A stretch of DNA of 63,550 nucleotides, the filler included, from Hyphochytrium catenoides (taxonomy: Eukaryota > Protista > Hyphochytriomycota): NCBI GenBank assembly GCA_900088475.1. It is 10 parts of 10 records of this genome, joined end to end, with 100 filler letters (N's around TTAATTAATTAA, not from the genome) between each part and the next. Parts side by side here need not be neighbours in the genome. Positions count along the whole stretch, not along the records: positions 41,465 to 44,896 come from FLMG01001572.1; 9 more parts are not named here. One strand, given 5' to 3'. Below are positions 1-63,550 of the stretch, piece by piece. The position numbers and the translations under genes are program-made. The notes under the pieces are model-generated. The model was not told where the DNA came from. It did not search any database and saw only the letters and a program-made list of their open reading frames with translations. How positions within the stretch are numbered: the first letter of the stretch is position 1; each line of letters starts with the position of its first letter.

Positions 1-15
1 CCCCTCTTCTTCCCC

Positions 16-65
<50 letters not shown>

Positions 66-493
66 TTCTCTCTCTCTCTTTCTTTCTCTAACTCTCTCTT
101 TCTTCCTCCTGCTCTTCTGCCTCACTTTGTTTCCTTGCACTCTCACTCTGTCTCTTGTTGTCCACCCCGACGAGACCGTCATTCTGGGTCTTCGCTGCTG
201 TTCCTCTAACCAAACCTATCTCCTTCGGTCAGTCGACAGGCCCCCTTCCCCAAGCAAAGACACAGGAGACGGTCAAAGTCTCTCAATAGCAGAACAAAAG
301 AGACTGTCCTAGGAAAGGAGAGAGAAGTAAAAAAAGAGAGAGAGAGAAAGACAGAGAGTAGAAAGTGGGCCCGAAGCTGCGACTACCATTTTCTCTCTGC
401 ACGCCGCTAGTGCGCCCCGACGATTCTCACTCAGCTTTTTCCTCAGCTCGCTACAAGTGAAGACACAAAGAGAGCGAGAGGGAGAAAAGAGAA

Positions 494-528
<35 letters not shown>

Positions 529-583
529 AGAAGTGGTGAGTCTTCCCCGATAACGTCAGTCAGCTGTCATTGCCTTTCAAGCT

Positions 584-1036
584 ATGGAGTTTGAAGGCCT
601 ACCCGCAGAGGCTTCTGTGGATCCATTCTGCCAGGACTGTGTTAAAAGAAACACTGAGCTCTACGATTATAGGGGAGAAGGGTGGGCAAATGGCAGGGGA
701 AACTCTCTCTGGGCGCAGCGTTGGGTTCCCAAGCAGCCCAAGGCGCTGATGTTCATGTGCCACGGCTATTCGGACCATCTGCATGGTGCTGTGGGCGATC
801 TCTGCCCTAGGCTGGCCGAGAAGGGCTATGGTAAGGCTGTCTCTAGCTCCGATGATGTCTCTCCGATGACATCGCCGCCCTGGCTTCCGCCTTTCTACCT
901 CTGTACGCGTGTTATTTGGCCTGAGGAAAGAGATCTGCGGTTGACGTTTCTTCGGACTGCTTCTTCCTTTTCTGAGTGCCCTGCTCTGTTTTACTCCGTC
1001 TATCTCAGCGCATTTGACACTCTTTCTCTCTCTTGC

Positions 1037-1069
<33 letters not shown>

Positions 1070-1585
1070 TTTGTGTGTGTGTGTGTCTCCCCTGACCTCT
1101 CCTTTACTTATTCACTGTCTCTCTCACACACGCAGCCGTCTTTGGCATTGAGTACGAGGGTTGCGGCCGGTCGACCGGTGTCCGGTCTTATCACGAGGAC
1201 TTCAAAGCCCTGGTGGAGGACAACTATCGCTTCTTCAAGGACTGTCAGAACGAGTTTCCCGGACTAAAGTCTTTCTTTTATGGAGAGAGCATGGGTAAGG
1301 AGAGCCAATGAGTGACGAGGAACAAGTGGAAAAGGGACATGGAGAAGGGATTAGGATGATGGGGAAAGAGGAGAAGATTAAAGGTTCATAATGGACGCGA
1401 CATCTTCTGGGAAGAGGAAGGGTAAGGAAGATTCAGGAGTCGTGCAAGATTAGAGATATATGTGCATATATAAGGACAAAGCCAAGAGAGAGAAGGGAGA
1501 GAGAGAGAGAGAGAGAGAGGAAGAAAGAAAGGGAGAGAGTGAGAGAAAGAGAGAAGGGAGAGAGAGAGAGAGGAAGAAAGAAAGG

Positions 1586-1617
<32 letters not shown>

Positions 1618-1990
1618 GAGATAGAGAGGGGGAGAAAGAGAAAGTTCAGCGCAGCTCCGTGAAGGGAAAGAGACCAGGAGAGAGGGTGGGGGAAGGGGAT
1701 ATGAGACAGAAGGGTAAGGAGGGGAAAGATAGAGGAAGATAGAGGAGATGGCGGAGTCTCACCTTCTGTACGGTGCTAGGCGGTGCCGTCGTGATCCACA
1801 TGCTCATGAACCATCCAGACGAGTTTGATGGGGCGTGCCTGATCGCGCCCATGGTGAAGATCTCAGAGAAGACGAAGCCACCAGAGCTTGTAATCAAATT
1901 CTTGAAAAAGCTTGCCAATGTCTTCCCACAGGCGGCCATCACTCCCACAGCGTGAGTTCGGAGACCCCTCTCTATCTTTTCTTTCTCTCT

Positions 1991-2034
<44 letters not shown>

Positions 2035-2481
2035 ATATACATGTACTTACATATATATTCTCGTTCCCTGATTGGTATCTGCCATACATATTGTGGTTTC
2101 TGGTACTTCCTGGTCGACTTCGCTCTTCTTGGCGAGCTCCTCGATCTTTCCACATCAGCCATTCCTGGTAGCACTGGTTATCTCTCTCTCTCTCTCTCTC
2201 TCTTCTTCGCTTTCTCTCGGGTAGTTCGATTGACAACGCCATTGTTCCCGTCTGCCCCCGTCAGCGATGTCATCGACCACAGCTATAAACTGCCAGAGAA
2301 GCGTTCGAAGGTGCGCAGCTCTCCGTACGCCTACAACTCTCGTCCAAGGCTGCGCACGGCGTGTGAGCTTCTTGATGCGACAATCCATATTGAGAAAAAT
2401 ATGGAGCTCATGACGACTCCCTTCGTTATATTGCACGGTACGGTTGCATGTATTCATTCTCTTCGTTCTCCTCTTCCTTCA

Positions 2482-2513
<32 letters not shown>

Positions 2514-2996
2514 TTTGTTTTCCTACCGCGCTCTTTCCTTCTCTCCTTTCTTACTTTGTCACATGTCACTCTTCTTGCACTCCTTGTGTTAGTTGCCTAG
2601 ACTTCAGCTCCCCTGCTCGGCTGCGGATGTTCTCTTCCGTGTGGCCTTTCTTGCCCTTTCAGCCGGTTACATGTCTTCTCTCCTTCATGTGCCTAACTGG
2701 CGATGATGCCTATGTCTTCTTCTTACCTCCCTTTATGCACCCCCCTTCTCTCTTCCTGCATCACTGTCTCTCTCTCTGTTTCTCTTTCCATCTCCCGCCG
2801 GTCACTAGGACTGGAGGACACTGTTAATGCCATTGAAGGCAGTAGGGAGTTGTTTGAGAGGGCGAAAACCACTGACAAGTCCTTGAAAGAGTACGAAGGA
2901 TGCTGGCATGCTATCTTAGGCGGAGAGCCTGATGAGACAATTGATAAGGTCTTCAACGACATGGTGGAATGGCTAGATGCGCGTGCCTCGAAATAG
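584..2996 (+). CDS. Monoacylglycerol lipase / lysophospholipase-like alpha/beta hydrolase (Hydrolase_4 family), 5 exons
   Basis: GT-AG exons 584-830, 1136-1294, 1780-1951, 2265-2437 and 2809-2996 splice in frame. Motifs: CHGYSDH, FGIEYEGCGRSTG, nucleophile elbow GESMGG (split by intron 2), LIAPM, ILHGLED and YEGCWH (catalytic His). Confidence 0.92.
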
Positions 2997-4091
2997 GCCT
3001 CTCTCCGCGCCTTGACTAGGGCACACTCTCTCTGTGTGTCTCTCTCTCTCTCTCGCTTCTACTTCCCTGCATTCCTACGAGCCAAACACCTATGTATAAG
3101 TGCTCTCATGTTATGCCTCACCTGCAGGCACCACCATCAGTTTTGACTAGTCTGCGCAGGATATAACTCTATAATCCATGCATTTATTAGAGAATAGAAG
3201 CCAGGCAGACATCTTTTGAAGGTGCTGACCATTTACTCTTTTAGACGGTGAAGACGATAGCTTCTACCGCCGAGTCTTCTATTGAGCTCCCTAAACAGTG
3301 CTTCCCTTCCCTCCCTTGCACCAAGCTTCACTTACGCCCCTAATCACTGCAAAGAGAGAATGTAGTCGAAGTTAGTCTGTAGGCAAGTGCGATGACAGAG
3401 CTTCGTCAAAGAACTGAAGAGATCTGAGAAAAGCTTAAAAAAAAAATCTCCCAGATTCTTTCCCACACCGCGCCACTTATTATGGGTCTGACCTAAGTGG
3501 GTCGTCCAGATACCCGATTTGTTTGGAGATCATGGCTCAACCTCATTGGACTACACATCCCCTTATAAAACTAGTATCATATGGATAGTTCTACCCACCT
3601 GGAAACTCAGGTAAGGCCCGGTGGTTGCGGTCGTGGTGTGTCATTCTTCAGCGAAAACATTAAGGGAGTTTGACAGATTATTGTAGGTTGCGCAAGGTTG
3701 AAGGGTCAAAACCCAAATGTGGGTAACCATGGTTTCTTTTNNNNNNNNNNNNNNNNNNNNNNNNNNNNNNNNNNNNNNNNNNNNNNNNNNNNNNNNNNNN
3801 NNNNNNNNNNNNNNNNNNNNNNNNNNNNNNNNNNNNNNAGGAAGAAAAATGAGTGCAACGACACTTTCTAGGAGCTATCGGCAGTGCGATATTCAGAGAC
3901 TCAGAAAGGAACGAGCCTTCTAGTAAGAGACTCTGCTCTTCCCTTCGTTCCGTCTCTCTCCTGCTCGTTTCCCCCAAGAAAGCGGGATAACGTGGCATCG
4001 CTTCACTAGCCAGCTCCTTTCTGACTTCAGACCTTAGCTTCCAGCAGCCCCTTGGAAGGGTTGGGTAGGGATGACGGACACGAAGGTGAAG

Positions 4092-4860
4092 ATGGACGCG
4101 CTCAGCGACGCGCAGCAGCCGCTGATCCCGCCGCAGAATGAAGCTCCAAGTCTCTACTTTCCTTCGATGGAACACTGCTGCTTGGGGTGCTCTCTTCAAC
4201 AAGGTGCGATTGGCTGAAAGAAGGAAAGGTTAGATTCTAGAAATAGATAGATAGAGAGAGAGAGAGAGAGACAACGGGTGCCAGAGAGAGAGAAGGAGAG
4301 AGCGAGAGAGGACATAAGGGGGTGTTCAAGCAAGGTAGAGGCGAGACTCACCTTGTTTCCCTCTATGTATCTACCTCTCAATCTCACCCATCTCTTCAAT
4401 TCGCCTTGCCACCCTGTGGCCTACATTCTCTATCTCTGTCTCTTCTCAATTGCTTTTTATCTACGCTCTCTTCCCTTGGGCTCCATATCTTGTCCGCACC
4501 TCNNNNNNNNNNNNNNNNNNNNNNNNNNNNNNNNNNNNNNNNNNNNNNNNNNNNNNNNNNNNNNNNNNNNNNNNNNNNNNNNNNNNNNNNNNNNNNNNNN
4601 NNNNNNNNNNNNNNNNNNNNNNNNNNNNNNNNNNNNNNNNNNNNCTCTCTTTTTTACCTGTCCGCCATCCTTTTCCCGCCATTGGACAGGCGTAAAGTCG
4701 ATGGCCATCGCGGACCTGACTATGGGCTTATGCCAGAGCATCGCGTCCATCTATCTCTTTACCGCAACATGGGACAAGGACGCACTCACTTCCTATAGGA
4801 AAGGCGCTTATTCGTACGTTTTTTTGGCTGATTTGCACCACTCGCTCCATCCCTTAGCCT

Positions 4861-4905
<45 letters not shown>

Positions 4906-5285
4906 CTTGTGCTGCTCTGTCTGCGGTCTCTAACTCTCTCTCCCCCGGTCCGCACAGCTTCGAGCCCAGCCTCACTGACTCACAAGTGGCACTTTGGAAT
5001 CCTTTCTTTCTCTTCGTTGGACTAGGGGCTTTCTCCTTTGGGATCGTAGGCGTCTACGCGTCTCTTCACTTTGATCTGTCTACGGCTCGCTTCTATGCAG
5101 CCTGGAAGATGATGAGCATCTTCATTTGCATCGTTATGATCATTGCTCAATGGTATGTCTCAGGAGTCATTGGACTGCTTCTCTCTCTCTACTTTCTCTG
5201 CGTCTCTTTCGCTTTCCAGGAGAGGATCCAGGCAGGGTTGTTGCCTAAGAAGTACTATGAGTACGCCACTACGGCTGATGTGTAG
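4092..5285 (+). CDS. Small four-transmembrane protein with N-terminal CCLGCSL motif (LAPTM/tetraspanning-like), 3 exons
   Basis: Exons 4092-4203, 4690-4813 and 4958-5285 join in frame: MDALSDAQQPLIP...MEHCCLGCSLQQGVKSMAIADLTMGLCQSIASIYLF... followed by three more hydrophobic helices and a KKYYEYATTADV tail. The N gap in intron 1 could hide sequence. Confidence 0.7.
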
Positions 5286-5816
5286 GCCGAGGGAGGGAGA
5301 GAGAGACAGAGAAAGGAGATATCAAAGTCAGACAGCGCGCGTGTCTGGATGTATAACACTATATGTTAGGTATCGAAGATCTCCTGTTTTCCTTGCTACC
5401 GCTCCTAAACCACCTTCTCCTTCTTAAAAGACAGAGGGAGAGAGAGGAGACAGAGAGAGAGAGAAGTAACGAGTTCTCTTAGACGGACTTCGCAGCCTCA
5501 CAAATAGTTAATAGTAAGGAGGTAGAGAGGAGGACACCCAACTCATGACAGCTGAGAGAGAGGTTACTAAGTCCAAGACGAGGCACTTGTGGCTGAGAGA
5601 GAGAGAGAGAGATCGGCAAACATCAGCTGACGTATGACCGGACGTTCAAGGAAATAGCCTGCCGCCCTCGCACCCTTACATTCTACCTTGAGAACATGTC
5701 AAAATCTCTTCCTCTCCAATTCTCTGAACATCGCCCGATCTCTCTCTCTTCTCTCCTGCCACACAGCACACCGCCATTTCCTCGCCCGCAATGACAGCTC
5801 CGCGACACTCCTTTTT

Positions 5817-8800
5817 TTAGCTGCATGTTCGAATCCCATCCTTTTTCTCTTCCGCAAGTGATCTGTCGACAGGGAAATTGCACAGCCTCGTAGCAAAAAA
5901 TAGTATTATTGATGCTCTGGCCAGGGAGTGGAGGCTGCCCTAGCCCCAACTCACCTAATAAAAGAAAAAGCGCTCTGACCTGCTGTTGGAGACATTGGAG
6001 CTTCCTCCCCCTGATCCTCCGTCGGTTGAGACTCTTCCTTTCTCTCTTCGGGTCTGTCTCCATTTCTTAAGTGTGCTATTCGCGAGGTCAGCGCTCCCCC
6101 TTGTTGCCAAGCTAGGGCAGAAAGCTTCTCCGCTCGGTTAACAAGCTGAGACCGCTCACTCTTCAGTCGTTCATAAAATGGATGCTGGGGATCCACATGC
6201 ACAGCATCCAAGCCATTCATTTCTAAGCTGTCAACTAGCCCATAGATCTGGCTAAGACGACTTTGAGCACGGGAGAGAGACTCTAGGTCAGCCGTTGGAG
6301 AGAGACAGAGCTCCTCCAGTTGATATATCTCCCTCTCAAAGTCATCTAGCCTCTGACGGAACCCTGATAATTGAAGGAAGACTGGATCCTTGTCAAGCGA
6401 AGGAAGATTGACAGCTTTTTCCTTCGCCCGGGGAGACAGAGTGGGCTGAAAAGAGCCGTGGCTGGCTCGTCGTGGAGAGAGAGAGGAGCTTATCTCTCCT
6501 CGTTTTGGAGATCTTGCGGGCCCTGCGGCGGGAGGAAGACTTTCTTGACCTGGCAGAGCATCTCTCTCATCTCCTGAAGGGTAAGATTGAAAAGTGGGAC
6601 CGTGGAGTTGATGGTGACGAACCATCCTGGGGGAAAACGAAGCCCTTTCTCCAGGTTTATGAGAAGATTGCGGAGCAGCGTGAACTATGGGAGAAGAATG
6701 GGCCATTGAAGATACAAACGGAAAAGAGGAAGAATGGATGGAAGACGGAGGAGAAGCACTAGATGCTTGGCAGGATAGATATTGGTGTCCAGAGGGAACA
6801 GGTGCTTGAGATGCTGGCGAAAAGGTTGTGCCGCCTCTCCCGCTACGTCCAGTGCTAAGTGAGAGCTCGGGGTTCTCAGGGTCTACGACCTCAGGTTGAT
6901 CAGTAGGAAGCGAGAAGGCTTGCGCTGATGCTGGAGTGGTGGCGGCGACAGGAGAGACTGCAGTGTGGTGGCTAGGGGCATAGTAGGCACTATCCTCTTT
7001 GCTACTCTGCGAGTGTAGAGTCTGACCTTTGTAAAGCTCCTCTCTCTCTTCTCCTTCTAGGTCTTCCCTCTGTCTTGGCTCGTGTTCTTCCCTTTCTTTA
7101 ACTTTCAACTCTTGTTTGCGCGTAGTCTCCAAGGGATGAGGAACATACCTTGCTCCTGGTACTCTTCTGAAAACAAAGTTCCTATATTCTCCGAAGGTAC
7201 AGGCAAGAATTTTGCCTATTTCATCCAGGGATAGAGAAGAAAGGTCTATCCCATTCAGCCTATGAAGGATGACGCCTGGCCGTACAGCTGGATGGAGCTC
7301 TAGATTTCCCTTTTGTCCATTAGGTAGAGGGGAGAACCGCTCAATAACCGCCATATCCTTGATATTTCTATCAAGCACTATTCCTAGGGGACCGGGAGGT
7401 ACGTCAATCTCTATAAAAATCTCTTGATATGGCTCCTCTGGGAGAAACAGGCCATAAGAAGGCGTGTGCGGTGAGCTTCCATGTGGGGAGAGGGTGGCCA
7501 ATGCGCCTGAGAGAAGGTCACTTCGCGCACTGTCCACACTCAGACCAGCGAACGCATCAGCTATCTTGTCCTCCTGTATAAAGCATACGACCAAGGTAGA
7601 AGATTGATGAAATAAGCTTAGCGGTTATAAGGGACACCGATGGGTATAAGTGGCGTATCTGAACCGACAGGGTTCTAGGAGAGGCACGGCCACAGAAAGC
7701 CCAGGCCCAAAGAGATATGAGATGCAGGACAGGAGACATAGAGTACAAGCCCCCACTTTTCACTTACCACTTGCACCACAACAGCCAGCGGCTGCTCAGG
7801 ATGAGGCCGCGAGACCGAGAAGGACGATACAGAGGGTAGACGTTCATCATCGTCTCCGGTTTGAACGGCGCTTGCTCTGGCGTTGAGAAAACCGAAGCCT
7901 GATGTGATGGGGGACTCTGGGTTGAGGGCAGATTGAGGAGAGGAAGGAAGATCCATTCTTAAACCTGGAGATGAAGGAGTGAGAAAGGAAAAGCCGGAGA
8001 CAAAGCCTCCGCTTCCCCGTCTGGGAGTGCTCCCCTCTTCTTTATCTACTGGTAGGGATAAGGATGCTGCTTGGTGGTGAGGTTGAGGGTCCATAGGCTG
8101 TGGCGACAAATTGGCAACTGGTTCGGAGGAAGAAGGGTAAGAGGTGGAAGAGTAATGGTTGCCATAGACGTCTTCGGCTTTAGAATCGCCGTAGTAAGCC
8201 TGTCCATCGCTGTCATCCCTAGCTTCCTCTGTCTCGAAGCCGTACGCCAACACATCGTCCACTACCTAAACGATGGGTTACGATACTTTAGACACCATGG
8301 ACAAGAGAGGCACCAAAAACGTTGAGAGTAGGGCAAAAGAGACGAAGGGAAGAAGGGCCCGATAGAGATCAGGTCTGCGCGGGCGACGCGGCGTCAACCG
8401 CTTTAAGGAAGTAGAAAAAGATAGCTACGGAGAGGCTTTGCTATGTATTCCCGCAACAAACCTTTGTCGCTCTAGAGCTAATCGCCGACTTTGCATCTGA
8501 TCTTAGAGCCTCGATAATCTCAATACGCTCAAAGAGCAAAAAGGCGAAGTCCCTAGCAAAGTCTGTGCGAAGGATCCCGTCAATCACTGAAAGAGCTTTG
8601 GCCCGAACCTGCAGGAGACGAGACACAAAAAAAAAATAAGCACGAAGGAAAAAGCGCTTTTGAGAATGAGGGTCTACGGAGGGTCTACGGAGCGTCCAAG
8701 GCGTTAGCAAGTATAGGAAATGACTATAGCGACTGGAAGTCCAAGAAGAAGCCTAGCAAACTGCAAGTACTGAGAAACTGACTTGCAGCAATTCGTACAA

Positions 8801-9466
8801 ATGAACAAGGACTCGAAAGCGCTATGAGAAGGAGAGAGAGTGCCCAATCCGCGGAAAGCGTTGAAGTGAATAAATCGTCACCTGCCAGACTCTGTCCTGG
8901 AGCTTGTCGAACAACAAGTCAGCCAAGGTCTGCAGACATAATAGGGAAAGGTGCAAAGCAAGGATCATTCGGGGTCAGGGGTGCATCTTGCGGAGGGCAA
9001 CAAATGGACATAAACGTAGATAGGAATGAGAGAGAGAAGAAGGGAGAGATGGATGAGAGAGGGTGAGAAAAGAAGAAGTTATAGAGTGGGGGGGAGAGAG
9101 AAGAGCCGAGGGGGCGGGGGAGGAAGGAGACAGAGAGAGCAGAGAACATTGGGAAAAGAGACCGTCGGGAGGAGAAAGAGAGCAAGTTAGCGTTGTCAGA
9201 GGAGCACGAGACAAAGAAAGGAGAGAAAGGGTGAGAGAAGCTGAGAAAATGCAAAGAGACGGCAGGGTGAAGACCGTCGAGGAAATGAAGGGAAATCGAC
9301 CTCTGGATCCATATTCCCAAGAGCCACAAGAAATCGACTGAGCCTCTCCCTTGGTGGGAACGATGAGGTCCCTCGCGATGAGCAAAGCTCGTGAATCCAT
9401 GCGCCCTCCCTGCAAACGGCATAGGCATGGGCCCATCTTAGAGACTAACAGGTCCATTGTGTCCAT
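5817..9466 (-). CDS. Tepsin-like VHS/ENTH-type N-terminal domain + PDZ + BAG-like helical domain protein
   Basis: Exons 9466-9450 (uncertain), 9409-9301, 8929-8882, 8608-8462, 8265-7768, 7573-5955 and 5820-5817 splice in frame. N-terminus EGAWIHELCSSRGTSSFPPRERLSRFL...LADLLFDKLQDRVWQVRAKALSVID resembles the tepsin VHS-like domain. PDZ: VPPGPLGIVL...LHRLNGIDLSSLSLDEIGKIL. BAG-like: LDAVHVD...LKSERSQLVNRAEKL. Confidence 0.75.
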
Positions 9467-11321
9467 GAAACTAAATATCAGGTGCCAAGTCGCTTGGTGG
9501 GTGGCGCAGTTATAACACCCGAGAAAGGGCCTTCAATGTAGTTCGCAAGAGCTTAAAAAGTCTGGAACTCGTTTTTTCGTGAACATTGAGTGAAAAGGGA
9601 CTAAAGCCACGAACTTGGTAGTAGGACACTCTACCTATCTACGGTGCGTGGCACGGAAGCTCCAGCTCGGGTTTGAGACTCGATAGCCTTCCACTTGTTC
9701 CTTTGTCGCTCATATTCAGACAGAGCAGGTGGGTTGATCATCCTTCACTCTTCAACGCCACCGACCAGGACTAAGATAGCGTGTGGCACCTCTTGTAAAT
9801 CACTCAACGTATGAATACTTCCTCGCAACTACCTGATGGTATACTGTACAAGCGGGTCTGCCACAGCAGAGAACCCTCCAAAGACCCTTCCAAGTTGTTA
9901 AGACCAAGAGGTGGACGCGCAACCGCATTGCATTTCTTGTCTTCCGGTGGTCTCCGTTTCCAGAAAGCGAAGATGCAGATGGAGATTTCGCGAATTCGCG
10001 AAGCGCCAAAAATACAGTGTGACAGGAATCAATGGAGGAGCACCAGGATAACTGAATTGTAATTAATCCTCTCAGCGCCCTCCTGATAATCAACACTGAA
10101 CAGCCCACCCATTTTTTGAGTGTTACGAACTCCGGAGTACTCCGGAGTATGAGTTTATGAGCTATGAGTTGCAAGGAGGTGATACGTGGGTGTTACGCTA
10201 CCAGTAATTGACACGAAAGGCCTACCCACCCCTGCCCGTTACAAGCACCTTGAAGACAGCCTATATTCGCAGTAGTAATAAACTCCTGACCGAGACCCCT
10301 ACTGATAACGTCGGCTATTTATAATAATACGACCCAGGTTCTGACTTGAGCCCCTATATAGTAGTATGCACCTGTTTCTATCTGCCTTAGACCTTGGTAT
10401 GCCCCATCACAGTAGTAGTAGTAATGTCCATTAGGATATCCGTTACTCCCTGTCCTCGTGTAGTTTGTCAACCAGTTGAAGGTCGAACTCCCAGCCAAAG
10501 ATGATGACTTTAGGTTATAAGGCAAGGGCTTCCGGTCTGATGGCTTGACCGGTGCGCGCGGCCCTGTCTGCTGGCCTCAGCCATCACTGAGACGCTGACA
10601 GGCTAATTAGAAGGGACTGAATGACAAGCAGTGAGAGGCGAGGATGACTACCGCACGAATAGGTAATGACGGCCTTTCTTGCCTTCCTTCGCATCACTCG
10701 AGGCTCGACTACCGGGAGAGGACGCCCCCAATGCCACAAGGCCATCGAGGTAGAGGAGGACGGATAGGAAGAGAAGAGGTGGGAAGGAAGAGAATAATAA
10801 AGGGGCAGTCAAGAAGAGAGACCGCACCCATAGAGTCCTTATGTAGTGCCAACAGCCTCTAGGGACTGGAGGCGAAAGGTCAAAGAAGTGGAAACGACAA
10901 CGCAGACCTTGCTTGAAAGAAAAGAAACGGAAAGTCATCGGGCAGCGGTTCCCTTCAGAATCCTTTTACTATTGCCTAGGGGCACTGCCAGCATATAGCA
11001 AACAAGGAGGTATTGCCATCTCACCCTGTAGAGTCAGTTAACCTTTGACAGCTTTGAACTTCTCAATATCTCTTCTCAGCTTTGTCTGTTCCACTGTCCT
11101 GCTTGACCTTGTTCCTGTCTCGTTCAGTGCCTGTCGTTTCTTCTTCCTCCGGGTCCCTTCCCGCTCTGTGGCTCTCTCTCTTTCTTCTCCATTGTCCTTG
11201 TGTCACTCTTTTGCTTCCCCCGCTTCAGAAAGGTAGCTCATTTTTCAAAAAATATCATCGCCTGCTGTGCAGAAGCTCCAACGACACCTTATGATAGCTT
11301 CTCCACTGTTTGGGCCTTGAG

Positions 11322-12524
11322 ATGCATCTCTTGCCGTCGCCCCTGCCATTGCCCCAGGCTATGACGAGTGCCAGTGACGTCGGAATGCCACTGTCTGCCG
11401 ATGTCAGTCTGCTACCTCTCCCTACAGGGGCAAAAAATACCCTGTATAAGACAGAGCATTGTAAACACTTTATGGAGACAGGAAGCTGCAGATATGGGAA
11501 TAAGTGCCAGTTTGCACACGGAGAACACGAACTTCGCAATGTTGCGCGCCATCCGAAGTATAAGACCACTCGCTGCAAAGCTTTCGCTTCCACTGGCCTT
11601 TGTCCTTATGGCGCTAGGTGCAGATTTTTGCATAACGAGGAGCCTACGGCCTTTGAAGACGAGATGGCCACCTCCTTTGGTCTGGTTCATCCTGCTCAGA
11701 CGTTTGATGTGCTAAATAGGAGCCTGCTCTTCAGTATTTGTAGAGAAGACGATGTAAAGAGAATACAGTCTTCGTCGTCTTCACAGGGCTCTTTATCCCC
11801 GCTTCTCCATCCCTGGACTGGGCCGTCTCTACCTACTCTTCGGAGCGAGTTTTTGGGGGATCTGAAAAACGTACCTGGCAAGAGACCTTCTCTGGAGCCT
11901 GCAGAGGATCCCATCCTTGAGCCTGGCACAGAAAGAAGGTCTTCCATCTCTCAAAGCGGTGCAGACATTCTCTGGAGTGCGGTCTCTCCATTGCCAAAGC
12001 AGGAAGGACAGACGGTTTTCTCAGTGCCTAGAGGTGAGCAGTTGGATATTGCCCTGAAGACAGACGAGATCCGTCCGCAAGCTGCAGGGGAGATCAGATC
12101 GGCCGAACACCCTTCAATATTGAATGTAGCCCTCCCTTTAAACCGAGAAACAGCCTTGAGAGCGGAAGAGGCATCTTCTCCTTACATTCAGGACTTGTGG
12201 CGAGGCTTTGATAGCTCTTTGCTAACATTTGTGGGCAAAGACCTTGCCCACTCCAGGGCAGGTGGCGGCAGTATCAATCCGGCGGGAGAAGGAAAAAGAT
12301 CTTGCTCCTCTACTTTCTTTAGCTCTTCACAAGGCGCTTCCGTAGTCCTCTCATCGTGCTCTTCCCCAAAGTTCACTAGCGCTGTCTTAGAGCCCTTGCC
12401 TACTCTTGGTTTTTCTGAAGCTGAAAGAATCTCCGACATACCCAAGCAGCAGGATGGGCAACTGAAGTCCTCCCGTCTGTCAATCTTTCAACACCTCTGC
12501 TGCGATGAAGGTGAGGCAGCGTGA
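11322..12524 (+). CDS. Tristetraprolin/TIS11-family tandem CCCH zinc-finger mRNA-decay protein, intronless
   Basis: LYKTEHC-x8-C-x5-C-x3-H and KYKTTRC-x8-C-x5-C-x3-H fingers with canonical spacing. C-terminal [10 protein letters not shown] matches the CNOT1-binding motif (RLPIFNRI type). Confidence 0.95.
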
Positions 12525-12658
12525 GGATAGGAGATAGATGAAAGCTCACCTGGAAGGACGGAAGAAGCGAAGTTCTTGGACTTCCCATTTCCTTTAATAT
12601 AACCTTTCCTGAGGGTCCTTGTCTCCCTTCTTCATCAAGTGATTGGAGAAGAAAGGCC

Positions 12659-12722
12659 ATTTATTTATTGCTTTTGTCGAGGGGAGATCTGCTTTCAATG
12701 TTTATCCCGTTGCATATTTATT
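12659..12722 (+). promoter_or_regulatory. AU-rich elements in the putative 3' UTR of the TTP-like gene
   Basis: ATTTATTTATT at 12659-12669 (contains the TTATTTATT nonamer) and TATTTATT at 12715-12722, about 135-200 nt after the stop codon. Confidence 0.6.
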
Positions 12723-29028: not shown

Positions 29029-29338
29029 GTGAGGGAGGCACTCTCTCTCTCTCTCTTTCTCTTTTCTCTCTCCCTCCCCCCTCTCTCTCTCTTTTCCGTC
29101 CCGTCTTCCTTTTGATTTTTCCTCTCTCTATGTACCTCGTCGTCTCTGCTACATAACCTCTTTCTCTCCTCTTTCTCCGTATTTCTCTCTCAGTCTCTCG
29201 CCTTCTATTCTGTCTTCCGNNNNNNNNNNNNNNNNNNNNNNNNNNNNNNNNNNNNNNNNNNNNTTAATTAATTAANNNNNNNNNNNNNNNNNNNNNNNNN
29301 NNNNNNNNNNNNNNNNNNNCTGGTGGAGATACTCTTAG

Positions 29339-29391
29339 GTAAAACCCTGGCTAAGTGACGGCCTAGTAAAACCCTGGCTAAGTGACGGCCT
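29339..29391. repeat. 27-bp tandem repeat, 2 copies
   Basis: gtaaaaccctggctaagtgacggcct occurs twice near the contig start. Confidence 0.85.
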
Positions 29392-29499
29392 TGATTAAAT
29401 ACCGGTTTCTGGATGGGATGCTCCTGAACTAGCGGTGTGTTCGTCTGGGTATGCTAGTTCACAATACTAGAATTACAGCTAACGTCCCCCCCCCTTCCC

Positions 29500-30600
29500 C
29501 AAAGTACCTACCCTCCTCTTGCCGCTAAAAGGACTTATAGAACTAGAACTACCCTGCTTTTTCTGTTCGCTGCCTTCTAGTGGAGATTGGCCAGAGAAAG
29601 AGAAGCAAGTGAACAGGAACTACGACACCACCGCGGTAAATACAAGGCGGAGAGGAGGCCCTTTCCGTACAGAGAGCGACAGCATTCACGCAAACGGACT
29701 GTTGTCAATCATCTTCCGCCACCAGAAGGCAACAGGCGCACAATGAGTTCCATGCTAACCAGGAACTGCATCATGCCTCTTGCTAAGTGGTATTATTGGC
29801 TCTTGACCAGCTGAAGAAGATAGTGACGTGCTAAACTTTCTCAATCCCAAGACAAACAGAGGGGATCCTGCAGTACCAAGTGCCGATATCCCTATATTTT
29901 AAAACGATAAGCCCTTGCCAGTCCAGCTCAGACTCAAGAAACACCTTGCGCGAAGAGCAAGAGACTGAAGGCAAGGTTCCAATGCGCAGGCAGACATATC
30001 AGAAGTATCAAAGGGGAACACGAATGAGGACATCCCTCATAATCCTTGAAGTGATGAGAAAGGGCTACTACCACGACATCCAACGTTACGTGAACTCACT
30101 TAAACGCACAACACAGGGACAGCAATTTTCAATTCCGCCATGGCATCGCTGCTGAACCTTTTGCCTGGTGCTTATTTCTCTATAGCTTGTCCTTGATCTC
30201 TGCAGCAGCTCTGGACGAGGAAGACCTACGATATTATGCTCACAATGGCACGCAGCGACTGACAGCGCCAGCAGCAATCAGACAACAAGAAGGATCTGGT
30301 CTTCTCTATATCAAAAGCTTTGGTTCGGCCATCGCAGAGCCAATGCTTGGCTTCTGTGTCTCTGCATTGCAGGATTTGCGAATATGTATGACACAAGTTG
30401 GTCCAGGTAGTCTGGCCCAGTGGCTGCTGCAGGAAAAGAGGGACAGCTTCCGATCATGCCTTCCAACCATCACAAAGATTATAACTCCCTTCCAATCAAT
30501 ATCACCTCTTCGATCATACCGCATCACCTGTGGCGCGAAAGTATACAACTATTTGGGACATGTTAACCGCTTTATGTAGTACTCATCTACCTTCTTTTTT
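29500..30600 (+). pseudogene. Possible degenerate DNA-transposase remnant
   Basis: Broken ORFs on a microsatellite-free contig. YDTTAVNT..RGG resembles the DTTxxNTG catalytic-Asp motif of some hAT-like transposases. Weak. Confidence 0.25.
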
Positions 30601-32183
30601 CCAGTGGCGGCCTCTCTCCGCTNNNNNNNNNNNNNNNNNNNNNNNNNNNNNNNNNNNNNNNNNNNNTTAATTAATTAANNNNNNNNNNNNNNNNNNNNNN
30701 NNNNNNNNNNNNNNNNNNNNNNGGTGTCCTAGAATTCGAACTAGTTAAAGGGCTGCTGCACCATGTTCCAAGGTTTGAAGTTCACTCCTCAACACTGCCA
30801 GGAACATGGACAGCAGTAGGAGACGATCAAGACACCATTCTTTTTTTGTAAGAACCCCCACCCCGTCTATTGCTAAAGAACAGAATTTGGAGCTCGGAAC
30901 AAATGTATTGCCGTTTCTCGGAGCTAGCGATAAGGAAGTGGACCAGGCTTAGGGTAGCTAAGTCGACGCTCTTTTTGTGGTTACGTGCTGTCCTGGTGGT
31001 GCGCTTATGCAGTGCTGCAGCTGCAGTTCCACCACGGTCCTACCGATCCTGGCTACAGTGAGAAGAGGTCCCAACCGTCAGTGACATAACATCGGGAGGA
31101 GCGACAGGCACTTTAGAATGTCTCCATAAGTGAGAAGAGAGACTCGACAGTGAAATCCGACAAACCCAATCACTTGAAACCTGTGACAGAACAGACAGAT
31201 CTTGGCAAAGGCCGTCAGGGATAGAGCATCCTCTTGGGTGCGTTTCAATTTGTCACTATATCTGCGGCCAAGCAATACGCTGCTTCTTCACTTTGCACAG
31301 AGATACCCATCCCTCCGCCTCTGCCTTCATGCCTATCAACAATGGGTCAGTGAGCTGATTTTGCTCACCGGTGTCGTGGCATGGCATGCCGGAGCAAATG
31401 TAGCGTCGATCGCCATTGATACTCGCTCCTGTTGACTCCCGGCAAGAGCTCTTGTCATATAATGATATTATCAAATGTAACGACGGTGTCTTCGTCTTGA
31501 TCCCTCGGTGCCAAAAGAAGCATCTTGATTGGTCAATGGTATAGCTGTCACCCAATCATAAGTGGCCAGACGAGAGTCTGAGCCAATCAGCTTGAGCCAT
31601 CGATGACCATTATCTTTCAATTATTTCACGAAAAGCTCGTTATTTGGCAACCTGTACTAAATTAGGGAGGAGAAGGCTGAAAGGTTCAAATGCAACACTG
31701 AAACATATCAATCACTGTGACACTTGAATGGGCTATGATGGTGGGCTCTTTCCATTCCTACTGTACTGATTTACCTCTGATAACCTACCTCTCTCCTCCG
31801 GAGCCAAGCGGATCGCACCATAGTAACAGAGATGAATGAGGTATGGTCATGGACGTACTAGTCAACGCCAAAGTCCTTAACACGTAATGGGTGGGCACGA
31901 TTGTCGAATCTTCTTGGTATCTCTTATACATGGACTTCCTTTGGCAGTGAAAGAGCTTTGGGGCATACCTTACAGCGTCACATAGTATCTGTCTCCTTGA
32001 TACTTAGGAGAGGCTTGTCGATACTCAGTGCTGACTACGGTGAAGACAACTGAATAAAGGTGTGGTTTCTAGGTATTTTTTGTNNNNNNNNNNNNNNNNN
32101 NNNNNNNNNNNNNNNNNNNNNNNNNNNTTAATTAATTAANNNNNNNNNNNNNNNNNNNNNNNNNNNNNNNNNNNNNNNNNNNN

Positions 32184-32794
32184 GGAATACAAGCCGTCAA
32201 TGTATGGGCCAAGGGACCTCTCTCTTTCTTTCTCTCTTTCTTCGGACCACTCTCTCTTCTCTGTATTCTTTCCTCGTAAGCTCTTTATTTTTTCTCTCCA
32301 GCTTTGCCTCTTGCGTCTATACCTTGCTCTGTGTGCTCTCTCTCTCTCTCTCTCTCTCTCCCTCTCTCTCTCTTCCTCTTCCTCTTTCTCGTTGCGTCTG
32401 TCTGGGTTTTGCTCTCTCTTACGCTCCTCACCATCTCCCTCTCTCTCTCTCTCTCTCTCTTCCTTTCTCTCTTTCTCTTCGATGGGCTACTTTAACCTTT
32501 GAAAGCACCACGCTCAGCGTCTCCTTTCCATCGTGGAGCTCTCTGCAGTAAATAGCTGCTTTCCCTGCTTCCAAGGTAAGCGACCAAAACTAAAGAGAAG
32601 CAGGAGAGAGACAAGAAAAGAGAGAGACAAGATAGGAGAGGGCGAGAGACACAAAAGAGAGAGAAAGAGAGAGAAAGAAAATAGAGGCCGTCGTTCTTTT
32701 ATAAAAAGAAAGAGAAATCAAAGTCAGCTGAAAATGAGGCAATCTGAAAAAGGAATATTAAAGCTATTCCAAAAGTTATCAGGAGGAGGAAGAG

Positions 32795-32853
<59 letters not shown>

Positions 32854-33508
32854 AGAAAGAGAGAGTGAGAAAGATAAAAACGGACTTTCTGGGATCCCCC
32901 CTTCAGTTCTTCAATGAGTTATAGACCAGAATCTCCTTTTTTTTCTAAAACTCCATTCGTCCTCTCTTTCTCTCTCTCTCTCTTGATTCTCTCTATCAAT
33001 TGATCTAACCCTTCTCCGTTTGCTCTACCAACCGCAATCTCTCTCTCTCTCTCTCTCTCCCTTTTTAAAGGTCGTAAGCCTCAGAAGGTGCTGGACGATC
33101 TCCGCCGCCGCTTGTTTGTCGGCTCCAGCCCTGAGGCTCTGAGAGCACAGGCTCTCTCTCTTGTCACGCAGAGCTACAACTCCTTTGGAACGCGGCAGTA
33201 AGTTAACTTTCTCTCTCTCTCTCTTTTCTCTCTCTCGTTGTCTCTCTCTTTCAGACTCTTCCCTCTTTCTACTCTCTCTCTCTAGGATTTGACTTTTTGG
33301 TCTGATGCTTCTCCTGCTAACTCTCTTTGTCTATTTATCTGCGTCCCTGGTCCTATTCTCTTCACTCATGCCCTCTCTTTTTCTCTCCCTCGCTCTCTTT
33401 TACCTCTCTCTCTCCCGGTTTCTCTCTCTCTCTCTCGTTCTCTGACGCTTTCACTTTTGCCATAGGTACGATCGTTTTCAAAAGGCGACAAATGGAATAT
33501 TGCCTTAG
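32184..33508 (+). CDS. PI4KB: Phosphatidylinositol 4-kinase type III (beta-like), C-terminal exons only
   Basis: Exons 32184-32201, 32506-32575, 33071-33197 and 33466-33508 give GIQAVNHHAQRLLSIVELSAVNSCFPCFQGRKPQKVLDDLRRRLF...SYNSFGTRQYDRFQKATNGILP*, the typical PI4K III C-terminus (T..YD.FQ..TNGI). Confidence 0.85.
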
Positions 33509-33522
33509 AAGGCATCGAAGCT

Positions 33523-33561
<39 letters not shown>

Positions 33562-33920
33562 AATTTTTAATAAGTTCTCTTAACTCTTTCAACGTTTTAA
33601 GAAACTATTCCCCTCTCTCCCTTTCTCTTCCTCTCAACTCCCTGATAACCCATAGAGGGTGCTAGACAGAGAGAGAGAGAAAGAGGACAAGAGGAGAAAC
33701 TAAGTAAGAGAGAAAAAGGGAAAGTCTGGGGGTAAGAGATCGATAAAAACCAATAAACTTAGTCCAGGGCAAAGAGCAAAAATTTGATCACTCTCTCCTC
33801 TCTCCCTCTCTCATCTCTTTCGCTCTCTCTCCTCTTTCTCTCTCTCTCTCTAATCTCTCTCTCTCTCTCCTTCTCTCTCTCTTATCTCCTCTTCTGTGCA
33901 TTAAGTTTCTTCTGTTCCTT

Positions 33921-33958
<38 letters not shown>

Positions 33959-34229
33959 GTTCATGTACAAGCGAATGGCCTACCCTTATTGATGGACGAG
34001 AAAGAGATAAAGAGACACGAATAGTTAAAGAGAGAGAGAGAGAGAGAATAAGAGGCTCTACTGTTCAAAGACAAGCAGGAACATAAAAGAGAGAGAAGCA
34101 GAAGAAAAGAGAGAGAGAGGGTCAACGGAAAGGAAATAGAGAGCCTCGGGAATACCCGCTGCTGCCCTTCTATCATTATGTTATGATCCGGGCCCTGATA
34201 ATAAAGAGCGGGCTTGGCCTTCGTCTTCT

Positions 34230-34273
<44 letters not shown>

Positions 34274-34374
34274 ACCTCTCTCTCTCCCGCTCTCTGTCTT
34301 TCATTTTCTTTGAGCCCTTGTATTCTTTCTTATCTCAAGAGCTACGAGTAATGAGAGGGAGAGAGAGTGGGGAA

Positions 34375-34451
34375 ATGCCCTTGTAGTAGGGGAAAGAGAG
34401 AGATAATGCCCTTGTAGGGGAGGGAGAGAGAGAGAATGCCCTTGTAGGGGA
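34375..34451. repeat. Three copies of atgcccttgtag separated by (AG)n
   Basis: Seen directly; adjacent to a gap. Confidence 0.7.
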
Positions 34452-34999
34452 GAGAGAGAGAGAGAGAGAGNNNNNNNNNNNNNNNNNNNNNNNNNNNNNN
34501 NNNNNNNNNNNNNNTTAATTAATTAANNNNNNNNNNNNNNNNNNNNNNNNNNNNNNNNNNNNNNNNNNNNAGAAAGAGAGAGAGAAAGAGAGAGAGAAGA
34601 AATGAGGGAAAGCGAGTCAGTACCTAGGAGTACTAAGAGTGGGCTGTAAGGACGATGTTGGAGTAAGGTCGGAAGGCGATGTAGAGTGATGAGAGAGAGA
34701 GAGTTTGGTTGGGGAAGAGAGAGAGAGAGAGACTTCTTGGAGGAGGGATTTGGAAAGAAAGTCGAGAGAGGGAGGAAATGGCAAGCTAGGAGAATAACGA
34801 AGGAAGAGAAGAGAGAAAGGTAAGAAGGAGGAGGAGGATAAAACAGACAGAAGCGAAGAAAGGAGAGCAAGGGAGAAGAGAGAAAAAGAGCAGAAAGGGA
34901 GAAAAGAGAAGAGACACAAAAGAGAAAAGAGAAGAAAGAGACAAAGAAAGAACTGGTGAACAAGCGAGGAAAGAGAACAGTAATATTAAAGAGCCATAC

Positions 35000-35422
35000 C
35001 GCTTTCTTTCTATATTCCTCAGCGTGTTTGCTGAGCTCTGTCTTCTCTGCCTCGAGCCTGGCTAACCGGTCCAACAGAATATCTCTGTCTCCCGCAGTCT
35101 CTCCCCCTCCCCGCGCCTCGACTCTCTCTATGTGTTGCCGCAATTTTTCAATCTCCACTGTCTGCGCCTCGTTTTGCTGCCGAAGATCTGTAGCAGTCTT
35201 CTCAAGGCTGGCGCGCACCCTCAACGCGTCCTCCAACTAATTATGGAAAGACGTTGAAGAGAGAGAGAAAGATTGTACAGAGAGAGAGAGAGAGAGAAAA
35301 AAGGGGAGAGAGGAGAAAAAGAAAGAGACAAAAGATTAAGAAGGCACCAGGAGGGACAAGTTAGGTGCAAGGGAGAGAATGGGATTTCGGGGAGCCCCGG
35401 GCAAAAGGCAGTACACGACGCC

Positions 35423-35468
<46 letters not shown>

Positions 35469-36012
35469 CACCTCCTGCCTGCCTTCAATTTGTTTCCCGT
35501 TGTTTCTGTCTTGCCTTTCTCTCAAACTTTAGAACTAACCGCCTTCTTGCATACTCTCTCGCTAGATATCTCCTTCACTTCCTCTAATAACTCTGAGACT
35601 GTCTGCTATATCCTCTCCTCTCTTATATACATCTCTCTCTCTCTCTTTCTCTCCTTCTCCCTCTTTTGTCTTTCTCTTATCTACTCATTCCTCTTTCCCC
35701 AGCCTTTGCCTAGTCCCAAACGGACCTGATTTTGAAGATTAACAAGCTGTTGCGCGGGATCTGTCTCTAGGGAGCCACTCTTCAGCGCTTGGTTCTCTCT
35801 CTCCAGCCGTGCCAGTCTCTCTCTCAGCTCCACCATAGACGTGGTAGCAAACCCTCCGCCTCCTGAAGAGAAAGAGAGATCTTCGTGTTTGAGTCTCTCC
35901 AGCTCCGCCCGCGCCGCTTCTAGTTGTTCTTCTAAGAACTCTTTCCCACCTAACATACGGAGGGAGAGGCTTGACTGAGCAATTACGATCTCACAAAAGA
36001 GAGAGGGAGAGG

Positions 36013-36073
<61 letters not shown>

Positions 36074-36416
36074 AGAGGAACAAGACAAAAGAGAGACAGA
36101 GAGACAACGAGAAATAAAAGACAATTGCGCGCGAGAGAGAGAACAAAGAGGCAGAGAAACAACGGAAACATGCGAAACGAGAAAGAGAACCAGGTGAGTT
36201 GAAGGAGCGAGAAACGTAAGCTGAGCCCCCACTCTTCTCTGTCTCTTCGTTTCTCTTCTCCCTCTCTCTCTCTCTCTCTCTCCCTTTCCACGTTTACCTT
36301 GCGCTGCGTCCAGCTCCTCCTGCAGTCTGCTGACTTTCTGTTCCTTGACGGTGGCGCTTGACTTGAGCTCGAGGAGAGAGGTCTCAAGGTCCACAACCTT
36401 GTCTTTATAGCTCTCA
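35000..36416 (-). CDS. Hook-family coiled-coil cargo adaptor, internal exons
   Basis: Exons of about 36416-36298, 35949-35726 and 35236-35000: YKDKVVDLETSL...ELRERLARLERENQALK...LQNQ|LEDALRVRASLE, resembling the Hook coiled-coil consensus. Confidence 0.65.
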
Positions 36417-36515
36417 NNNNNNNNNNNNNNNNNNNNNNNNNNNNNNNNNNNNNNNNNNNNTTAATTAATTAANNNNNNNNNNNNNNNNNNNNNNNNNNNN
36501 NNNNNNNNNNNNNNN

Positions 36516-36915
36516 NGCTGAGGTTGCTGCCAACAGTAAGTCATCCACATATAGTACAAGGATGAGGAGTTGCTGATCGGACCGTTTGCTGTAGACGCAG
36601 CTGTCCGCCTTTGAACGGGAAAAGCCTTGCTCCGTGAGGAAGCTGTCGATTACATGGTTCCATTCTCGACCGGCTTGTTTTAGTCCATAAAGGCTCTTTT
36701 TCAGCTTGCAGACTAGCTTCTCAGTGCCGGGCTTAATAAAACCGGGAGGTTGCTTCATGTAGATTTCTTCATGGAGTTGTCCGTTTAAGTAGGCCGATTT
36801 GACGTCCATGTGATGAAGCTCCATGTCCAGATGAGTAGCAATAGCCAGGACCGTACGTATGGACGTGAACTTTGCCACTGGGGAGAAGGTCTCTGTGTAG
36901 TCAATCCCTTCTCTT
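36516..36915 (-). mobile_element. Ty1/Copia retrotransposon reverse transcriptase fragment
   Basis: QREGIDYTETFSPVAK, HMDVKSAYLNG, LKKSLYGLKQAGREW and LYVDDLL (RVT_2 motifs). Confidence 0.96.
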
Positions 36916-37811
36916 TGTCGGAACAACTAGCAGAACTGTTCTGAAAGTTAGAAGACGGATTCCCTCCTCCTGTCGAGACGTGGAGGGTCCCGACCATCAT
37001 TTCGTCGGTGACAGCATGTGCGGATTGTCCTCCTCGTCGATAACCACCACTGGTAGCGTCTATGTGTAAGAAACCCAGCCATTTTCGCGTTAATTAGACT
37101 CAAAGAACAATTCCTTCTTCAACGACAGAGATAGGGGTCGTCGTCGTGCCAACGTAATAAGCGAGGCTCTTTGCTCTAGCTTTGTCGTACGAGACATTAT
37201 CACTGATATCGATAAGAATTGAGGCGCCATGCCACTGAGTGTCAGAGGATTACCTATTGAGGAAAACCAGCTCTATAGCGACACGTTAATACTAGACTAT
37301 CGCCAGCCAACCGCGGCTGCGGCACGAAGGGCTGGTGGGGAAGGGCTAGAAGGAGGACAAAGAATGGTACCGTAGGGAATAACGCGGTAAGGCCAGCATC
37401 TTGATAATGATAAACGGGGGAGGAGTGAGGACGTAAGTGACGTCTTCACGGTGGTTGACCAGGGCCTTGGTTCGGACAAAGCGTGTGGAGGACAGAACTT
37501 TTTTCTGTGTGAGCTCAGGACGACCTTTTAGCAGACGAAAAGAGGTTTTATTGGTTATGTCCGAGCTCAGCCGGCGTTCTACATCTAGCCAGCATAATCT
37601 ACCTGAGAAAGAGGGGAGAAAGGGAAAAGGGGAGAAAGGGAAAGAGGGGAGAAAGGGAAAAGGAAGAGTGCATCCTTCGTCAGAGCCATTCGTTGCTGAC
37701 TCTAGTCGGGACTACCCGTCCTGATAGTGCTTTCCAGGAGAAGAGGTTCCATCCCATACACCGGTCGGGTCCAGAGCGATAGCAGCCGTCTGGGGAGATA
37801 TACATATAACA
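36916..37811 (-). mobile_element. 3' LTR (about 896 bp) of the Gypsy element
   Basis: On the minus strand it starts TGTTA immediately after a polypurine tract (AAAGGGGAAGGG, 37823-37812) and ends ...CGACA directly against the Copia RT coding sequence. Confidence 0.75.
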
Positions 37812-37868
37812 CCCTTCCCCTTTGAAAATCTTGGCTCAGTGAAGAAGCTTGGCTATCGTGTCTGCCGC

Positions 37869-40800
37869 CTAGACTCTCCGTCTGGTGCCCCATTTTGCTC
37901 TCGTCGACCGCCGAGGCGGTGGGGTGGTGGTCGCGCTCTTCGACTTGGCGTTGAGAGCATCTGTCAATGGTTTTCCTACATCGTATTCAGGCACCCAAGA
38001 GGCCTCCGCCAAGTCAAAGCCTTTCCATTTAACCAGGTACTCGACGCCGGTCCCAGTGAGACGTATGTCCAACAGCTCTTCTGCCTCGTACACTAGGGCT
38101 TGGGTGGCAGGTTCCACTACCGGAGAAGGGGTTGGAGGCGTTCGAGAAGCAAACTCTTTCGGGTTCGGGTGATAAGGCTTCAACAGGCTGACATGGAAGT
38201 CTGGGTGTTGTCTCGCCATCGCCAGGGGCAGATCCAATGTGTATGTATCAAAATCCTTAGCGGCTATCACCTTGTAGGGTTCACTGTACCGCGGCAGCAG
38301 CTTCCTTTTGGGCCGAAGCCGATCCACTTCGTCCAGGTTATAGTCGGTAGCTAACATGACCTTGTCTCCCACCTTGAATTGCAAAACTGTGCGGTGCGGG
38401 TTGTGAAGTGCCTCCATGTAATCCTGGCTAGCATCCAGACGGTCCTGAGCGACAAGGAGTGATACTCTGATGTTCTCGAGCGTGTCTGCTACGCCCGAGG
38501 GCAATCCATCCTTCTCTACCTGTTGGTGAGAGTTAGTTGTGACGGCAGCGAATGCCGCCATCATAGGTGTCACTGGTAAGTAGCCGTAGGCCAAATAGAA
38601 GGGAGCGAAGCCAGTGGCGGCGTGCTTCCTGCTATTATTATACGCAAACTCGATGAGGTGAAGGTCGCGTTCCCAGTTCGTCATCTTGTAGTCCACATAG
38701 CAGCGTAAGGCAATTAATTCACGATCTCCGTCTGACCACCATCAGTCTGGGGTCTGTGTGACGTAGACATGGCTAGAGAGGTGCCTAACCGTTTCTGAAG
38801 CTCGGTCCAGAATGCACTCGTGAACTTGCTGTCTCTGTCTGGGATGATGACTTGCGGAACACCATGGTGCTTCACCACTTCCTTGAGGTAGAGTAGCGCC
38901 GCCTGCTCGGCTGTTATTGACTTTTTCCTGCAAGGAATGAAGTGCGCGTGTTTAGTAAGTTTGTCAACAACCACCATCACAGCGTCAAACCCTTCTGCCG
39001 TGCGGGGCAGGTCCACAATAAAATCGATCGACACAGTGTGCCACTTGCTCGCAGGGCTCTTGATGGGATGTATGACCCCATGTCTGCGGTTCTTGCTCTT
39101 CGTTCTCGCACAGACGATGCAAGAGTTGATGAAGCGCTTAATGTCTGTGTCCATTCGGGGCCAAAAAAATAGGCGCATTAACTTCTCTTGTGTCGCGTTG
39201 ATACCAGAGTGTGAGTCGTAGACATTGTCGTGTGCCTCCACCAAAAGTTGAGTGACGAGCTCCTTATCTGCCCGGGGAATGCAAATCCTGTCGGCTCCGC
39301 TTCCTTCTCGGAGGGCCAGAATTAAGCTGGTGTTAGGACATAGCGCGAAGCGCTTGAGTCGGGCTGGGGTGACCTTCGTTTTCTTGAAGTATTCGTCCTC
39401 CTGCTCGTAACCCTTCAAGATCCGTTCGCATAGGTCGTCTGCCACCTTCACACCCGCTTCCGAGTAGGTGACTCCTGCAGTGTTAAGCTCTAGCGCTGTT
39501 AAGTGATCTGGTCTCCTGCTGAGGGCATCGGCTACCACGTTGAGTGCTCCCGGGATATATTTCAGGGTCACATCGTAAGTGAGGAGAATGTCTAACCGCT
39601 TCGCTTGGCGGCGATTGAGCGTCCACTGAGACAGGAGGAATGTGAGAGAGTGGTGATCCGTCCACATCTGGAAGAGCTTGTAAGATAAGAGGTGGGACCA
39701 CTCCTCTAAGCAATACGTGATCGCCAGCAGCTCCTTGTCATACACGGAATAGTTNNNNNNNNNNNNNNNNNNNNNNNNNNNNNNNNNNNNNNNNNNNNNN
39801 NNATAATCACTCCTCCAATTGCGAAGTCGGATGCATCCGTGGCCACAATGAACTCGGCATTGGGGTCTGGAATAAGCAAGACTGGGGCCTTCACCATAGC
39901 AGTCTTCAGCGCTTTGAAGGCGGCGTCAGCAGACGCCGTCCACTTGAAGTTTTTCCTGAACTCTTCCGTCGTCAGATCAATGAGAGGGAGTGCTATCTCT
40001 GCGTAGCGTGCGATAAACTTTCTATAAAAGCCTGTCAAACCGAGGAACATCTTCACCTCTTTCACAGAGTTGGGCGTTGGCCAGTCCACCATCGCTTTGA
40101 TCTTGGCCGGGTCAGACATCACCTTACCATCCCCAATGATAAAGCCCAAGAACTTCAGCTCTGATTGGAAGAACCTGCACTTGTCGCGGGCGCAGTAAAG
40201 CTTGTNNNNNNTCGTGCGAGCCGAACAAAGGTGTGTTGAACGCCGTTTTGTGCACGTCTGACTCCGCCACTCGCACCTGATAGTACCCCTTTGTCAAGTC
40301 GATGCTGCTGAAAACCTTGTTTCCATGCAGTTTGGAGACAATGGCATCGAAGGATGGTAAGGCAAAGTTAAATTTCTGGCTGACTTGATTCAGCGCGCGG
40401 TAGTCCACGCAGAAGCGGAACTTGCCATTCTGCCTCACCATCAGCACTGGGGCGCCATAGGGAGAGATAGAGGGCCTGATCATGCCCTTCGCCGTTAGAT
40501 CCTTCAGAGTCTTTCGGAGCGCCTCCAATTCTTCTTCTGGTCCAAGCTTGTATGCGGGGCGGAAAGGCGGCTTTGATCCGGGGGTGATAGGGATGGTACA
40601 ATCAACCACAAGCTCCGGAGGTAGCTCGGGTGGCAGGGGCCCTTCGGGGAAGAGATGAGAGTACTTAGCGTATAGAGCTGCTGCCTCCTTAGGCGCCTCG
40701 TATGGCAAATTGTCGGGAAAGATCTCCTTAAACCTAGCCAACACTTCCTGCGCTTCAAGAGAGTGCAACTCTGTTCCGTGTGCCTCCACCTCCTCAGGGC

Positions 40801-41364
40801 GCATGGACAGCAGGAATAGCTCCGGATCCTCGTCGCGGTCCAGCAGATTACTCAGTTGGGTGAAGGACATCACATTGTTAGAGTCGTAAGGGTCGACCCC
40901 TTTGACCATGCGTCCCTTAATCGTGAGTGATTTTCTTTCACAGTTCACAATAACACCATTATCCTCCACCCAATTCATACCCAGTATGATCGGGAAAGAG
41001 GTCTTCGCGGCTACCGCGAAGGTAGTACGGGAGCTACAGTGCTTGCTGCCTGGAGCGCCTCCCACTCGGAAGCGTACTGAGACTTCGACCTTGGCCCGCT
41101 GGTCAAGCGTAAAAGTCTCACCAGAACCTACCACCGCTCTCCTTGGCGACACCTTCTCCACTGGTATCGACAACCTTGCTGTCGCCACGTCCATATAGCT
41201 TGTTGAGCTCCCAGAGTCCACCATCGCTAGGTGCTTCCGCCCGTTGGCTGAACCGTAATGAAGAGCAGCTCCCTAGAGTCGAAAGGTGATCCCGAAGAGG
41301 AACCAGATGGTAGGGCATCAAACCATTGGTCCTCGTCTGTAGGCCTTTCTGCCATAGGCTCTGG
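37869..41364 (-). mobile_element. Ty3/Gypsy chromovirus pol (protease, RT, RNase H, integrase, chromodomain), frameshifted and gapped
   Basis: MVDSGS (protease); SISPYGAPVLMV, RFCVDYRALN, IDLTKGYYQ (RT); ATDASDFAIG, YDKELLAI, TDHHSL (RNase H); HHCC, SIDFI, DRDSKFTS, HRPQTDG (integrase); YEAEELLD...EYLVKWKGF..EASW (chromodomain, about 37975-38090). Confidence 0.96.
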
Positions 41365-41709
41365 NNNNNNNNNNNNNNNNNNNNNNNNNNNNNNNNNNNN
41401 NNNNNNNNTTAATTAATTAANNNNNNNNNNNNNNNNNNNNNNNNNNNNNNNNNNNNNNNNNNNNTTTTGGCACTCAAAGAGCTGCCCGACACGCGGGAAA
41501 GGGGACACTTCTCTCCGCTCATATATATAGGGTTAGAGTTAGAACTACGCGTAGAACTACCCGTACGGTTGCCGAGGGACCATTGGCAAGGTCGATGCAA
41601 AGCACCACACGGCTCATATAAGTAGGGTTACTTCTGTTATTCATTTCTAAAGTGAGAGTTGACTCCTTCTTTCTCTTCATAACCAACGGCCATTCACATG
41701 AAGCTAGTG

Positions 41710-44700
41710 TTAGCTGCTCATAGAAATTGTCGCAGAAAGGATCTCACCGGCACGGGCTCGGCGGTCCATTCCCCAAACGAAAACACAAGTGGCATTCACC
41801 AGCAATATCTGTTGCCTGCTGGACTGTGTAAGCCAGGAAGCAAACTTTTCAGGCGTAGGAAGCCCTGAGTCATGAAAGCCAAGGTCTTGAATGAACTCGC
41901 TCGCATCAAAGAACAGGTTTGCGTGCCGATAGACAAACCAGGCAACAGGCAAAATCACATCTTTACCACCAGAATCGCAGAGTTGGCGATTACCAAACGC
42001 ACCTTCAGCGAAGTGAAAGTACTCACTCTTGTCCTCCCCAATTTGCGGAAGGCTACAGATAAAACAATGGCCTTTCCCCCTGAACTTGATCTCCACAGAA
42101 CAGCCGCGCGTTGTATGGCCTCGATCCAGACATCGGAGGCACAAATCTAGCGTTTGATCTCCTATACCAAATAGCTGTTTACATCGACCTATATTGTGAG
42201 CTGCTAAGCTTCCTTGAAGGCCTAAGACATAGCATATAGGGCAGGGGGAGTCATGACGAAAGATGTATAGGTAACCCTTAAGCCGATCCCTAAACGATCT
42301 TTGGTACTGAGCATGACGGCGCGCCAATCGTGCCATGATTTGGGATGGCGTGTTAGCAGAAAGCACTGTCTTCTGCTTCTTGAAAGGTGACTGAGCATCA
42401 GCTTCAGGGTCATTGAGACCCGACGAAGATGCGCCAGAGATTGACGCGTTGGCGGGCTGGCAGGTGGCGGCCTCACATACCCAACATTTCTCGACCCCTG
42501 GCCAGACGGATGTCTCTAGTATGCAGGTACTGCCATGACCGTCGAGAAAAGCCTGAAGTCGTTGTCTCATGCAGCTCTGGCAATCCAATACGAGATCCTT
42601 GAAGCTCAATGCGTCATCCACTTTGTTCTTGATGCCACCTCTTTTCATCAACTGGACGAAATCCTGGATGACCTCTTCAGTGGTAACTAAGATTGCCTTT
42701 GCCGGTAACCCATCTCTCCCAGCTCTCCCACTTTCTTGCGCGTAGTCAATCACAGAGTGTGAAAACCCATAATGTATAACGGCGCGGACCTACAGAATGA
42801 AGGGCAACATGACGTTTGTTAGGTGAGGCTGCAAGTCATACTCAAAAGCAGGGCTCAATACGTTATGCTCGCTGGCCAACCTTTGCAAAGTCTACTCCGG
42901 CGCCAAAAGCCGACGTTGCGACCATCACACCGCCAACACTCTCTCTCCAGCAGCGAAACGATGCCAACTTCTCTTCCTCCGACATGCCGTAGAACATGGA
43001 GACGTTGATAGTGAATGAGGTGTCTCCTTGGATGAACGCGCCCGCCGATTCAAGTCCAGCACAGACGGCGTTGACAATTCTTATCTCGGGACAAAAGACT
43101 ATTACTCTGTCATCTTCGGACGCTTTCTCCAGACACCTCACTGCTTGTTGTATGACACTTGGTAGTACGTCATCCTTGCCTGCGACGTGAAGGACAGAAT
43201 ACCCAATGTTCCGTCGTGATGTCCCAGTCCGAATCACCGAGAATCTCCTGTTCATGTATCTACTAGCTATCTTCTCCAATGACTTCGGCAGGGTAGCCGT
43301 GAGAGCAAGAATGGGGCAGGAGTACACCGTCATCCCCCTGAGATTCTCCATGACAGGTCTATAGTCACTGGCGGTTAGTGCTAAGTGAAACTCATCAAAC
43401 ACTATGCGTGAGAGGCTTTCGTCGTTGTCCATTGTTGCGAGGAGAGTGGTGAATGTCTCACTAACCGCTTGCTCTGCAGATACCAGAATCAAAGATGGAG
43501 CCTTTTTCAATACCTTCTGCGGATCACTTTCGGGTCCCCACGCCTCACAAGAAAGTTTGGCGTCGTCGCATCGGCGTCGAAGGTCATTCTTGAGTGAAAC
43601 TAAAGGAACTATGACCACGGTGGTCTTCGCTTTCCTATTAGTTTCCATGAACGCTGCCAACATAAAGAGAAGGCTTTTGCCTCCGCCGGTCGGCAGAACA
43701 ACAAGCAAGTCACTATTGCGTTCTAATACTTGTCCCACCGACTACGCCTGAAGCTCTGATTTGAAGAACGCGCCATTGCCAGGTGTTGACGGCAGAAAGT
43801 CCTTGAGAGCATCTGGTATCGTTGGCAATAACGACATTGAATCCTTCACTACATAGTTGAGCTCTGGGCAGAAGACGGTAACCTCATCAACAAAGTACAA
43901 AGGTGAAAACATGTAAGCGTGCACTTACCAGTTGGAAAGTCAAGGCTCCGAGGATAGATGTGAACTGTTTCTTTAATGTGAACTTCTCTCAAGGTCTGTT
44001 CTTCGCGGCTCCCCTCTCCTAAAGGCATTCTGCTTCCAACGCGGACTTGCGGGTGATGAGCCTCTTGAGCACGCATAATGAGGTTTTGCCAAGCTATCGA
44101 GCAGCGGTGAAAAACCTCTCTCTTGTCACTCCCAAGAAGGCGCAAGTAGGAACTCGTCAGTCGCGCGTACTTGTCACCAGCTGTTCTTGACGAATGTCCC
44201 ATCTGTTGATCGTAAATAGCTTGAATCGACTTCTTTGCCGCCTCAGCCTCGTCACCAAGATGAGCATTCGTAAACGCCTTCACGGCATGCCGGTACTGGT
44301 TGAAAGTCATTCTCAGCTGGTATTTTAGACAGTACGTGGTGAACACTCTTCTGATCTCCTCCGCAGAGGCGCGTCGCTGTCCTCTGACAAACAGGAAGTC
44401 TTTGTAGAGATTGCTCACGCTAGTATTGTACAGCTTCTTTGCAACAAGCCTGTGTGAAACGATTGAACAGTAAGTTGTCGTCCTTATTCCAGCGCATTGT
44501 GGCGAGATTGGGAAACCATTGCGCTTACCTCTCAAAGGGTTTCACGAGACACAGATAGTTTAGGAGGAGCTTTGCGACAGGCTTAGGTAAAAAGCGGGCG
44601 ATCGCAGAGTCGTGGCCAGTTAACGAAGAAGTTTTGCTGTATTGCTGAACGATCATAAAAGTGTCCTGGCATATGAAGACGTTGCGGAGGCCACTGCGAG

Positions 44701-44896
44701 AATTGGTCAGCATATATTCCCTTAACTCAGTGGCTCGCGCTGGCTGTCCACTGGTAAGATGAACAAGGACCAGGAGAACATTAACGAATTCAGCAACCTT
44801 CTCGGCCCATAACGAAAGCTCCGCCTTGTTCCACTGGCGTCTTCCAGTCAAAGGATGGATGAGAAGAAAGGTTCTCGGTGGGTCACGTGACGCGAG
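41710..44896 (-). mobile_element. Tyrosine-recombinase + RecQ-like SF2 helicase + Cys/His zinc-motif fusion gene (telomere-linked-helicase-like); 5' end lost in gap; one in-frame TAG
   Basis: Introns 44528-44450, 43928-43864 and 42880-42790 splice in frame. YR residues: SGQPARATE (R), QYSK (K), QYRH (R), QMGHS (H), DKY (Y). Helicase motifs: LPTGGGKS, VPLVSL, DEFH, LTAT, ATSAFGAGVD, QESGRAGRDG, RQC-like CMR..CWVC. C-terminal CPIC..H..C, CLRC...GH....C and CFIC. Confidence 0.85.
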
Positions 44897-46378
44897 NNNN
44901 NNNNNNNNNNNNNNNNNNNNNNNNNNNNNNNNNNNNNNNNTTAATTAATTAANNNNNNNNNNNNNNNNNNNNNNNNNNNNNNNNNNNNNNNNNNNNAGAG
45001 AGAGAGAGAGAGATTTGACAAAACAGAGAGGGACTAGACAAAGGGAGAGAGAAGGCTTGAAAGCAAGTGAGAATGCCTTGTTCTACCAGGTGAGCGTTGT
45101 GGAGAGGAGAAGAGAGAGCTTGTGGGCGTAAGGACAATGAAGAGAAAGAGAGAGACGCAGACAGACGAATAGCTACAGTAAACGAGAGAGAGAGAAAGTA
45201 TTAGGAGGAATCAGCGTGAGACCTTTGATGGCGAATGTAAAGTGAAGCCGTCATAAAAGAAGATTGACCAGACCGCAGAAACTAACCTAAAAAAGGACAG
45301 AGAGAGAGAGAGAGAAGAGAGAATGAGAGAGAGAGAGAAGAGAGAGAGAGAAAGACAGANNNNNNNNNNNNNNNNNNNNNNNNNNNNNNNNNNNNNNNNN
45401 NNNNNNNNAGAGAGAGAGAGAGAGAGGAAGAATTACGCTGTCTCTCGCCTTATTTGCCTTCTTTCCCTTTCTCTCCTTCCAACGCAGAATATCTATATCC
45501 TCTCCATCTGTTATCTCTCATTCCTGTCCTCCTCTTTTATCCTTCTACTCACGATCTGTGTCCCTGTCTCAATCTCTGTCTCTCTGTGTCCCACTCTGTC
45601 TTCTCAGTTGAAGATGCTAGAAAATTGTTGTTGGTTCTTTTCTTCTTCTGATGGCACAAAGACAAGGAACAAAGGAAGGACACAGCAACACCAACGGCAC
45701 GAGACAGAGTCAGGTAGAGATAGATCATGATGATAGACAGATTCAGAGAAATGTATTAGTAGAGGAACATGGGATATTGACACGCGTAGAGATAGAGTCT
45801 GTGAGAGATATTTACCGGGGACACAATGGACAAAGACTGCAAATCGTCAAGCCGCAAACCGCTATCTAAATTTGTCTAATCCTTGTTTAGTATCTGAGAC
45901 CCTGTCTTTATTATGAAGCAGCAGCTGAGAAGGAGCCAAAAAGCGTCCTTACATGTACAAAGGAGATATGTATGTATTCCGAATAAGGACGCCACCGTAT
46001 TTTCTGGTTTATTCCCCAATATTCGTGTCTAAGGGACAAGCTTCGGTGCAAATTGTTTTGCAATCGTTACAACCCAGCTGATACCTTTCCTTATTATGGC
46101 AATAAAAGCACTATCCTCATCCCCTAAAACAAAAATGAGGAGAGCCCTCGGAAAAACTGGCCTATTTCGGGTAAGGGAAAGAGAGGGGACAGAGGGAGAG
46201 AGAAAGAGAGCGAGAGAGGACCAAGGGAGAGGACAGAGAGAGAGAGAGAGAGGACAGAGAGAGAGAGGACAGAGAGAAAGAGAGGACGAAGCGAGAGAGA
46301 GAGAGAGAGAGAGACGCAGAAGAGGAGGAAGAAAGTGAATCCGATTCTTCTACTGGAGACCAAAAGTACAACAAAGGA

Positions 46379-46428
<50 letters not shown>

Positions 46429-47351
46429 AACGAGTGATTAGAGAAGAAGAAGAGAGAGAAAGGAAGAAAATAAGTGGTGAATGAGGGAAAAAAGTCGAGG
46501 AAAAAAGAAGGAAAAAGCAGAGAAACAGTTCATAGATTATAATGATTGCAAGCTGAGAAGCTTTCTTGTTGGGAGAGAGAGGAATTCTTCTTCATTTCTC
46601 TTTCTTCTTCTCTTCTTTGCTCGTTCAGTCGATCCCTGCAGCGCTGGTGGTGTCGTCATTCATTATCAACCCAGAGAAGAAAAAAAGAAAGAAAGAGAGA
46701 TCCAAGTCTTTGGTCCTCGCCATGATGAGGGAGAAAGGAAGAGAATACATTCATATCATTCGAAGAGTAGTGCAAAACGAGGAAAAGGTAGAGAGAAACG
46801 GAGAGAGAGAGAGAAAAAACCAAAAAATAAGAGAGAGGCACAAGAAGAAAGAGAGAGGAGAAGAATGGGAGCTAAAGGGATGAAGACCGAAGAAAGGAAT
46901 CGAAAGGCACGACGAGGAAAGAGAGAAAATGGAGAAAGGAGAGAGAGGACAAAGAGAAAGGGAGAGAAGAAAGAGAGAAGATGCCCACATCATTATCGTT
47001 CTTCTCTAAGTCTTTGTTCCCCTCAAAGTGCCTCTTTTCCTGGTCCTAATATTCTGTTCCCATGTCCAGAAAGGAAGGAGCAAAAGCAGAGCCAAGACAG
47101 AGAAACACAACAAGAAGGACAAAGAGCAGAAGAGACAGAGAGGCAGAGAGACAGAGAGGCAGAGAGAAGAGAGATGGACAAGATTATTTATGGGAAGAGA
47201 AGGACTGAGTGAGTGAAAAAGAGAAAGAGGGACAGGGTGAAGAGGAGAGAGAGAGAAGACAGAGAAGACAGAGAAGACAGAACAAGGCGACAAGAGGTGC
47301 GCAGAGAAAGCGTGAATGATTAAGAGAGAGGGAGAGACAGGGTGAGAAGAG

Positions 47352-47402
<51 letters not shown>

Positions 47403-47677
47403 GAGAGCGAGAGAGAGAGCGAGAGAGCGAGCGAGCGAGAGAGGTTACCGGATGGAGGTTATAAATGGCGGACAGCGCAAACAGGACACAAGTGACCACA
47501 GACAGAAATAATGATCACATCAGTAACGGAAGTCCCAGGGGCGGTCTATGTTCAGGTAATCACGAAGTACCTGTACTGTGAATAGGTCATTAGAAATTTT
47601 TGGAGTTGAATAATTATAGGTATATTATCAGGCGGTTAGCGGTCATTGGGCGGTTATATAAGAATCCTTCCTTCGTT

Positions 47678-47753
<76 letters not shown>

Positions 47754-48017
47754 CTCTCTCTCTGTGTGTCTGTCTCTTGGTCTCTCTCTCTCTCTCTCTC
47801 TCTCCGTCTCTCTTCCCCTCAACTTGCTCGCTTCGGCAACTTATACGCTGCCTGACATCCGTTCAATCACCGCTTCCTCCTCCGGGAAGGCTTATGATGG
47901 CATCATCTCTTATCTCTCTGTTCTTCTTTGTCCTTCTGGCTCTTTCTGTCGCCTCGCCATCGTCTCTCTCTCTCCCTCTGCTGTCCCTGTGTCAACTCGT
48001 GAAGCTACTCCATTGTC

Positions 48018-48053
<36 letters not shown>

Positions 48054-48287
48054 GTCTTTTTCTCTCTCTCTCTCTCTCTCTCTTTGTGGCTCTGTACCCA
48101 AGTGAGCCACACTGATAAGCGTCCAATGGATCTTTTTGAAAGTGCTTTCTGCAAAATCTTCCGTTGGGTCGTTTCTCTCTTTCCTGATGACATTCCGCTC
48201 CGTCGTTGCCTTCTCTCCCTTTCCTTATCCACGCCTCTTTTCCCCTATAATGCGTCTCTCTTCTCGTCACGTTGTCTCTCCTTCCTT

Positions 48288-48319
<32 letters not shown>

Positions 48320-48542
48320 TGTTCTCTCTCTTTCCAGAGTAGGTCCTCGTCTTTCTCCTTTCTCTCTTATCTAAAAATTTCTTCGTGCTCAACGATCTCT
48401 TTCCTTCATTCAACAAGTTTCTTCCACAGCCAAAAGGCGGCACATTTGCTATCGTCGCTCGGCAAAAGAGAAGAGAGAGACACCAAAAGTCTTTTATCGC
48501 ATCTTCATCTCTCTCTCTTTCTCTCTTTTCTCTCTTGCCATT

Positions 48543-50622
48543 ATGGGGCAGAAAGAAGAGAAGAAGAAGACAGATCTGGAGGGCGTGGACCCGAAAGTCT
48601 CTTCTCCTTCGTCCGCTGTGGGTCCAGCACCTGAGTATGTGACGCCCAATGAGAAGAGAAAGTGCACGGACATTCTTTGTCTTCTCTTCTTCTTTCTCTT
48701 CTGGGTCGGGATGTTCATCATCGCAGGCACGAGTTTGAAGACAGGCAATCCCAAGCGGTACGTGCAGAGATAGGGGGCGCAGCAGAATTGGAGGGAGAGA
48801 GAGAGAGAGAGAGAGAGAAAAGAGTGAGAGGGAAGAAGAGAGACAAAAAGCAGAGGGAGAGAGGAAAGAAGGAGAGAGACAGAGTCTCGAGCAGAGAAAA
48901 GACGTAGAGACAAAGGGACAACGCCAGCTCCTCCCCGCCAAAGNNNNNNNNNNNNNNNNNNNNNNNNNNNNNNNNNNNNNNNNNNNNNNNNNNNNNNNNN
49001 NNNNNNNNNNNNNNNNNNNNNNNNNNNNNNNNNNNNNNNNNNNNNNNNGGGCGCACCTGCGGCGACAAGACCACGATCGACGGCGTGACTTACGATCTGG
49101 AGGCGTACAAGTACATTTATTACCCGCGCATCCAGGAAGATCTCTTCCTCGCCGCGAGAGAGAAGCAGAAAGAGAGTGACGCTTCTCTCTCTCTCTCCGA
49201 TCTCTCCGTGCCTTTCTATGGCATCTGTCTCTCTAGCTGCCCCAACCCAGGACAGTATGTCCATGCCATGGTCGACTATAGCGAAGCGTCTCCTCTCTCT
49301 CCTGACTCTGTCTCGTACGGGAAAGGAGAGAACACATCCGCAGGTTCTCCCTTTCTTGTTCCTTTGAACTCTTCCTCTCTCCTCTTCCGCTGTCTCCCCT
49401 ACGACACTGTGGAGGCCAAGGTGCTGGCACGATGTGTGGATGAGTGCACTGCAAACCGGACGACAAGCTGCGGGAAGAATGTAACGGAAAATCCGTTTCA
49501 AGAGTGCACTGGAGGCGGATCGGATCCTTGCACGAAGTGGATCAAAGAGACGCAGTGTCAGACTGTGCAAAGGGTGAGAAGCTCTCTCTCTCTCTCTCTT
49601 TCTCTCTCTTTCTTGCTCTGTCTCTCTCTTTCTTGCTCTGTCTCTCTCTTTCTCTTATCTCTGCCCGGGTTGCCTCTTCGGCAACCTGTCTCTTCTCTCT
49701 TTGTTCCTTCCTCTCCTTCTCTCTCTTCTTGTCTCTCTCTCTCTCTCTCGTTGCGCTTCACCCTATAACAATCACAGATTCTCTCTTTCTCTAGGAACTT
49801 TTCTGTCTCTATGATACTCTTTCTCTCTTGTGAGCCTCCCTCTAAATGAATCTCTCTCTCTCTCTTTTCTTCTCTCCCCTCTTTTGCTCTCTCTCTCTCT
49901 GCGTATATATATCTATACGTATATGCCCTCGTTGTCATCGTTCATCTAATTCCCTCTTTATCTTTCTCTCTCTCTGTCCAGCAAATCATCACCCTCACCA
50001 CTGCCCCAGCGCAGCCAAACTTTATCTATGAGAAACTCAACTCTGGCGCTCAGCTTGTCTCTCGCTGGATTGGAGACCTCAATCGCGCGTCTCTCCCCAT
50101 TCTCATCTGCGGTGGCCTTATCGCCCTCGTGTTAGGTTTTATCTGGGTCATTCTCCTGCAGTTCTGCGCGAAGATTATGGTCTTTCTCACTCTCTTTCTC
50201 GTCCTGGCGATGTGTCTTCTCCTTACGCTTTATTTCTCTTACTATGGAAATATGTGGCACATGGAGGATGTGCAGGAGCTTGCGATGAAGGCAAAGATTG
50301 CGCTTGATACGAGGGTAAGACTCTCTCTCTCTCCCTCTTTCTCTCTCTCTCTCTCTTTTTCTTTCTTTGTTTCTTGCTTCCTTGTCTTCTGCTTTCTCTC
50401 CCAGATCTCTCTCTCTCTTCTCCCTTAGTCTGTGTCTCTTGTTATGGCCGCGGAAGTCTCTCTTCCATCAATGTCTCTCTTTTCTCCACTTCCCCCTGTC
50501 TTTCATTCTCTCCTTTACGGCCTTTCCTCTCTCTTTCTTTAATGTCTTTCTCTTTTTGCACTTTTTCTGTTCTTCGCACTCTCATTAACTCCCTCTTTCT
50601 TTCTCTCTGCCTTTTCTCTCTT

Positions 50623-50653
<31 letters not shown>

Positions 50654-50657
50654 GTCG

Positions 50658-50692
<35 letters not shown>

Positions 50693-51529
50693 TCTGTAGC
50701 AAATGGAGCAGCTCCTAGCTGAGCGTCATGCGAGCGTGGAGGCGATCCTACACAAGGAAAACATAGAGAAATACTATCGCATTGCCGCTTACGTGATGAT
50801 CGTTGTCTCTTCTCTCCTTCTCCTCGCCATCGTAGCTCTTCGTAGTCGCATTGGCATCGCCACGGGCATCATCAGAGAGGCGGCTAAGTGCTTCAGAGCC
50901 ATGCCTTTCATATCTCTTCTCCCTCTGTTTCCCACCGTGGCGGTCGTGGGGTTGACAATCTACTTCATTTTCATTTCTGCGTACATCGCGACCTCTGCCT
51001 CTCTCTCCGTTGTGGACCTGCAGAGCACGGTCAATGAAGGAATCACGGCCGCGCAGCAGAGCGCCAATGTGCAAGGAAACCATACGCTGATACTCCCAGC
51101 ACAGGTGGATCTCTCTCTCTCTCTTTCTCTCTCTCTCACCACTCTAGTTTGAGCTTTCAAGTGTGCTCTCTTATTCTCTCTCCCTCTCTCTGCCTGTCGT
51201 GCACTCTCTCTGTCGATCTGTCTGTCGCTTTCTCTGTCCATCACTCGCCCGCACACTTTAAGGGTCGTTGCGTGTTCTCCTTTCTCTCCATTGAAAGTCT
51301 CTCTCTTTCTCTCTCGCTTTCTCTCTCTCTCTGTCTCTTTGTCTCTCCTCTTGTTCTGACACCTTAAAAGCTGTGAATCCTTGATATACTATTCCAAGAA
51401 CTCTCTCTTTCTCGCCCCGACAAGCACAATGTCTTCCTCTCTAAGGCTCTCTCTTCCCCCTCTCTCTCTCTTTCTCTCTCTCGTTCTCCAAATAGATCGC
51501 TGAGTACAAGGACAACAACGTGATGAAGT
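48543..51529 (+). CDS. SLC44: Choline transporter-like protein (CTL/SLC44), 3' part missing
   Basis: RKCTDILCLLFFFLFWVGM...GNPKR (exon 1, 48543-48757); ICLSSCP in the Cys-rich ectodomain; IGDLNRA...LGFIWVILLQ; LRSRIGIATGIIREAAK. Exons of about 49049-49572, 49982-50313, 50700-51103 and 51496 onward. Confidence 0.92.
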
Positions 51530-51879
51530 NNNNNNNNNNNNNNNNNNNNNNNNNNNNNNNNNNNNNNNNNNNNTTAATTAATTAANNNNNNNNNNNNNNN
51601 NNNNNNNNNNNNNNNNNNNNNNNNNNNNNAGAGAGAAAGAGAGAGAGAAAAGAGAGATGAGTCTCTCCACGAGAGAGAGCCCACGTCGTCCCATGTCCCC
51701 TTGTCTGCCATCCAAGATTTCTTCTCTCTATCGTACACTTGGTAGTGCTGGTGTAGGCGGGGGAGGGAGAGAGAGCGAGGGAAGGACGGGCATGCAACAG
51801 GGGGCAAGTCGAACGACTGTTTCTACTGCGAAACAGTAGTAGAAAGATGGTAGGCAAGCGCCCCCTTAGCTCTTACTGC

Positions 51880-51910
<31 letters not shown>

Positions 51911-52806
51911 NNNNNNNNNNNNNNNNNNNTCTTCTTCGTTCTTTCTTCTATCACTCTCAGGTCTGTTTGGTCCAATCTGTCTCTTCTCTCGCTTTCTCTC
52001 TCTCTCTCTACTCTTTCTTAGTCCCTTGTTTGATGACGCTTGCCGCCTAATGAGCTCTATTGGCTGGAGAGAATGTACCAATGGGTCGTTCTCTTCTCTA
52101 CCAGCTGTCCCTGGGTCTCGCGGAGCCCACTGGTAGAAAGACGCCTCTCTACGAGAGAGAGACAGAGAGAGAGAGAGAAAGAGTCTTTCTTCTCTCTCAC
52201 CGCTTTGCTGCTTCTTCACACAGCATTAGAGCTCATAAAAAACAATTGAACAGACCAGAGGGTAACTGCTGCTGCTTCTCTCCTTGGTCTCTTAATCTTA
52301 GACCACTTGTAGTTAAGAGACAGACGCAACGACGTAAAGATGTCGAAGATGTCGCTCGCTCGTTCCTCCTGCCTTTCTCTCTTTCTCTCTCTCTCTCTCT
52401 CNNNNNNNNNNNNNNNNNNNNNNNNNNNNNNNNNNNNNNNNCTCTCCTCTCTCTCTCTCTCTTTTCATCCTGTCCTCTATTAGGTGAGACACAGAACGAG
52501 AGAAAGAGAGAGAAATGTAGAGAGACAGAAAAAAGAAGAGAAGATAAACTGGAGCTGTTCAGAGTCACTAGGACTAGATAAATAGAGAGAGACAAGGTCA
52601 TAGGAAAACGCAAAGCACGAGACAGAGGAGAGAAGAGAGAAGGAAAGAGAGAGAGACATTGAGGGAAAGAGAGAGATGGTAGCTCTAGGAGAGGAATGAA
52701 GGGTCTGCCCTGATTATAAACGGCTGGTCAGGCTACGGGGACACCTACAACTCCATGTATCTTCACAAGGACTCCTTTTGTGGGATAGAGAGTCTATTCG
52801 AGGTCG

Positions 52807-52840
<34 letters not shown>

Positions 52841-52995
52841 TTGTCCATTCCTTCTATTTCTCTTTCTCTCTTTCTTATGTCGCCCGTGGTACCTCTTTTT
52901 TCTCTCACTCCCGCTGTCTACCTCTTGGTGCGATGCCGTGTGAAACTGGAAGGGAAACGGATGTTGTGCGCTGAGGATACTTGGGAAACCGAGAA

Positions 52996-53059
<64 letters not shown>

Positions 53060-53788
53060 AGAGAGAGGGAGATAGATAGAGAGAGAGAGAGAATGGGAGG
53101 AGGACGTTGAGTCTTGTCTCAAATATAGAGAGAGAGGGATAAACAGGGAACCGTTCCGCAGCCATCTCTAAGAGCACCTGGCCCCCTATCCTCCTGTCTC
53201 CCTTTCCATCTCTCTCTGTCTCTCTCTCTGTCTCTCTCTCTCTCACTGTGTTTCTTTCGCACTCTGTCTCTCGCCACAAGCAACACATTCTTCAAACTGA
53301 ATAGCACATCTGAGCGTATAGCTCCTTGAGACGCCGAAGTCACTTCGTATCCAAGCGATATCGTTGTCGTTTCTTTGGTAAATAATTTGTCTCTTTTCTC
53401 TCTCTCTCTCTCTCTTTCTATGCTATCTCTCTCCCTCTCTCTCTCCAAGTATCTCTTCTTCTGTTTGCCCGTCTCTCTCTCTCATGCTCACACCTATCTC
53501 ACAGTTGCACTTTATGGCTCCACCTGCCGCACCTAGGAAGAAAAGCGAGTGATTGAGGAGAGACAGCTGATAGGCAAGAGAACGAGAGAAGACGAGAGGA
53601 GAAAGAGGAGAAAGAGAGAAGGAAGAGACTGGACACGCAGTTCACCTCTGCTTCACTTGTCTACTTATCAAACGGAGCAACACAGGCTAAGTGTAGCACT
53701 TAGCATTAGGGGATCACTGATGAAAGTAGAGAAGGAGAAGAGAGAGCGAGAAAGACACTGACATTGAGAGGAAGAGAAGTGTTGTCAG

Positions 53789-53823
<35 letters not shown>

Positions 53824-54242
53824 CGAAAGCACATCATCATCCGGCATTTCTCAACGCATGCGGGCAGTTGTAGTGCTCACGTCTTTTTCTTCTGCTCTTG
53901 CAGTAGGAGCATCGTTGAGCTGCTAGTCTGAGGCATCAACATCGTGCGGCTCTTCTTTCTCTCTCTCTCTCTCTCTCAGGTCACCTTTTTTCTTTCTTTC
54001 TCTGCGTCTATCAGTTCTCTCTCGTCATTTGTCTAGCTACTGGACGGCTCCGAGGCGCAAATTGTCTCTCGTCAGTGTAGAGAAAGCCTCAACCTTTGGA
54101 CCTGATCACTGAGGAAGGTTTTCCCTAGGGCATTGGTCCTTTACTATCCTCTTTCCTTTCTCTTCCTCTCTCTCTCTCTCTCTNNNNNNNNNNNNNNNNN
54201 NNNNNNNNNNNNNNNNNNNNNNNNNNNNNNNNTCGTTCCCAA

Positions 54243-56120
54243 ATGATAAGCACTAGTCCTGCTCCCAACCATGAGCAGATTGGCCCTTACAATCCTCACT
54301 GGAGAGCCGTTGACTTCGCGCTGAAAGAGAGTGAGACTCGATCTTCCCTAGTCTCTCTCTCTCTCTCTCCCACATCTCTTCCCTTCTCTGAAGATTATGC
54401 GAGAGAGCTCGTGGGAAGGCTGCTTAAGGAGGTTCATCTAGAAAAAGAGAAGAGAGGAGAAGAAAGAGAGAGAAATGAAGAGATAATCCTTCGCGTGGTG
54501 ATCGAGTCCGGCGCAGAGCCAACATTTGGAAGCAGAAAGGAAGAGAAACTCGACCTCTCTCCCTATTCCACCGAACAGTTAACGTGGAAGAGAAGAGAAA
54601 AGGGAAAGAGAGAGAAAGAGAGAGAGAAAAAAAGTCGAGTCTCTCCCTCCGTGTCTCGTCTTCAACGTTCAGAGGACTTCCCTACCCATAGCAGCTGGCC
54701 TATGGGCTCAACAAAGAGAGACGGAGAAGAGAGAGCCACCAGAGAAGAGTCAGAAGATTATTATCAACGCTCTCTCTACTTTTATAGACCGCGGTGGCGG
54801 TCGTGGGAGGAGAGAAAGAGAGAGAGAGAGCCATCTCCCTCGCTTTCTACCAGTCAGCCAGTGCCAAGCAGCACGTGGTGGGAGCTTCCCACACAGAGAA
54901 GAGAGAGTGGCAATCTTGGCAGATACGGCAGGGAGAGAGAAGAAGGCTCTCGGCGGTCTCTCTCTCTCTCTTCTTCCCTGTCTGTCTTTCCTCCTAACCA
55001 TTATGTCCAGTTCATTGACAGCGGAAGAAAGGGACAAGAGTACGCGCCTGCAGCGGCTTTTCTAAGAAGCTATGACCCACAAAGCAGGGAAGTACGAGAA
55101 GGAGAAAGATGCTTGAGTCCAGCGAGAAGAGAGAAGGGGAGTCTCTCTTCTTCGTACAGAGGAGATAACAGGTCCGCCTTCTTCTCCTTCAAAAGAGACA
55201 CGCCAGAGGTGCTTCTCGAGCCCAGAAATAGATATGAGGAAGAGGCAACATGGAGAGAAGAAGAAGAGACGGAACGAGGAAAGAGAAGAGAAGAGAACTA
55301 TTGTCTTTCCTCCCGCCGACAGTCTCTCTCTCCTTCACTCTCCGATTTCTCCCGCCTCTCCCAGCGGCAGCAGGAGCTTCAAGGCAGTGACAGCAGCTCT
55401 TCCTCTGGACAAGAGGAGTCCCTTGCGAGCTTCGTTTCCTCCTCTCAGCGGAGAGCAGCTCTGGGTTCTGAAGAGTGGTCTGACTCTGCTTCCTCCTCAT
55501 CAGGCAGCAGAGAAGAAGAAGGAGAAGGAAACGCTGCGGAAGAGACGAAGAAAGGATCGTTGCACAATCCTTCTGCTTCCTCCTCCTTCTCTTCTTCTCT
55601 CTCTCTCTCTTCCTTATTCTCCTCCTCCGCCTCACTGCAGAAGGGAGGAAAGAAGGTAGAAGGACAACGCTGTCCTGTCAAGGGCTGTGTCCCCTTATTC
55701 TTCGACCAGACAGGCCAGTGCTCCATCCACGCCCAGCCTCAGATGGTAGCTATCAGAGGTAATAGCACCGGCAGCAGCAGCAGCCAGCGTGGGAGTAAGA
55801 GGAACACGCCTCGACGGCGGTGCAAAGTGAAAGGATGTCCTAAGCAATGTCAGAACAACGGCGTCTGCATCGCGCACGGCGCCTCAGTGAAGAGATGCTC
55901 CGCTGAAGGCTGTACCAAGTATGCGCTGACCGGCGGCGTCTGCATCTCTCACGGGGCCAAGGTCCGGCGCTGTAAGGTGGAAGGTTGCCTGAAGCACGCG
56001 CAGGTACGCGGCGTCTGTGTGGGCCACGGAGCGCAGTTGAAGCGGTGCAAGATCCCAGGTTGCAAGAGTCAGGCTAGGAAACAAGGGAAGTGCCGCGCAC
56101 ATCGGGATGTGGAGCTTTGA
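54243..56120 (+). CDS. Protein with C-terminal CxxxxC-x7/8-GxCxxHG zinc-finger repeats (the type annotated 'WRKY19-like' in oomycetes and plants) and a low-complexity N-terminus
   Basis: Four tandem repeats: CKVKGCPKQCQNNGVCIAHG, CSAEGCTKYALTGGVCISHG, CKVEGCLKHAQVRGVCVGHG and CKIPGCKSQARKQGKCRAH, plus one upstream degenerate copy. The 625-codon ORF starts just after a gap, so the true start is uncertain. Confidence 0.85.
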   Translation: MISTSPAPNHEQIGPYNPHWRAVDFALKESETRSSLVSLSLSPTSLPFSEDYARELVGRLLKEVHLEKEKRGEERERNEEIILRVVIESGAEPTFGSRKEEKLDLSPYSTEQLTWKRREKGKREKEREKKSRVSPSVSRLQRSEDFPTHSSWPMGSTKRDGEERATREESEDYYQRSLYFYRPRWRSWEERKREREPSPSLSTSQPVPSSTWWELPTQRRESGNLGRYGREREEGSRRSLSLSSSLSVFPPNHYVQFIDSGRKGQEYAPAAAFLRSYDPQSREVREGERCLSPARREKGSLSSSYRGDNRSAFFSFKRDTPEVLLEPRNRYEEEATWREEEETERGKRREENYCLSSRRQSLSPSLSDFSRLSQRQQELQGSDSSSSSGQEESLASFVSSSQRRAALGSEEWSDSASSSSGSREEEGEGNAAEETKKGSLHNPSASSSFSSSLSLSSLFSSSASLQKGGKKVEGQRCPVKGCVPLFFDQTGQCSIHAQPQMVAIRGNSTGSSSSQRGSKRNTPRRRCKVKGCPKQCQNNGVCIAHGASVKRCSAEGCTKYALTGGVCISHGAKVRRCKVEGCLKHAQVRGVCVGHGAQLKRCKIPGCKSQARKQGKCRAHRDVEL

Positions 56121-58929
56121 ACAGAAGAGGAGCAGGACTTTACGCCCATAGTTTACTTCCCTGCTGGCTCTAGAGACAACCGCTGGCAAAGCAGAAAGAC
56201 GACCTTCCTTCTCCCTGAGGGTGCAACCGCAGGCTTTTTAGGGGCGGCAGGAGGAGGAGGATGTCCTCTGACCACGAAGTGACGATGGTGGAGGATACTC
56301 TAAGAAGAAGATATCATCGTTTATATATAGACCTTGTCTTCCCTACTAGGTAGCATGTAGCAATTCGACTGGGCTCTCTTTCCTTTTAGCTCGCCTCCTT
56401 TTCTCTTGCTTCCCTCTGGTTTCGTCTCCGGCGTCTCTTCTCTCACATGGTGCGTCTTTATGGGCTTGCTCACCATTGATGAGGCCAGCACCACCATTCT
56501 GCTTGCACGAAGAGACAGAGCGACCGAGCCATTTTGCTCTCTATATAATGAGAAAGGACGAGAACTTAGACGCCCTATCGTCACGCTTCTTACACTTCTT
56601 GTTCTCTCTTCTGGCATGTCTGTTCCTCTCGATCGAATAAGCGGCGGTACTGCCAGCCTTACCCTATCGTAAGTAGAAGATAGTAGTAGCAGCTATCAGC
56701 TATCAGCAGCTGGACGAAGGCGCCATCCTAGAGCTGGAAGCGGAGAAGGAAAGTGCATTATTCACATATTCAGTCAAAGCTCCGGCCTCCTGCAGATGAT
56801 AACCAGGAGCTTGAAGTTGCCTTCTGATGTCTCTTCCGTTCCCCACAACAGCAAAGCCTAGGGTTATGTCAAAGACTTCTGTCATCATAAGAAGACAGTT
56901 AGTGAGGAGTGATGAGATAGACGCTTAGCTGAGAAGAGTTCATTCAAAGATCCATCTTCTTCCTTGTCAGAAGGCTCCTCCCAGAAGAAGGTTGCTTGTT
57001 ACTGCTTCTCACCTTGGCCTAGCGCTATCATATGGAAGTTCTAACACCATCCAGTGCCCTAGCAGAGCGCGAAATGGTGATGTTCGCTTCAGCGTGTGCA
57101 ACCAGCGCCAGGAAGCCTGGTTGCTGTCAGCGTTTATCACCAAGCATATGTTATCTCGTCAGCAAACGGAAGAGGCATCTTGCGGCACAGCTCGGCTCCA
57201 TCGTGGACGCGAAGAACGAGTTCATGGCTTCCCTTTTTTCCCCTTGAAGCGCCCATTTGTTCTCCCTTCAACAAGGGAGGAAGAGACCTACCAACGAACG
57301 AGAAGGAGAATGAGATGTCTTCGTTAGGAATGGGCGACCAGAAGTATCTATTAGCACGTCAACGGCATAGTGGATAGGAATACACTTAGCCTTAGGAGAA
57401 GAACGCAGTCATTGCGCAGCAAAGTTGGCGAAGGGTTGTCTCTTCCACATCTACGGTCGCCATGATCAACAAGCTGCGCGTGAGGGCCGCCGGTCTGCTC
57501 AGAACTAGTACTTTGTGATTGGACTCAGCCCCCGAAGAATGCCCCAAGCCCGATTCAGAGGAGTCAAAGTCCTTCCACGGTTGGACTTCTATACAGCACA
57601 GTTGGCGGCGGTGGAGGGCCTTCACAGGGTCCAAGTTGTACTTGGTAGCTGTTCTCAGCAGCAGGGACGTGGACTAGCTCCTGGCTGTCCGTCACTGGGC
57701 AGTCGCACTAGAACCGTCTTGGGCTCTACTACTGTCATCAAGTTATTGGCGGCCAACAGAGTAGACTCACCGCCCGTCCAACTTCATCATACCCTATGTT
57801 TGCTAACATGATGAGACATAATTGACTCTCGCTAGCTACGTTCACACCGTCGACTCAACCCGTCTATCTAAATTACTAGCTAACTCTATTTTGATAGTGT
57901 CGTGTCCTGAAGAAGGTGAGCATTGCCTCCCTAGCAACAGAAAGTAGTAGGCAATAGGAAAGGAGAAAGTAGCTGCTTGCCATTCTCTCTACATGTGCAC
58001 AAACCAACTCATACTCATACGAACCAATCCTTTTTTAAGATCTTCGACAGCTCACGCCGGAAGCCCCCATAAAGTAATGATAAGATATTAATCCCTCGGT
58101 GCCATCTCCAGCACTCCGACGAAGCACTCAGTAAAATAACGGTGCCCCATTGCCAGGCTAGCGAGTAGACCAACCCACAGATAATGTTAACGCTAAGGTC
58201 CTACCATTCCTGTTCCCAAGGGTTAACGCTAGGGCCATAAGCCATAAGGTCATTGTGCTTCCCCTAATGCAACGTAAGGGGTCGAGACTAGCTCTGACGG
58301 CACCCCTACTAGTGGAAGAAGTAGTAGCAAGTAGAAGTTTTTTGTGTGCAGTGCCAGCCGCTGGTCATGTCCGGCTAGTAGTGGGCTCTGCAGGCAGCGG
58401 CATTATCATGAAGGTGATGGGCAACATTAGCGTTCCACAGAGTGAACACTACTGTTGGCGGGTAGGCGGTACACTTGTGACGAGGCGGAAGGTTAGTTGA
58501 AGACCGAGGGACGGTGTCATTGTGGTTGTTCAACCAATGAAGCGTTGATCTTTTCCATCATAGACGGCCATCGGACCTACTACTAAGCTTGTCACTAGCA
58601 GTAGCACTGCAAGCGCAGGTCAAGTGCAGTGCTTGTACTACGGCAAAGAAACGACAGCGAAGCCTGCTGTTGTGGCTGCACTACCGTTTTATGCCCTTGG
58701 TTGAACAGTATAACATATTACGGGTCCTGGTGTCTAGGTACTAACCCGCCCAATAAATCATCTAAGAGCCAAGCACAGAAGAGCAATGCGTAGCACTAGC
58801 ACAGAGACACAGAGAGGAAGCACAAACACACAACGACAGGGAAAGTGAGACAAGAGGAAGGGCGGCTCTAAAAAGAAAGGGCTCAGGGTGTGCAGTGCGT
58901 CTGTATCTAGCTGTGTACGTTATGACTAG

Positions 58930-59297
58930 GTGCGGGTTCAAAGTTAGGACCGTGATTCGTATCCAGTGTATCTGCTAGCGGGGTATAATAAATGTATGAA
59001 CGAGCCAGAAGCTGCTGGTAGCTCTGCTGCTGTCCCTCAACAACAGGAGGGAAAACCGTTGCTGGAGATGTGATTTGCTTGACGACGACTTCTGGGTTCG
59101 GGGTTGTCAGGCTGGAAGTGAGTACTGACCTTGTGTGGGTTCAAAGTTACGACCGTGAGTCGTATCCAGTGTATCTGCTAGCCTCCGGTGTATAAATGTA
59201 TGAACGAGTCAGAAGCAGGTAGCTCTGCTGCTGTCCCTCAACAACACGGCAAAGCGTTGCTGAAGATGTGATTTGCTTGACGACTTTCGGGTTCTGG
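58930..59297. repeat. Diverged direct duplication, period about 203 bp
   Basis: gggttcaaagttaggaccgtgattcgtatccagtgtatctgctagc...gatgtgatttgcttgacgac at about 58930, repeated at about 59133. Confidence 0.88.
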
Positions 59298-60078
59298 GAG
59301 ACGCTAGCTTCTTGCAAGCATCTGTTAATCAGGATTACTCTCCTTGTCAGGAATTTTCTCTGATCTCTCTTTGTTTCTCTCTTTTCTATAGTATTGCTTT
59401 CTCTTTCTCTGTGAGTCGTACGCCGTTCTATCTATCTTTTCTTCCACACAAAGCTCATCACCCACAAAGATGTGGAGAAGAAGCTTTATTGAACACATAT
59501 CAGTGGGGAGTCCAACTAAAGGCTTAGCTGTCACAGCGATAGAACTAGACAATGCAAGAAAGAACTATTCATCAGCGAAGTTGGGACTATCCTTCTTTCC
59601 ACCAATCGGAGAAGATAAGAAGCATTAACAGTAGGAACTACCCGGGGTCAGACCCTTAGAGAAGCCACCCACATCATCTACTACTGTCCTAGAAAGGCAG
59701 ATGGCAAGGTTTACTTGTCAAACGACGCCCACGCAACCCCTAAGGAGGCAGAGTTCCTTTCCACATACTTGCCGGCCTGCCACGTCGTCGGCGCCTCTAA
59801 TTCATATCAAGGGGTGTGCAATCGCAATAACCTGTGGTCGCCGCGAGCGCCGGCGGCAGAGCTTTTTTCAAGCTTTCCTACATNNNNNNNNNNNNNNNNN
59901 NNNNNNNNNNNNNNNNNNNNNNNNNNNNNNNNNNNNNNNNNNNNNNNNNNNNNNNNNNNNNNNNNNNNNNNNNNNNNNNNNNNNNNNNNNNNNNNNNNNN
60001 NNNNNNNNNNNNNNNNNNNNNNNNNNNNNNNNNNNNNNNNNNNNNNNNNNNNNNNNNNNNNNNNNNNNNNNNNNNNNN

Positions 60079-60286
60079 AGAATGAATGAATGGGAGGAGC
60101 GCCCTTGGTGGCTATGCAGATCCTTCAGGAGCGAGGAGGGTCGGTGAAGGAGGTGAGTCCAGCAAGAGCAACACTTCGATAAAAGAGAATGAAAGAATGG
60201 GAGGAGCGCCCTTGTTGGCTATGCAGATCCTTCAGGAGCGAGGAGGGTCGGTGAAGGAGGTGAGTCCAGCAAGAGCAACACTTCGG
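60079..60286. repeat. Tandem repeat of about 107 bp, at least 2 near-identical copies, next to an N gap
   Basis: gaatgggaggagcgcccttg.tggctatgcagatccttcaggagcgaggagggtcggtgaaggaggtgagtccagcaagagcaacacttcg occurs twice. Confidence 0.92.
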
Positions 60287-60326
60287 TAGATCAAGTACGC
60301 CGCTGGTCGTTCACGGGATGCGGCAT

Positions 60327-61445
60327 CTAGGGAAGAACAGCAGCGACAATCAGCGTCGCCTCCACCACTTCTACCACTTCTTCCACAGCAGCTACAATTT
60401 CCTCCGCAATTGCTGGCATTGCCTCTTGAAACTCGCCTTCGGGAATACCCAGAACTACTTCATTCACCCAATCTGGATCCGCATTTGCAAACGGATTTGG
60501 TCCTTCTAGCGGTGGTGCAGGTACAACGGCAGCCAAAGCGTTCATTGCTCTGTCTAGTTCCGCAGCGTTGGTTGCGACATCATTAACCGACAGTAGCGAT
60601 CTTCCTCCCGTATTGTATAGACTCGCCTGCGTAGGAGAAGGTAACCAATCTTTGTGAACTGCAAGTCCCCAGACAGCCGCATTTGTTACAAATTTGACAG
60701 CACGTCCGTCGGGTGTAACGTGCTTCAGTGTGCAGTATTGGGTGGAATACCTGACTCTGACATCATTAGGGAAACTGCCGCAGCCGAGGTAATAAACACT
60801 GCGGGCCGGTAAGGTTACTGCGCTAGTGCCACAAGCGGGTGAAGCACCACCATAAGGGCAGGTGATCTTTCCGTAGGTGAGCTTCTCCGAGTTCAGTATG
60901 AAGTGATTAGTATTCCGGTTCCGCAACTCATAGGAACACCCCTTCTTGTTCACGGCGCCATTTGATAGCTTGGAGCAAGACTTCATATAACAAAGCGCAG
61001 TTCTATAGCTGCACTTTGCATAGAAACAAAACGTGTTGGGTCTGCAATGGAGACGAGGGTAGTAGTAGTTCTTGTCGCACTTGAGTTTGTTGCCATCAGT
61101 GGGATCCTTGGCGCATAGACGTGTCTCAAAGACATCTGGTGCCCGGGACAACCGAACCTTATAGAAGTCCCACCTTAGATTTGTTCTCGTTGCCAATTCC
61201 CGGCGCTGCTCGACATGACTGGAGGACAACAGTTCTTCCTCCACGCTGTCGGCTGGAAGGTAGTCAACAACACTTTCACCAACTGTTAACTGTTCACTTG
61301 GCTCTGTGCTTGTTGTTGTTGCTGATGACAAGTCTCGAAGATGACGCGAGCGGTGGTGAGTGGTGGTAGAAGCAGCAGCAGCAGAAGGGCAGCCCGCCAT
61401 CGCAGCTGCCACCAGTATCAAAAGGGAGGCTGGAATGGACTTCAT
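60327..61445 (-). CDS. Secreted Cys/Tyr-rich protein with RxLR-like propeptide, unknown family, intronless
   Basis: 372-aa ORF. Signal peptide MKSIPASLLILVAAAMAG..AAA; RHLR at residues 34-37, then an acidic tract and EQRREL; basic Cys-rich core; acidic and hydrophobic C-terminus. Confidence 0.8.
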   Translation of the reverse strand: MKSIPASLLILVAAAMAGCPSAAAASTTTHHRSRHLRDLSSATTTSTEPSEQLTVGESVVDYLPADSVEEELLSSSHVEQRRELATRTNLRWDFYKVRLSRAPDVFETRLCAKDPTDGNKLKCDKNYYYPRLHCRPNTFCFYAKCSYRTALCYMKSCSKLSNGAVNKKGCSYELRNRNTNHFILNSEKLTYGKITCPYGGASPACGTSAVTLPARSVYYLGCGSFPNDVRVRYSTQYCTLKHVTPDGRAVKFVTNAAVWGLAVHKDWLPSPTQASLYNTGGRSLLSVNDVATNAAELDRAMNALAAVVPAPPLEGPNPFANADPDWVNEVVLGIPEGEFQEAMPAIAEEIVAAVEEVVEVVEATLIVAAVLP

Positions 61446-62471
61446 GGTGATGGTGCTAGCGGTCGTCCTTAGAACAATAGGGAAACGTCCTGCCTATTAT
61501 TCGCTGATGTGCTTGTTGTTGCTCCTTCTGTCAGGACGGTTGGAAATTTGAAAAGTGAGAAAGTTGGTGGTGGTGGTGGTGGAAGATGGCCAATTAATAG
61601 ACCAAGAAGCGAGAGGTAGTAAGCGCCCCCGAGAACTATGCTGACAACAGGCACAATAAGACTTTGGCTTTTGGGCATCATGATGCAGATTGGAATGGAG
61701 GTGCCACGTCTGCTTGTACAAGAAGTAGCAGTGTCCAACAAGCCTTCTTTTCTCCTAATATTCTTTCTTTAGAAAAATGTCACTACTATTATTGACCACG
61801 AAGACCAAATCAGCTGCCCATCATCCTCCTCCCCGGAGCACATGATCCTCGAATCATTATCCAACCAGCTTGATGTTTAGATAATCGAGGAGATGAACCG
61901 CCAGTCTTCTACCGTATAACTACAAATCCTCCATACGCGACGCCCAGCTGTTGGTCATGCACCGCTGCTATGATCGCTAGGGACAACAAGTCCATCCTAG
62001 ACTCGAGGATCATCGCGTGGTAGAACTACAAGGTCCTACATCCGGCCACGACTGGCTCATCTTCTCCCGTGAGCCATGAGTGGGCCAAAGAACAACCGGT
62101 GTTTTCTAGACCATCGCATTGCCTAATATCTCCATGACAAACAGGTACAGAGTTGTTCATGGTAACCTGAACCTAGTACACAAAAGGAAATGAAGAGCTC
62201 TTACATATTAGAGTGGACCAGTTCCACCCACAATAATCGACTACGAAATAAAGCTTCAGTAGTGTGGCGTGACAAACATCGTCAAATCCTAGAGATAGAG
62301 ATAAGTTTTCTGCAAGTAAGAGCGGATGAGAGCGCCGCCCAGCTAGGGCTTTTACCTGGTGTTTAGAACAACAAAAGTGTTCCACCATTATTATGCAAGT
62401 AATAATGAGCTGGACAAGTAAGTGGTCATGACATCAACATGCTCCCAGCATACGACAGCACTAGTAGTAGC

Positions 62472-62903
62472 TTTAGTATGCACTGTCTCGCCCTTATCTT
62501 TCCCTGCGATCCCTATCGTTGACATGATGGATGATGGATGCAGGGTTGAAATGACGTTGCAAATGGCGAGGCGACAACATCATTTTATTCACAAGTAATG
62601 AGCGGGACAACCAGCGGCCATGATATTCTTTATAACATGTCCCGATATGCTGCAGTTTGTACTCGTAGCCCCTTTCGTATGTACCCTCTCGCCCTTGTTT
62701 TCCCCAAGGATCCTTTCGCTGACTTGATGACTTGGTGATGATGATATGATGATGCACGTTTGGAAGAACCCTGGCAGGGAGAAGTATTTTCGATGAAGTC
62801 GCCGCACCATTTGCAACATCACTTCAACCCTATGTCATCAACATCGAGTCAACGAAAGAGATAGCAGGGAAAGAAAGATAAGGGCGAGACAGTCGATACT
62901 AAA
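62472..62903. mobile_element. MITE-like element with imperfect terminal inverted repeats of about 110 bp
   Basis: Left arm tttagtatgcactgtctcgcccttatcttt...gggttgaaatgacgttgcaaatggcgaggcgac matches the reverse complement of 62792-62903 (tttagtatcgactgtctcgcccttatcttt...gggttgaagtgatgttgcaaatggtgcggcgac). The interior is noncoding. Confidence 0.78.
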
Positions 62904-63550
62904 TAATAAAAAATAAAGCCACAATCCTGCAGTATGCCAAAACTTGTGGCCCCAGTTTTCTAATCACGCGGAGGCATCCTATCAAATTATTGTGTCTCAG
63001 CCTTTGGATTATTGGCTCTCCTGACGGAGGCAAATCCTCCCTTGACTGGTGTGAAAATATATGACAGATGATTACAATCATCCTAGATGTACACCGTATT
63101 AGAACTACTGTACTGCAGGAGTGACCAATAGCTGAGAACTAATGAGTGGAGTTCAATCTTGTTTTCTTATAAAGCGCCAAGCGTGTGACGTACCACGATA
63201 CTACGAAGACACATCGACAAAGCGTTATGTATCTTTATACAGCCACAGGAGCTCCTGACGATGGGGGTGCCCTATTACATACTCCGTAATACTTTGAACG
63301 AGAGTACAAGTACCTGTATCATCAAAGATAGATTCCCCAGCCTGCGCGAATTGATTGAGAATCCGGTCCTGAGTCAGCAGCTCCCAGGAGCTGTTGGTGG
63401 AGGCCTCCTATAAAACAGGAGTGGTGAGTCTAGTATTACTGTTTCGTATCTTCTGCATGAATGAGTTTTATTGCTAAGGCCGTTTGCCGTGTTCGTGCCC
63501 TCCTAGACGGAATCCACAGGACCCAAGGACCAAGACGGCCTAAGACATGT

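What the first reader, a model, noticed from the sequence alone, without database searches (positions are those of the whole stretch)
41710..44896. Spliced tyrosine recombinase-RecQ helicase-zinc finger fusion: candidate self-mobilising YR-helicase element
Seen: four ORF-track fragments join through three short GT-AG introns (79, 65 and 91 nt) into one reading frame. The N-terminal part has tyrosine-recombinase catalytic residues in the correct order: GQPAR (Arg I), YSK (Lys), QYRH (Arg II; the canonical His of HxxR is not conserved), QMGHS (His) and DKY (Tyr nucleophile). A full SF2 RecQ-type helicase follows (motifs I-VI and RQC-like cysteines), then CxxC/His zinc clusters. The contig lacks host microsatellites. 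Established: similar 'telomere-linked RecQ helicases' with a GQPARxxE motif occur in fungi and are usually annotated only as helicases, while known eukaryotic YR elements (Crypton, DIRS, Starship captains) do not fuse YR to RecQ. Inference: a DNA transposon that excises and integrates via YR and uses its own helicase for unwinding or replication, here in a probably non-fungal host and possibly horizontally spread.
Basis: partly seen in the sequence, partly recalled or inferred. Interest (0 to 1): 0.88.

Follow-up and report, generated by a model that had tools for sequence, protein, structure and literature searches.

The report
Telomere-linked helicase gene with recombinase domain
This is part of a gene of the known fungal "telomere-linked helicase" family, and its previously unexplained extra domain has the fold and catalytic residues of a DNA-cutting-and-rejoining tyrosine recombinase, which gives a testable idea of how these chromosome-end genes spread.

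Summary
On the minus strand, four exons join through GT-AG introns of exactly 79, 65 and 91 nt. The joined frame holds a premature TAG (43744-43742), and the 5' end runs off the contig, so about 650 N-terminal residues are missing.

The TAG reads TAC (Tyr) in another sample of the same organism and in two soil metagenomes. A soil copy that is 99% identical is intact and adds an N-terminal C2H2/OrsD domain. Changes between the two copies are 16 synonymous to 9 non-synonymous, so the lineage is under purifying selection.

The model's best Swiss-Prot matches are S. pombe Tlh2 and Tlh1, then S. cerevisiae Y' helicases. The gene therefore belongs to the known telomere-linked helicase (TLH) family. 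Two homologue contigs end in (TTAGGG)n about 7 kb downstream of the gene.

The "autonomous transposon" reading is untested, and a non-fungal host is not supported. I found no paper linking the TLH domain to tyrosine recombinases.

The parts
44529..44896 (-). Exon 1 as seen here. It is partial, with the reading frame open at the contig edge. It encodes the first half of the recombinase-like (TLH) domain, including Arg I (GQPAR, 44749-44735) and the hairpin Lys (YSK, 44641-44633).
   Evidence: The upstream continuation is seen in the 99%-identical soil contig L008.
44450..44528 (-). Intron 1, 79 nt, GTAAGC...ACACAG.
   Evidence: The junction reads ..LVKPFER|LVAKKLY.. and aligns without a break to intron-less homologues.
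43929..44449 (-). Exon 2. It encodes the second half of the recombinase-like domain: Arg II (YRH, 44295-44287), His (MGHS, 44202-44191) and the Tyr nucleophile candidate (DKY, 44175-44167). A poorly conserved linker follows.
43864..43928 (-). Intron 2, 65 nt, GTAAGT...CCCAG.
   Evidence: It is the same in L008.
42881..43863 (-). Exon 3. It encodes the RecQ-like SF2 helicase core: Q-motif region FFKSELQA (43768-43745), motif I LPTGGGKS (43696-43673), motif II DEFH (43396-43385) and motif III LTAT (43303-43292).
   Evidence: Pfam DEAD 1e-18, ResIII and Helicase_C. PDB matches RECQL5, WRN, BLM and RecQ. Coordinates.
43742..43744 (-). Premature in-frame stop TAG (residue 337 of the visible protein). 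It reads TAC (Tyr) in run X2 (same organism) and in soil runs X4 and X5.
42790..42880 (-). Intron 3, 91 nt, GTTGGC...CTGTAG. It splits helicase motif V from motif VI.
   Evidence: The junction ..GVDFAK|VRAVIHYG.. matches the family consensus.
41713..42789 (-). Exon 4. It encodes helicase motif VI QESGRAGRDG (42738-42709), a RecQ-type Zn-binding Cys cluster (42582-42475), Cys/His knuckles including CX2CX4HX4C (42243-42043), and a C-terminal tail of unknown fold.
   Evidence: The RecQ_Zn_bind Pfam match is in homologue P0025. The single-sequence AF2 model of this exon failed with pLDDT 33.
41710..41712 (-). Natural stop codon (TAA).
41664..41665 (.). 3' edge of the segment shared with the soil copies, 45 nt after the stop. 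Beyond it the window and L008/L009 are unrelated, and L008 continues with GGGTTAGGGTTAC.
41465..41579 (.). High-copy repeat next to the gene's 3' flank. Its word depth is 16-55 times that of the gene. It holds one of two 19-nt direct repeats with a telomere-like TAGGGTTA core (41517-41535 and 41612-41630).

Best explanation
Identity. [quoted passage not shown] The full protein is seen in a 99%-identical soil copy. Its order is an N-terminal C2H2/OrsD zinc finger, a spacer, the 'TLH domain', a RecQ-like SF2 helicase with RecQ zinc module, and CCHC-type knuckles.

Shown here:
- The TLH domain, so far described only as a TLH-specific motif of unknown function, has the catalytic fold of tyrosine recombinases.
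- It keeps an invariant Arg-Lys-Arg-His-Tyr set. The His of HxxR is missing, as in type IB topoisomerases.
- The window's allele is knocked out by a TAC-to-TAG change, but the gene lineage is under purifying selection.

Inferred mechanism. The zinc fingers bring the protein to subtelomeric or telomeric DNA. The recombinase module cuts and rejoins DNA through a 3'-phosphotyrosine link. The helicase opens or branch-migrates the substrate. Together they promote exchange, excision and re-insertion, or copying of the TLH-bearing block between chromosome ends. The unit would then behave as a selfish subtelomeric element, like yeast Y', which can also help telomere upkeep when telomerase fails.

My odds:
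- TLH-family membership and the recombinase fold: about 0.85-0.9.
- The recombinase domain is catalytically active: about 0.6.
- It drives spread of the element between chromosome ends: about 0.35-0.4.
For: - Gene model.
- Helicase: Pfam DEAD, Helicase_C and ResIII; PDB RECQL5, WRN, BLM and RecQ.
- Family: an HMMER scan of 1.84 billion representatives with exon 2 gave 30 hits. The long hits carry OrsD, this domain, DEAD and Helicase_C.
- Pfam Phage_integrase matches P0029 at E 1.5e-4, spanning profile positions 22-170 of 172.
- Language-model neighbours include ResT/TelK, NDC10_II, DUF3435 and Phage_integrase, all recombinase-fold families.
- Conservation: R, K, R, H and Y are kept in all members that cover the positions, at 20-35% identity.
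- TLH link: the best Swiss-Prot structural matches are Tlh2 (E 1e-11) and Tlh1 (4e-10), then Y'-Help1 copies (1e-7 to 1e-4), then XerC. AFDB clusters include 'Telomere-associated RecQ helicase' and C2H2 proteins.
- Telomere linkage: L002 and L006 end in (TTAGGG)n 6.9 and 6.7 kb downstream, with the gene pointing to the end.
- Intact allele and N-terminus.
- Selection: 16 synonymous to 9 non-synonymous changes, binomial p = 4e-5 against 25% expected synonymous. Introns are twice as diverged as exons.
- Paralogous variants of about 90% identity exist for the 5' part in organism A.
- Literature: the TLH domain has no assigned function (bioRxiv 10.1101/2024.02.27.582403; 10.1101/2022.03.07.483234). 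TLH genes show presence/absence between Botrytis strains (same preprint).
Against: - The fold evidence comes from a homologue only 30% identical to the window's protein. The window's own domain is split by an intron and could not be folded.
- Foldseek E-values against PDB are weak (0.026 at best), and the Pfam score of 22 bits is below the gathering cut-off of 27.1.
- A profile of the family found nothing in PDB by sequence, and hhalign against single Cre and lambda Int sequences failed.
- The His of HxxR is absent.
- No activity, no recombination site, no element ends and no circular form were seen.
- The window contig has no telomere repeat array, so telomere linkage of this copy is not shown.
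- The window allele itself is a null.
- Organism identity is coded, so 'fungus' is an inference.
Confidence: 0.6

Rival explanations
1. The gene is part of an autonomous, interspersed DNA transposon, a Crypton-like element that has acquired a RecQ helicase. It excises and integrates anywhere suitable, sits in a non-fungal host, and may have arrived by horizontal transfer.
For: - A recombinase fold with an intact catalytic set is fused to a helicase.
- The window and soil copies diverge sharply 45 nt after the stop, as at an element edge.
- Paralogous variants exist in organism A.
- TLH presence/absence between strains is reported in Botrytis (10.1101/2022.03.07.483234).
- A TARA homologue is flanked by 156-nt direct repeats.
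Against: - Two of six homologue contigs end in telomere repeats downstream of the gene, with subtelomeric tandem repeats between.
- The best named relatives are telomere-linked helicases and Y' helicases.
- No termini, target sites or empty sites were seen.
- There is no Pfam or Atlas link to Crypton. DUF3435 appears only as a weak Atlas feature lead.
- Intron style, the Ascomycota neighbours and the soil and air metagenome holders point to a fungus.
Confidence: 0.15
2. A domesticated host gene with no mobility. The RecQ helicase and the recombinase-like module form a self-contained junction-processing or topoisomerase-like enzyme, comparable to the RecQ-Top3 pairing. It serves recombination-based telomere maintenance or replication of subtelomeric repeats. 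Alternatively, the recombinase-like domain only binds DNA.
For: - Purifying selection acts on the gene.
- TLH and Y' helicases are induced in telomerase-negative survivors, as cited in 10.1101/2024.02.27.582403.
- The position near telomeres is conserved.
Against: - The genes are dispensable and vary in presence between strains (Botrytis preprint).
- There is a null allele in this very window.
- The family is multi-copy and fast-evolving, with only 30 hits at E<=1e-3 in 1.84 billion representatives for exon 2. Selfish elements typically look like this; core maintenance genes do not.
- Structural neighbours are closer to Xer and Cre recombinases than to topoisomerase IB.
Confidence: 0.2
3. A decaying pseudogene or relic. 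The copy in the window is simply a dead remnant, and the motifs are leftovers without present function.
For: - There is an in-frame TAG at 43744-43742, supported by run X1 at full depth.
- Subtelomeric gene families commonly hold many broken copies (10.1101/2024.02.27.582403).
Against: - This is the only defect in 2,949 coding bases.
- The same codon is TAC in X2, X4 and X5.
- There is no frameshift, and GC is even at 48-52% with no RIP-like AT enrichment.
- The 16:9 synonymous to non-synonymous ratio against the soil copy shows recent constraint.
Confidence: 0.05

Closest known systems
Telomere-linked RecQ-like helicases (TLH): S. pombe Tlh1/Tlh2, Magnaporthe oryzae TLH1, Ustilago maydis UTASa, BcTLH, Fusarium oxysporum TLHs
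   Same: - The architecture matches: N-terminal C2H2 motifs (OrsD in L008), a ~250-aa TLH domain just upstream of the helicase, and a RecQ-like core.
- The homologue model's best reviewed structural matches are Tlh2 and Tlh1.
- Homologues lie about 7 kb from (TTAGGG)n.
- There are signs of several copies.
   Different: - Telomere linkage of this particular copy is not shown.
- It has extra C-terminal CCHC knuckles, which are conserved in its close subfamily.
- The literature treats the TLH domain as function-unknown. Here it is read as a tyrosine-recombinase fold.
S. cerevisiae Y' element helicase Y'-Help1 (YRF1 copies)
   Same: - A structurally similar domain sits upstream of an SF2 helicase (Foldseek E 1e-7 to 1e-4, TM by query about 0.5).
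- Y' is a subtelomeric, multi-copy unit that amplifies in survivors (established knowledge).
   Different: - Sequence identity is only about 16%.
- I did not compare its helicase with this one.
Simple tyrosine recombinases (XerA/XerC/XerD/XerH, Cre, lambda Int; Pfam PF00589)
   Same: - The motif order matches: Arg I in a G.PAR.TE helix, Lys in the beta hairpin, Arg II, G-H-S, and Tyr about 9 residues later.
   Different: - The His of HxxR is absent.
- The Pfam score is below the family cut-off.
- The domain is fused to a helicase and zinc fingers in a eukaryotic protein of more than 1,500 aa.
- No recombination site is known.
Eukaryotic tyrosine-recombinase elements: Crypton, DIRS/Ngaro, Starship captains (DUF3435)
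   Same: They use a tyrosine recombinase in a eukaryotic, often fungal, genome. DUF3435 and NDC10_II appear among weak language-model neighbours.
   Different: - No Pfam match to DUF3435 or to other Crypton-associated domains.
- None of these families carries a RecQ-like helicase (established knowledge).
- No short terminal direct repeats or cargo structure were seen.
Type IB topoisomerases and telomere resolvases (ResT/TelK/TelA)
   Same: They share the superfold, and topoisomerase IB shares the R-K-R-H-Y pentad without the HxxR His. ResT/TelK appears as an Atlas feature neighbour at 0.90.

Membership tests
Telomere-linked helicase (TLH) family | RecQ-type SF2 helicase core | tested here: met
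   Pfam DEAD, Helicase_C and ResIII. The best PDB sequence matches are RECQL5, WRN, BLM and RecQ. Motifs I, II, III and VI are present.
Telomere-linked helicase (TLH) family | TLH-specific domain of about 250 aa directly upstream of the helicase | tested here: met
   Window residues 22-271 align to P0029, P0012, P0022 and others. The model of the P0029 domain hits S. pombe Tlh2 [800-1074] at E 1e-11 and Tlh1 at 4e-10. This is a test by proxy through a 30%-identical homologue.
Telomere-linked helicase (TLH) family | N-terminal C2H2 zinc-finger motifs | tested here: met
   This part lies off the window piece. It is present as Pfam OrsD (5e-11) in the 99%-identical soil contig L008 and in P0028, P0029, P0031 and P0036.
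Telomere-linked helicase (TLH) family | Subtelomeric position, usually several copies per genome | tested here: inconclusive
   The 3.4-kb piece has no telomere array, only telomere-like cores in a 19-nt repeat. Homologue contigs L002 and L006 end in (TTAGGG)n. Paralogous variants of about 90% identity cover 44540-44896 in X1 and X2.
Tyrosine recombinase / DNA breaking-rejoining superfamily | Catalytic-domain fold | tested here: met
   [not shown]
Tyrosine recombinase / DNA breaking-rejoining superfamily | Catalytic residues R-K-H-R-H/W-Y in order | tested here: inconclusive
   Five of six are present and near-invariant in the family (R, K, R, H, Y). The His of HxxR is replaced by variable residues. 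That pattern is normal for type IB topoisomerases but unusual for recombinases.
Tyrosine recombinase / DNA breaking-rejoining superfamily | Pfam PF00589 match at the gathering score | tested here: not met
   P0029:560-935 scores 22.0 bits (E 1.5e-4) against a cut-off of 27.1. The window's own exon pieces give no match.
Tyrosine recombinase / DNA breaking-rejoining superfamily | Covalent 3'-phosphotyrosine cleavage and rejoining of DNA | not testable with these tools
   This needs biochemistry.
Crypton-type DNA transposon | Defined element ends with short direct repeats matching the target, plus empty sites | tested here: inconclusive
   Only one boundary-like break was seen (41665/41664, against L008). 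There is no second end, no empty site, and one weak joint.
Crypton-type DNA transposon | Sequence kinship of the recombinase to Crypton or DUF3435 recombinases | tested here: not met
   No Pfam DUF3435 or related match. DUF3435 appears only as an Atlas feature lead at 0.88.

The most novel reading that the evidence does not exclude
TLH genes, and with them the yeast Y' elements, are or descend from a so far unrecognised class of eukaryotic mobile elements. These elements would pair a tyrosine recombinase with a RecQ-like helicase and target chromosome ends. Their recombinase would cut and rejoin subtelomeric or telomeric DNA to excise, circularise and re-insert or copy the unit, which would explain how these blocks spread between telomeres and amplify in telomerase-negative survivors.
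Probability: 0.3. Interest if true: 0.85.

Novelty: new member of a known kind. Interest (0 to 1): 0.6.

Why it matters
TLH and Y' helicase genes have been known for decades as the last genes before the telomere in many fungi. The role of the TLH-specific domain, and the way these blocks move between chromosome ends, are still open.

Reading that domain as a tyrosine recombinase with a conserved active-site set turns a descriptive family into a testable enzyme hypothesis. Tests include Tyr-to-Phe alleles, covalent-complex assays and circle detection, and S. pombe and S. cerevisiae offer ready genetics.

If the domain is active, it would add a helicase-coupled branch to the eukaryotic tyrosine-recombinase elements. 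It would also link subtelomere plasticity, alternative telomere maintenance and selfish DNA.

The copy in this window is ordinary in itself: a partial allele knocked out by a nonsense change.

Tried and rejected
- Pfam on the window's exon-1 and exon-2 translations gave no family even at E<=1.
- A profile of 32 family sequences against PDB sequences gave no match at E<=10.
- hhalign of the family profile against single Cre and lambda Int sequences gave no meaningful alignment, because single-sequence templates are too weak.
- The search for homologous proteins with P0029's domain and with a 12-sequence alignment returned only a handful of relatives and no named TLH. The word index is too coarse for this fast-evolving family.
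- A single-sequence AF2 model of the C-terminal exon failed with pLDDT 33, so the fold of the zinc-knuckle region and tail is unknown.
- Rfam found nothing in the piece.
- The RNA-run search found only one run, of unrecorded kind and from another organism, holding 21% of the sampled words. There is therefore no expression or splice evidence.
- A longer intron 2 that would skip the TAG was rejected. The 187-nt option breaks the frame. The 200-nt option keeps the frame but removes the conserved Q-motif region, and other samples simply read TAC.
- A RIP origin for the stop was rejected. The change is a C/G transversion and GC is even.
- Six literature searches combining TLH, Tlh1/2, YRF1, RecQ or subtelomere terms with tyrosine recombinase, integrase or Crypton found no paper making the link. 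The 2009 paper that defined the TLH domain is not in the library.
Full report
**1. What is in the sequence**

The piece 41465-44896 carries one long gene on the minus strand. Six-frame translation gives four large open fragments.
- Intron 1: 44528-44450, 79 nt, GTAAGC..ACACAG.
- Intron 2: 43928-43864, 65 nt, GTAAGT..CCCAG.
- Intron 3: 42880-42790, 91 nt, GTTGGC..CTGTAG.

Junctions 1 and 3 fall inside conserved blocks that run without a break in intron-less homologues (..LVKPFER|LVAKKLY.. and ..GVDFAK|VRAVIHYG..). The splice model is therefore not a chance construct.

- The joined frame contains a TAG at 43744-43742 (residue 337 of 983 visible residues). It lies between the helicase Q-motif region (FFKSELQA) and motif I.
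- The frame is still open at 44896, so the gene runs off the contig.

**2. The stop is an allele, not decay**

I laid Logan contigs of four runs on the piece. The window's base at 43742 is shared by run X1 only. Run X2 (same organism label, another sample) and two soil metagenomes (X4, X5) read the complement of TAC, which is Tyr.

I recovered the 6,746-nt soil contig as L008.
- It is 99.0% identical over 3,235 nt and intact at this codon.
- It extends 3.4 kb upstream, showing at least three more fungal-type introns with CTAAC-like branch sites.
- It adds an N-terminal exon with a Pfam OrsD (C2H2-type) domain at 5e-11.

The two copies differ as follows:
- 25 exon substitutions, 16 synonymous and 9 non-synonymous (binomial p = 4e-5 against 25% expected synonymous).
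- One in-frame codon insertion or deletion.
- Introns about twice as diverged as exons.

GC is even at 48-52%, with no RIP-like decay. The lineage is therefore a constrained protein-coding gene, and the window holds a recent null allele.

**3. The helicase and zinc parts**

- Exon 3 matches Pfam DEAD (1e-18), ResIII and Helicase_C.
- By sequence it matches the solved structures of RECQL5, WRN, BLM, RECQ1 and bacterial RecQ.
- Motifs I (PTGGGKS), II (DEFH), III (LTAT) and VI (QESGRAGRDG) are present.
- After the core comes a RecQ-type cysteine cluster. The homologue P0025 matches Pfam RecQ_Zn_bind there.
- Further Cys/His clusters follow, including a classical CX2CX4HX4C knuckle. All are conserved in the family consensus.
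- A single-sequence AlphaFold run on this exon failed (pLDDT 33), so its fold is not known.

**4. The upstream domain**

The window's own exon-1 and exon-2 translations match no Pfam family. An exhaustive HMMER scan of 1.84 billion representatives with exon 2 found only 30 proteins at E<=1e-3. The long ones have the order OrsD, this domain, DEAD, Helicase_C.

In an alignment of these proteins, which are 20-35% identical to one another, five positions stand out as near-invariant:
- Arg in HLxSGQPARxTE.
- Lys in YxK at a hairpin.
- Arg in YRH.
- His in Q.GHS.
- Tyr about nine residues later.

The window's domain is split by intron 1, so I could not hand it in as one reference. I instead folded the best intron-less homologue (P0029:560-935, 30% identical) with a 32-row alignment. 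The model has pLDDT 76 and pTM 0.75.
- Foldseek's PDB list is almost purely tyrosine recombinases and type IB topoisomerases, but with weak E-values of 0.026 or worse.
- Pfam Phage_integrase matches the same stretch of P0029 over nearly the whole profile at E 1.5e-4, below the curated cut-off.
- Language-model neighbours of the window's exon 2 include ResT/TelK, NDC10_II, DUF3435 and Phage_integrase, all of this superfold.

I conclude that the domain has the tyrosine-recombinase catalytic fold and keeps a plausible active site. Catalysis itself is inferred, not shown.

**5. Which family**

Against reviewed UniProt models, the P0029 domain's best matches are:
- S. pombe Tlh2 residues 800-1074 (E 1e-11) and Tlh1 (4e-10).
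- Eight S. cerevisiae Y' element helicase (Y'-Help1/YRF1) copies (1e-7 to 1e-4).
- Only after these, bacterial XerC.

AlphaFold DB clusters give dozens of entries, mostly unnamed or uncharacterised. The named ones include 'C2H2-type domain-containing', 'Helicase ATP-binding' and 'Telomere-associated RecQ helicase' proteins.

[quoted passage not shown] The TLH domain has no assigned function in those papers (bioRxiv 10.1101/2024.02.27.582403; 10.1101/2022.03.07.483234). The window's gene fits all three sequence criteria.

Location could not be tested for this copy. For homologues, two of six contigs (L002, L006) end in (TTAGGG)n 6.9 and 6.7 kb beyond the stop codon, with the gene pointing to the chromosome end and internal tandem repeats in between.

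**6. Surroundings of this copy**

- The window and the soil copies part company exactly at 41665/41664, 45 nt after the stop. The soil contigs continue with GGGTTAGGGTTAC and then unrelated sequence. This may be an old healed break or the edge of the duplicated unit.
- The window's own flank runs into a repeat (41465-41579) with 16-55 times the gene's word depth. It carries a 19-nt direct repeat with a telomere-like core.
- The 5' part of the gene has additional variants of about 90% identity in both runs of organism A, so there is more than one copy or fragment.
- One X1 contig joins 41528 to 44852, but with only 20 nt on its shorter side. I leave it unexplained.

**7. Host**

The organism is coded. 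The following point to a fungus, probably an ascomycete:
- Short introns with fungal-type branch sites.
- Ascomycota as the nearest Atlas clusters.
- Near-identical copies in soil metagenomes and partial ones in air metagenomes.

Nothing supports a non-fungal host or horizontal transfer. Whether the contig is a contaminant of organism A's assembly cannot be decided here.

**8. How it probably works**

Shown:
- The architecture of zinc finger, recombinase fold, RecQ-like helicase and zinc knuckles.
- A conserved catalytic set.
- Purifying selection.
- Telomere linkage of relatives.

Inferred: the zinc fingers bring the protein to subtelomeric or telomeric DNA. The recombinase module makes a 3'-phosphotyrosine break and rejoins it to another duplex, and the helicase opens or branch-migrates the substrate. 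The outcome would be exchange, excision and re-insertion, or copying of the TLH block between chromosome ends, as a selfish subtelomeric element that can also help ends survive without telomerase.

Rivals:
- A purely domesticated junction-processing or topoisomerase-like enzyme. The pentad without the HxxR His is that of type IB topoisomerases, but Xer and Cre are the closer structures.
- A dead relic, which the selection data rule out for the lineage.

**9. Novelty**

The gene is a new member of a known family. What seems not to be in the literature I could search is the reading of the TLH domain as a tyrosine recombinase shared with the Y' helicases. No paper combined these terms. The founding 2009 paper and database annotations could not be checked, so priority is uncertain.

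Noticed in passing
window 41465-41579: This stretch next to the gene's 3' flank has word depth 13,715 in X1 and 400 in X2, against 216-285 and 22-29 over the gene. It is a much more abundant repeat, which is probably why the contig ends here. Contigs from other loci diverge after 41531.
   Followed up: partly
window 41517-41535 and 41612-41630: Two copies of a 19-nt direct repeat, GCTCATATA(TA/AG)TAGGGTTA, lie 95 nt apart and carry a telomere-like TAGGGTTA core. Next to them is a 12-nt tandem pair, TAGAACTAC(G/C)CG (41540-41563).
   Followed up: no
window 41528 joined to 44852 (run X1): One contig skips 3,323 nt, which is nearly the whole gene, with 3-nt microhomology. Only 20 nt lie on its shorter side. 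It could be a deletion derivative or another copy of the flanking repeat.
   Followed up: no
L008 6608-6746 and L009 (soil contigs): The soil copies leave the window's sequence 45 nt after the stop. They continue with GGGTTAGGGTTAC, then unrelated sequence ending in a (GA)n run. A short interstitial telomere seam sits exactly at the break.
   Followed up: partly
window 42984 (exon 3): The soil copies carry one extra in-frame codon here (TCC put in on the + strand; FYGMSEEE becomes FYGRMSEEE).
   Followed up: yes
L005 90-235 and 5783-5938 (TARA marine contig, protein P0028): 156-nt direct repeats (80% identical) flank a TLH-like gene. This suggests tandem units or terminal repeats in a marine eukaryote.
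   Followed up: no
L002 4923-11854, L006 4521-11216, L004 11400-15623: The space between TLH-like genes and the telomere is filled with internal repeats of about 1.6 kb in L002 and L006. Their stop-to-telomere distances are nearly equal (6.9 and 6.7 kb) although the two proteins are distant. L004 has a ~224-bp satellite array downstream.
   Followed up: partly
Swiss-Prot models of S. cerevisiae YRF1 copies (e.g. O13559 residues 11-377): The Y' element helicases have a domain upstream of their helicase that is structurally similar to the TLH / recombinase-like domain. Whether the catalytic residues survive there was not checked.
   Followed up: partly
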